NCBI GenBank assembly: GCA_951406725.2
Contig: OX597833.1
Location: 35,402,001-35,466,000 of the forward strand
Length of the DNA: 64,000 nucleotides
DNA from: Octopus vulgaris
Lineage: Eukaryota
Direction: 5' to 3'
Shown: piece by piece, positions 1 to 64,000 of the stretch
Numbering within the stretch: position 1 is the first letter of the stretch
Layout: the number at the start of each line of letters is the position of its first letter
Position numbers and translations under genes: made by a program
Notes under the pieces: generated by a model
What the model saw: the letters and a program-made list of their open reading frames with translations, nothing else
Told to the model about the DNA's origin: nothing
The model's database searches: none

Positions 1-93
1 GTTTCGCACTGGGTCGATGTAATCAACTTAATCCCTTTTTCTATCCTTGTTTGTCCTCTCTATGTTTAGCCCCTTGTGGGTAGTAAAGAAATA
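1..93 (+). mobile_element. 3' tail of tRNA-derived SINE family A (tail type A), cut by the window edge
   Basis: gcactgggtcgatgtaatc...tttagccccttgtgggtagtaaagaaata matches the 3' ends of the copies at 47014-47430 and 50633-50863. Confidence 0.8.
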
Positions 94-1197
94 TATTCTA
101 CATAGAATATACCTGAGAGTAGAGTAATATTTAAATTTAGCACAGAAGTATAAAACGCTTAGAAACTTGTCAAATCTGCACTATGATAACTCCACAGTGC
201 TATCTAGTAGTATCTAGAGTTGTATCTAAGATATGGGTATTGTGTACGTAAAAGACCTACTTCCATTATCCACTAAAACTGGTTTTGATAAGTTCTACCA
301 AAGACTCACGCCATCACCCTATCATGGCAAATATATAGCAAAATCATATATTTCTTTATGTACTCAACCATGAAAGAAGTATGTTCCGACATACTGTGAC
401 GAAGGCTTGTAGTGAATTCCATAGCTCATCAGATATAGCATACAGGGGAAAATCTGTCAATTACGTTACGAGTAATTTCTGAAACCACATTGGCACCCAG
501 GCAAGGTACCATCTATGATGTACTTACCGAGTACTTATTATAGTTGAAAGGAGTAAAGTACATGGTACTTTGCAAGTTCTGAAAGACAAAAGCCATTATG
601 GAATTTTGCTGGAAGGGAGTATAACGCAATGAAATCGAAGCAGAAGAAGAAATTATGAAAGAATGGAGCTGAAATAAGTTGGAAACATTTAAATTATTAA
701 AACGAGCACATGTGTGCATAAATACACACACACATGCACAAACACGCACACATAACACACACATATGCACAACAGTCATACCATACATTTACACATTTAT
801 GCACATAGTCACACACACACACACACACACAAACACACACATATATACCCGCACACTTTTCTAAGAACTAATATGACAAGTGTCTTTTATTGGCAAACAT
901 GTACTTTGGGTATGCATATATATTAATGCAATATTCACCAACGCAGCAAATATTATACTAAGAGAGTAAAAAACAAAAAAACTTGTCTCTCACTTTGGAA
1001 TGTCTTTGAGCCATTGCAGTTGTGAAATATTCACTAATTAATGAACTTAGCAATTATTCTAAAATATTTTAGTGTGTCTTTATTTACCTTTCATTATGTT
1101 TTTACATAACTTTATTTCGTAATTATTTCGTATGATGTTGCATATATTTGTGTTAGTGTCTGTACGTGTTTCTGTGTGTGTATATGCATGTAAATAA

Positions 1198-1257
<60 letters not shown>

Positions 1258-1557
1258 ACATGAGCTTGTGCTTGTACATATATGCATGTGCGCAATGCAT
1301 TCACACGTGTATCCCCAATCATTGTATAGGTAGACGATTAAAATATGTATTTCTAATTTGTCAAGTAAACGATTTAATATATTTCTAAATTACGAACTTA
1401 AACTCTTGTAAAGTAGTCAAAAGTTTTTTAAAATCCTCATTAACAATAGGGCAATTATTTTTGTGATTCTATTTTGTATTCTTTGAAAAGCCAAATCACG
1501 GGAGTAATTTGATACAAACTTATAACAATGTTTCTGTGTTATGAAGTATGAGATACA

Positions 1558-1682
1558 GTGGAGGCGCGTGGATTAGTGGTTAGGGTGTCAGCGATGGACT
1601 GGCATCCCGTCCAGCTGGGGAACACATACGCCATAGAAACCGGGCCCATGATCCTGGCTAGGCTTTAAAAGGACGCATTTAT
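1558..1682 (+). mobile_element. SINE family C copy with an internal deletion
   Basis: Same 5' head (gtggaggcgcgtggattagtggttagggtgtcagc) and 3' part (gatggactggc...ctggctaggctttaaaag) as 16165-16410, with the middle missing. Confidence 0.8.
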
Positions 1683-2562
1683 TTTTTATTTTACATTAGA
1701 GATACACAGGTATATGAGTCTGTTTATATATCAGTCTGTCAGTATACATGAATATGTTTGTAAATTTCTGCGTGCGTGTGTGTGTGTGTGTGTGTGTGTA
1801 TGTGTTTTAGTTGTAAGCTGTAGTCGCACTCCGTAGCTACTTTGTTTAAATCGTTTTCTCCTGATATGGAATCAACCTAAATGAATTTAAACACAGTAAG
1901 AGAAGAAATCTTGAGAACTGTGTGACAGACTGATAACTATTTTACTTAAAACTCTGAATGATGACAAAAATCATTGATCCGGTTTAATATAGTAATTAAA
2001 AAATATTCTTCTATTTGCATAACTATTAGGCAAGTAATGTATATTTTTTTTAACAAATTTCAACCGAAATATATTCCTAATTGTCGAAAACACCGTTTCG
2101 TTTGTTGGAAATATAGCAATATCAATCTACACTTGGGGTCACCTTTATAATAACATTGATAACAATTGGAACTTACTTTGCAAGATATAACAATTGTTTC
2201 TATGTGAGGGAAAATGTTTTTCTCATTGTCTAATGAGAAACTGAAAGATAAAAATTGTAGAACCATCCATTCATATATATTCTTACTTACTCGGGATCCA
2301 AACTCACATTTACTTCTATTCACTAAATCTTTGCAATGTTGAATCGACAATTCCTCCTTTTTCGTTCTTTTATTTGGCAAACATTTATTTAAAAAATACA
2401 ACGTAAAAATAATTTTGAAATTATTACCGTGAAAAGAAATAACTAAATAGATCTATTTCTTGAAATCATTAAGTTTCATCGCGAAATACTGTCTTATTGC
2501 TAAACTGTGTTGAACTTAACGAATACGGTTCAGAATTATTTTTATTTTAGTCTGTTTCTTTC

Positions 2563-2813
2563 CATTTTTTATCAATTCGGTGTCCATATGGACCTTGGGA
2601 GTCCACTTAAGATTTCATTGTTAAAATTTTTATCCAGTAAATTCGTTATACTTCTATAATACACAAAATATTTCAGCAACTTTTTATACAATTCCGAATG
2701 ATATTTAATTATAAAGATATGGAATATTTTAAACATCGATTGGTTGGGAGGGTCCATCCGAGTAAGAGAGGAATCGAAGGGGTCCATAGATAAAAAATTG
2801 TTGAGAAACACTG
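2563..2813. mobile_element. Putative hAT (Charlie-type) MITE
   Basis: Right end ttgagaaacactg is the reverse complement of CAGTGTTTCTCAA and is followed by ttctaga, a Charlie-like NTCTAGAN target. A degenerate left TIR cattttttatcaa starts at 2563. Subterminal ggtccata-like motifs occur near both ends. Confidence 0.5.
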
Positions 2814-3179
2814 TTCTAGAGTATTACTCACACATATGGGACAAAGCACACACGTTTTCAGGTCGTATTTAAAATGAGGTCATCACATTGATAGGTCTAT
2901 ATCCCAACAATATTTTGTGTTGTCTCTGTTACTCCTCTGTATTTACTTCAAGGCTCCCTATTCTTTTCACATAGCAAGCTCTGTTCCAGCTGATGAACCC
3001 AATTTTCCGCTTTTTCTTATTCCTATTCTGTTTTACCTTCCGAATCCCATACTAATCATTTTACCCAAATCTTCCCATCCCGAAATAAAACCTAGACTTT
3101 CCTTATAGATATCTATTTACAGAACTATGTGAATTGCACAGCAGTGTTATATAACATTACTGTATATTATTATGAAATA

Positions 3180-3414
3180 ACTGAAGCGTGTAAGGTGTTT
3201 ATAAACAATTTAAGAAACACACAAAATCCGTTAGATTCACTTCAACATTTAAATTAAATTTGACAAATTAAATTTAAATTTAAATGTTGAAGTGAATCTA
3301 ACGGATTTTGCGTGTTTCTTAAATGGCTTATAAACACCTTCCTCGCTGCAATTGTTTTCGTTCCAGCACACGATCTCAGATCAGGTCACTTGCTATGCAA
3401 GTACATCTCCGTAA
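3180..3414. mobile_element. Fold-back insertion with 12-bp TSD (possible Penelope-like inverted pLTR)
   Basis: Inverted arms 3192-3255 and 3277-3340; flanking direct repeat tattatgaaata at 3168-3179 and 3415-3426. Confidence 0.65.
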
Positions 3415-4146
3415 TATTATGAAATACTTTATTATAAAATCAATGTTATAATTAATGTTATGATATAATTCTTATCTAATGTTATGCCTGTTAGCTTAAC
3501 CCGTTTTTTCCCTTCTCCACTAACATTTCATATCGCTCATGTGTATTTGTTCTCATTCAAGAACGCTTTGTAAAGCTGCGAGCTCTACCTTAGACTATAT
3601 GATAAAAAGAGTTATATCGAAAAGACATTTTACATTCATGTTTGACTATTAAAAATATAAAAGAAAAATATTAAAAAAAAATTTAATTCACTTCGTGGAT
3701 ATTTCAATACATTATGTAACTTTAACTAGAAATTCCAAGAGAGTATATACTTAAGAATTAATCATTGTTTTTATTTCTTCTTTCCCTTTAGACTTTGCAT
3801 ATTTTGTTGACTGACTTGAATTTAAAATAAACATTTATAGTGTGATTTATATATTATAAAATTTACCAACATTAAACTATTTAAAATTTTATCTAACGGT
3901 TGAAATTCCACATTTCAGAGCTCAGCCTTTCCATCTGTTATCTGAATAAGGTTTTTTATATATATATATATATCGGATTTTCCCGTATTTTCTTATTTGC
4001 TCATAACGGATTTTAAATCTTTGTTATTAAAAATAGCTTAAACAAAGGAAATTATGTTGATTTTTCAAGAAGTGAACCTTTAAATGATAAACTGTGTGCA
4101 TATAGACGTATACATACACACACTCACACACACATGTATATATGTG

Positions 4147-4244
<98 letters not shown>

Positions 4245-5032
4245 GATATTAGAGCCGAGTCAAGTTGTGATTTGTGAGGTAAAAGAATTATATTGAGTTG
4301 ACTAGCCGTTGGGTGTCTGCCATGTGAGCAGCAGATTGACGATCTTGAAGATAATACTAAAAGGCTGAAATATTTGTTGTGAAACCCTTCCACTTTCCCT
4401 AATAGTCGAAGAGAGACAGATCGACTGACTGCAGTGGAAAATAATAACACCACATAACAAAAGAAAGTTGTTTGTATTGATGTTGCTGCTGTCTCCTTCC
4501 ACTATGCCGCTGCCTGTCTGTGTCTGTGTCTGTGTAAAGTGTTATTGAACGTCTGGCCTTGCTGTTGTAATGTCTGGCTGAGTTGTTGTACGTTCGCTTG
4601 TTATTGTCTAGGCCTTTGTTTCCCTGTCCGCTATATTCCCTTGATTGTCCATATTTGGCGTTTACAATATTTTTGTGTTGTATCTCATTGACTTAATGAA
4701 TTGCTTCGTTTATTTATTTCTAAAGTGTATAGTTGGCTCGTGTTGATGTTGCCGCTGCCGACATCCACGTTGTGTTTGGTAGTGAATGTTCAGCCTCAAT
4801 TTTTTGTTAGTATAGTTTTTTCGTTCTTTTTCTTTTTTTTTTCTGTTATCAACTCTTGCAATATCCATCTTCGTTGAGTATGTGTCATGGTGCCGCAAAG
4901 GTAGCGTCAAATTTTTAAATTCCTTGTAATGTTCTTGTCGAATTGGCACCCGGGACACGGTGACACTTAGAACAAGGAATGTCCACCGAATAAGGCACTA
5001 TCACTAAGCATACGCTCTCATTGAATTAAATT

Positions 5033-5114
<82 letters not shown>

Positions 5115-5445
5115 AAACACACACACGCACACACATACACACACACACAGACGTACATATATGTATTCGAGATAAGTTAATACTTGTGAATGTTTTTACA
5201 TACAAACGTACTTACACGCATGTAAGCACTCGTACGTAAAGAGGTACACACGTGTGCATACACAGTTACACACACATACTTACCAAGCGAGTGGAGAGTC
5301 TGAAAACACGTGTCGCACAAGCGTTTGTATATCGGCGCCATATACGAATGTATATATAATATACACTTCAATTCATTATCAGCGTATATAGCACAAACAC
5401 CATACTTATTTCGAGCGAAAGAGAAGTCTATACTTCGCCATTAGA

Positions 5446-5620
5446 CTGCTAAATATAGCAGCAAAATCGCCCTCAAATTATATTTTATCATCTTAAAGAA
5501 AGAGAAAGGCTTATTGGAATAGAGTGCTGGACTGAGGTAGTATATAGAAAATGGATAAGAGGGTCACGGCGAGAACACCTCTTACAGAGAATATCTTGGG
5601 CTAAAAACAAACTATGCTAG
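5446..5620 (+). repeat. Dispersed repeat family D (ctgctaRaWatagcagcaaatc...), unclassified
   Basis: Related copies start near 7100 (ctactaaaaatagcagttaaatctctctcaaat) and 25448 (ctgctggaaatagaagctaactctgtctaaaatcac). Confidence 0.5.
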
Positions 5621-5809
5621 GAACTGTTCGCATCGTGACAGCATGAGTGCACGCATGCGTGTGTATGTAAATGAGCGCGCATGTGCACGTATATATGCCT
5701 GTGTGCATGTGTGTGGGTTCATTTATGCATAACATTTTTGAAGAGGTTTAAAAGACAGACGGAAAAAAAGCGTGAAAATAGGCAGACGTTTATTTCGTGG
5801 ACGTACATG

Positions 5810-6482
<673 letters not shown>

Positions 6483-8605
6483 TAATCCGTAAATATAAAA
6501 CTCCTGCAATAATTTATGATTGATTTGTTTGTTGCAGTGATTGGCTCAAATCTGCGCATAGGCAAGATAACTTCAGAAAGTTGGTTAAACGAAATGTTAC
6601 TCACAATATTGGAGGCTTTACCATTTTTAGTACCACCTCCAAAATACTCGATAACTCTTACCATTGTAGCCGATGTTAATGAACTAGGATCGTTCAATCA
6701 AATACTTATGCCTGAAATTCTTTATTTGTCTATGAAAGTCAAAAAATGCGTAGGTTTTCTCTGCAACAATTTATAGCCCTGCATATTTATTCGTATATTT
6801 AACTCCATCTGTAATCTGTTTTTGTATGTTTGTGTGTGCATCATATCTATTTTCACGCAAAACTCAAAAGAAAATTATCAAAATATATTTGCAAAGGTAG
6901 AGATACATGGCTACTTAGGAGGCTGAGTATGTGTGTATTCGTCGGAATACGTTATAGTATTGCTTTTTCTCTTACTAAGAGACTTTCTTTCTTCGTTCCT
7001 CTCCAATATTTTCAATAATGACAGTAAGCGTCATATTAGACGCCAGTTGAATACATACCTCTATTACTAAAGAGCCAACGGAGAAGCCCTTCTATAGGTC
7101 TACTAAAAATAGCAGTTAAATCTCTCTCAAATTTCATGAGACTCTTAAAAATGAAAGAATACAACGCCGTCTAGTAAAAAAAAAGAAAAACAAAAGATGC
7201 AGGATAATTATAGCTTGATCATTGGTCTAGCCGTTGAGAACCGGCCAGAGGATAATATCTGAATTATATTTGGGGGGGGGGAGAAAGATATTCCGGAAAA
7301 TACAAAGTGACTGATGTTAAAGGAGAAGGAAATATGATAGAAAAGGATAACTTGATTTAAAAATCCAGCAGTAAAACTGAATTAAGTAAGTACTACTATT
7401 TATCTGATAATAAATAACTTATAGTTAACCAGACTGAGAAAGGAAAAATTAGTTTGTTCTGCACGAAACGAATCTAAGATTCGTGTATAGGCAAGATATT
7501 TTGTATTCAAAGATGGTATCAGCTCTAGATTAGCGACGTAATTTGGAATATATAGAGGGTTATCTGGTGAGTCTCACACAGAAAATAGTTAAGATACTGG
7601 ATATGCAAATTACGCAATTATTGTGTGAAGCCATTTTCTTTATCGAGATTCATAAACATCAACGATTCTGATTTTTTTCCCACTTCAAGAATCTGAATTC
7701 TTGAACTCATTTTAAGAAAACTAGTTGGTTGTTAAACGATACATCAGCCCTTGATTACTTTGCACAATGCAAATTATTTACATTGTCTAAACTAATTAAT
7801 GCTTAAAACTACCCACAGCATTTTGTCCAGTCGTTAGTTTTCACCTAATCTTAGTATTTTTTTAATGTTTTTAATATCATTACTCACTGTCAACATTTTT
7901 TCAGAATACAAGCAATAAACGTGGATCCAAAATTCCAATTTATTTTCATATTCCATAAATCTTCAAGTCACGATAACTAGTTATATCGAGTGCTTCCATG
8001 GTTTTAGTTGATAAATGACAAGCTTTACACAATAAGAAACTCAGTTAAATTCATTGATATACATTATTATTCTCTAAGACATATATTTCCCAGCTTCATG
8101 CAAATTATCAAGTGGCCTGCTCAAAGGCTTTGCGATAAACCAGTAAAACCAAAATTGCATAACAGTGTTATAATCTAATTCTAATCTAATGTAAAGCCTG
8201 TTCGTTTATCCGGTTTTTTTTTACCTTTTTCTGACTAAGATTTCATATCACTCATGTGTATTTGCTCTCTGCTAGAGCGGTATTAGTAACAGCTTACAAA
8301 AACTTCCAGATCATTTTGTAATGTCTTGTAATGCATGCACAAAATGGCGGAGAAATGACTGAACATTAAAAATAATTTGATAAATGTATACTTTTTGGTT
8401 GTAACTGTCCAGAAGATGCATGAGTGATTTATTTTAACAGAGATTACACTGAAGTAGTGACGTAATAACTCGTTTCAAAAATTATATATTTAAATTCAAC
8501 GGGATTGATATCCATGACAGCTACTATATATAGAGAGGCAGAAAGTAATTGAGCCATGCTTCTTCGATGTTGAATTCAGCTTTCAACTAGTATGATTGCT
8601 ATATT

Positions 8606-8802
8606 TATTTCTTTATTGCCCACAGGGGGCTAAACATAGAGGGGACAAACAAGGGGATTAAGTCGATTATTGGTACTTAATTAATCCACCCCAAAAGGAT
8701 GAAAGGCAAAGTCGATTTCGGCGGAATTTGAACTCAGAACGTAGCGGTAGACGAAATACCGCTAGGCATTTCGCCCGGCGTGCTAACGTTTCTGCCAGCT
8801 CG
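8606..8802 (-). mobile_element. SINE family A copy (tail A)
   Basis: Reverse complement of gagctggcagaaacgttagcacgccgggcgaaatg...ttctgagttcaaattccgccg...gcctttcatcctttt...aataaagaaata. Confidence 0.85.
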
Positions 8803-9960
8803 AGTATAATAGATTAATTTACTCTATGGAGAAACGCAACAAAACTATATACTTTAAGATCGATGCTATTCTAAAACGAACTTTCGAGATGCCTGCATTT
8901 GATTGTTCTCTACCTGTTCACATTTCGTACAGAAATCTATTAAAAGATATATAAAACAGTATCTAAAAATATGAAAATCAGATCAGATGATTAGTGGCAA
9001 AAAAAAAAGTCTAGTATACTAATCCTTAGCAGCACAAGTATATAAACTTGATATGTTAAACGAAAGTTAGACGTTTCAAAACAGTAAGAAAATATACATA
9101 ATTTTGTTTACGAAAGTTTTCATTCAGTGTAGTTTACTTCGAATCTATCGATGGACTGTCAATGAATATGTTAACTGCAACTTTGTGGGATACTGTAAAT
9201 AAAGATCCTTTCAGAAAAGAAATATATTGTAGTAATTTCGAAGTAGAAATCCGTTTATTTTAGAAATAAATATTTAAAAAATGTGAGTAGCTTTTTTTTT
9301 TTTGCTTTAGACTTAGAAGATTAAGAGCTGTACTGATTAAGACTACGTAATACATTGTCACAACAATTTCGTAACGTGAGATACTAGATTTTATAGAAGA
9401 CTACAGTCTATTGCTGATGCAGACCACGGTGGAGTGAAATGCAAAGCCGACACTATCATATTGTAAGGGGGCAAAACTAAGCTCTGTAAAGACATTGATT
9501 CTGGCTGTCAAGCAATCTTTTATCGCTCTTAAAGTAAAACGTAAATGATTACACGCAAACACCTATTACTCAAACTACCATTTCTATTCGAAAAGTAAGG
9601 CTATAGAAACATAGCCTTAGGAATAGATAAAATAATTAAAGTAGCGTAATGAATTCAACGTTAATATAGAGAATGTTCAACGTTGGCAGATAGAATATCT
9701 TGTAGGCTACGACTGTTCTGTTTAAAGAGAGAACAGATCATAAGCATCTTAATCAATCAGCAGGGGAAGCGTTATCGACACGACTTCAAAGTGAATAAAT
9801 TTCATAATATCGAAATCTCTAAATTTATATCTTAACCGAAATATTTTTATTACAGTCATTTAAATTAATATTCAAATGTGGTTCGCGCGCGCACACTCGA
9901 CGCACACGCTACACACACGCAAACACACATATACACGCACATATATGTTTGCATCTATGC

Positions 9961-10035
<75 letters not shown>

Positions 10036-10205
10036 TACATACATATATATACATATAAATATATATATGTATATATATATATATAAATATATATATATAC
10101 ATATACACATATATATATATACATACTTACATATATATATACATATATGTATATATATATTTATATGTTCATATATCTGTATATATGTATATATGTATGT
10201 ATGTA

Positions 10206-10311
<106 letters not shown>

Positions 10312-10587
10312 AGGACTGAACACGAAAAGTGGACAGTCAACATGCTAGATATAGACGTCAAATCGCCATTCACCACAAAAGATTATGTTCTCAGATCAAA
10401 CTCGAGTTTGATCTGAGAACATAATCTTTTGTGGTGAATGGCGATTTGACGTCTATATCTAGCATGTTGACTGTCCACTTTTCGTGTTCAGTCCTTAATT
10501 GCTATATATAAATATTTTAATCTTCGGATTCTTTTTTAATATGCTAGACCACTGGTCTTAATTGATAAATATCAATTTCTACCCTTA

Positions 10588-10596
<9 letters not shown>
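10312..10596. repeat. Perfect 184-bp palindrome (10312-10495) plus unique tail, between (TA)n tracts
   Basis: 92-bp arms, no spacer, centre ctc|gag at 10403/10404. Confidence 0.9.
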
Positions 10597-10657
<61 letters not shown>

Positions 10658-11110
10658 TGTATATGTATAATTATGTATCCTGAGAATCGTTCCATTAAAT
10701 TTGAAATTTGGACCATATTAGTTATTAAATTTACATCAGCAGCACTCGAATGATATTAACTGTAAAATTGAATTGCATCTAGTTTATTCGATTACCAAAA
10801 TTCGCAATCTTTCGATAAAGTATGTGTACATATGAGTTATGAATTAGAAATAACAGAATGTTGTAGCTGTTAACTCTAGGGTTTTTCCTCCTGAACTACT
10901 TCATAGGGTACTTTTACTAGCATATCTTCTTAGAAAACGTTTCAAGGAGAATTTTAATAATATATCTCAGGACATGTCTAATTTAAATTCAACAAGTAAC
11001 GCCTGGCTTGTGTAATTATTGTATAAACGACATTTTAGGTGCAAGAATTGATGTTTCCCTGTACATTAAATTGGATTTTTCATCAAGATCTTTGACATAT
11101 GGGAACAGTC

Positions 11111-11196
<86 letters not shown>

Positions 11197-11786
11197 TGCA
11201 CACTCCTAATATTAGTATGTTTTTAAAGATATACTTATATGAGTGCATCAATGTGTAACATTTATTACATATGTGTGTTTATGTGTATGTGCTTGTGTGT
11301 TTGTATAGACAAAAAAACACACACGCGTACAAAAGCCATAATAAAACTAAATAAAATACATTTTTAAAACATCACAATTCTTTCTGTGAAATTAGAAATT
11401 TCAGTTAATAATTGCCAAATCGAAGCAATTTTCCCGTTTTCCATTTCCTCTTTCTTTTTTAATTTGAATTTCTTGAAGTAATTATCTATGGCAATTTTCA
11501 TATAATTGATGTTAAAGGCTAAATTGTCTCATGCAATAATTTTATTGAAATATATTTAGTTATCTTAAAATAAGTCCTTCTATATGTTAAATTCCCCTTC
11601 TGAAATGCATTTGGTGTTAGTTGTTGTTTAATTTCATTTATTTGCACAATTTAACAACAGTGGGTCCTTTTTACTATCATAGATTAACTGTAACAAAATT
11701 TCTTTTTTTTTTTTCTATTTTTTCATGTAACTCTATTTTCTCTCTCATTCCCCTTCTCCCGTCGCCAATTCAATATTTCATAAAAT

Positions 11787-11817
<31 letters not shown>

Positions 11818-11987
11818 TCTCTCTCTCTTTCTCAGACACACTCAAATACGACAACACATAGCTATGCACCTACACCTGCATACGCACTTTCTTGCGGTTC
11901 ATAATAGACCCTAGAACAACAACGATTATAAAAGGAACATTTTTTTATGCAACATTATTAAGCATTATTAAAACAAGCATCAAAGTT

Positions 11988-12410
11988 GACGAGCTGGCAG
12001 AATCGTTACTGTGCCAGGCAAAATGCTTAGAAATATCTCTTTTGGTTTTACCTTCTGAGTTGTAATGCACCCGAGATCACTCATCATTTCGGTTTCGATA
12101 AAAACAAATTAGCACCATTTAAGCACTGGAGGTCGACGTAATCAACTGAACTCATCCTTCCACCAAATTCTCTAGCATTATTATTATTTAAGAATAAGCG
12201 GCAAACTGGAAGAACTAGAACACCGGACAAAGCCATCAGTCGCATTTCGTCCGTCTTTATGATTTGAGTCCAAAATCCGCCGAGCTCGTCTTTACATTTC
12301 AAACTTTCCGGGCCGATGAAAAGAAACCAGTCTACAATTCGAATCGATGCATCAACAAGTCCCCTCCCACCAAATTTCTGTTCTTGTGCTCATATTAAAG
12401 CAATCATCTT
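11988..12410 (+). mobile_element. Two diverged tandem SINE family A copies
   Basis: gacgagctggcagaatcgttac at about 11988 and gcggcaaactggaagaac at about 12198, each with body motifs (gagttgtaatgc/gagtccaaaatccgccgag, gtcgac/atcgatg). Confidence 0.7.
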
Positions 12411-13083
12411 TGTGTTGAAGAGCGCATTGCTGTTTAAAGGCATAGCATCCTTTAAACATCTGACTTCACTACCTATAAACGTCTTGCTGTCGAGACTGAC
12501 TTTATTTCGACATTTTTACTTGCTTTGACCCAGATCTGTTCTGATTAAACATACGCCAATCATTGCCAGTAATATTGTCTTTGAACGGAGCTAAAGTTCT
12601 CTTGAATAACCCAAGGCCCCGTTATTTATTCTAATGATGGAAGATAGGCTTTGGACTCAGAATACACAAGGCCGAAAAAGTTGCATCTGCATTAAAAACA
12701 ATATACATATATTTATGTAATTGTAACAGGGGAAAGATTGTGCATGGCCTCAATTAGGATGTTTTGCTCACGATCATAAGGTCCGGACGGCATGTTATGT
12801 CTTTGAGCAAGACAGTTCATTTCAGGTTGCTTAAGTCTAGTCAGCCGAACATAAATACCTAGTAGTAGTGCAGTTCTCTCCCCTTTCAGCTGTCAAATCC
12901 TTGTGTATCCGATCGGTCAAAGGTGAGAGGGGTGAGACCCTATATCTGCTTGAAAACCCCATAGGTACATAAAGCGATTATCGAATGCATGTTACATGCA
13001 ACCAGGTCGCACTTACGAGTGAGAGCTATATGTATGTGTGTGCGCGTGTGTGTGTATGTATGTATATAATCACATATATATAC

Positions 13084-13430
13084 TCTTTACTCTTTTACTT
13101 GTTTTAGCCATTTCACTGCGGCCGTGTTGGAACACCGCCTTTAGTCGAGCAAATCAACCCCAGAACTTATTCTTTGTAAGCCTAGTACTTATTCTATCGG
13201 TATCTTTAGCCGAACCGCTAGGTTACGAGGACGTAAACACACCAGCATCGGTTGCCAAACATAAACACATACACACACACATATATATATATACACATAT
13301 ATACACGGGCTTCTTTCAGTTTCCGTCTACCATATCCATTCACAAGGCTTTGGTCGGCCCGAGGCTATAGTTGAAGACACTTGTCCAATGTGCCACGCAG
13401 CGGGAATGAACCCGGAACCATGTGGCTGGT
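13084..13430 (-). mobile_element. SINE family B (tRNA-like head, internal microsatellite)
   Basis: The minus strand reads ggttccgggttcattccc (B-box-like), ttggacaagtgtcttc...ggccgaccaaagccttgtg...ggaaactgaaagaagcccg, then a microsatellite, then a tail ending aaacaagtaaaagagtaaaga. Homologous to 17108-18985. Confidence 0.8.
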
Positions 13431-13530
13431 ATATGTATAGATATGTCTGTATATATATATATATATATATGCATGCATGTATATATGTATGTATGTATAT
13501 GTGTATATATATATGTATCATGTATGTGTG

Positions 13531-13572
<42 letters not shown>

Positions 13573-14794
13573 CACGCACACATATACACACACACATACA
13601 CAGACACGCACACACGCGCACGCGCACACACAGATACACCACATAAATTGGAAATGACATCCGCTAAATGGCCTAAACCGAATGTAGGTCAGAATATCAA
13701 AGGCTTTGTGTGAATATACTTCCTGTATATTATGTAAGAAAGACATCTGCTATAATTAATATGTTATATTAAATGTTCAATTCTTCATTATTCATGTTTA
13801 TTTATATGTGATATATATGGCTACCTTGTGTAAGTGTCTATATTTGTGCTAGCATGTGTATTGTGTGTGTGTGTGTGTGTGTGTTTGTGTGAGCGTATCT
13901 GTATAAACACACACGCACACACATATTTATGTATATATGTCTATGATTATGATTATTATAGCTCATTGTAAAATAAATGTATTTAATATTATATAATGAA
14001 ACCACATCAATATCATAACAATAAACTTCATCTATTTCTAAATTCCTAGTTCGTATGTCAGCCATCGACAAAACGACATATCCTTTGATAAAATCCCTAT
14101 TTGTGCCTTTATTCTTTGAGTATGGAAGGCATATAATTATTTTTGACATTTATGTTGCAATATTCATTTTTAAGTCGCCATAGAAAATCAGTCACTGCGC
14201 GTTGCACAACAATCTGAATACACAAAATTTGCTTGTTAATTTTATATAGAATTCAGAATTTCTTTAATGATTGCTGCATAAATTTCTTTTGTATGTTGAG
14301 TCTGCTTTTCGTTTGTTAAAGACTATATAATTATACTATTTTATGTACATCAATCGGTTTACTTTAGACTATGTTTCAGCCATGCATAAAGTTGCTGAAT
14401 CACAACTGTTATTTACGAAGCATCAACGGCCGAGTAAATAAGATACATAACTGCTTAGTCAAAGATCATGTAGACATATTTCACTTTAGTTCTTGCAAAA
14501 TGTTTTTGTAACCAAGTAGCAGTCAATGAAACTTATGTAGAAATCAAGCTTGTTGCTTGTAGTTGCTTAATATAATTTATACGACACATACATCATATGG
14601 ACAGAAATATATTTTATAATCGCCTTCGACTACTGAGATTTTTCTTTGACTACTGAGATTCTATGTAGTGGTCATTTACTAAAGATGTCTAAATACGTAT
14701 AAAAGCATCGGAGTTAATAAAGAAATTAACACCTTCTAATATGAGATTGACTCCTGAACGTGACACACAGACACACAGACACACACACACACAC

Positions 14795-14845
<51 letters not shown>

Positions 14846-14851
14846 TATGTA

Positions 14852-15168
14852 TCACGTTCAGGAGTCAATCTCATATTAGGTGTCAATTTCTTTAATTAGC
14901 CCTGCCATGCTTGATCGCTAAATCTACAAGTCTTTTTTTATTCTCTCTCTCTGTTTATTTTCTCTTATTCTTTTCTGTTGAACAGCGTAGTCTCGAAACG
15001 TAAAAGACTTTCTCACTTTATACATACGTATGTATGTATTATCTACGCATCTATGTGTGTCTTTGTGTTTGTGTTTGTCCACCACCGACATTTGTTTACG
15101 TCCTCATAACACCTGTTTGTTGTTCATACACCTGTCTTCGATTTTTGTTTTTCTGTAAATTTCAACTA
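14852..15168 (+). mobile_element. Non-coding repeat family P (Penelope pLTR-like) with a degenerate hammerhead-like motif
   Basis: ttttctgttgaacagcgtagtctcgaaacgtaaaagactttc...cacctgtcttcg, ending in (TA)n. Homologous to 24029-24160 (-) and 46229-46408 (+). Confidence 0.6.
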
Positions 15169-16164
15169 TATATATATATATAAACCATTTGGTTAATAAC
15201 AAATGCTTTAAATTCTTAAGATGCAATTGACTCGGGGCGCTATACATTTAAACCAGTTACAATAAATAAAAACAATAGCGCAAATGTTTTCACAAATTCT
15301 TTGAATTAAGAAACAAGTTTATATTTATTTGACTTACGTTGCAATCATGTGCAGTATGATAACTTGTCATATTTTGTATGAGATACTACTATATATGTGT
15401 ATAGAATGCTTTCCTCGGGGGTATTTCTTTAGGCCATATTGTTGATATTTGTAACTCTGTACATACTGTTTATAATTTTGATAAAAATTAATAACATTCC
15501 AAAATAAATCGTATTTTGAATTGGTGTGGTAAATTAAGAGTTCAGATATTGACTAGAATCAAACAACCTATTGAAGTGGACAAGATTGCAAATGAGAAAT
15601 TATATTAGATATATATTAGTGAAAACACTTCAATTAAGAGTATGGGAATTATTAAATATTCTAAACGTTTTGCAAGGACCAGATAATATCATCTTGATTT
15701 CACTGATGATAATAATAGGTACCATTTACGCATGTAACATACACCACTCCGCATCATTACCCCCAGTTATGGAATCGTAATGAAATGGCCCAAAGGAAAG
15801 AAAATTTATTAAAGGGAAACCTAAAGAAGGACGTTGTAATATTTAAAGAAATCCTCTATGAAATCCTGATTCATTTGTTATAATTATAGTTTAAATCAGT
15901 GTTTCATATATACCGAGAATAGGAAACTGCACAGACGCTTTTAAATGGCCGAGAGTTCTGGAAACACTTTAATTAATAATAATTGGTGAATGTCTTAAAA
16001 TTTTTTTCTCGTCGCCATTACTTTAGTGGACTAGTCCATTTACATAATAACATTTCGAAAGATTAAGGTAGCTTAATCAGGAAAAGTCAATCCTTTTACA
16101 AATGAATCAATGCTGACATTGCGAGGAATTTTCTTCTATATTTTACTCAGGGTATGGTCTGATC

Positions 16165-16410
16165 GTGGAGGCGTGTGGCTTAGTGGTTAGGGTGTCAGCA
16201 TCATGATCGTAAGATTGTGGTTTCGATTCCTGGACCGGATGACGCGTTGTGTTCTTGAGCAAAACACTTCATTTCACGTTGCTCCAGTTCACTCAGCTGG
16301 CAAAAATGAGTAACGCTGCGATGGACTGGCGCCCGTCCAGCCGGGGAACACATAGGAAACGGGAAACCGGGCCCATGAGCCTGGCTAGGCTTTAAAAGGG
16401 CGCATTTATT
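16165..16410 (+). mobile_element. tRNA-derived SINE family C, apparently full length
   Basis: Pol III A box tggcttagtggt (16176) and B-box-like gtttcgattcc (16220-16230). Central ttgagcaaaacacttcatttcacgttgctccag...gcgatggactggc segment. Second copy at 1558. Confidence 0.8.
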
Positions 16411-17249
16411 TACTTATTATGATTAGACCATGTGCTGATTTTTGCTTTGAACAATGTTTCTTATTTGCCAGGATTTTTATAGGTTTTAATATTCAATGTT
16501 TCATTCGTAAAAACTATCTTGCATCAACGTTTAAAACTACTTTGCAGCATCCTTTTCACCCAAGTACTGAAATATCCGTTGAAAGATAGATCTTACATCT
16601 TGATTCTTATGTTTAGAAGATCTTAATGCTCTAGGATTTTAGTGGAGTTCCTTCTAGAACATTGTATAATGAAAGCTGACACAGTCCAATAACATACATA
16701 TAGATAAAAACTCACATTAAATGTATATGCTAATTATAGTTGAGTCTCAATGCGTTTACATTTATAAAATATCATTTCATACTTGAGTCTGGATGATAAG
16801 GTTTACGAAGTGGAATTTTGTTGAATTAAAAATGACATTTTGACGTATACTTCGCCAAATACATATATAATTATGTTTAGAATTTAAGAAACGTGAAAAA
16901 TTGCCATGCGAGTTCAATAAAACTATCAATCAATCTATTTATAAATTACGTCCATGACATTTCACCTCTGCGTGCATACAAACACTGATACATGGACGTA
17001 GAATCACCTTATGGTTTGAAATCATTATTAAAGGTAAAAAAAAACGTAACATTAATAATGAAAAAAAAATCACGTTATATACTTGCATTTTCTGGGATAT
17101 TTTATAATTGTGTCCTTGTGGTTGTGTAGTAAAAAAGATTGCTTCTGGGTTCAGCCCCACTGCATTGCACCTTAACTATAGTTTCGAGCTGACCAAAACC
17201 TTTGTGAGTGGATTTGGTCGAAGGAAACTAAAAGAAGTCACCGTATATA

Positions 17250-17451
<202 letters not shown>

Positions 17452-18677
17452 CAGGCATGACACAAGTAAATAGACATCCCATAAAACATCGTTTTATGTA
17501 TATTTCAACTTGAAAAGGTATATATATTTTTTATTAAGTGACATTTTTATGGTTCAGTTTCTATATGTGACTGTTTAATCATGCCATGTACAAAAGAAGC
17601 CTTAGAACTGTCCGAATTTTAAAGAGGCTGTATTGTGGACCATTTTGAAGGTAGACATAGTCAGCGTAAAATCGCAGAAGACCTTGGGATCCCGCTTTCT
17701 ACAGTTAACAGAGTGATTGTGCAATTCACCAGAGAAGGGAAAGAGTTCACATCACCTCGTACAAGTCGACAAGGGCCCTCTGACTGGACCCTTCGCTTTG
17801 TTAAGAGAAGTGTGTAGGATAATCCTCGTTGTAAGGCCTCTGACATAGCAGAACAAGTTGATGTCAGTCCCAGAACAGCTGTCAGGTATCTCCACAAACT
17901 TGGTTACTATGGCAGAGCAGCAAGAAGGAAGCCACTTCTTCGACAAGTCAATATCAAGCAGTGAAGAGATTGGGCCAGTGAGATGGTGGAGAGGCCACTA
18001 GCATTTTGGGACACTTTCATGTTCTCTTATGAGTCCAGATTTGCTACAGTTTCTGTCAGTGATCGAGTCTGGGTCTGGAGACTCTGGTTAAGAATTTGTT
18101 GTGAAAAGATTGTAGCCAACAATGAAAAACGGCGGCTATTCTGTGATGGTATGGGAAGAAATTCGGAGTAATGGTTGATCAGAGCTGGTGGAGTGTGAGG
18201 TAAATATAAACTCAAATAAATATATGTCCATATTGCAGGAGGGATTCCTCCCATCCTTCTCCAGTGGTGAAATGATTAAAGAAGACTATAATTATAGAAC
18301 ACGGCTAAAAAGACCCAAGATTGGCTGGAAGCGAATGGCATTAAGAAGTTTCACTGGCCAAGCTAGTCACCAGATATGAATCCTATTGAAAACCTTTGAT
18401 GTATATAGGACGGGACACTTCGTAAAAAGAACAAGAAAGCATTCTCAAAGCCAGATCGTTTGAGATCATTGCATGAAACTTGGCAATAAATTCCTGAAGA
18501 GAATATTCGTCATCTGATCAGTAACATGCCTAATAGGGTCCTTGCATTAAAAAATGCAAAGAGCATGTCTACTAAATACTATATATTCACATTATAATAA
18601 TCAATAAATAATTTGACTGTATAATTTCAGATTTAAAAAAATTTTAACTGTTATAAGCGTATCTATTTACTTCTGCC

Positions 18678-18680
<3 letters not shown>
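17452..18680 (+). mobile_element. Tc1-family DNA transposon, near full length, inactive
   Basis: Imperfect TIRs (catgacacaagtaaatagaca / tatctatttacttctgccatg), TA-repeat flanks, about 1.2 kb, encloses a transposase pseudogene. Confidence 0.9.
17581..18579 (+). pseudogene. Tc1 (DD34E-type) transposase pseudogene with stops and frameshifts
   Basis: [23 protein letters not shown]; GRAARRKPLL; FMFSYESRF (FSDESRF-like); VMVW; INSNKYMSILQE; WPS*SPDMNPIENL; C-terminal SNMPNRVLALKNAKSMSTKY. Confidence 0.9.
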
Positions 18681-18728
<48 letters not shown>

Positions 18729-19451
18729 TACATACATACACATACATGTATACATACGTATGTATGTATTATCTACGCATCTATGTGTGTCTTTGTGTTT
18801 GTGTTTGTCCACCACCGACGTTTGTTTACGTCCTCATAACTTAGCGGTTCAGCGAAAAACCGATAGAATGAGTACCGGGATTTAAAAAATAAGTACTGGG
18901 GTCGATTCGATTGTCTAAAACCCTTTAAGGTGGCGTCTCAATATGGGCGCCGTCCGATGACTGAAACAAGTGAAAGATAAACGACAAGGATAATATTACA
19001 ATACGACGTTCTGTCCCAGTTATACTTTCCTCTTATTTTTATCAGTTTAAAAATCATAGTTCGATTTGTTTGGCTAATTTGTAAGAGATTGGATTCAGCA
19101 CAATTTATAGCCAAATAGCCTGAGTATGTATAAGTATATGAGTGTCTAAATATTGAAATGAAAATGAATTCTTCCCAATAATAACCAAAATAGACTGTTT
19201 TGTTTCAAAAGACTAGTATTGAATTAAAATCATTTCCACTGTAATATTGGCGAGTCCAGTAACTTGTGAGTGAATTATTATGGGAGCTGTAGCGTTAATA
19301 ATGAGAAACTTCGAATGAAAACTGAAAAATTTGCTTGAGTTTTTTTTTTTTCAATTTACGTAGCCATTAATAATTTTAAAAAATATATATGAATGCCTCA
19401 ACTTTCCGTTTGCCGTCTCATTACATATTACATTGCATGTTAATGTTAACA

Positions 19452-19483
<32 letters not shown>

Positions 19484-19488
19484 TATTA

Positions 19489-19552
<64 letters not shown>

Positions 19553-19567
19553 TACTACTACTACTAT

Positions 19568-20030
19568 TTGCTTTGTGTTCAAGTTGACTCAAAATCTCAC
19601 CCAGAGACACTAAGCTAGATGTTCAAGTTGGTGTTATGACTAGGTTGCCAGAGTATTGAGTATTATTCTAGAATGTCTGTTAAAACATAAGTAAATTAAA
19701 AGTTTGTCTTTAAAATAATTTACTTATAAGACGATAGTATGATGTTAAGATGACAGTAAAATGTGTTTGCTATTATGTATATTTAAAGGTATTTTAACAC
19801 TAATTACAGTTTTGGGGATTACATAGACAATATTTTACGTAGGATATGAGCAGTTCCCACGAGTACTGTTTTTTTAATTTCTTCCATTTTTGGATTTCCT
19901 GGTATCTGAGCCTAAGCCCTTTCGCTATCATTCCTAAGGCACCTATGACAACAGGTATTGTTTTAGTCTTGAGGTTCCATTTCTACTGCATCATCTGTTA
20001 CACCTCCGTGTTGCTGAGATGTGTGCAGCA
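19568..20030 (-). mobile_element. 3' end of an RLE-type (R4/Dong-like) non-LTR retrotransposon, copy 1
   Basis: The minus strand encodes WNLKTKTIPVVIGALGMIAKG...TVLVGTAHILRKILSM* (stop near 19820). The presumed 3' UTR runs to the (TAA)n tract at 19452-19566. Confidence 0.75.
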
Positions 20031-21418
20031 TTGTGTGTTCTTTCCTACTGTTGGGAGTGTGCGAACTCTTCCCGGTACTGTATTGTTTTAGCTTATTTTC
20101 CTTGAGGTGTGGTGCAGTCTTGTGTCGTATTACTGCTTGTATTCTGTGTTTAGTGTGTAATGCTTTGATTTTCTGGCTTACTGGTGAGAGTTTATTTCAC
20201 TGGGTAAATACTGTATAGATTCTCTTGTATTTGTCGGTTGTTTTGTTTAGCTTGTATTATTGGATTGATAGTGTCATGCATAGGATGAGGACTGTTCCTA
20301 GCAGGGTAATCTTTTGGATAGTGTGTAGTGTTGAGGATCCAAGTGTAGCTTCTACATTTTTGTTCCTATGAATTTTTATCATACCCAATGCTCCAATTAT
20401 TATGGTATTGTTTTTACCTTTACGCCCCATATTTTGATATTTCAATTCCGAGGTCTTTGTTCTTCGACAATTTCTCCACTTCTTTTTGACGATATTTTGA
20501 TCAGAGGGGACTGCAATGTCTATCAGTAAGCTGGTGTTTTTCCCCCAATTCTTGACTATTATGTCTGGGCGATTAGCTTTTATTTCTTTGTTGGTTTGAA
20601 CTGGCATATCTTGGATGATTGTGGCCTGATAGTTGTCTTGTTTCTTGCATGGCTCATGCTTGTACCACCTACTGTCAGTTTTGATGTTGTAATGTTGGAT
20701 ATAACTGCTTACTTTGTCGCGTCTGTATACATATTCAGACTTGGCAAGGGCAATATGATGTGGTCAACGGTCCCATTGTGCTGGTTGCACATTCTGCATT
20801 TGGTGCTGAGGCCTGTTTTCATTATTTCGTTTTTATAGTTGCTTGTAGTCAGGCATTGGTTTTGTGCAGCGAGAATCAATCCTTCCTTTTCGGCTTTTAG
20901 TCCAGAGCTTTTGAGCTATTGTTGGCTTTTACTTAGGCTCACTTCCTCTCTGTCAAGCCTTGCAGGGTATTGGCCAAGTGATTTTTCTCTTCATTTCTTC
21001 TTCAGTATCTTTTATAATTCAGTTTTCATGTTTTTTGTCGTTTTGACCATTTCTGCAATGTTTGTCATCTGAAGTCAGTGTTTCAGTGTAGTTTGCTTCT
21101 GTTTTGCATTTTGTCCCCTCTGTGTATACTTTTTCGCTTGTTGCTTTACTCATGCAGTAGTCTTCCTTTCTTTGTTTCTAAGTACTCTGCTAGTCCAACT
21201 GTTATTATCTTATAGTAGTTTTCTATCTTATCAGACCACAGCCTCCTTCTGAGTGGGGTAGATATATTCTGTCTACGTCTGCTCTGGGGTGGTGACTTCG
21301 GTAGGCTGTTAGTAGTTTTCTGGGTTTTATCCATCTAGGTTTCTCAATTCCCTGATCTTCCAGTTTTTTTATGTTAAAACTGTAATTTATGACTGGTATG
21401 AATAGCGTGTTTATCCCT
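20031..21418 (-). mobile_element. 5'-truncated R4/Dong-like retrotransposon relic, copy 2
   Basis: GINTLFIPVINYSF; HHPRADVDRIYLPHSEGGCGL; LKAEKEGLILAAQNQCL; Zn-knuckle KCRMC...VDHI; RLE motif ANRPDIIV...LLIDIAVP; IIGALGMI; stop at 20257. Confidence 0.85.
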
Positions 21419-21448
21419 ATCATCATCATCATCATCATCATCATCATC

Positions 21449-21510
<62 letters not shown>

Positions 21511-21512
<2 letters not shown>

Positions 21513-22320
21513 GAAAACTCACAGCTTATTTTGCTGGGTGTGATGGAAAGTGTCAGGTATCATCTTCAGATATCGAGTATCTTCCTTAGGATTCTTACAG
21601 AATATAGAATGGTACTTTTCTGCAGGTCGATAATGTGAGTTTCAATTCCGATTTCTTTCAGTCTTTTAGGTAGAATTTTGGAGGTTGTACCAAGTGTACC
21701 AGTTATTACAGGAATAATAGTTGTCTTGGTCTTCCACAGTATTATCAACTCTTCCACAGTGTTCTCTGGGTTGATCTTGATACTTCTCATTTTTTCAATT
21801 TCTTTGGCATCGACTCTACTATCAAGGAATTGCAAAATCTTACTCTGTTTGATTATTCAGTCCTCTAAAGTTATATTTCGTCCTTTTGCTTTCACAGTAT
21901 GATCAGCGTTTTGGGGGAAATCATTCAAGTTCTTATAATTTTCATTTTCTGTTAAACCTTCTGGTTCGTATCCATACCAATTTTCTATTCTTTTGAAGCC
22001 ACACTCTCGGCTAAAATCCCACTTCACTCTTTTGCCTTCACAGTCATGTCTGCGCTTATACTCGTTTTGTGCTAGTATACTGCACCCACTCAGGTGATTG
22101 ATTCTTTGGTCTCCTTTCCTACAGATTCTACATTTGCTATCTGACTGAGTTTTCTTGATCTTTGCTTTATCAGAATTGATCTAAGAACTTGTTCCTGAGC
22201 GGCTATAATTAGCGTTTCTGCTTCTCGTTTCAAGTTTCCGTCTGTCGGTCAGAGTCATTGATCTTTACTTCCTGCGTTCTCGATTTGTTGCATGAATTGT
22301 CCGTGTAGTTCCATTTGTTT
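21511..22320 (-). mobile_element. 5'-truncated R4/Dong-like retrotransposon relic, copy 3
   Basis: HGQFM; NLKREAETLIIAAQEQ; KCRICRKG...HLSGCSILAQNEYKRRHD; IIPVITGTLGT...LQKSTILYSVRILRKILDI*. Bounded by (TAA)n-type tracts. Confidence 0.85.
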
Positions 22321-22522
22321 GTTTTGTTGTTGTTCTTCTGTTTTTGAATTCTCATCATCATCATCATCAACATCATCATCATCATCATCATCATCATCAA
22401 CATTATTATTATTATTATCATTATTATTATTATTATCATTATTATTATTATTATTGTTATTATCATTATTATTATTATTATTGTTGTTGTTGTTGTTGTT
22501 GTTATTATTATTATTATTATTA

Positions 22523-22586
<64 letters not shown>

Positions 22587-22605
22587 CCTTCTCCTCCTCC
22601 TCAAC

Positions 22606-22654
<49 letters not shown>

Positions 22655-22682
22655 ATTGTTGCTGTTGTTGTTGTTGTTGTTG

Positions 22683-22750
<68 letters not shown>

Positions 22751-23869
22751 ATTATTATGGCAGAGACAATGCAATAGAGAATGGAATTATCTTATTTATG
22801 TTTAGTTTTGTTACAATTCATGCTTTCATCTCCCCCTGATTTGATAAACCTGGCGTTTGCTCAAGCTACATACTTTTCCTGTTATAAAAACGGCCCTAGC
22901 CAAAACTAGTCATTAACCTTATTATTCTTTTTATATTTGTTAAAAGTTGTAATTGTATTTGAGATGAGTTAAGCCAATGTTTTTGCGAGGAGATTTATTA
23001 TATTCCGCTGATGCTGCCGTTATTATAGCTACTGTCACTGTAGCTGCCTCGGCTTAATTACAATTTCTGACGTTTTCGCCTTTTACCAATGTTTCTATAT
23101 CTCATCAATAAATCTCGTAATTTAACTATCGATTCTTTATAATCAGTGACGAAGTAACGGAAAAGTAGTTGTAGAGACTAAGCTGTACACATTTCACCTC
23201 TATAGCTACTACCATTTCCATTTATAGTAATATTAATTAAGGATAACAAGAATAGTGATAGGATAAATATGAAAATGATAACTGCTGCAGTAGCAGCAGT
23301 AAATTATTCGGTATCATCATAAAACTAATATTATTAATAGGGAATGGAGGGTTGTGACAATAGTTTATTATATACTTATGTATGTATGTATGTATGTATG
23401 TATGTATGTATGTATGTATGTATGTATGTATATATGTATGTATGTATGTATACATGTATGTATGTATGTGTGTATGTATGTATGTGTGTATGTATGTGTG
23501 TATGTATGTGTGTATGTATGTATGTATGTATGTATGTATGTATGTATGCATGCATGCATGTGTGTGTGTATGCATGTATATATCTATCAAATTATTTACA
23601 AATTGATCAATAATTTATTGTAGAGTAATTACACCCTCCTCCCATTCAGGATATTTTGTATCAGAGAAAATAGAGTTTTCTGAATGTTTTCTCCAAACTT
23701 TGGATTCGAGGATTATTAATTATGTCTAAGCTACCCCTAATTACAAATAGATATACCCATGATTATGATAACGTCCGATATATACTTACGCACAAGCCAT
23801 ACACACACACACGTCCTTGCGCACAAACACACACACACATACACACACCCATACATATATGTGTATGTG

Positions 23870-23910
<41 letters not shown>

Positions 23911-23982
23911 TAAGTAGCCATATATATATATACATAAACATATATAAATAACCATATATATTATATATACATATATAAATAA

Positions 23983-24028
<46 letters not shown>

Positions 24029-24032
<4 letters not shown>

Positions 24033-24160
24033 CAAATTTGCAGAAAACTAAAGATAAAGACAGGTGAAGGAACAACAAGAAGGTGTATTAGTTTAACACT
24101 TGGGAAGAACGGAAAAGTCTTTGACGTTTCGAGTCTACGCTCTTCGACAGAAAGGATTTT
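24029..24160 (-). mobile_element. Repeat family P copy with hammerhead-like motif
   Basis: The minus strand reads cttt ctgtcgaa gagc gtag actc gaaa cgtc aaag (24154-24119), then ...cacctgtcttt...ttgaac, then (TA)n. Confidence 0.6.
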
Positions 24161-24176
24161 GAGGGGAAATATCCGG

Positions 24177-24225
<49 letters not shown>

Positions 24226-27200
24226 TACATACAAACATATATATATATGCACATGCATGTACACTCAAAAGTTATAAATTCATATAAACTCAGTTGATGA
24301 TTGATAAGCTGATCACTTTCAATTTGGCTTCTTGTGTTTCATTGAGTATAATTGTTATGAGATAGCCACAAGGAATATTTTATATATTGGGTGAATATAT
24401 GCTCTTTGAAAGAAATCATGGGCATTTGAATAACCTATGATTAACATAACTGTTTCAGCAGATATGTACTATTTGCAGATGAATGTACAAGGGGAAAGCT
24501 TATTTATAAATATACTGATAATTGAGAAATTTATACAGAAAGGCTCCCTATACAAATATTCTTGAACGCAATATCATAAAAGTATAGAACCCTCGCAATA
24601 AACAGTATAAGATTTTTGAAGAGGTATTTAGCACAACACTTAGAAGAGTGCTATATATATACCGTGTGAGAGTGAAAGCATTAGTTGTAGCAATAATCTG
24701 TATGTTTGTGTAATAGGTTGAAAAAGTAAGAAGAGGTAAGTAAATGAATGACTTTCTTAGAAATACGGTACTCCAAATCAGTCGTTAACAGTTTATATTT
24801 GCGATGGACACAAAATAGGAAGAGAATTAATACAATTACAAGAACGTAGCCGAAATTGTATTTTGTACAAAAACTTGTATAAATGTACAAAAACGTCATT
24901 GGTACAAGTAGCTGAAGATTATGAGAAATTTGAAAAAAAACAAACATTTTTATTGACACCAGAACTTGGAGTCAGCAAAATGCCTGACGCAGAAACTTCG
25001 CAGTAACTAGTTCTTGCTTAGATAAATGGCCAGTTATTTTATGGTAGGAAACAGTTGATTACATCACTCTAGTATTGGACATAACAAAATAATTAAGTGC
25101 TTAAACTTTTTTTGTTTAGCACATTATAAGAGCACAAATTAATTAAATTTACTAAACTTGATCTTAAGCTACGATTTAAAAGCTGAAGTTGAACTATATA
25201 AACTACACAAAACTGGGGTATCTTTTCCAAGAACTATCTATATTACCAATCAAAGCACTAAGCAAAACTTCTTAGTCTTTTAGACTGTGATTTAATTTTC
25301 TATTTCATTTCTTCTATTTTGCTTCTTTTATGCATTTCTTACCTTTGCTTTGCTTGTTTTAAAAAGTTGCAACATGATTTTTCAATGACATTAAGTGATA
25401 CAATTTATTAATTAGCCAGTTTGGTAGCCTCTACGTCGTGACTTTACCTGCTGGAAATAGAAGCTAACTCTGTCTAAAATCACATTATTTTCTTTAAAAA
25501 ATAGAACATAATGTAGACTAGATATGCAAAAGGCAAATGATTTTGACCGGAAAACTGTACCCCTAAGTCAAAAAAAGATCAAGTCTGCCATAGACTGACA
25601 ATGACAATAGCCACCACAAATTCATATGTATAGAGCACATAAATATGAACTCTGCGAATAAATGAAATGTTAGTGTTTATAGTAATACTTAAATACAAAA
25701 ATATTGCTAAAATTTTGTTCTTTACGTTGTATCTGGAGGAAGTGTTTTATTGCCTTTTCAGGCTCTCTGAGATTAGTAAGGTAGACACGGTTTAAAGATG
25801 AAATTCTATGTCTCTAGCGATTTTATGACGCATAATAAAGATTTGTAATATAGACATAAAGCCGTACAGTTAAAGAGATGGGAATAGACCATTTAAATCG
25901 GCCACAGGTACGTATCCGTTGACTTGAAATATAAACTGCAGGCGTAAGCCTGTCTCAGTTGTATTAGAAATTAGAACTTAAAGAGGCATAACTAAAAAAA
26001 ACTACAATGCAGTGTGTTTGATGCTCCACCAATTCCGTCAGTCTACCACTTTTAAATAGTAATAATATCGATTTATTACGTGCAAAGTTATATGCACAAT
26101 AAATAACCAGCTTATCTATTTAAAAAGCTGTTTGTTCGCCATCTAGTTATATTTGTTGACTGTTTTGTTTAGTATTGCCAATATACATAGTACAAGTTTT
26201 ATATCCAGAAAAATCTAGATTTTCTTAAATTATTGATTTCGCTTGTCGTATTTTTTATTTTACACTTTATAAATTTCGCCAGCCATCTTCTCGTGTTATA
26301 TTTACCTTTTCATTAGATTTTGAGCTCAGAAGTGCTATAATAATAAGAATAATACTTGAAGGTTCACCACACTTATTAAAAATATGTCAATAACTGTAAA
26401 CTATTTGATTGCCCTTTATTTCTAAATGAAATTTTGCTCACAAATGAAACCACATAGGTTAATAGTCCAGAAAACATATACCAATGTTTATTATAAATTT
26501 TGCTCACTTTACTCTACATACGTGAGCACACATGTAACCGCCATCTATTATGATATTTACATACGAAATGGCATTGACATCATTTCATCTCAGTTAAATT
26601 TCTACCAACCACCGAAAGCACAGAAGCCATCACCATCTTTTCCACAATCAAAAACTACACTAGTGGTACCACTTCTATAGCCATTAGCAAACACTTTTTC
26701 GTTTATATAATACTTTACAAATTACATCATCAGCAATTAGAGTATGCGAATGTCTTTAAGAAAAATTTGCCATTATCATTAAAATAACTACTGATCCTGT
26801 CCCGCCATCTGTTTTTTTCTTCCTTACAGATATTATTATTACTATTACCATTATCATGTCCATTACTGCTATTCCTTATTATCCATTATCAATATCATTG
26901 CTCAAATTCGCACGTTCCGATTATATGATACACCGCCGTTACTATCAACATTTATCTCCATTATATATTACTTCCACTGTCAGTGATTATTATGCCCACT
27001 ATTCATCCAATTTACCCTTCGTTACCACCAAACATATTACCACTATCCATTTCTATCATCTATTAAGCTTACACCACCGCAAATATTATATCCGTTACTA
27101 CTATCCTTTTTAACTAATTTCCACTATTACCTGGAAAATATTCATGCTCTTGTGATTTCTACTACCGGCTTGGCTCTTTGTTCTTTCACCAAGTATTATT

Positions 27201-27602
27201 ACATTTTATCTTGTCATCATGTCTATGACAATTATCATTCTGCAGTGATCGTTTTATCCCACTGCCTTCTCGTTCCAGTGGTACTGCCATACACACGATT
27301 TACTGTCTCCAACATGCTATGCTGTGCAGGAAGCAACATTCCTCCTTCGCAACGGCTCATTAACCCAAGCAGAGAATATTTGTTGCAAGGTGAATACAGA
27401 CTATGGCATTTCAGAAAATGGCAGTTATTTCTGATGGTTTAGGGGAAGGGTTAGCTGCGGCACGAGAGATGGCAGTAATGGAGAGCGATGGCGTCTGTAG
27501 CAGAGCTCTGCTGTGAAGAGTTGACTTTATATATTATTTTAATATAGAATTATTTTTGAGTCCACGCTCTTCTTGTTTCATCCACAATCGTGTAACCTCC
27601 CC

Positions 27603-27641
<39 letters not shown>

Positions 27642-28011
27642 TCTCTCTCTTTCACTCTCTCTCTCTTTCTCTCTCTGTCTATCTATCAAGATTGACAAAT
27701 GGATAGATAGATAGACAGAGAACAGATAGATAAAGTCATACATATATGTATATATATATTTATACAGGTACATATACAATATATACGTGTATACATGTGT
27801 ATATGTGTGTGTGCGTGTGTGTATGTGTAATATAGATACATATGTAGTATATATTTGTCTATATGTATATACATATATATATGCATATATATATTATATA
27901 TACATATAAAATATATTGTATACAATATATATATACATGCAAATATATATGCATATATATACATATATTATATATGCTTATATATATTATATAATATATA
28001 TATATTGCATG

Positions 28012-28052
<41 letters not shown>

Positions 28053-28184
28053 CCTTTATATATACATATACATTATTTATATACATATATTTACACAATG
28101 CATATATATGTACATATGCATATATATATTTATGTATTTGTCTATCTATCTTTCTATCTATTTATCTGCCTATATATATATATA

Positions 28185-28288
<104 letters not shown>

Positions 28289-29645
28289 CTTAACAGACAC
28301 ACACACACATATATATGTATATCTACACACACACACGCACAATCACACACATGCTTATATGTTTATATATACGCCCCGCGTTTGTCTTTATTCTGTGTGC
28401 GCGTTATGCATTCTAAACACACTTGCAAGCTTATACAAATAGAATGTGCAACCTTTAGCAAAAGCTCTAAGAAATCCGGAAGGAGTTAGTTTTTGATGTG
28501 CCAGGTTTTAATTCTCAACTTGAGTCTATTTCACATCCTTTATATTAAAAAATGCTAACATGTTGTACTTCTGTAATTTAAGATAATGAACCAATACTGA
28601 ACTCGTATCAAATATATATCTATAAGTTGAATAGTATATGACAGAAACTGATATATACGTCTGATATATTTAGTAGGGGTGTTACGGAATCGAGCTGATT
28701 AATGGCCCCGCAAATTATTATCTTATACATACCATTGTTAATTATAACCGCCATAACATAATTACAATCATCGTTGTCGATTTCGCCGGTATCATAGCCA
28801 TCACCATCTTCATTATCATTATCAGCGTTACTATCGCTAACCGGTCCGGAATTTACACATATTTTTCTGTGAGGAGAGGGCCCAAACTGCAGCCAAACCT
28901 GGACGGCGGTTCCTATTTCTGTTTGAAACGACTTCATTTCATTTACGTTGACGCTAGCGTCTTGCAGAAAGACATGAATGTTACACACTCACTCAACAAT
29001 ACTTTATCTTTAACGTTTGTGTCCTGAATAGGAGAAATGACGACGGAGATGATGAGGACGATGACGACGACGACGATAATCAGGAGGGGAATGTGGAGGT
29101 GGATGATAAGGGAAGAAAGACGGGCTGGATCGGATGATGATGATGATGATGAAGAAGAAGAAGAAGAAGAAGAAGAAGAAGGAGAAGATGGCTGCTTTCT
29201 GACTTGATCATCGGTCATATTTGCACGAAATCGAACTATTTTATCGATCAATGACAATCTCTTTCAAGATTAGAACTTGAACTTGAAAGGTAGGGAAGTA
29301 AATTAGTTGAAAAAAATTTTAATGCAGTTTCTAAAATTTCTGGAAATTCCATCGCTCGAATAACGATTATAATAATTTGTGTTACATTGCCACAAAAATC
29401 TTTTTGGGCGGTGGACATAGACAATGATCTTCACCCCATTACGTAACTGGTATTTATTCTATCGACTGTGGAAAGATGGGTGGCAAATATGATCCTGATA
29501 TGATTAGAATTTAGAACAAAAGGAAAGTAATTGAATACAACGGTGTCTTTAATATGGTCCAATATATTAGTGTCCTTCTTCACACCTTACCACCAACCAA
29601 GGCCACTATAGCAACTACCACCACCACCACCACCACCACCGCCGC

Positions 29646-29677
<32 letters not shown>

Positions 29678-30021
29678 GGGGAAAGTAGCTACAGAAAATG
29701 CCTGGTGGTATTTAGTTACACCACTTTATGTTCTATTGAAACCATTTCAGGGTCAGGACCAATATAATAAACTATCAAGTGAATGCTGGTGTCGATCAAA
29801 TAAATTGTTCTCACCTAAAAATCCATGGGGCTTGTGCCAATATTAAAAATTGTTATATAATTAACTGTTTGCCTTGATAGTATCGATTAATTATTGTTTT
29901 CTTCAATTAAAATAATTACCATTATAATTATGACAATGCTAAGTAATAAATTAATTATTAATATTATGTTAATTTGCAAATCATTTTTCTGTTTTCATTA
30001 GTTTGCAGAATAGCTTATAGC

Positions 30022-30181
<160 letters not shown>

Positions 30182-30189
30182 CACACATG

Positions 30190-30220
<31 letters not shown>

Positions 30221-31761
30221 TACATATATATGTATATTTATATATATATATATATATACATATATACATATATATGTATATATATATATATGTGTATGTT
30301 TATATATAATGTATATGTATATATATGTGTGTGTGTGTGTGAGTATGTATATATATATATATATATATACATATATGTATATGTATTATATGTGTGCGTG
30401 TGTGTGTATGTATTTATCATTATTAATTTTCCTTCATAGTAGCATATTAAGTAATTAATTTTATTGATAAATTTATTATGTAAAATATTTTAATTGAATA
30501 ATAGTTTTAGCATATCATATATCTAATAATAACAAGAAGACTATCACATTAATATAAGGAAACATTTTAATTTTCCTTTGCGTTTCTTGATGTGCAAGTC
30601 TATACAATAGTGACACATTCCTATGAATGCCAAATATTTACGCTAAATGCATTTCTGAACCCTCTTGCTTTGAAAACTGAATATAGGTTTGTTTAAAAAA
30701 TTATATATAGAAAGGAATTAAGACTTGTTTAAAATGTTATTTCTGGTTGGCATCAATTTTATAAATCTAATTGGCGTGAGACAGGCTCATACAGTCACTG
30801 GCCGCTAGCTTATAACCACCTCGTTGGTATTACGTTCACCATCACCCATGGACACAAAGAATGCATTAATTTATGTAAGGTGTGCATAAAAAAATATAGT
30901 AGTTATTTTTGAGACAATGCTTTTAATACGCAGGCGTGAAGAAGGGGATAAAAATGAAAATTTTTCTCTGTAAATGTGATTATTTGTTTTACAAATATGT
31001 CTCTGAATAGCACGCCTTATATTGCACACATTTTGTATATTTCTGTGCTTAATTTTAGCGTACGCATTCGTGCGCGCATGTATGATATGCACGTTTTGCA
31101 TATGCAGTTACTACATACATGGAAAAACACGCATATGTGTGTATACATATAAACACACTCAAAATATATAGCAGGTAGATAGATAGACTTACATGCGCCT
31201 GTGCATGCACGAGAGTGCGCGTATATAAGCATACACATGCACGCGTACACACAACACAAGCATGCACGTAACCACGCACGCACACATACATAAACACACA
31301 CTTAACACATGCTCCCGCGCATGTGTGTGCGTTATGCATAAGCAGATATAAATCCTTACAGAATTTTTTATAAATATCAACTCACCTTTATGCTTAGAGT
31401 ATTTATCTCTCATCTTTCTTATAATATTAATAAACGATTTTCTTCTATAAATTTTTTATTTTATTTTGTTTATTAAATCTCTGGCGAATATTTACAATTA
31501 AATAAACAGCAAGGTCAATGTATTCGAATCGGCGTTCCATTCAGTAAGTTACTAACTCACCCGTTTGCCACTACTAGAGAAATGACCTAGACAGCATTAA
31601 AGGTCAGGCTGTTCCTGTACTTGTGCAATTTTATCCATAGCTCTTATACGTCACCAACTGTGATAATAAATTAACCTATTTTATTTGTAGCAGCAGCAAT
31701 AGCAGCAGCGGCAGCAGCGCACTCCTGCTGCAAATGCATATTTCATAATCAAGAGAATCCA

Positions 31762-31774
31762 CTGCGCATGCGCT
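31762..31774. promoter_or_regulatory. NRF1/EWG-type palindromic site (TGCGCATGCGC), candidate promoter element
   Basis: ctgcgcatgcgct lies in unique, relatively CpG-containing sequence outside the GT/CA microsatellites. Motif match only. Confidence 0.3.
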
Positions 31775-32164
31775 TAAAGATAAGACAAGACTACCTTCCG
31801 CTATTTTGTAATTGTTGGCGTTATCTACTCGCATTTTGCTTCGTAATACAACATATTTCTCTCAGCGCTATATTTCAGTATTTCTGTGTTCTTTTCAGTT
31901 AGTATCAGTTCTTCTATTATTATTTTTATTTTTCGTTCGTTACATATGTAAATATTTCTTTCCTTTCACCTCTAAAACCGCTCTTTGTTTTCTACTTTCG
32001 CACATGCAAATACAAATTAAATGTAAGCGGAAATATAGGCATATCGGAAAAAAATATATGGAGCTATATATATATTTATATATATGTATATATAAATATA
32101 TATATATATATTTATATGCACACATAATTTTTGAACACATGTGTATATTATGTGTGAGCGTGTG

Positions 32165-32200
<36 letters not shown>

Positions 32201-32221
32201 TATATATGCATATTTATGTAA

Positions 32222-32281
<60 letters not shown>

Positions 32282-32811
32282 GAGTGTACGTTTTATGTGT
32301 TAAAATGTGTTATACATACTATAGGTGTGCATATGTGTGTTAGTCTGCTCAATTTTCATTATCCTAAACTCATTTTTTTTCTATTCTAAAATATACTATT
32401 TTTTTTCTATATTTTCTACTTCTTTCTTTTTGTTCTTTTGCTTCTCATTATCATTTATTTCTTTCGGTGAGGTGCTATTTTGTTTTGTTTTTTTTTTTTG
32501 TTATTTTTTTATTTTTGTTTTTTTTCGCAAATGATGCGCATAATACGACGTCTCGAATTTTATGACGAAACTTCTTCATGGAAAAGAAAAAAGAGCAAAA
32601 AAAAAGAAAAGAAAAAATTTGCCAAAATTTACAAAAAAAAAAAAAACCATCACCGAATGAATATACTAGACACACTACAAAAAGGATGTTATTCAAATAT
32701 TTAGTACTAACAATTAGACATCATTCACAAGCAGGAAGAAGTGGTGACTATAAACGGACTCAAAGGATGAGGAAGTAAGGGGGAATAATATATTATTATT
32801 ATTATTATTAC

Positions 32812-32869
<58 letters not shown>

Positions 32870-33103
32870 GTTATTATAACTATGTGTAAACGATAAAATG
32901 AACCTTTTCACGACTTCAAGAAATGTTACATATGTATATACTCGTTCTTACATACACATAATACACACACATACAGTCACACATTTACGTGTACATGCAC
33001 ACACCTACACACACACACATGTATGCATATATATTATAAAAATATATACATATGTATATACATATATTATTATTATTATATATATATATATGTGTTATAT
33101 CTA

Positions 33104-33182
<79 letters not shown>

Positions 33183-33850
33183 ATATATATATATATATAT
33201 ATACACGCGTGCATGATTTATTCTCTGTATATATGCATCAATCAATACATACACGCAGATATTTTTGAGACATTTAGATAGGAAAATATTTGTGCATGCA
33301 TTCCTGAGTGTGTGTGTGTGTGCGCGCGCGCGCGCGTACGATATACATAATATATATCTATATATAAATATATATATATGCGTGTGTGTATCTATACAAG
33401 CGTATAATACTGTGTGACTGCCATTATAGATTAATATAATCAATATCGATTAATATTGATAAAAAATAATTACTTATTCTGATATCTCCTTATCTATCGA
33501 TACGCATGAAACGTAACTTGGTTGTGCCTATGAATATGTGTCTGTGTATATAAATGCTTGTATATGTGCATATATATATATATATCTGTGTGCATGCAAT
33601 TATGCATATATAATACGGAGTACTTATGCAACAACAGTATTAGAGCAAAATGCATAGCGACTTACTAGTGCATGTTCACAACATGAGTGTGTGTGCGTGA
33701 ATAATTGCAAGTGTATGCATGTGAGTGTGCTGCGTGTGTTGGCACGTGTGTTTATGTGTATACAAAAATATATGCATACATATGTATACACATCCATACA
33801 TACACTCATGTTATATATAAATATATATACATAGTCACATGTATATATGT

Positions 33851-33930
<80 letters not shown>

Positions 33931-34109
33931 TATACATATTTATATGCATATACATATTTATATGTGTGTATAGAAACGCAAGGTGCGCTATGAACAAGTG
34001 TCACCAAAGGTCGTATCTTTATGCTATGTACCTTAAATAATAACCATTTATCTCTAACTGCAAGGAGTACATATTTTGCCATCCATCCATCCATCCATCC
34101 ATACATACA

Positions 34110-34140
<31 letters not shown>

Positions 34141-34167
34141 GTTTGTGTTTGTGTTTATGTGCGTGTA

Positions 34168-34212
<45 letters not shown>

Positions 34213-34255
34213 TACATGTGTCCCAGTCTATTAATTTCTATTTCTCTCGCATTCT

Positions 34256-34309
<54 letters not shown>

Positions 34310-34574
34310 GTGTATTTCTACATATTCATATATTTCTGCACATACATACGCACATACCATCATACGTATCCTTGTGTCATACATACATAATACATTTATA
34401 CATGTAAGTATGTGTATATATATATATATATATAAATATACGCATACATATATGTATGTATGTATTATGTATGTATAACACAAGAATACGTATATATATA
34501 TATATGTATATATATAATATATACACACACAAAAACAGACATTTGTATACACATATAAGTACACAAGTATATGC

Positions 34575-34669
<95 letters not shown>

Positions 34670-35277
34670 CATCTATCTACATACCTCGTTAGATCTTGCC
34701 CAAACCACCTTTACGCAATATTGGGCAAGTGACTTCTTATATACATCCGTGATGACCAATGCCTTGAAATATATTTTGTAGTTGGTAAAGCGTGCATAAG
34801 CACAAACACACGTACGCGAGCGCACACCCAAACACGCACACAATGGTAGGCACGCAACAACCTACCAACCCACCTACAAGCACACACATGCCTGCTTACG
34901 TGTCTGTCCTACGCGTGCTTCTGTGCGTTTTTCATGTGTCTGTGTGCTCGTGCGTCTACGTGACTGTATGTGCGCCTGCATGCTTGTGTTTTGTCACCGT
35001 TATGTAATAAATTGTGTTGCTTTGTTTACATCCTTATGACTCAATGCTATCGAATTATTTGACTAATCACTTTGTTATAGTGTCCCAGCATGGTTGCAGT
35101 TCAATGACTGAAACAAACAAGGCTCAAAAAAATACACGTACACATATACGCATAAGGATATATGTACACACGTACAGAGATGTCTTCCTGACATTAAATG
35201 GCAGAATCGTCGTAATTAGAGGATAGCCACATTGAAGTGTCCATAAGCAATACTATATATATATATATATATATATA

Positions 35278-35664
35278 GCAAATAAGAAAATGGAGGAGAA
35301 CAATAATTGGTTCATCAACTTATATTCATGTTTTTTAATAGCCACTTGTATCCTTATCTTATATGCATAGAATAATATGCTATATGTATGTATGTTATTA
35401 TAATTATCAGTTTAATAAATAAATAAGTTAACATTTTTAATGTCCTAAAGTTGATGAACCAACTATTGTTCTCCATTTTCTTATTTGCAATGTAAATTAG
35501 TTATAAAATATTTCTTTACATTTACCCATTTAATACACTAGGTAATGTTATTGTATTGTAATAAAAAGCACTTGTGTATTAATAATTGGGTATTCTACCA
35601 ACAGTATATTGGATAGATATTATCCCTTAGTGGGTTGGATTCACAACCCCTAACTTTCTTGGAG

Positions 35665-35666
<2 letters not shown>
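35278..35666. repeat. Insertion between (TA)n tracts containing an ~42-bp inverted repeat
   Basis: gcaaataagaaaatggaggagaacaataattggttcatcaactt (from 35278) versus aagttgatgaaccaactattgttctccattttcttatttgc (about 35449-35488). Confidence 0.7.
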
Positions 35667-35718
<52 letters not shown>

Positions 35719-37045
35719 ATATTCATACACATATGCGTCTGTATGTACATATTTGTATATATACATTTGTAGTATTCCTTTGAATCAAGATATTTTAACA
35801 TTCAGGACGCCAAGCGAGGGACGAGTTCGTATATACATGTATATACCACTTACAAACACATATGTACATACCCGTGATATATACGGACTTATCTATATAT
35901 CTATGTATTCATGTACGTTTACCTATAAATATACATATATATGTAAATATGTACCCATGCACTCAAGCATGAGAGTTCACGATCCATTGTAAGTTCCAGT
36001 TCCAACATAGGAAAGGTTCGAAGTGTGGTCTTTGCATAAAATATGAACTCAAATAGGTTAAAAGTTCATTACAGCTGTTTCAGACACTTTTTTATTGATC
36101 AATAATTCAATTATATCTTGAAAAAAAAAAAGAACTGTTTTCTTAAAGCGAACATAAAAATTTAATAATTTGGTTCGGAGAAAAAAATGGAAGTTATGGA
36201 ATGTGGAAGAGATGACTAGATGTGAAGATCAATCTATATTCCTCAACTTGTGGAATATTTTCCCCGTGCAAAATTATAAAATTTTAAATTCAACTGATGT
36301 AAACGGGTTTTTCCATGATATAATCGAAGTATTCACCAGTAAAAGAAGGGCGTAAAACAGGTGTAGTGAATCTTCAACCCGTTTGTGTTCTTATTTTATA
36401 TGCATTTATATGTAACTAAGAATCTATATACCGGTGGATGTACAAATGCACACGCCGCGCGCGATCACACACACATACACACAGAGTGGATTGCAAAAGG
36501 GATTCGATTTTGTTCAATCTGAAATTGTGAGAACCCCGACAAAATATCATATGAATAAATAAATAAATAAACAAGTGGAACCTTTGTGGTAAAATACGTC
36601 CTTCTTATACCCCTGTTATATTCTTGTCATAAAGATGATATGTAGCATTATAAGAAATAATTTCTGATTTAGGTATAAGTGCTGGAAACTTCAAGGAGAG
36701 GGATGTGGCGATTCTATCGATTAAGATAATTCAGTCGTATTGTTATATAATCGAACTGAAGGTTCGACCATAAAATGAATTTGGACTCAAATATCGTAAG
36801 GTATTTTTTTACACACTACAACGGTCATACCAGCAGGAGAGAAGAGGAATAAAAACAGGAATAAAAAAATGTTTAGTAATAGAATTCTTGCATTAGGTTA
36901 TCTACCGAGGTACACATCTATCTATCTATCTATCATGCACCTGTGTGCAGATATTTTTAAACTGACATGAATCTATATAAAATATTTAATATTTATACAT
37001 ACATACAAACACCCACACACGTATATAAACATATATATATTTAAA

Positions 37046-37129
<84 letters not shown>

Positions 37130-37268
37130 TATATATATATGTAAATAGATGGTTATATATATATAGATAGATATATATTTATAGTTATATATAGAGAGAA
37201 TTATATATATAAAAATGTGTGTAATATATATTTTATATGTAGATATATATTTATGTTTCTCTCTCTTG

Positions 37269-37323
<55 letters not shown>

Positions 37324-37355
37324 TGTACATACATACATATCTATAGATATGTAAG

Positions 37356-37399
<44 letters not shown>

Positions 37400-37403
37400 T
37401 ATG

Positions 37404-37435
<32 letters not shown>

Positions 37436-37570
37436 TGCATATATATGTATATACATACATATATGTATATATATGTATATACATACATATACACATATTC
37501 CTTTTACTCGCTTGTTTCAGTCATTGACTGCGGCCACATGTACGTATATATATATATACACATACATGTG

Positions 37571-37639
<69 letters not shown>

Positions 37640-37654
37640 AATAATAATAATAAT

Positions 37655-37883
37655 ATAGGGTGAAATTAATTAATTTGGAATAATCATTAATTTCACCAAG
37701 TAGTCTTCGGCACGTAAAAGCCCCATTCAAGGAAGGTTTAAGTAATACTAAGTAATTAAGGGTTTAGCAACGATTTGCCTCACCACACACCGAATTTAGA
37801 AATAGCCAAAACTCTTTGACTGCTATTTCTAAATTCGGTGTGTGGTGAGGCAAATCGTTGCTAAACCCTTAATTACTTAGTAT
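37655..37883. repeat. Fold-back insertion with 62-bp perfect arms
   Basis: Arms 37745-37806 and 37822-37883 with a 15-nt spacer; flanked by TA-rich tracts. Confidence 0.85.
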
Positions 37884-38150
37884 ATATATATATATGATAT
37901 ATGTATGTATATGTATAGATATATATATGTATATATATGTTATGCATATATATATATGTATATATATACATACATATACATATATATATATATGTGTGTA
38001 TACATGTATACACACACATTCATACGTTTATGAATTATTATAAATATGTGTGTTTGTATTTGCACACGCTCACACATATACACAATATTTGATATATAAA
38101 AATATACATGCAATTTTCATATATATATATATAAAGTCTGCATGTGTGCG

Positions 38151-38201
<51 letters not shown>

Positions 38202-38210
38202 GTATATATA

Positions 38211-38308
38211 TATATGCTTACATATATTCGTAGGAACATTTGATTAACTAGTTAAACGTGTATATGAATGGATATATGTATGTATATTATACATACATAA
38301 TATGTGTA

Positions 38309-38353
<45 letters not shown>

Positions 38354-38568
38354 GAGAGAGAGAGAGAGAGAAAGAAAGAGAGAGAGAGAAAGAAAGATAG
38401 AGAGAGAGAGAGTGACAGACTCACATACACACAGATAAATACAAACAGACACAAACATATATATATATGTATATATATATATGCTTACATATATTCGTAG
38501 GAACATTTGATTAACTAGTTAAACGTGTATATGAATGGATATATGTATGTATATATTATACATACATA

Positions 38569-38621
<53 letters not shown>

Positions 38622-38735
38622 AATAGAGAGAGAGAGAGAGAAAGAAAGAGAGAGAGAGAGAAAGAAAGATAGAGAGAGAGAGAGTGACAGACTCACATAC
38701 ACACAGATAAATACAAACAGACACAAACATATATA
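38211..38735. repeat. ~270-bp tandem duplication
   Basis: gcttacatatattcgtaggaacatttgattaactagttaaacg...gtgacagactcacatacacacagataaatacaaacagacacaaac occurs twice; the copies differ mainly in microsatellite length. Confidence 0.9.
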
Positions 38736-38991
38736 CATATGTCAACTAGTGCCGGAGTGTGACCACTTCTTAAACACAGATGGAACTGCTTAGAGAGAGA
38801 GCCAGCAACTGTTGACGCTCTGACTGCTGCTTGTATTATATAACCCAGTGCAACCTGTTACGTGGTCGGGAGCTTAAAACAGCACACCCTGTGTTTTTAA
38901 CTTCAGTCACCTATATATCTATGTATGTATGTATGTATGTATGTATGTATGTATGTATGTATGTATGTATGTATGTATGTATGTATGTATG

Positions 38992-39034
<43 letters not shown>

Positions 39035-39149
39035 TTATTTACCGTTAAGTGTGTATGTGCCTATGTGTATGTATATATATACACACACACACATGCACAC
39101 ACACAAACACACGCGCACACGCATATATGCATGTACATAAACATATATG

Positions 39150-39191
<42 letters not shown>

Positions 39192-39196
39192 CAGAG

Positions 39197-39231
<35 letters not shown>

Positions 39232-39367
39232 GAGGACATTCACAGACAAATGTATATATATTTTATATTATGTATATGTATATATATTTAGATACACACA
39301 TTATATATATATATGCATATGTATAAATAAGTATATATACGTATATGGATATATATATGTGCCTGTG

Positions 39368-39420
<53 letters not shown>

Positions 39421-39653
39421 CATATATACATATATACATATATACATATATATATACATATATATATCAATGTATATATATATATACATATTGATAGATA
39501 GATAAATAGATAAAGATAGGTATATAAACATTTACGTGCATATATACGTGTGTGTATATACATATATATATATATTTATATATATGTATGTTTATATATA
39601 TAATATATATATGTATATATATATATATATTTGTATATATGTATATGTATATG

Positions 39654-39695
<42 letters not shown>

Positions 39696-39699
39696 CATG

Positions 39700-39743
<44 letters not shown>

Positions 39744-39874
39744 GTGTGCATGTATGTTTGTATTTATGTATATACATTATTCAAATACATTGTACATAAT
39801 ATGGATATTGTTGTAACACATGTTTCGTTTATTTATCCTGTTTCTCTCCTTCTCTTTCTCCCCCTGTGTGTGTA

Positions 39875-39989
<115 letters not shown>

Positions 39990-40895
39990 TATATACATAT
40001 GTATGAACATAATTTGTTATGTAAGTATATACACGAACACACAGTTACCCTCCCACACACAGACACACACATCACACACATATACATTCTTTGATTTTAG
40101 TGCTTCGATGTGTTACTATTGAAATTTCCGAAAGAGTTGATATCAAGGTTATGTAATACAGTAGAAAACTTGAACAATACGCCATTTTAGAATGAGAATA
40201 TCAACAATGTACAATATCTCAATGACTCTCTGTCTTTTAGTCTCTTGTAACTGGGTTCTAGTTAATCTATCTAAATAAATTTTACTAAATGGAAAAAATT
40301 TCTTTTCATTCCAGTGAATAATTATGTTTAATGCCGGTAACTTCACGATTATTTTCCAGTATCTTGAGACAGATATCAATTGATGTTTTAAATATGACAT
40401 TAAGACGTGTATAGATGAGTTATAAACGTTTTTAAAGAGACAGTGCTGTCAGAAGAAAGAGTCGGAGTTAATATCTCTTTCTATACATTGCCTATCTTAC
40501 TTACTGGCTTAACCTTTGGTTAAGTTCTCTAATTCATGACTTTTTCAAACGATTTCAACGTGGTTCATACACATAGTCACACACACAAACATACACAGGC
40601 ACACTCACAAACATACACACAAACATACACAGGCACACTCACAAAAACCAATACAGGCATACACAGGCGCACGTGCATATACATCTATCAGGAAAGAATG
40701 GTGCGAGCGTTAATAATAGATTTTAAAAAATACTGACAGAAAGAAAACTATTGTTGATTGTAAGAGTTATTAAAGGTTTCTATCTTATTTTTAAAAATCG
40801 TTTGAGTCATAAGGTCAGAAACGATGATAATAAAATATTTCAAAAATGTTGTTAAATATATATAATATTAAGTGCGAAACCACACATCCATTGCC

Positions 40896-40937
<42 letters not shown>

Positions 40938-40942
40938 CATCA

Positions 40943-41046
<104 letters not shown>

Positions 41047-41119
41047 GGTGGTGGTGGTGATGGTGGTGGTGGCTGTAGTAGCAGTAGTAGTGGTTGTGGT
41101 GGCGACGGCTGTGGTGGAT

Positions 41120-41159
<40 letters not shown>

Positions 41160-42602
41160 CAGCAGCAGCAGCAGCAGTAGCAGCAGCAGAGGTTTAAATT
41201 ACTAAATATCCTCAAATTTGGAATTCAACTAGCTATTCTGATTTCCTGAAATAGTTTCTCGTTAGCAAGTAGAGTCACGTGTTCATAGTATTTAGTACTA
41301 TGTGAAATAGAGTCACAGTAATTGAGTGATGGTGCTGTTTAGCTCCAGTTAAACTCTGATTCAGCAGACGTGTGGTCAAAATGGCCCCAGTGATGACCAA
41401 CTCTTCTTTTTATAGGGGTATATGTAAGATTAAATCATTTAATGTGTTATTTATCAAAGATATAGCATATGATCTGAGAGATGTGATTTTGGTTGTTATG
41501 TCGAACAGCCAGGTAGAAGCTCCCTTGTTGGCTATGTATTCATATAAAGTACGATTGTATATTTTGGATGATTAATGTCCATTACGAGTTTAAATCCATC
41601 CAGTAAAAAGAAAACAATTCTGTTAACCCATTAATATTTGCAAATGTTATGTTCTCCCACATTCAACTTTTTTTTCATAAACAAAAACTTCCCTAGGTCC
41701 TTCCGACGTTAAAATAAGTATATTTTATATTGATTTATACAAATCATTTACTCGATTCCTCTCGCATAACTTTGCCTTCCGGGATCTGCTTGGCAGTATT
41801 TAAATAAAAATACAAGTTGTGTCAATATAATTTAATTTATTTGTATGCAATCAGTTTGCACACAATGAATAACTACTTAAGTTATAGGCATTCAAAGTAG
41901 TTAAATTTGATCGAATTTGAAATGCTCTAATGTTGAGTATGACTGAAAAACAATTGTTCAAAAACCATAAACTGGTTCGAGAGTTTTTGGCAAAAGTTAC
42001 CAACTTAGCAATTCATCTGAAAGTCTATTGAGCTGTCTACGAAGCATTTGTTAATATTCAGTATGGTTCGTTTAAATATTCATTTGAATATGTCTTATTA
42101 AATCAGGTTACTGTTATATTCTCTATGAATTAACCGCTGAACTAGCAGTGCCAATTTTGATTTCTGACTATTTATATTGATGCGTTTGGAACCAAATTTA
42201 CTTGGTCATGTATTGTATGTTTTATTAACATGTTACAGTCAACATACTCTCAAAGAATACATATATGCTAACACATCAAATTCAATTTAGCGCAACGGTC
42301 TCCATTTTAGAACGGTCGGTGAAGCCATTTTCTAAAGCTACACGCTGACTTAGAAAAAAAAAATGTCTTGATATTTTGGAGGTTTTACTTTTTGTCTTGA
42401 ATTATGAGTGTTGCAGTAAATGTAACAATAAGAAAAGAATGTTCAAATGATTATCAGAAAGGACAAATAATTTTCTCGAGTGAAATAGATGCTGTTTTAT
42501 TGCATTCTAGTATGGCAATAGCATTCATATTGTTTCTAAGAACTGTTGAATATTAAAACAAAAAACAACAAAAAGCAGCGTTCGACCTGTTTCATCTGTT
42601 AT

Positions 42603-42603
42603 T

Positions 42604-42655
<52 letters not shown>

Positions 42656-42669
42656 TCCTGCTTTCTTTC

Positions 42670-42707
<38 letters not shown>

Positions 42708-42737
42708 TTTCTTTCTTTCTTTCTTTCTTTCTTTCCT

Positions 42738-42781
<44 letters not shown>

Positions 42782-42912
42782 TCCTTCTTTCTTTCTTTCT
42801 TTCTTTCTTTCCTTCCTTCTTTCTTTCTTTCTTTCTTTCCTTCTTTCCCTCCTTCTTTCTTTCTTTCTTTCTTCTTTCCTTTCTTTTTTCTTTCCCTTCT
42901 TTTTTCCTTTCT
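42603..42912. repeat. (TTTC)n polypyrimidine tract
   Basis: Directly visible; source of the KERK/FFLS pseudo-ORFs. Confidence 0.95.
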
Positions 42913-43189
42913 TTGTGCGCGCGCGCGTATGTGTACGTGTACGTGTGCGCGTGGGGCGGGATGTGCATATATGAAAATATTTCCCATTTCTTAATACACA
43001 TATTAACTCAAACAAAATTCTTCACTGTGCATGCACATCATTAAAGAATTTGTCTTTCGGTTTTGCTTGCTTTGAGACCAGAGTAAAAGATAAAAATTTG
43101 TCAAACCTGAATATTAATCTAACACTTTTAAATTAAATACGTAAAATTTGGTTTTCAACGAAACAAGCTTCATCTCCATCTATCTCATA

Positions 43190-43617
43190 TAGGCACAAGG
43201 CCTGAAAATTTTTAGAGTGGGGATGTGTTAGCCGATCATACGGGCCCCAAATAGTAACTGGTACATGTTTCATCGAACCTGAAAGGATGAAAAGCAAAAC
43301 TGCTTTTGGCGCGGTAAAACTGGACAAAATGCTAATCGCATTCTTCCGATGTCCTAACAATTTTACCGGCTCGCTGCCTCATATATATATTATAAGCACG
43401 AGGCCTGAAATTGTGAGGGAAGGGGTTTAGTAGATTATGTACCAGGCGGGTGCTTATTTTATTGACCCCCGCAAGGATGAAAGTCGACCTTAGCGGAGTA
43501 TGAACTCAGAACGTAAAGCCGAAAGAAATGCCGTTAATCTTTTTTCCGGCTTGCTAACGATTCCAACAACTCGTCGCCTCGATAATAATAATGATAACAA
43601 TGATGATGATGATGATG

Positions 43618-43698
<81 letters not shown>

Positions 43699-43885
43699 CA
43701 AATACAAGGGTAGTAATTTTGGGGAAGAGAATGGGTCAATTACATTGATCCCAATGTGCAACTGTACTTATTCTATCGACACCGAAAGGATGACATAAGA
43801 CTCGGAATTTGAACTCAGAACGACGACGGGCGAAACACCGCTAAGCATTTCGTCCAGCGTGTAACGTTCTCTAGATCGCCGCTTA
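43190..43885 (-). mobile_element. Three tandem SINE family A copies (tail B), minus strand
   Basis: Repeated acaaggcctgaaa...gaaaggatga...gaactcagaacg...gctaac...ctcgccgc-like units at about 43190-43380, 43395-43580 and 43700-43885. Confidence 0.75.
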
Positions 43886-43925
43886 ATAATAATAATAATT
43901 ATAATAATAATAAAATAATAATAAT

Positions 43926-43963
<38 letters not shown>

Positions 43964-43964
43964 C

Positions 43965-44012
<48 letters not shown>

Positions 44013-44181
44013 TACAACGAGGCACACACATTTGTATGTATGCACTTATATGTTTTTTTTAAAATATATATAACCCCTAAACGGATTGCTTGAAGATACA
44101 TAGCGTATTTTCTAAATATGCCTGTTCAAGTAACATAAAAGCATGAAACTATTGGTAGCTCTTTCGACTGTGTATTTAAAT

Positions 44182-44267
<86 letters not shown>

Positions 44268-44612
44268 CGCACATAAACACACACGCATACTCTCTCTCTC
44301 TCATACACATACGTGTGTGTGTATATTCTTTTATTCTTTTACTTGTTTCAGTCATTTTGACTGCGGTCATATATACGCATGTGTATATGTGTATTTATGC
44401 GTGTGTATAAGTGCTTGTGTATGTGCGTAGACACGCACGCACACACACATACACTCTCACACACAGACACACGCATCACATATAAAGTGTATGAATGTTG
44501 TTTGGATGATATGTGCCAAACATCTTAAACCATCAATGTTGCACCAAAATCATATTAGCAAGAGAATAAAATGAGCTATCTCCGGTAGTGTAAGAATACT
44601 AAATTTAAAAGA

Positions 44613-44678
<66 letters not shown>

Positions 44679-44681
<3 letters not shown>

Positions 44682-45000
44682 CTCTCAAAATACAAAGACC
44701 TGGAAATAGAGGTAACTAGAATGTGGAATCTGAAAACAGAAACAATTCCTATCATAGTAGGTGCATTAGGCATGATAAAAAAATATTCAGACAAATACAT
44801 AACAAAAACACCAGGACTTACAAACACATATAACATACAGAAAATTGCACTACTAGGCTCTGCACACATCCTACGCAGAACACTTTCCATACAATAACCA
44901 TCAGAGCATCACAACAAATCACAGCACATACCCAAGGCACACAGAGCTGCGCTCGGTAGTGAAGTGAAAGCACGCTATAAAAATAAAAATAAAACTACTG
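44679..45000 (+). mobile_element. 5'-truncated R4/Dong-like retrotransposon inserted in (AAT)n
   Basis: Uninterrupted KLSKYKDLEIEVTRMWNLKTETIPIIVGALGMIKKYSDKYITKTPGLTNTYNIQKIALLGSAHILRRTLSIQ* (stop 44895-44897), then about 100 bp of 3' UTR, with (AAT)n on both sides. Confidence 0.9.
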
Positions 45001-45120
45001 AATAATAATAATAATAATAATGTTAATAATAATAATAATAATAATGATGATAATAAAATAATAATAATGATAATAATAATAGTAATAATAATAATAATGA
45101 TAATGATAATAATAATGATG

Positions 45121-45166
<46 letters not shown>

Positions 45167-45438
45167 TAATAATAATAATAATAGCAATAATAATAAATAT
45201 GATGATGATGATGATGATTATGATAATGATTATCATTCTTTTTCATGATTATGATAAGCCTTTTTTATGATTATCATTGTTTTTAATTATTGTTGCTGTT
45301 GTTGTTATTGTTATTGAGTAACAGTCGATCAGTGGGGTCGACCCTCCAAAATTTCAGGCCTTGTGCTTATAGCAGAAAGACTTAGCATCATCATCATCAT
45401 CGTCATCATCATCATCATCTTCATCATCATCATCATCA

Positions 45439-45502
<64 letters not shown>

Positions 45503-45525
45503 TATTATTATTATTATTATTATCA

Positions 45526-45740
45526 AGGCGGTGAGCTAGCAGAACCTTTAGCAGACCGGGCGAAATGCAAAACGGTATTTCGTCTGCGGCTACGTTCTGT
45601 GTTCAAATTCCGTTGTGGTCGACTTTGCCTTTCATCCTTTCGGGGTCGATTAAATAAGTACCTGTTACGTACTGGGGTTGATGTGACCGACTAAATCTCT
45701 TCCCCCAAATTTGAGGCCTTGTGCTTCCAGTAGAAAGGAT
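45526..45740 (+). mobile_element. SINE family A (tail B), full length
   Basis: ggcggtgagctagcagaacc...gttcaaattcc...gcctttcatcctttcggggtcgattaaataagtac...ggccttgtgcttccagtagaaaggat followed by (CAT)n. Degraded minus-strand copies flank it. Confidence 0.85.
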
Positions 45741-45753
45741 CATCATCATCATC

Positions 45754-45785
<32 letters not shown>

Positions 45786-46162
45786 CATCATCATCATTAT
45801 TATTATTATTATCATTATTTCTAACTTTGGCACAAGGTCAGCAATTCCTAGAAAAGGGAAGTTAATTACATGGACCTCAGTATTTGTTTGGTACTTTATA
45901 TTATCGTACTCGAAAGGATGATAGGTGAAGTTGACCTCGGCAGTATTTGAGCTCGATATATATACTCGAATCGCAATGTATTTTGTCCGATTCTACAATG
46001 GTTTGGCCATTGATGTTGCGTCTAACTTAGACACAAGATCTGAAGCTTGGAGAAGAGCTAAGTGAATTAAAATTGACCTCAGTACTGGACTGATATAATA
46101 TTTTATCGATCCCTTATGAATGAAAATCAAAGATATCTATATATCTTGTTGTCTCTGGGCTG

Positions 46163-46228
<66 letters not shown>

Positions 46229-46232
<4 letters not shown>

Positions 46233-46408
46233 GGTAGCCACTACACACATTTTTGTCTCTCCTTGTTTCTTTCCGTGTTCCTTTCTGTGGAAGAGCGTAG
46301 GCTCTAAACGTAAAAGACTTTATCAATTCCCGAGCGTTAAAGTAATATATTTGTTTGTTTTCTAAATCACCTGCCTTCGTCTTGTGTTTTTTTCGTGAAT
46401 TCTCCCCC
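46229..46408 (+). mobile_element. Repeat family P copy with hammerhead-like motif
   Basis: cttt ctgtggaa gagc gtag gctc taaa cgta aaag (46281-46316)...cacctgccttcgtc..., then (TA)n. Confidence 0.6.
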
Positions 46409-47013
46409 TATATATATATACATACATACATACATACATACATACATACATACATGCATGCATGCATGCATACATACATACATACATACATACATACATA
46501 CATACATACATACATACACACACCTACACATGCCTTTGAATAGTACTACAAGAGCATCATAAATTCACTATCTTTGCCACTCAGGCCAGATAAATGTCAA
46601 CAATACATTCGCGTAGATATAATAGCTGTATCAAGAGTCTTATTAAGCCCTAAAACAGTAGTAGTGTTATGTGTATACGAAAGGACAACGACTATCGAAG
46701 CTGCTGCGAAAACCATTAGATTTACAGATTTTGAGAAATAGTGAAGTGCAATACATCTAGACTGTCACTCTATTGTCACCCTCTTCTGCATGTGATTTAT
46801 TGTTGCATGAAATGTACAGTATAGTCTTCAACTGTTGCAGACATGCTATAAATGGAATTACAGATGAGAGAGTCAGACCTTGTTCCACTTACAGCATGCG
46901 CCTTATCCTTGCACGATCGTAGTTCGTAGGAGAAAAACAGCAAAAACAACAGCAGCAACAATAACACTATTATAACTTTATAAAATTATAAATTCATAAA
47001 TTTATAAAATTTA

Positions 47014-47430
47014 GGGCGGCGAGCTGTCAGAATCGTTAGCACGCCAGGCTGAATGCTCAGCAGTATTTCGTCTGCCGCTGCGTTCTGTGTTCAAATTCCG
47101 CTGAGGTCGACTTTGCCTTTCGTCCTTTCGAGGTCGATTAAATAAATACCAGTTACGCACTGGGGTCGATATATTCGACTTAATCCGTTTGTCTGTCCTT
47201 GTTTGTCCCCTCCGTGTTTAGCCCCTTGCGGGTAGTAAAGAAAAAGGTATTGCGTCTGCCGTTGCATTCTGAGTTCAAGTTCTGCCGAGGTCGACTTAGC
47301 CTTTCATCCTATCGGGGTCGATTAAGTAAGTACCAGTTAAGCACTGGGGCCGATGCAATCGTCTTAATCCGTTTGTCTGTCCTTGTTTGTCCCCTCTGTG
47401 TTTAGCATCTTGTGGGCAATAAAGAAATAA
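47014..47430 (+). mobile_element. SINE family A partial dimer (tail A)
   Basis: A full copy is followed by a second copy that starts at ggtattgcgtctgcc (about 47246); tttataaaattta-like direct repeats flank the unit. Confidence 0.85.
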
Positions 47431-47976
47431 ATAACTTTATAAAATTTATATAATGCTATTTTTAAAATAAAAACCAAAAGGTACACAAGAAACGCATGTC
47501 TTTCTTAGAAATGTTTTTGTATATAAGTTTATCACTCGAGATAAAACACCGAAGTTGATCACTATATACCTATTTGCGAGCACAACTGAAATTGTTGAAT
47601 AGCCAAGAGCTGGCTTTATGGTGTATTTAACTGAATGGAAAATTGAGAAGCTTTGTAAGGAAATATACTTGTGTTCATCTCGACTTCTAGCCATTGCACT
47701 TTTGTCTCTCGGTCGATCAGCCCTAAAGAGAAAGCTTAGGGTCTAGAATTTTGGATAAAGGTGTACGAAAAGCAAAAAAAAAAAAAAAAAATGAAAAAAA
47801 GAAAACAAAGAAACAAAAATAATATTAAGCACTCTTCTCACGGGTCTGTTTCTAGATATCGCTTGTTACTGATTATATTCTTTATCGGTCATTGCTCTCT
47901 ATATCTTCTCTCTGATTTATACACAAACGCTCAGGCGCGCACACGCATGCTCGTGCGGTCAGTCACACACACACAA

Positions 47977-48092
<116 letters not shown>

Positions 48093-48129
48093 CACATATA
48101 GATATGTATTATGTATGTATGTACGTATG

Positions 48130-48173
<44 letters not shown>

Positions 48174-48414
48174 GTCATATATTCATGTTTGTGCGTGTGC
48201 GTGTGTATGTGTGTGTGTGTTTGTATTTGTGTGTCTGTATGTGTGTGTGTACATATATAAAAGGCCATTTACTCTACACAATAGTTTTAGTGGCATGTGG
48301 TAATCACGACTTAAAGAAGACATTTAAATTATTTGAATACTTTGACTTGTCATATTTTGAAAATACACAACCACCCAAACAACAAAACCACACACACACA
48401 CGAACACACACACG

Positions 48415-48494
<80 letters not shown>

Positions 48495-48724
48495 CACAAA
48501 CATATATATATACGTACACACACACATAAGTATCTATTTATATATGTAAATACATGTGTGTGTATGTGTATATACGAGTGTGATATTTTTGTTTCTATAT
48601 ATTCATTTATGTATATGTATATGTGTAACAAGGAAATAAGGAAACAAGGAAACATGGATCCTTGTATTTCTGGAAAATTACTATTTGTAAATCTCACAAC
48701 GAGAGATATTCAGCAACAGTACCT

Positions 48725-48927
48725 TGGAGTAAAGATCATTTGCCAACATGACATGGCAGATATTGTGTTGAACTGAGTAGGGGTGCTAGATTCCGTTGTT
48801 CGAAAATATAAGGACACAGATCGTGTCGTGTAGCCGGCTAGAGACGATGTCTCCTGGGGCTAAATTACAGCAACATTCGTCCTAAACCGGGACTACCATG
48901 TTATGTTGGCGAATAAGCTTTACTCCA
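48725..48927. repeat. 34-bp imperfect inverted repeat (MITE-like or hairpin)
   Basis: tggagtaaagatcatttgccaacatgacatggca (48725-48758) versus taccatgttatgttggcgaataagctttactcca (48894-48927); 29 of 34 positions complementary. Confidence 0.7.
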
Positions 48928-49164
48928 TTGTAATTTCTGTATGAAAACTTTTTCGAATCAATGATGGGAAACATTATTGCCATCTATATGCACCTGGTAT
49001 CCTTATATTATTATGGATTGTACAAAAAATGGATAAGTCCGTATGTGCAAATGCATGTATGTATGTATGGATGAATGGATGGATGGATGGATTGTTGCAT
49101 GCATGCATTATAAACGTAATCTTCAAGAATCAAGGACTTTATGTGTGTTCTCATTTTACTGCAG

Positions 49165-49269
49165 GTTTTGCTCTGTCGTCGTTAACTTTGCCAACATGTG
49201 GAGAGTTAACTAACGTTATCAGCACCGTCTGGTATTCCCAAAAGATGAGAAAAGAGAAAAATATGAAAG
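49165..49269 (+). other. Candidate 105-nt internal exon of an unidentified gene
   Basis: Acceptor ttctcattttactgcag|G and donor AAG|gtaagg; length divisible by 3; a single open frame (GFALSSLTLPTCGELTNVISTVWYSQKMRKEKNMK). No homology recognised. Confidence 0.35.
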
Positions 49270-49446
49270 GTAAGGAGCTAAATATACATTTAATTTTTTT
49301 CTGATATATATATATATTCATGTTAGTATTAACAACTATGAGTTCTGTATGTCTTCATTTATCTGTAATTAGGTGTCTACTAGAATAATAATTTGATGAC
49401 GCGTTAGCGCTACAATAACCAAGAATGATATTAAGAACATGTCTAT

Positions 49447-49501
<55 letters not shown>

Positions 49502-49595
49502 TGTATGTAAGCATAAGCACATATCTATTTATACAGACATATGTACACGTGTATCAGTGTATCAGTGTTAACTCATATTGAAGACTGGTTAGCGT

Positions 49596-49637
<42 letters not shown>

Positions 49638-49719
49638 ACCCGTCCCACACACACACTCACACATTCACACACACAGAAGCATACAGAGGACATTGTTTTA
49701 GAACTAGTTCATATTGATT

Positions 49720-50311
49720 TCAAATTTTGGTACAAGGTAAGCAATTTCAGTGGGAGGGTCAAGTCGATAACATCGACCCCAGTGTTCAACTGATACTTAT
49801 TTTATCGACCCCGAAACGATGAAAGGCAAAGTCTACCTCGGCGGAATTTGAATTCAGAACGTAAAGACGGGTGAGATATCGCTAACCTTTTTGTCCCACG
49901 TGCTAACGATCCTGCTCGCTCGCCGCTTTGAAAACTATTTCATAAGACCCCTGATAACATAGACATTCATTCATTCAACTAGATGGTGGGAAAACAGCGA
50001 AATTTACTTTAAAAAATATTCCTCAAAGTGAATGACATCAATTGCTGCTTACTACCTTCCAAATATTTGAACTTGTTCATATAATCACCATTATTCTTTT
50101 CTAGTCTACGCACAAGGTCCGGAATTTTTTTTTGGGGGGGTGCAGTCGATTAGATCGACCCCCAGTACGCAACTGGTACTTAATTTATCGAACCCGAAAG
50201 GATGAGACGCAAAGTCTACCTCGGCGGAATTTGAACTCAGAACGTTAAGACAGACGAAATAGCGCTAAGCATTTCGCCCGGCGTGCTAACGATTCTGCCA
50301 GCTCGCTGCCT
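49720..50311 (-). mobile_element. Two minus-strand SINE family A copies; the second (50096-50311) has a 16-bp TSD
   Basis: TSD tataatcaccattatt at 50080-50095 and 50312-50327. Confidence 0.85.
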
Positions 50312-50564
50312 TATAATCACCATTATTGCTGCTGTGAAGTAGCAGAGAAGGTAGATAAAGCACCATACAAAATTCAATTATTTTAAGTTCGTCATCGTTG
50401 ATGTCTAAGTTCGCATTCTACCAAGGTCAAAACTCATGCATTCAAAGTTGTTCAAATAAAACTTCTGTTTGGTCTTCTGTCAATCTAATTGACCATATTT
50501 CGCCCACCACCACCACCACCAAAAAATAATGTACCGCCTTGTATCAATGTAAAGAAAATCTTAT

Positions 50565-51020
50565 AATAGTGGTGGTTCGGCGAAATCATTAGAGTATAAG
50601 ACAAAATACCTAGCGGTATTTCTTTCGAATAAGGCGGCGAGCTGGCAGAAACGTTAGCACGTCGGACGAATTGCGTAACCGTATTTCCTCTGATGTTACG
50701 TTGTGAGTTCAAATTCCGCCGAGGTCGACTTTTCCTTTCATGCTTTCGGGGTCGATTAATTAAGTACCAGTTACGCACTGGGGTCGATGTAATCGACTTA
50801 ATACCTATGTCTGTCCTTGTTTGTCCCCTCTGTGTTTAGCCCCTTATGGGTAATAAAGAAATAGGTATTTCTTTCGATTTATGCTCCGAGTTCAAATTTT
50901 TGTCAGGGCCAACTTTGTCATTCTTCCTGCGTCCCTAAAATATAGAACCAGTCAAGTAATCGTTGGTATTGAGTTATGCTTCCCACCCATTCAAATTTCA
51001 GACACTGTGCTTTCATAAAA

Positions 51021-51083
<63 letters not shown>

Positions 51084-51508
51084 GGTGGCGAGCTGGCAGA
51101 ATCGTTAGCTCGTTAGACGAAAGGCTCGAATTCAAATTCCGCCAAGATCGATTTTGCCTTTCATCCTTTCAGGGTCCATAAATTAAGTACTAGTTAAGCA
51201 CTGGGGTCGATGTAATCGACTAGTCACCACTTCACAAATTTCAGGCCTTGTGCCTATACTAGTAAGAATTCTTCTTCTTCTTCTTCTTCTTCTTCTTCTT
51301 CTTCTTCTTCTTCTTCTTCTTCTTCTTCTTCTTCTTCTTCTTCTTCTTCTTCTTCTTCTTCTTCTTCTTCTTCTTCTTCTTCTTCTTCTTCTTCTTCTTC
51401 TTCTTCTTCTTCTTCTTCTTCTTCTTCTTCTTCTTCTTCTTCTTCTTCTTCTTCTTCTTCTTCTTCTTCTTCTTCTTCTTCTTCTTCTTCTTCTTCTTCT
51501 TCTTCTTC

Positions 51509-51573
<65 letters not shown>

Positions 51574-52660
51574 GTTATTATTATTGCGGCAAGCTGGTAG
51601 AATTGTTAGCACGCCTGGCGAAATGCTTAGCGGTATTTCGTCTGCGGCTACGTTCTGATTTCAATTCCGCCGAAGTTGACTTTGCTTTTCATCCTATCGG
51701 AGCCGATTAATTAAGTACCAGTCCAATACTGGGGCCTATGTAATCGTATATCCTCCTCCTCACAAATTCCAGGCCTTGTGCCTATAGTAGAATGGATTAT
51801 TGTTATTATTATTATTAAGGCAACGAGTTGGCAGAATTATTAACGCGCCGGACAAAATGCTTAGCGACATTTCCTCTGTCTTTATGTTCTGAGTTCAAGG
51901 TCCGCCGAGGTCCACTCTGCCTTTCATCCTTTCGGGGTCAATAAAATAAGTACCAGTTGAGCACATGTCTCGATATAATCCATTCGACTCCTCTCCCGAC
52001 CTTGCTGCTCTTGTGCCAACATTCTTGTTGTTGTTGTTGTTGTTGTTGTTGTAGTTGTTGTTGTTCTTCTTTTTCTTCTTCTTCTTCTCCGCCTTCACCT
52101 CTTTCTCCTCCTCCTCCTCCTCCTCCCCCTCCTTCTATCATCCTCCCCCTCCTCCCCTCCCTCCCTCCTCCTCCTTCCCCTTCTTCTTCTTCTTCTTCTT
52201 CTTCTTCTTCTTCTTCTTCTTCTTCTTCTTGCTGTTGTTGCTGTTATTATTATTATTAAGACTTCGAGCTGGCAGAACTGTTAGAACGACGGGCGAAATA
52301 CCGCTAAGCAAATTCCGCCGGAGCCGACTTTGCCTTTAATCCTTTTGCGGTTAATGAAATAAGTACTAGTGAAACACTGAGGTTTATACGATCGACTAGT
52401 CCTCTCACCCAAAATCCACGCCTTGTGCGTATTGTAGAAATGATTATCATTTTTATTATTATGGCGGCGAGCTGGCAGAATCGTTAACACTCCTGGCGGA
52501 ATGCTTAGTCTCTCGCTACGTCCTGTGTTCAAATTCCGCCGAGGTCAACTTTGCCTTTCATCCTTTCGGAGTCGATAAATTAAGTACCAGTAAAAGCCCT
52601 AGGGTCGATGTAATCAACTGGTCCCATTAAAATTTCAGGTCTGTGCCTAAAGTAGAAAGG

Positions 52661-52665
<5 letters not shown>
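50565..52665 (+). mobile_element. Head-to-tail array of about seven SINE family A copies separated by (TTA)n/(TTC)n tracts
   Basis: Heads at about 50568, 50633, 51084, 51586, 51819, 52265 and 52463, each with gttcaaattccgccgag and gcctttcatcctttcgg-like motifs. Confidence 0.85.
51269..51509. repeat. Pure (TTC)n/(GAA)n tract of about 240 bp
   Basis: Directly visible; source of the poly-L and poly-K pseudo-ORFs. Confidence 0.95.
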
Positions 52666-52726
<61 letters not shown>

Positions 52727-53167
52727 TATTAGTTTTATTATTACTATTATTATTAAACTTCAAGTTAATGGTGATGGCTAGTAGGTTTCGTTTTCTTGTA
52801 AGAGCCATTTTCTTCTTCCGTACCCCGATTATGCTCTTGGGGAAGGGATAACTTCTCGTATCTCCAACCATAAAATCAGGTATGTATTTATGTATAGAGG
52901 AAACGATTTTTATTCTAAGGACAAGAGTGTGGGTGAAGATAGAGAAACGAGATAATGACAATAATGGCTAAGTAATTATTTTTCCTTTTCGTAGCCAAAT
53001 TTTACTATATTTGTGCAGTTATTTTTTCCAGTTAATAGAAAATATAATGACATAACCTGCTCTACTTAACAGCACAAAAAACAACATGGAGCTCTTGAGC
53101 GTAGGGATTCGACAGTAATAAAAACCTGTCAAAACTTACAGCAAAAAGAGACTGACATCCTCCACGT

Positions 53168-53225
<58 letters not shown>

Positions 53226-53770
53226 GACTCCCCCTCTGTCTGTCGCTGTCACTGTTTCTCTCTTCATCTCTTTTCAATGTTTCTTTTCTTCATATGACTT
53301 TTTAGTTGAAGTTGAAAGACTTTACTAGTTTTATATATTTATATAGGAAATAATTTAAGTGTCAGTTATTTCGCTGAATAAATAGTATTGCATAATTTCA
53401 GATGCTATTATTTTGACCTGATGCAGACACAGGCACATATATGTATGTATGTATGTTTGTATGTATGTATGTTTGTATGTATGTATGTATGTATGTATGT
53501 ATGTATGAATGTATGTATGTTTGTATGTATGTATGTATGTATGTATGTATGTATGTATGTTTGTATGTATGTTTGTATGTATGTATGTATGTATGTATGT
53601 ATGTATGTATGTATGTATGTATGTTTGTATGTATATATGTATGTATCTTTGTATGTATGTATGTATGTATGTATGTATGTTTGTATGTATGTTTGTATGT
53701 ATACATACATGCAAGCATGCACGTATGCATGTATTATGTATGTGTATGTATTATATATGTATGTATTATG

Positions 53771-53801
<31 letters not shown>

Positions 53802-55429
53802 ATTGTTTATACTTTGAAATTTTAAAAATATACTAGGATTAGATACCCTATTAGTTTTCAGTATTATGTGTGTATATATACACGTGTGTGTGTGTGTATG
53901 CACGCATGATATACATGTACACTAACGCCCCCGCAACGCACATGTATACGTTACATATACATATGCACACACACTCTCGCACATTCACGCACTTACACAG
54001 TCACACATGCACACAAGCACACTTGGTGTTCATCATTTCACCAAGCTCGTCGCTAAGCATGGAGTGGAACTCGGGCATGCTAAATCTTACACCATCATCT
54101 TGTCACTCGTTGCCTTCAGCAGAGTCCACTCTATTGTAAGCATCTGAAACCAGGTCTTCTCTCTGAGAACAACCCAATATCTTGCTGCATTGCTTCGCGT
54201 AAAGACTACCTGTCTTTCCCTCTAACTTTCTCGAAGGTCCCGTGAAGTGTGTACTGCTCTTTCTTCTCTAACGATGATATAAAAATAAGTGTGTTAACGA
54301 AGCAGTCATCAATGTTAAGTGATGCTGCTTTTATGCTACTGCTGATTATAAAAGGGAGCTGCTTATATGACATATACTGTCTGTTTACAGCCACAAATAA
54401 AATGAGGCATTGAGATTTAAGTGTCCTGTGCTTCACTTCCCAGTGTACCGGTAATCTATAATAACATCGACCGGCTGTCTGTTATTCCGAGTTATTGATC
54501 GCTTTGGAAACATAGATACCTTCTAGTATTATTAATATCAAGTGCGTGTGTGTTCATGTGAATTGTATGTAAATGGTGAATTGTATGTAAATGGTGTGCA
54601 GGTGTGTACGATGTACGAAAGCGAGTGAGAAAAAAAGCGAATGCGGATGCGGATGAGATGAAGGGAGAAAAGAAGAAGTAAATAACACGCTTTAGAAGTC
54701 GAGAATGGCGATTTCAATTCAAACTTAGAAAATCAATAACTAAAACGTAGAGATAAATAAACAGATAGTATGTCAGATGTCTAGCGTCGATTTTAATACC
54801 GCGGCTATCTTTTCTTGTATCGGTGTATCTTGTGAAATATTGTGTTATATTTATCGTTTGTTGTGATAGTAGCTTATATCAATTACCTACGTCTGCATAA
54901 ATCCTCATATTTAAAAGTAGAACTGTGGTCAACTACATTTGAATAACGTATATTAAGTTATTTATTGTTCTCTTCAGGAACGATATAGTTGTATTCTTAA
55001 TCAAAGAACTTTACCCACTGAAAAGCATTTGATCAAGCGTTCTACTGTTATTTCCAGATTTTCTTTTATATTTAACACTTCATCGACACTTAATATAAAA
55101 TTACTAATATTTTATAAATATTTGTTCTAAGAAAATGCCGCATAGACATTTCGTAATTTGCAAAATATATCTTTTTAAAGATTTCTCAAAATTCTTCCTC
55201 GTGCATCTGTGAAAATATAATGCATCAATATCACTGATACATACATACATATATACATACATACATACATACATACATACATACAAACACACATACATAC
55301 ATTCATACATGCATACATACATACATACATACACACATACACACATACATATACACATACATACATACATGCATACATACATACACACATACTTACATGC
55401 ATACATTCATACATACATACATACATACA

Positions 55430-55460
<31 letters not shown>

Positions 55461-56232
55461 CAATGATGCCAATTAAAGCATTGACTTATACAATTATTAA
55501 TCAATTAATCTAGGGCGCTATACCAAGCAGTATGAAGAGAAAAATCATTTATAGAAATGTAAACTCCCATACGATAATGAAAAATTAAGATACAACAGTA
55601 TGTTTGTTTTTTCCTCTGTGTGTAAGTACGTGTTTCAGTTCCAACTATGTTAATGACATTGCTAAATGAACCCATATATTTATGAAAGATTCAAATATAT
55701 TTCTCCTGTTCAATTGAAGCAAATTGGTGGGAAATCTCGTAAATTAACTAAATTAGTCACCTGAAAGACTAACATGGCATATTTATTGATATACTTCAGT
55801 TCTTGACATAATCAGCAAATATCACAGAGGAAAATGCTCAATTCCAAAAGTAGTGGTGATATAAGGCAAGAACTCTGGTGCCCGGTTGAGTCTTCGATTA
55901 GCTTCGTATTATACGAACAGAATATTTGCATTTCATCATGTTCCGGACAATAAGTACCAAGTACCAGTAATACACTGTTAATGTAATCGACTATGCTTCT
56001 CCTACAAGATGTGTTTCCTTCATCCAACGTGAAATACCATTATCATTAATACGTGATTATATTGAATTCAAATCGTGTCAGAATCTATGTGACCTTCTAG
56101 AGCGTATATGTCTGATATGCATCAGTTATTTTAATACCATCTTCGGACATTGGTGCAAATAAAATGACTACGCCAATTCCCCATTGTTTTTCAAGATCAA
56201 TATAAGTGTGTGTGTGTGTCTGCGCGTGCATG

Positions 56233-56305
<73 letters not shown>

Positions 56306-56306
56306 T

Positions 56307-56492
56307 ATATGTAGAAAAATACAAATTGGGACAAGAACGTAAAACATTTAGAAGACGATACAAAAAACACGGACGGGACATTCCAAGCCTTCAATCTTCA
56401 GTCAAGAACCGGATCATCCTCGCAATTTCGGCTGAATAATCTTGAGATCGCTCCGATCCGGCCAGCCCCAAGGAAAAACTAATCTACGAGCT
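56307..56492. repeat. Short unclassified insertion between TA-rich tracts with an internal hairpin
   Basis: GC-richer block embedded in microsatellite; ccggatc...gatccgg inverted pair at about 56409-56461. Confidence 0.4.
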
Positions 56493-56580
56493 ATGTATAT
56501 ACATATATATATACATATATGTGTGCGTATGTATGGTATATATATGTTTATGTTTCTGTATGTATATATGTGTATATGTA

Positions 56581-56632
<52 letters not shown>

Positions 56633-56954
56633 GGTCCCGGTTGATTCAGGGTTAACCACAGTAAATAAGGTACTCAATACATAGATAACATATGTGTATA
56701 GGTATAAGTGAGAATTTCCTTATTTACCTAAAACTCTATTCTTCTATATATTTTTATATTTTTTTATTCTTTTTTTATTCTTTTTTTTATTTTTTTATTC
56801 TTTTATTTATTCTTCTATCTAATTTACCACTGACTCCTTGACCACTCCCCCAAGTATGTTTTTTTTTGCGCTATGCCTACCCTCAAAAAGTCCCCCACCA
56901 CCACCCCTATAAACCTGCCTAAATGTATAAATGCCAATACAATTCTTGTTAACT

Positions 56955-57005
56955 AGCTTCCTGAAGATTTCTCTTGAATGAAACAGTTCTAGTCCTGTAG
57001 AAGCT
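56955..57005 (+). ncRNA. Type I hammerhead ribozyme (predicted)
   Basis: Stem I AGCUUC/GAAGCU; core CUGAAGA; stem II U-UUC UCUU GAA-U; GAAA; stem III ACAG/CUGU; cleavage triplet GUA (after 56999). Confidence 0.7.
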
Positions 57006-57016
57006 CCTTCTATATA

Positions 57017-57063
<47 letters not shown>

Positions 57064-57798
57064 CGTGTGTGTGTGTGTGTGTGTATACAGATGGATAGAT
57101 GGATAGATAGATAGTCCAGACATTGTCCTCGTGAAGCACACGTAAAGTAATCAAATATATGTCAATGCTTCATAGTAAATGAGAAAATGTAAAGAGGCAA
57201 AATTTAGGAGATCTTATACATGGACTCTCTCACTCGCTCGCTCTGTTTTCCCCTTTCTCACACACACACCGACATAAATAATATTAATTTATCACATTTC
57301 AAACGTTATTATCATTGTTATTAGGACTTATATTTATATTCATTACGTATTTCCTATAAGGTAATGAGACCCCTATAACATGGGATAAAAATATGGCAAA
57401 TCTTCCATATTTATAAATATATATGTGTGAGTGTGTGGGGAGGTGATTATTTATGTAAATATGCCTTTATCTGTAAGAATGAAATGATTATGCTTATAAC
57501 ACGTAAACACATGTTACTTGTTACTCAGATTTGTAGATTATGAGATTGTGCAAAAATTTTCAAGAGAGATGGCCTATATTGAATTGAATCTTAAAGACTG
57601 TTACAGATAATTATTTGAACGGTAATATATTATATGTATGCATGCATGTATCTATACACACACTTATATACACACATGTGCGACTTAATATGTGCGTGTT
57701 TGTGTGTGCATATATTTGTATGTATAGATGTATGTGAATGTATTGATACATATATGTATATAAATACTTACATATATATATATACAGATATATATACA

Positions 57799-57847
<49 letters not shown>

Positions 57848-57908
57848 ATGTGTGTGTGTGTGTGTGTGTGTATGTTATATTTGTACGTATAAATGTTTGC
57901 GTTTATGT

Positions 57909-57962
<54 letters not shown>

Positions 57963-58038
57963 GTAAATATATATATATATATATATACACACACATATCT
58001 CTTTCCCTACAGACATAGATATACGTTATAAATATATA

Positions 58039-58079
<41 letters not shown>

Positions 58080-58104
58080 GTACATACATACATACGTATA
58101 CATT

Positions 58105-58154
<50 letters not shown>

Positions 58155-59560
58155 GCACATATACATGACTTTGTGATAACTGAGAAACTATATCATTGAC
58201 TAAGGTTTCATTCCATTACACTTGTAAAGCTGGAGTAGTTTATATAAGAACATTTTGCATAAACCCAATCCTGGTGTAAGAGCTTTTGATTACTTCGGGT
58301 TTCGCAATCGGTTTGACATTACTTCGTAACCACATATCAGTACGATCATTTGGAGAGTAAATATCTTACACATTCCCAACATGACTTGTTCTCAGAATAT
58401 GTTTTACGCCTTTACATTTTTGCAGTTAGATGCATTTGTTTACGTGTCATTAATGAGTTTATTTCCCGCTCACGCTCTGATTATGATTCTTCGATTTCTT
58501 GAATTCTTGGATTCTAAATCCTTCAGATCATTTGTGTAACGGAAGCTACTATATAGGGCTAATAAATACGTAATTAAAACATCCAAACATTAATTTGCAT
58601 ATTGATTTCATCACAAATATTGTTGATAGCATTGACGTCATTGATACGTTGTGTTGTCTTTGATTTTTCTGTTAATAAACATATCTGGTAAGATTTGCTG
58701 TTCGTATAAATGAGGTGATGTCAGAGAGAGATATTTCAAACTGGAACGACTTAATATATTCCCTCGAGATACACTAATCAGAATTATTGTATATCTTGAA
58801 AGAATATTGTTGGTTGTAACAGCTTAATTACCTTCCTCAAGATCAAGCTCCCAGTATGCTGAGATTAAAAATTTGATGAGATAGTTTCGTAACCAACTCG
58901 ACGAATGCCTATCTGAAGTAGAGACAAAGCACATTTACGTGTGACTGGTTGAGCGGCGACTTAATTCGCTATTGCAATTCGGTAGTCGAAAATCGAGCTG
59001 AATATCACCTGGGAAGTAGTTTTTCACTTTAGAACATGAAGTTACTTCCGATTATTCAGTCAACACTATGTTGATATTTAAAGTCGGCGAGATAGGCTTG
59101 TAACATTTTAGCATCTGCTCTACGTTTTCCCTCGTAAAAAGAATATATACCTTCTTTCAGATTTTTTGGGGATTACAAAGATTTCATTTGCATTTTCTTA
59201 AGAAAAATCTCGGGAAGAACTCAGGCTTAATCTATGGTTAATATTATAACTTAATCGTTGCTTATTTATGGTTGTTACTTCCCTATGAAGTGTTGTTTTA
59301 AAATAACTCATCAAACTTAATTATTTCAAAATACCCCAGCAGGGTAGTGGGAACATGAGCTCTACATTCAGTATTTCATGTATTCTTTGGTAGTGTGTAA
59401 CCAATGAGATATTTGCTGCAAATAGACGGCTATACTTTGTTAGTAACTAAAGCTGAGTCTTTTGAAATTTATAGAAAACTTAAGAGTTCGCTTTTATACC
59501 TTCTACAGGTAAAAACATTAAAAAGGTAAAATAATATGTGTTAAGTAGGCAAACTGGTGT

Positions 59561-60430
59561 GCTAGTGCTGGAAAGAAGTGTCACGTGGCATGAGAGACTG
59601 CAATATTGCAACCTTGCACAAGAACAAAGGAGATAGAAGCCATTGTAACAACTACAGAAGATTATTCTTGTTGAGTGTCGTTGAGATGGTCCGAAACAGA
59701 TTATAGAGAATCCCTGAAAGGATATACCCCCCCCCCAATCGTCTCAGTGGTGTTTCAGGTCAAAATGCTTCACAATTGAAATAGTCTTCTTACATTGACA
59801 ATTACAAGATAAGTGCAGAGAGCAAAGACAACCATTCTACATAGCTTTCATTAACCTCTTAAATCTACTGAGTTGAGATGGTCTTTTCAGAACTTTTCTC
59901 AAGATTGGGCGTTCCGAGGTTAGTCATAATTGTTTAGTCATTCTACACAAACATTAACTGTGTCATTCTCAGAAATATGCTGGTATTTGCAATGAAGTGT
60001 AACAAAGCTCTGTGCTCGTTTTCGCCGGAAAAGAGTAGTCTCAACACGAACTATGCTGACATTGCGAGTCTGGGAGAACATAAAGCTAACTGCGTACACA
60101 AATATTGAAGTTTACTCAGCTTGCGTCCGCAACACACAAAGTTATAAGAGTGGAGCTTGGAACAGCTACTCCAGACTAGAGCAGAGTCTCAATACTTACC
60201 ACCTACGTATCTCGAAAATGATTCTGAAAACTTCAAGAGGACTACTGAATAACGAAAAAAGAGTTCCTGGTTCTTGCAGAAGTACTAAGTTTTCTCATTC
60301 CTCTCCCTAGTGCAACAACGATGCCTCTGCTGGTTAAATCATTTACATTGTTTGTAAGATGGAAAAGTCCTGAAAGTCTATTGCATATCGAACTGGCTTC
60401 TGGCAGGGGAACATATGAGTGAAACTGGTT
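59561..60430 (+). mobile_element. RTE-clade LINE relic (RT and C-terminal region, heavily decayed)
   Basis: MRDCNIATLHKNKGDRSHCNNYR; ERIYP..SQWCFR; QLQDKCREQRQPFYIAFINL; LTLRVWENIKLTAYTNIEVYSACV; QRCLCWLNH...DGK..ELASG. All align by eye to typical RTE ORF motifs. Confidence 0.85.
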
Positions 60431-60461
60431 TTATAAGGAGTTAGATGACTATATATATATA

Positions 60462-60991
60462 TTTGTGTATCAAATAGCTAACTTAAGGCGATGGCCTCAT
60501 GGAGCTAATAAGCGGACAGCTTTATTCTTATTTTTATAAGAATGCCATATTAGTATGGCGATAACTATTATTTTCCGGGAACGCTGCCGTTGTTCTCTTT
60601 TAGAGAGACTTAGTAATTTTAATATTTCTATTATTGAAAACAAGTGGATGTATTCCACCGAAGCTAGGTAAATAAAACCTTCGAACAGAGATTGTCAGAA
60701 GCGACACCTACTGGTCTGGCTACGCTGCATTGAAAAGGGGCAATACCCCGAAACGCGTCTGTAGCTGCCGGTCAAGTAGTGTGGAGCGACTGACCTCCCT
60801 TGTTCGAAGGTTATATGGATACAGTTTGTGTATCAAATAGCTAACTTAAGGCGATGGCCTCATGGAGCTAATAAGCGGACAGCTTTATTCTTATTTTTAT
60901 AAGAATGCCATATTAGTATGGCGATAACTATTATTTTCCGGGAACGCTGCCGTTGTTCTCTTTTAGAGAGACTTAGTAATTTTAATATTTC

Positions 60992-60997
<6 letters not shown>
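60462..60997 (+). mobile_element. Retrozyme-like / Penelope pLTR-like partial tandem (363-bp period, 173-bp identical direct repeats) in (TA)n
   Basis: 60462-60634 is identical to 60825-60997; the 190-bp spacer contains a hammerhead; TA repeats on both sides. Confidence 0.75.
60724..60765 (+). ncRNA. Minimal type I hammerhead ribozyme with U3-A8 core variant (predicted)
   Basis: GCUGCA-UUGAAAA-GGGG CAAUA CCCC-GAAA-CGCG-UC-UGUAGC: 6-bp stem I, 4-bp stem II, palindromic minimal stem III ACGCGU, GUC cleavage site after 60759. Confidence 0.8.
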
Positions 60998-61056
<59 letters not shown>

Positions 61057-61599
61057 CATACGTATATATAAACACAGACGCGCATGTACGCACAAATACA
61101 TACATAAATATACACACACATTAATAGTTATACATATATAGAAAATAGAAATGTGTGTGTATATATATATATATATATGTGAGAGAGAGAGGGAGATCAT
61201 ATCTAGTATCACATGCCGCATTTTCTTTCAATTATCTTTGATACTTTTGACGTGATATTCTCTGGCTGTGAGACATCACGTGGTCAGTAATACATTGTCC
61301 AGTGTAGTTGTGTTATCTATGAAGGATTATGTGACTACGCAGATGGGTCTACTTATCATTTTCATTATTATTATTATTATTAGTTTCATGGGAATCACCG
61401 TCTTTCTTCTGGTATAAAGCGCTGTCCTGGCCTAGTGGTAATTTTAGCGAAAGTGGCTTTCTCATGACCATTCTGATTAGTCTCCTCGATGGAAGCTAAC
61501 GTTATCGTGAACTCATCATGCACCAACACACTCTACGTCACTCTGCATGCATGTTAATAATACTTAATCGACTGGACAGTTCTTCCTCTTTTTTCTAAT

Positions 61600-62760
61600 A
61601 ACCGTCCATTCTGACTCAACTAACACTTCTTAGTAATATGTAAACCATTCACGATGATTCATTCGGAAGTACAATCTCAACACTTTCTTATCACCTATTT
61701 GTGCTGTCTCGGATATATTTCATACTTTAAATTCATTCTGAAATGTGGCGCCAGTGTACATGTAGATTCCACTCTTCCAGACTTATCTATCTTTATTGGA
61801 CTTAAGAAGCAATAAAGACATTTAGTTATTCTTGTTCAAAGTCTCCCCTCACCTTTCTTTAAATACAATCTTCCCGTTCTATCCCTGACTGGACTCTTCT
61901 AACCACCTCTCTAACAATCTCTCTTCCAACATCGGGAACATTTATCTCGATTTACCTTTCTCTGATGCTGTTGTTCTCGACGACAGCAATGCCAACAAAC
62001 CTTCCTTGTTCTCATGCTTAAACACAAATGATGCCACATAAACCGAATATTTTTCAACCCAATGTTGTCCTACTGCTAGTTCCATCTCTAAGCAGGTCAC
62101 AGGCACTTCAAAAAAACCTTGATCTTTTTCTTAAAACCCGGCCTTTAGCAAATCATATCTGCACCTATCGGGTAGTGCAATTTCCTCCTTATCTCGACTA
62201 TTATACCACACATCCTTATACAGCGCAACAGCTCCACCCCCAACAGCTCCCAGACTCTAAGGTACAAAAAGTCAGTTGGCTAGTCGGGGCTATGTCAGTT
62301 CTATGTTAACTAACTACACCAATGCATATGCTTCACCTCTTACTTATAGGAGACAACTAAACGTGTGAATGAAACCATCTTCTTGGGTATGGCCCAAGCC
62401 AAACGAAATGCCATAATTCCAGATAGCCCGAATGTTCCACCGATTGCTACTCTGCTGCAGTTCAGCCAGTAAAGAATGATTTACAACCATCTTTACACTC
62501 ATCTTTACAAACTGAATGGTTTTTACTCTAAACTGCAAATCTTGTAAGAAAGTTAACCGAGATGCTACGATGCGTCCGTTTAACGCACTGCACGCATCAT
62601 TTGTTTAACGAGATGCAGCTGGTATTTAGGACCCTTGTGAACTTTGCGGAATCCTCATTCCTTCTACTTCTCTACTCTGAAAGGCGTACTTTCACTTTCA
62701 AAACTGTAATTATCAACAGATTGGCTTTCGTACAGTTTCATCTCCCCTATGTAAGTCAAC
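61600..62760 (+). mobile_element. Very old LINE relic, APE-endonuclease-like region (CR1/Jockey-group-like, uncertain)
   Basis: DAVVLDDSNAN (61964-61996) resembles the APE 'GDFNAH' motif and LDLFLKT (62118-62138) resembles 'LDLFLT'. C/T-rich LINE-like composition. Confidence 0.4.
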
Positions 62761-62814
62761 AATAGGTCCGTGTTGTGGCACATGACAGCAGAAAATATAA
62801 ATATAAACCTATAC

Positions 62815-62893
<79 letters not shown>

Positions 62894-62934
62894 ACACAAA
62901 ACAAGTATGTGTTACATGTTTATAAATATATACA

Positions 62935-63361
62935 CAGGGTGGGTGAAAAGTAAGCGGGCATTAACGATTGGTAATAAAATCCATTTTTCTTTTATAAATT
63001 TATTGAAACAAATGGGAAAATGGGCCACTTTTTCTTGCATCGTTCACGGAGCCCGTGGTCATCAGCTTTGCATAACAACTTTTTATTGTCTCCGGACGTA
63101 GTGTTGCATGCTTACCTTTCCCTGCACGCCACCATCTCTGAACCAAAACAATCGAATTTCACAGTTCATAGCGTACTGCTATCGTAGCTCGCTTCTGAGC
63201 AGTCAAGCGATCGGTCATCTGGAAAATAAGAAATGAGACAGTAAGAAACTAAAAGATCCCCTTCGTGTTGTCTATTTAAAAAAAAGGTTTTCGTCATGAC
63301 TTCAGTGATATTAAAAATTGTATAAGCAATTTCTAATGCCTAGTTACTTTCACCCACCCTG
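62935..63361. mobile_element. Tc1/mariner-type MITE (427 bp)
   Basis: TIRs cagggtgggtgaaaagtaa..ggcatta / taatgcctagttactttcacccaccctg; TA on the right flank and CA on the left, in microsatellite context. Confidence 0.85.
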
Positions 63362-63376
63362 TATACGTATGTATGC

Positions 63377-63453
<77 letters not shown>

Positions 63454-63590
63454 AGTCTGTCTGTCTGTCTGTCTGTCTGTCTGCCTGTATGTCTGTCTTT
63501 CTGTCTGTCTACCCATCTATCTATACGTGGGTGTGTGCTCCAGCATCATGGCCGCAGTCAAATGACTGAAACAAGTAAAATAATAAAATA

Positions 63591-63623
<33 letters not shown>

Positions 63624-63665
63624 TGTATGTATGTATGTATGTATGTATGTATGTATGCATGTATG

Positions 63666-63741
<76 letters not shown>

Positions 63742-63763
63742 TGTGTGTGTGTGTGTGTATACA

Positions 63764-64000
63764 CAGGGTGCAGTGAATAAGTTGTTGTCTAATTTGCTCA
63801 AAAGTGAATATAACACTGATATCTCATTTTAACAGATATATTTACCAAAATTACATTGAAATACTAAAGAGTAAATTTATTCATTAAAATTATCATTGGC
63901 CTCCAGACAACTTCGGAATCTCTTGCAACTCCTTGCCTTCAGTTCGTCTTTGGTGTCTCGCTCAGCTGCACCCCACACATAATAATAAGGGGTGTGCAGT
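63764..64000 (-). mobile_element. 3' end of a Tc1/mariner-superfamily transposon with a deleted transposase remnant; continues beyond the window
   Basis: Terminal cagggtg... motif. The minus strand encodes YYVWGAAERDT/KDELKAR/SCKRFRSCLEA, resembling the C-terminus after the 'NPLDYYVW' motif of DDxD transposases. Confidence 0.7.

What the first reader, a model, noticed from the sequence alone, without database searches (positions are those of the whole stretch)
56630..57012. Second, sequence-unrelated type I hammerhead in another (TA)n-bounded insertion
Seen: AGCUUC CUGAAGA U UUC-UCUU-GAA U GAAA CAG UUCUAGUC CUG U A GAAGCU at 56955-57005. All catalytic core nucleotides are canonical, with a 6-bp stem I, a 4-bp stem III with a semi-palindromic loop (CUAG) and a GUA cleavage site. 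Stem II is weak (3 bp under a U.U mismatch). It ends a ~380-bp block bounded by TA tracts, 3.7 kb from the first hammerhead and with no flanking similarity to it. Inference: an independent Penelope-like or retrozyme family using the same microsatellite target.
Basis: partly seen in the sequence, partly recalled or inferred. Interest (0 to 1): 0.75.

Follow-up and report, generated by a model that had tools for sequence, protein, structure and literature searches.

The report
Two-armed Penelope insertion with hammerhead ribozyme
This is one copy of a very highly repeated animal DNA element, likely the end of a Penelope-like jumping gene, that carries a hammerhead motif predicted (not shown) to cut its own RNA and has the family's last 55 bases flipped onto its front, which is a known and ordinary kind of insertion.

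Summary
The type I hammerhead at 56955-57005 is exactly as described; a matching descriptor hit 2 times in 1000 shuffles. No Rfam model scores it. It is not single-copy: thousands of contigs from four organisms align to the block. The four variable ribozyme positions listed are N7 and loop positions.

New here: the block has two arms. 56688-57022 is the direct arm. 56630-56684 is the family's own 3' tail, inverted; other copies run from 57022 through 13 bases into it. Some copies are joined head-to-head at the ribozyme's 5' edge. A one-sided tail, an inverted arm, a terminal hammerhead and (TA)n flanks are the published insertion anatomy of Penelope-like elements.

No RT or endonuclease gene was found, so membership rests on architecture. 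Self-cleavage is untested: in context an inactive fold is 4.4 kcal/mol more stable. A tandem retrozyme is not supported at this locus. Verdict: a new member of a known kind, of modest interest.

The parts
56492..56629 (.). Left (TA)n-rich microsatellite, the inferred insertion target; any target-site duplication is hidden in it
   Evidence: TRF; sequence
56630..56684 (-). Inverted arm: outer 55 nt of the family's 3' tail; in other copies the tail follows 57022 after 13 further bases and ends against (AT)n
   Evidence: table 7: loose end behind 57022 in 34 X4 contigs and 1 X7 contig ends in the reverse complement of 56668-56684 (checked). table 7: loose ends behind 56682-56684 run into the reverse complement of 57007-57022
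56685..56687 (.). Three-base junction (ATA) between the arms; remnant of an upstream TA tract or untemplated
   Evidence: Sequence; other copies have (TG)n(TA)n before 56688 (4 X2 and 5 X9 contigs)
56688..57022 (+). Direct arm: 335-nt non-coding end of the element (pLTR/3'-UTR-like), without tail, running into (TA)n
   Evidence: Covered by contigs in all four runs except the masked part; every frame has stops within the block; the ORFs overlapping it have no Pfam hit
56737..56814 (+). T-rich low-complexity tract inside the direct arm
   Evidence: TRF; 56740-56811 masked by read laying, so not examined in other copies
56955..57005 (+). Type I hammerhead motif: 6-bp stem I, canonical core, U10.1.U11.1 above a 3-bp stem II, 4-bp stem III with a partly palindromic loop, GUA site
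   Evidence: listed variants among copies only at 56965 (N7), 56972 and 56973 (loop II) and 56988 (loop III)
56999..57000 (+). Predicted self-cleavage site (between A56999 and G57000)
   Evidence: Hammerhead NUH rule; not tested; only 2 X4 contigs have a loose end here
56996..57014 (+). Competing 8-bp hairpin that would sequester the cleavage site and the 3' strand of stem I
   Evidence: Minimum-energy fold of 56940-57015 and 56940-57022
57023..57060 (.). Right (TA)n microsatellite
   Evidence: TRF 57011-57060

Best explanation
The block is one copy of a very abundant repeat family, built of a 335-nt direct arm ending in a type I hammerhead motif and the family's own 3' tail inverted in front of it, and it was likely made by the reverse transcriptase-endonuclease of a Penelope-like element (PLE) inserting into a (TA)n tract. 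Shown: the two-arm anatomy, the high copy number in four organisms, tailed and tail-less right ends, head-to-head junctions in some copies, and (TA)n flanks. Inferred: the endonuclease nicked both strands of the (TA)n target and each 3' end primed reverse transcription, one at the outer end of the tail (55 nt copied, the left arm) and one about 68 nt further upstream, just after the ribozyme (335 nt copied, the right arm); the two cDNAs were then joined, losing the 13 bases between them. Inferred: the template was uncleaved or re-ligated RNA, because the copy spans the cut site intact. Predicted: the hammerhead would cut after A56999 slowly on its own, and would need help from the element's protein or from pairing of two copies through stem III, because an inactive fold is favoured in context. 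Open: whether the master copy encodes its own enzymes or is a short non-autonomous unit.
For: Copy number: 10,267, 1,143, 1,919 and 261 contigs laid in runs X1, X2, X3 and X9 (organisms A-D, 3 studies), spread over 90-100% identity; 1,469 in X4. Tail link read from both sides (behind 57022, behind 56682-84, checked). X4 pieces 14 and 16 run on into TA as the window copy does, so tail-less ends exist too. All 13 joints listed table 5 join the inverted tail (56665-84) to a shorter direct arm starting at 56954-56993. Loose ends before 56955-56959 (X1 25 contigs, X2 5, X4 12, X11 1) give consensus letters that read wholly or in their last letters as the reverse complement of the ribozyme's 5' half, a head-to-head junction at a short palindrome. 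Summed depth rises from the 5' part to the ribozyme (about 2.5- to 15-fold across the four runs), as 5' truncation would give. Literature: inverted 5'-truncated copy, 30-40-bp one-sided tail and (TA)n bias (PMC8557442, passages); head-to-head inverted pLTRs with junction palindromes (PMC3846280, passages); two RT start sites that bound the tail, AT-rich cleavage, both strands extended, and a hammerhead that needs the protein and is dispensable for insertion in vitro (PMC11167929, passages and second part of main text); hammerheads in pLTRs (PMC4209133, parts 1-2 of 4). All 4 listed variable positions fall among the 13 unconstrained positions of 51 (hypergeometric about 0.003, by hand, on incomplete tables). 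The 56988 T>A variant widens the loop III palindrome from 4 to 6 nt. A stem III duplex of two copies scores -12.8 against -1.4 kcal/mol per hairpin. U10.1-U11.1 has natural precedent (PMC3088659, passage).
Against: No RT or GIY-YIG sequence was found: no genome is held, the block has no usable ORF, and exact pattern scans of viral, metagenome (twice) and prokaryote collections found 0 matches. Where the letters upstream of 56688 were listed, they are microsatellite, not an element body. The tail is about 68 nt, longer than the published 30-40 nt, and its reading holds no ORF start. The ribozyme is unlike the usual minimal metazoan PLE hammerhead: no G10.1-C11.1 pair, short stem II, and a full 4-bp stem III. 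No compensatory base change was seen. With flanks the hammerhead fold is 3.7-4.4 kcal/mol above the minimum, and the best predicted dimer of 56940-57022 is also an inactive fold. The variant tables are incomplete: one search lists nothing 3' of 56973, and one search does not list 56972 or 56973. The joint table is cut (two joints in table 5c are absent from table 5). The head-to-head consensus has low agreement (0.53-0.68). Summed depth is no copy number. Transcription is not shown: X7 and X11 (42 and 104 contigs laid) are only guessed to be RNA, and X20, the one on-record RNA run laid, gave 0.
Confidence: 0.8

Rival explanations
1. A dispersed monomer of a non-LTR retrozyme: a ~400-nt non-coding unit that exists as head-to-tail arrays elsewhere and spreads through self-cleaved circular RNA.
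For: The unit from 56688 to the tail end is about 400 nt, inside the 150-450-nt range (PMC7229834, part 2 of 6 and passages). It is low in G+C and non-coding, with a near-canonical type I hammerhead, and is microsatellite-bounded at 56688 in other copies. Monomer fractions of retrozyme families range from 0 to 1, and the families derive from pLTRs (bioRxiv 10.64898/2026.07.22.740005, part 1 and passages).
Against: This locus is a monomer, with no second copy in the window. The tail end meets (AT)n rather than the next unit in 46, 10 and 21 contigs. The inverted arm and one-sided tail are PLE insertion features. Arrays spaced by TA tracts would be invisible to these short contigs, so they are not excluded.
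Confidence: 0.12
2. A SINE-like element mobilised by a LINE, inverted by L1-type twin priming (mechanism recalled), in which the hammerhead is a passenger.
For: A short 3' arm plus an inverted upstream arm with a 13-nt gap is what twin priming gives. The window holds ORF fragments that look like LINE ends to me (20257-20763, 44589-44897; recalled resemblance, no convincing Pfam hit).
Against: A fixed second start point at 57022 (34 X4 contigs leave there), head-to-head copies with overlapping arms, and a hammerhead just inside the end all fit PLEs. No poly(A) or simple-repeat tail of its own was seen, and no tRNA-like head was looked for.
Confidence: 0.05
3. The hammerhead look is accidental, or a dead relic in an ordinary repeat.
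For: No Rfam hit; folding z-score near 0; no covariation; an inactive fold is favoured in context.
Against: 2 hits in 1000 shuffles; listed variants only at unconstrained positions; the motif sits where PLE hammerheads sit, just inside the end.
Confidence: 0.03

Closest known systems
Insertion units of endonuclease-bearing Penelope-like elements (Penelope/Poseidon, Neptune, Nematis, Hydra): pLTR with hammerhead, adjoining inverted 5'-truncated copy, one-sided tail (PMC8557442, PMC3846280, PMC11167929)
   Same: Hammerhead just inside the end, tailed and tail-less ends, inverted arm, head-to-head junctions at short palindromes, AT-rich or (TA)n targets, 3'-biased coverage.
   Different: No ORF linked, so no clade can be assigned. 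Tail about 68 nt rather than 30-40. In this copy the inverted arm is tail only and shares no sequence with the direct arm, so no inverted repeat is visible in the window.
Metazoan PLE hammerheads (Cervera and De la Pena 2014, PMC4209133)
   Same: Type I topology, canonical core, palindromic element in loop III, no evident loop I/II contact, likely low activity alone.
   Different: The published minimal type has a long stem II (6-8 bp), a G10.1-C11.1 pair, an extra base after A9 and little or no stem III. Here stem II is 3 bp under U.U and stem III is 4 bp with an 8-nt loop, closer to the fungal and protist variants that paper describes.
Non-LTR retrozymes of animals (PMC7229834; bioRxiv 10.64898/2026.07.22.740005)
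   Same: Non-coding, A+T-rich, a few hundred nt, type I hammerhead, PLE-related.
   Different: Defined by head-to-tail arrays and circular RNA; this locus is a two-armed monomer, and neither arrays nor circles were seen.

Membership tests
Type I hammerhead ribozyme | Core CUGANGA, GAA, A15.1-U16.1 and an NUH cleavage triplet | tested here: met
   CUGAAGA, GAAA, GUA
Type I hammerhead ribozyme | Three helices around the core, with stem I open | tested here: met
   6, 3 and 4 Watson-Crick pairs
Type I hammerhead ribozyme | Usual G10.1-C11.1 pair | tested here: not met
   U56968.U56979; no variant listed at either position. Not strictly required: natural U10.1-U11.1 is reported as the best-tolerated mismatch (PMC3088659)
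Type I hammerhead ribozyme | Score against the Rfam hammerhead models | tested here: not met
   The neighbouring minimal hammerhead at 60730 was also not hit at gathering score
Type I hammerhead ribozyme | Hammerhead fold favoured, or supported by covariation | tested here: inconclusive
   1.2 kcal/mol above the minimum alone, 3.7-4.4 with flanks; variants spare the stems but none is compensatory, and the tables are incomplete
Type I hammerhead ribozyme | Site-specific self-cleavage | not testable with these tools
   All runs are contigs; no raw RNA reads were offered
Penelope-like element (endonuclease-bearing) | ORF with telomerase-like RT and GIY-YIG endonuclease | not testable with these tools
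   Absent from this stub; no genome held; contigs too short to follow upstream
Penelope-like element (endonuclease-bearing) | Hammerhead within the terminal repeat region | tested here: met
   Motif ends 17 nt inside the tail-less end at 57022
Penelope-like element (endonuclease-bearing) | Optional tail present at one end only | tested here: met
   about 68 nt, longer than published
Penelope-like element (endonuclease-bearing) | Adjoining inverted, 5'-truncated copy (head-to-head) | tested here: met
   This locus, 13 listed joints, and loose ends at 56955-59
Penelope-like element (endonuclease-bearing) | Partial tandem forming direct pLTRs | tested here: inconclusive
   None at this locus; one X1 contig goes back from 57016 to 56955 (table 5c)
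Penelope-like element (endonuclease-bearing) | Target-site duplication | not testable with these tools
   Hidden in (TA)n; no empty allele available
Non-LTR retrozyme | Head-to-tail arrays of 150-450-nt units, each with a hammerhead | tested here: not met
   At this locus; family-wide only weakly tested (loose ends)
Non-LTR retrozyme | Abundant linear and circular monomer RNA | not testable with these tools
   No raw RNA reads; X20 gave 0 contigs

The most novel reading that the evidence does not exclude
The family is not the stub of a full-length element but a dedicated non-autonomous ~400-nt Penelope-derived mini-element that hops between (TA)n tracts at very high copy number in this animal lineage. 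It keeps under selection an unusual hammerhead (U10.1.U11.1, 4-bp stem III, switched off by a downstream hairpin), and the folded ribozyme, or a splice site at its 5' edge, sets where the two cDNA arms join. Thousands of copies would then be a natural record of reverse-transcriptase start and stop points, and a way to test what PLE hammerheads do in vivo.
Probability: 0.25. Interest if true: 0.55.

Novelty: new member of a known kind. Interest (0 to 1): 0.3.

Why it matters
Hammerheads in Penelope-like elements and their two-armed, tailed insertions are well described, so this locus changes no picture. Its value is as material. What PLE hammerheads do in the cell is still open (dispensable for insertion in vitro, PMC11167929). 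A family this abundant, with arm junctions apparently gathered at the ribozyme's 5' half and not at its cut site, could test whether uncleaved RNA is the normal template. The ribozyme variant (U.U at 10.1-11.1 with a full stem III) would be a small addition to the catalogue. I found no paper on this family, but it cannot be searched by sequence. 'Hammerhead ribozyme' with 'octopus' (my recalled, untested guess at the host group) gave 5 papers, 4 listed, and judged by title and abstract start none is on such a family. The 2026 octopus repeat annotation has 0 mentions of hammerhead or ribozyme in its main text. Repbase-type libraries and supplements were not seen and may hold it.

Tried and rejected
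Rfam scans: no hammerhead hit (the 108 weak matches are microsatellite artefacts). Own genome: not held, so no paralogue alignment, covariance model or copy count could be made. The repeat finder on the window was swamped by microsatellites; blastn found no second copy of the block in the window. Exact pattern scans: 0 matches in metagenome (2 scans), viral and prokaryote collections. Coding: the ATG inside stem II (56978) meets a stop after four codons, unlike the anole Poseidon, whose ORF starts there; 7 of 191 stop-to-stop ORFs were given to Pfam and none reached a cut-off. Pile-up of copy ends at the cleavage site: not seen (2 X4 contigs at 57000 against 12 at 56955; 25 further rows not shown; only 23 family bases lie 3' of the site in this copy, so the test is weak). 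A stable structure in the tail, like the stem-loop at the anole RT start: not found (z +1.17). I laid 8 of the 24 runs listed. Lunse et al. 2017 on dimeric PLE hammerheads is not held and is known here only through a review passage (PMC6765202). Earlier scan findings: none by sequence or by place.

Full report
Observation. One search confirms six Watson-Crick pairs in stem I, three in stem II under a U56968.U56979 mismatch, and four in stem III, with a canonical CUGAAGA/GAAA core and a GUA triplet ending at 56999. A strict type I descriptor finds only this site in the window and 2 sites in 1000 block-wise dinucleotide shuffles; the thresholds were fitted to the motif, so this is supportive but not decisive. 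Rfam scores nothing at gathering level in the window and lists no hammerhead family down to E=10 in 50000-60000. Folding energies are unremarkable.

It is a very abundant family. No genome is held, so I used public runs. Of 24 runs listed, 15 from four organisms hold 0.29-0.68 of the block's sampled words. Laying X1, X2, X3 and X9 on 56631-57022 gave 10,267, 1,143, 1,919 and 261 contigs, spread from 99+% to under 90% identity; X4 gave 1,469 on 56925-57034. One of these runs may be the window's own source, but four organisms and several studies agree. Summed depth rises towards the ribozyme (X1 about 0.83 million at 56701-56728 against 3.3 million at 56981-56994; X2 about 0.06 against 0.83 million), as 5' truncation would give, though the tool warns that this is no copy number.

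The block has two arms. In 34 X4 contigs and one X7 contig the sequence leaves the window at 57022, adds 13 bases, and continues as the reverse complement of 56668-56684 (checked). From the other side, contigs leaving at 56682-56684 run into the reverse complement of 57007-57022 in all four runs. So 56630-56684 is the outer 55 nt of the family's roughly 68-nt 3' tail, placed backwards at the front, and 56688-57022 is the direct arm without its tail. Tail-less ends also occur in other copies (X4 pieces reaching 57034). The tail's outer end meets (AT)n in 46, 10 and 21 contigs of X1, X2 and X3. All 13 joints listed link the inverted tail to a shorter direct arm starting at 56954-56993; the table is cut, so the clustering is a lead only. 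Loose ends before 56955-56959 (25, 5, 12 and 1 contigs in X1, X2, X4 and X11) read wholly or in their last letters as the ribozyme's own 5' half inverted, that is, head-to-head copies joined at a short palindrome; agreement is 0.53-0.68, so only some of those contigs have this form. Upstream of 56688 the listed letters are (TG)n(TA)n (4 X2 and 5 X9 contigs), so either the unit begins there or it contains a microsatellite.

The ribozyme across copies. The listed variants within 56955-57005 are 56965 A>T (N7; 9-22% of depth in seven runs), 56972 T>A (5-14%) and 56973 C>T (14-34%) in loop II, and 56988 T>A (8-9% in X4 and X11; one X7 contig has T>G) in loop III. All four positions lie among the 13 unconstrained ones of 51 (about 0.003 by a hand hypergeometric count), and the last widens the loop III palindrome from four to six bases. 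The two tables do not list the same rows, so neither is complete, and no compensatory change was seen. No variant is listed at the U.U positions. A natural U10.1-U11.1 mismatch is reported as the best tolerated one (PMC3088659, passage). Alone, the hammerhead fold is 1.2 kcal/mol above the minimum; with flanks it is 3.7-4.4 above, because 56996-57014 forms a hairpin over the cut site. Two stem III strands pair far better with each other (-12.8) than as hairpins (-1.4 each), but the best predicted dimer of the flanked RNA is still an inactive fold. Cleavage is therefore plausible but unshown, and probably needs help.

Mechanism. Published PLE insertions have an adjoining inverted 5'-truncated copy, a 30-40-bp tail at one end and a bias for (TA)n (PMC8557442, passages), with head-to-head junction palindromes (PMC3846280, passages). 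The purified anole Poseidon protein cuts AT-rich DNA, extends both strands and starts at two nearby RNA sites that bound the tail; its hammerhead cleaves only with the protein and is not needed for insertion (PMC11167929, passages and second part of the main text). Applied here by inference: both strands of a (TA)n target were nicked; one primed at the tail's outer end and copied 55 nt, the other primed just 3' of the ribozyme and copied 335 nt; the cDNAs were joined at 56685-56687, and the 13 bases between the two copied stretches were lost. The copy spans the cut site, so its template was uncleaved or re-ligated. Only 2 X4 contigs have a loose end at 57000, a weak test.

Membership. It works like a PLE end and meets the architectural tests, but the defining RT and GIY-YIG gene could not be tested: the block is non-coding and collection scans found nothing. 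The clade is unknown. The ribozyme differs from the usual minimal metazoan PLE type, which has a long stem II, a G10.1-C11.1 pair and almost no stem III (PMC4209133, parts 1-2 of 4). Retrozymes are defined by head-to-tail arrays of 150-450 bp and circular RNA (PMC7229834, part 2 of 6 and passages; bioRxiv 10.64898/2026.07.22.740005, part 1 and passages). Arrays are absent at this locus, though TA-spaced arrays elsewhere would escape short contigs. Transcription is not shown. That the host is an octopod is my recollection from the repeat landscape, not a test.

Verdict. Earlier unchecked notes of this scan describe the same anatomy in other genomes; they are leads, not support. This is a new member of a known kind, interest 0.3. 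The bolder reading, a dedicated non-autonomous mini-element whose ribozyme fold sets the arm junctions, is not excluded (0.25). Supplements of the cited papers were not opened and may list related families.

Noticed in passing
window 60450-60997: Separate element in partial tandem (60450-60634 repeats 60812-60997 at 97.8%) ending in (TA)n, with a minimal hammerhead at 60724-60765 that has the U3-A8 core variant, a 4-bp G-C stem II and a palindromic CGCG in place of stem III: a textbook PLE-type motif.
   Followed up: partly
window 56311-56480: A second non-repetitive block between TA tracts, directly left of the finding; its minus strand has a CUGAAGA with a possible partner strand but no complete hammerhead by my descriptors and no notable fold (z +0.99). 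Possibly another element end.
   Followed up: partly
window 56937-56956: A subfamily seen in X1, X9 and X11 has a branch-point-like CTAAT and a YAG just before stem I, and the window copy has TAG at 56954-56956. In Drosophila virilis Penelope the intron ends at the 5' edge of helix I (PMC4209133). No spliced read was seen.
   Followed up: no
window 56954-56993: All 13 listed arm junctions and the head-to-head loose ends fall in the 5' half of the ribozyme, not at the cut site; the tables are cut, so the excess is unmeasured.
   Followed up: partly
window 47063-47427; similar pieces near 51650 and 52520-52650: 184-nt unit in two tandem copies, with look-alike pieces beside (ATT)n tracts; resembles a tRNA-derived SINE (recalled).
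   Followed up: no
window 20257-20763, 21566-22180, 44589-44897: Broken reading frames that resemble C-terminal ends of non-LTR retrotransposon proteins beside (ATT)n tracts (recalled resemblance; three of them were scanned and reached no Pfam cut-off).
   Followed up: partly

What the first reader, a model, noticed from the sequence alone, without database searches (positions are those of the whole stretch)
60462..60997. Hammerhead-ribozyme element with a compensatory U3-A8 core, rod-like fold and 363-bp partial tandem: a candidate retrozyme or Penelope-derived element
Seen: two identical 173-bp direct repeats (period 363) inserted in (TA)n. The spacer holds GCUGCA UUGAAAA GGGG-CAAUA-CCCC GAAA CGCG UC UGUAGC, which folds exactly as a type I hammerhead. 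The core is UUGAAAA instead of CUGANGA, so both partners of the C3-G8 tertiary pair are changed to U3-A8. Stem I extends into a long rod: 60716-20/60767-71, 60708-12/60775-79, 60694-98/60790-94, and a perfect 12 bp at 60676-87/60801-12. Known: minimal type I hammerheads with a palindromic stem III (here ACGCGU, allowing dimeric folding) mark Penelope-like pLTRs and metazoan non-LTR retrozymes, which yield small circular RNAs. Inference: a young, non-coding, self-cleaving retroelement copied from a circular or multimeric RNA, or a partial-tandem pLTR. This locus has only one ribozyme, so it cannot release a unit-length monomer by itself.
Basis: partly seen in the sequence, partly recalled or inferred. 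Interest (0 to 1): 0.88.

Follow-up and report, generated by a model that had tools for sequence, protein, structure and literature searches.

The report
Hammerhead retrozyme pasted by Penelope-like element
This is one young copy of a widespread 363-base non-coding repeat that carries a conserved, predicted self-cutting 'hammerhead' RNA and was likely pasted into a TA microsatellite by a Penelope-type jumping gene; it is a new member of a known class (retrozymes), its unusual core pair is already in print, and neither cutting nor RNA circles have been tested.

Summary
Observation confirmed: identical 173-bp repeats (period 363), a type I hammerhead with U3-A8, a palindromic stem III and a long rod (z -7.3). 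The unit is a genome-wide family (1,166 and 1,647 exact core matches in two overlapping patterns) with three subfamilies that keep U3-A8 and show compensatory changes in stems I, II, III and the rod; tandem multimers occur (43 of 139 loci). Insertions end at two fixed 3' sites 63 nt apart and run into (TA)n; all 65 two-armed insertions with both ends classifiable have one long and one short end. An intact Neptune-like Penelope element in the same genome shows the same two-end pattern, TA target and a U3-A8 hammerhead, but no alignable sequence, so the helper is likely, not proven. Units within one young insertion usually share one haplotype, which fits a circular monomer template; a few mixed arrays show multimer templates too. 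Verdict: new member of the known animal non-LTR retrozymes; U3-A8 was described in 2011 and 2014. Cleavage, expression and circles untested. This scan noted the same family before in this genome (e1-9518766, e1-8672139) and similar ones in other genomes.

The parts
60450..60461 (.). Left remnant of the (TA)n target, joined to the 5'-truncated end of the insertion
   Evidence: sequence
60462..60997 (+). Whole insertion: one-armed, 536 nt = 1.48 units of a 363-nt retrozyme (subfamily A), 5'-truncated, ending at the 'long' 3' end
60462..60634 (+). Partial upstream unit (173 nt, copy 1 of the direct repeat); not an LTR but the overrun of reverse transcription past one full unit (inferred)
   Evidence: 5' ends vary between copies, 3' ends do not
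60635..60997 (+). One complete 363-nt unit; 41% G+C, longest ATG frame 38 aa, identical to the subfamily A majority
60676..60812 (+). Long rod extending stem I; compensatory pairs 60710/60777, 60719/60768 between subfamilies and 60682/60806 in one haplotype; 5' truncations of other copies pile up at its 3' foot (60797-60816)
60724..60765 (+). Type I hammerhead: stem I 60724-29/60760-65, stem II 60737-40/60746-49, predicted cleavage after 60759
60730..60736 (+). Core positions 3-9 with U3 (60730) and A8 (60735); position 7 varies (A, C, U) between subfamilies while 3 and 8 do not
60753..60758 (+). Palindromic stem III hexamer; changed on both sides to another palindrome in subfamily B; predicted to pair between two ribozymes (dimer form)
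60825..60997 (+). Copy 2 of the direct repeat: several small hairpins (two with compensatory pairs) and both family 3' end sites; likely the region the helper protein recognises
60935..60997 (+). 63-nt 'tail' between the short 3' end site (about 60934, also 60571) and the long 3' end site (60997, also 60634); inferred to lie between two reverse-transcription start sites
   Evidence: PMC11167929
60998..61070 (.). Right (TA)n target tract

Best explanation
The stretch is a young, 5'-truncated copy of a 363-nt non-coding repeat family with a conserved U3-A8 hammerhead fold (an animal non-LTR retrozyme) that was likely inserted into a (TA)n tract by the reverse transcriptase and GIY-YIG endonuclease of a Penelope-like element (PLE) acting in trans. 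Shown: family, fold conservation, multimers, two fixed 3' ends 63 nt apart, TA target, one long plus one short end in two-armed copies, an intact PLE with the same footprint. Inferred: (1) source arrays with two or more ribozymes are transcribed; (2) the ribozymes cut, probably as dimers through the stem III palindrome, and unit-length RNA is circularised by a host ligase (as shown for coral, mussel and axolotl retrozymes); (3) a PLE protein dimer cuts both strands of (TA)n and primes from two fixed internal sites on the same RNA, one per DNA end; (4) each cDNA runs through the cleavage junction, often for more than one unit, often stalls at the foot of the rod, and the two cDNAs are joined head to head, or one alone is joined to the target as here. 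This copy ran 536 nt from the long site; with one ribozyme it cannot release a monomer alone. My odds: PLE-type mobilisation 0.9; ribozyme active in some form 0.65; circular monomer is the usual template 0.55; the U3-A8 Neptune-like family at L063 is the helper 0.4.
For: Family: 1,392 first-look candidates, 40 scored, best places 99-100% over 363 nt; 1,166 exact core matches, control 0, 100 of the 100 listed U3-A8; 1,647 with U3-A8 against 13 with C3-G8 for the same stem I strand, and the 12 of those 13 fetched have no similarity to the unit. Structure: 95.9% of 1,318 cells paired, 6 of 44 pairs with double changes, 0 of 500 shuffles reach the covariation score, slid controls 30-41%; four of these are subfamily-level events, including stem I and the first pair of stem II; stem III palindrome swapped in subfamily B (54 of 58 units listed); two more compensatory pairs in the 3' hairpins; two hammerheads co-fold to the dimer form as minimum-energy state, -47.7 against 2 x -19.7 kcal/mol. 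PLE footprint: 206 of 240 arms in 139 loci end at one of two sites; 176 of 206 run into TA; 65 of 65 two-armed copies with both ends classifiable are long+short (41 of 41 in the 80 pattern-sampled loci). This is the 'tail' and inverted 5'-truncated copy described for PLEs (PMC8557442) and explained by two internal RT start sites and cutting of both strands (PMC11167929). Helper present: 781-aa RT + CxxxxCxxC + GIY-YIG frames in many near-identical copies, with a U3-A8 hammerhead in the pLTR, TA target, two 3' ends 40 nt apart, and 6 long+short two-armed copies against 0 long+long or short+short. Template: 163 of 206 arms cross the cleavage junction, 116 exceed one unit; 5' ends are not enriched at the cleavage site (7 of 141, 5.4 expected) but at the rod foot (27 of 141, 7.8 expected); in subfamily A units differ 0.62% within an arm, 0.94% between arms, 2.28% between loci; 172 of 187 minor alleles and 9 private alleles are carried by every unit of a locus.
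Against: No cleavage, expression or circle was tested. No alignable sequence between the unit (A, B) and seven PLE 3' regions (best p 0.11) or, by blastn, the PLE loci (hits were separate retrozyme insertions nearby), so the helper is not identified; the tail is 63 nt against 40 nt in the candidate. Four of the 6 long+short PLE copies were selected to have a long end; 3 further two-armed PLE copies had an unclassifiable short arm and 2 ran off the fetched DNA. A second very active PLE family showed one end type only in 9 copies. 21 of 86 two-armed retrozyme copies had at least one end outside both sites, and 8 of 139 loci were complex. Against a strict monomer circle: L146 carries a mixed array with 6 register-matched differences in both arms and L140 one such site, which needs a multi-unit template; of 19 partly shared sites 11 were register-matched and 8 were not; in the older subfamilies only 116 of 231 (B) and 20 of 53 (C, one locus misassigned) minor alleles are fixed across units, with a CpG mask taken from A only. 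Four of 44 pairs are broken in 6-12 of 30 sequences, including the outer stem I pair in B; the covariation rests on three related subfamilies. In vitro, a PLE hammerhead was dispensable for insertion and needed protein to cut, and only 1 of 9 Xenopus retrozyme dimers cut. Rfam finds no hammerhead.
Confidence: 0.85

Rival explanations
1. Same element and same PLE helper, but the template is an uncut linear read-through transcript of tandem source arrays; the ribozyme is slow, regulatory or vestigial and circles play no part in transposition.
For: Unprocessed RNA was the main substrate of a PLE in vitro and ribozyme mutants inserted normally (PMC11167929); register-matched mixed arrays L146 and L140; arrays of 5 or more units exist as possible sources (L111, L166, L176); no 5' ends at the cleavage site fits uncut RNA as well as circles.
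Against: Private alleles fixed in all 2-6 units of a locus, across both arms in some (9 in subfamily A), are simplest with a one-unit bottleneck; core, stems and palindrome were kept with compensatory changes across three subfamilies 12-20% apart.
Confidence: 0.35
2. The unit is the pLTR of an autonomous PLE that I did not find, and the copies are its 5'-truncated partial tandems.
For: Hammerheads sit in pLTRs, U3-A8 included (PMC4209133); 24 of 57 Xenopus retrozyme families matched known elements, 21 of the 22 matched being PLEs, at their termini (bioRxiv 2026.07.22.740005); only the best 150 of thousands of PLE candidates were scored per search.
Against: In 139 loci the arms consist of head-to-tail units up to more than 6 units long and none runs 5' into an ORF; PLE protein matches lie within the fetched flanks of only 5 of 139 loci, and in the four read out (L005, L079, L129, L147) they are separated from the unit by TA tracts or other sequence. 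An ancient origin from a pLTR is not excluded.
Confidence: 0.07
3. A minisatellite spread by DNA-level duplication, unequal crossing over or gene conversion, or an assembly artefact; the hammerhead is incidental.
For: Tandem arrangement; TA tracts are hard to assemble; no laid contig spans this locus; one pair of loci is a duplicated block ending at an assembly gap.
Against: Dispersed over many chromosomes with different flanks, fixed 3' ends, ragged 5' ends and a strict long+short rule; similar one-and-a-half-unit copies at other loci (L002, L014, L023, L028, L123, L134); covarying RNA stems; the family is present in contigs of independent runs.
Confidence: 0.03

Closest known systems
Animal non-LTR retrozymes (Cervera and de la Pena 2020, PMC7229834: passages and results sections 13-14 read; Li, Clavereau and Pollet 2026, bioRxiv 10.64898/2026.07.22.740005: parts 1-3 of 5 read, supplements closed)
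   Same: Non-coding 150-450-bp tandem units (mussel 350-390 bp), G+C under 50%, one type I hammerhead per unit, monomers to multimers dispersed in the genome, self-paired fold, no LTR, co-existence with PLEs.
   Different: U3-A8 core; strict (TA)n target; two fixed 3' ends with inverted second arm, not described for retrozymes in the parts read; no pLTR homologue found, unlike many Xenopus families; cleavage and circles not shown here.
Penelope-like elements, Neptune/Nematis type (Craig et al. 2021, PMC8557442: 12 passages read; Frangieh et al. 2024, PMC11167929: parts 1-2 of 4 and passages read)
   Same: 5' truncation, partial tandems, inverted 5'-truncated second copy, a tail at only one end, AT-rich/(TA)n target, hammerhead with palindromic stem III.
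   Different: No ORF; tail 63 nt rather than 30-40; in vitro the two start sites did not differ between DNA strands, whereas here the two arms of an insertion never share a site (65 of 65).
U3-A8 hammerhead variants (Perreault et al. 2011, PMC3088659: passages read; Cervera and de la Pena 2014, PMC4209133: parts 1-2 of 4 read)
   Same: Compensatory U3-A8 pair in nature; about 1,300 such motifs in Schistosoma Cercyon PLEs; Perreault states that ribozymes covarying at these positions were active in vitro.
   Different: Here the variant is fixed in a tandem retrozyme of canonical build with a long stem I rod, not in minimal, mostly single PLE motifs.

Membership tests
Type I hammerhead ribozyme | Core with a 3-8 Watson-Crick pair, G5, A6, A9, G12-A13-A14, A15.1-U16.1, H17 | tested here: met
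   T-A at 3/8 in 160 of 162 A, 23 of 24 C, 56 of 56 B units (many loci were picked by a core pattern, so this is biased upward)
Type I hammerhead ribozyme | Stems I, II, III conserved by covariation | tested here: met
   double changes at 60727/60762 (stem I) and 60737/60749 (stem II); palindrome swap in stem III; few independent events
Type I hammerhead ribozyme | Match to an Rfam hammerhead model | tested here: not met
   no hammerhead family at E<=10
Type I hammerhead ribozyme | Site-specific self-cleavage | not testable with these tools
   only energy models
Animal non-LTR retrozyme | Non-coding 150-450-bp unit, G+C under 50%, one type I hammerhead per unit | tested here: met
   363 nt, 41% G+C, longest ATG frame 38 aa
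Animal non-LTR retrozyme | Tandem copies with two or more ribozymes somewhere in the family | tested here: met
   43 of 139 loci, 13 of 40 in the position-ordered sample; not at this locus
Animal non-LTR retrozyme | Dispersed multicopy with retrotransposition footprint and no true LTRs | tested here: met
   the direct repeat length varies between copies
Animal non-LTR retrozyme | Expressed as linear and circular unit-length RNA | not testable with these tools
   only assembled contigs were offered; see Tried and rejected
Autonomous Penelope-like element | RT plus GIY-YIG ORF between pLTRs | tested here: not met
   no ORF in the unit, no tblastn match of the PLE protein in the window, no arm runs into an ORF in 139 loci
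Sequence mobilised by a PLE | Two 3' ends (tail), inverted 5'-truncated arm, partial tandems, AT-rich target | tested here: met
   same footprint in the resident PLE
Derivative of a PLE pLTR | Sequence homology to the pLTR of an autonomous family | tested here: inconclusive
   none found with the families sampled; PLE sampling was incomplete

The most novel reading that the evidence does not exclude
The family is a natural record that a PLE protein dimer primes the two ends of one (TA)n break from two fixed, non-interchangeable sites on the same non-coding circular RNA and rolls round it, so that hammerhead circles are true transposition intermediates, and that the parasite keeps the same U3-A8 core as its Neptune-like helper.
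Probability: 0.35. Interest if true: 0.65.

Novelty: new member of a known kind. Interest (0 to 1): 0.38.

Why it matters
The class and the core variant are known, so the locus itself is ordinary. Its value is as a test system: which enzyme moves animal retrozymes, and whether circles are the template, are still inferred in the papers read. Here a young 363-nt substrate, an intact candidate helper and a sharp in vivo rule (one long and one short end per two-armed insertion, 65 of 65) sit in one genome and can be put straight into the existing in vitro PLE assay. I found no paper on a cephalopod retrozyme in searches for hammerhead with octopus, cephalopod or retrozyme; supplements of the retrozyme papers were not read and could list one.

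Tried and rejected
Rfam scans of the region, of the bare motif and of a subfamily B copy: no hammerhead. First core pattern was mis-specified and found 2 matches; redone. Expression: no RNA holder listed (20 of 22 rows hold the stretch, 0 on record as RNA); four guessed-RNA contig sets cover the element and not the unique flank 60200-60440, but they may be DNA and contigs show no ends or circles, so I draw nothing from it. Four further contig sets hold the family, three also the left flank, but no piece spans the locus and no empty allele was seen. Homology between the unit and PLE pLTRs: none. C3-G8 'ancestors' of the family: 13 matches, 12 fetched, unrelated. Chimeric PLE-retrozyme insertion at L005/L074: rejected, 156 bp of another repeat lies between them. 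Co-transduction of retrozyme plus PLE (L301/L302): the shared 7.7-kb block ends at an assembly gap, uninformative. I first read PLE family 2 (L283) as following the long+short rule; one search showed direct partial tandems with one end type in 9 copies, so that claim is withdrawn. A monomer energy used a mis-registered structure and was redone. Bacterial promoter scan: at chance level and not relevant. Target-site duplications could not be read inside TA tracts. Searches for 'U3A8' and 'core variants' gave 0 papers; the 2017 paper on dimer cleavage of PLE hammerheads is not held and is recalled only. Sequence look-up in earlier scan notes was blank.

Full report
Observation. The fold is far beyond chance (z -7.32, 0 of 200; descriptor 1 in the window, 0 in 200 shuffles). 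Rfam reports no hammerhead, probably because of the core change and the short stem III (inference).

Family. The window lies in a 2.8-Gb animal genome (I took it for cephalopod-like from recalled repeats, untested). The unit has 1,392 first-look candidates; the 40 scored give full-length matches at 99-100%, one at 100%. Exact patterns give 1,166 cores (control 0; 100 of 100 listed U3-A8) and, with a different overlapping pattern, 1,647 U3-A8 against 13 C3-G8 matches; 12 of the 13 were fetched and are unrelated. Three subfamilies appear: A (this copy, identical to the majority), C (about 86% to A) and B (about 80-84%; 2,724 candidates). Divergence between units of one arm, a rough age clock, is 0.62% (A), 2.3% (C), 4.6% (B).

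Structure is under selection. On 30 chosen sequences (12 A, 8 C, 10 B, out of 100 distinct ones), 95.9% of 1,318 cells pair, 6 of 44 pairs change on both sides and 0 of 500 shuffles reach the covariation score; slid partners pair 30-41%. Four double changes are subfamily-level (60710/60777, 60719/60768, stem I 60727/60762, stem II 60737/60749). Position 7 varies while 3 and 8 do not, and the stem III hexamer is replaced by another palindrome in B. Two more compensatory pairs lie in hairpins of the 173-nt part (20 sequences). Against: four pairs are broken in 6-12 of 30 sequences, and related sequences can beat shuffles. Closing stem III in a monomer costs energy, while two copies co-fold to the dimer hammerhead as minimum-energy state. 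This predicts dimer cleavage; it does not show it.

Insertion anatomy. I examined 139 loci: 28 best hits to the unit, 29 best hits to B (3 duplicate loci dropped), 2 and 80 picked from the pattern lists of contigs C1-C2, of which 40 were taken in positional order. 206 of 240 arms end at one of two sites 63 nt apart; 176 of 206 run into TA. 45 loci are one-armed (29 long, 12 short, 4 other; this locus is one-armed long), 86 are head-to-head two-armed and 8 complex. Of the 86, 65 have both ends at the two sites and all 65 are long+short; 21 have at least one end elsewhere. In the 80 pattern-picked loci it is 41 of 41. 43 of 139 loci (13 of 40 in positional order) carry two or more tandem ribozymes and could release a monomer. 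5' ends cluster at the 3' foot of the rod (27 of 141, 7.8 expected), not at the cut site (7, 5.4 expected), which suggests the rod is folded while it is copied and that the template does not begin at the cut.

Helper. The genome holds intact PLEs: 148 GIY-YIG matches among 150 scored of 6,136 candidates, many in 781-aa frames with RT, a CxxxxCxxC linker and GIY-YIG, i.e. Neptune/Nematis type by the motif given in PMC8557442 (passages). This family has a U3-A8 hammerhead in its pLTR with the same stem III palindrome as subfamily B, inserts in TA, and has two 3' ends 40 nt apart; 6 two-armed copies are long+short, none long+long or short+short, 5 could not be classed, and 4 of the 6 were selected for a long end. 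Further PLE families also carry U3-A8 cores. A second very active family showed one end type in 9 copies. No PLE end aligns with the unit. So PLE-type mobilisation is well supported; the exact helper and a pLTR origin are not.

Mechanism. Frangieh et al. 2024 (PMC11167929, parts 1-2 of 4 read) showed that a PLE protein, predicted to be a dimer, cuts and extends both strands of AT-rich DNA and starts at two internal RNA sites that bound the genomic tail; its hammerhead needed protein and was dispensable for insertion. The footprint here fits directly, and adds that in vivo the two arms never use the same site. On the template: 163 of 206 arms cross the cut junction and 116 exceed one unit, so it is a circle or an uncut multimer. 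In A, 172 of 187 minor alleles and 9 private alleles are shared by all units of a locus, which favours a one-unit bottleneck such as a circle; but L146 and L140 carry register-matched differences in both arms, so multi-unit templates are used at least sometimes, and B and C are much less clean. Circles are shown for coral, mussel and axolotl retrozymes (PMC7229834, passages and two sections), while only 1 of 9 Xenopus dimers cut in vitro (bioRxiv 10.64898/2026.07.22.740005, parts 1-3 of 5). I could not test expression.

Comparison. It works like, and meets every testable criterion of, an animal non-LTR retrozyme except an Rfam match; it is not an autonomous PLE. U3-A8 is in print: natural examples and a statement that such covarying ribozymes are active in vitro (PMC3088659, passages), and about 1,300 motifs in Schistosoma PLEs (PMC4209133, parts 1-2 of 4). 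Paper searches found no cephalopod retrozyme; supplements were not read. Earlier notes of this scan describe the same family elsewhere in this genome and similar ones in other genomes; I reached my reading before seeing them and they are not independent support.

Verdict. Real feature; new member of a known kind; interest 0.38, mainly as a ready test system for how PLEs move hammerhead RNAs.

Noticed in passing
L063 (G000:C5:1039500-1047500), 1081-2520 and 2439-4784: The active Neptune-like PLE has a second, 479-aa upstream frame that overlaps the start of the RT-EN frame and has no Pfam match above cut-off; PLEs are usually described with a single ORF.
   Followed up: partly
L040, L043, L048, L054, L292, L293: U3-A8 hammerhead cores recur in several PLE families of this genome, one with the same seven core letters as the window copy, so the variant may be the local norm for TA-targeting PLEs.
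   Followed up: partly
L283 (G000:C7:35722000-35731000): Second very active PLE family (150 of 150 scored matches 100% identical over 149 aa) with an 859-bp direct pLTR, one 3' end type in 9 copies and a hammerhead-like motif with an atypical core.
   Followed up: partly
L232-L243: An older PLE family ends in a 13-nt motif matching the retrozyme's long end at 12 positions; a helper candidate or AT-rich chance.
   Followed up: no
L146 (G000:C1:137294100-137297100): Mixed array: the upstream unit in both arms carries letters of another subfamily, so both arms were copied from one mixed multi-unit template or one from the other.
   Followed up: partly
L161-L180: A branch of subfamily B has a different 6-nt loop 2 that recalls, from memory and untested, the loop of the canonical schistosome hammerhead.
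   Followed up: no
L301 / L302: A 7.7-kb block (retrozyme, TA tract, truncated PLE, LINE) is present on two contigs and ends at an assembly gap on one; duplication or misassembly.
   Followed up: yes
L150, L152, L153, L155, L158, L159: Scattered, diverged canonical C3-G8 hammerhead-like motifs unrelated to this family.
   Followed up: no
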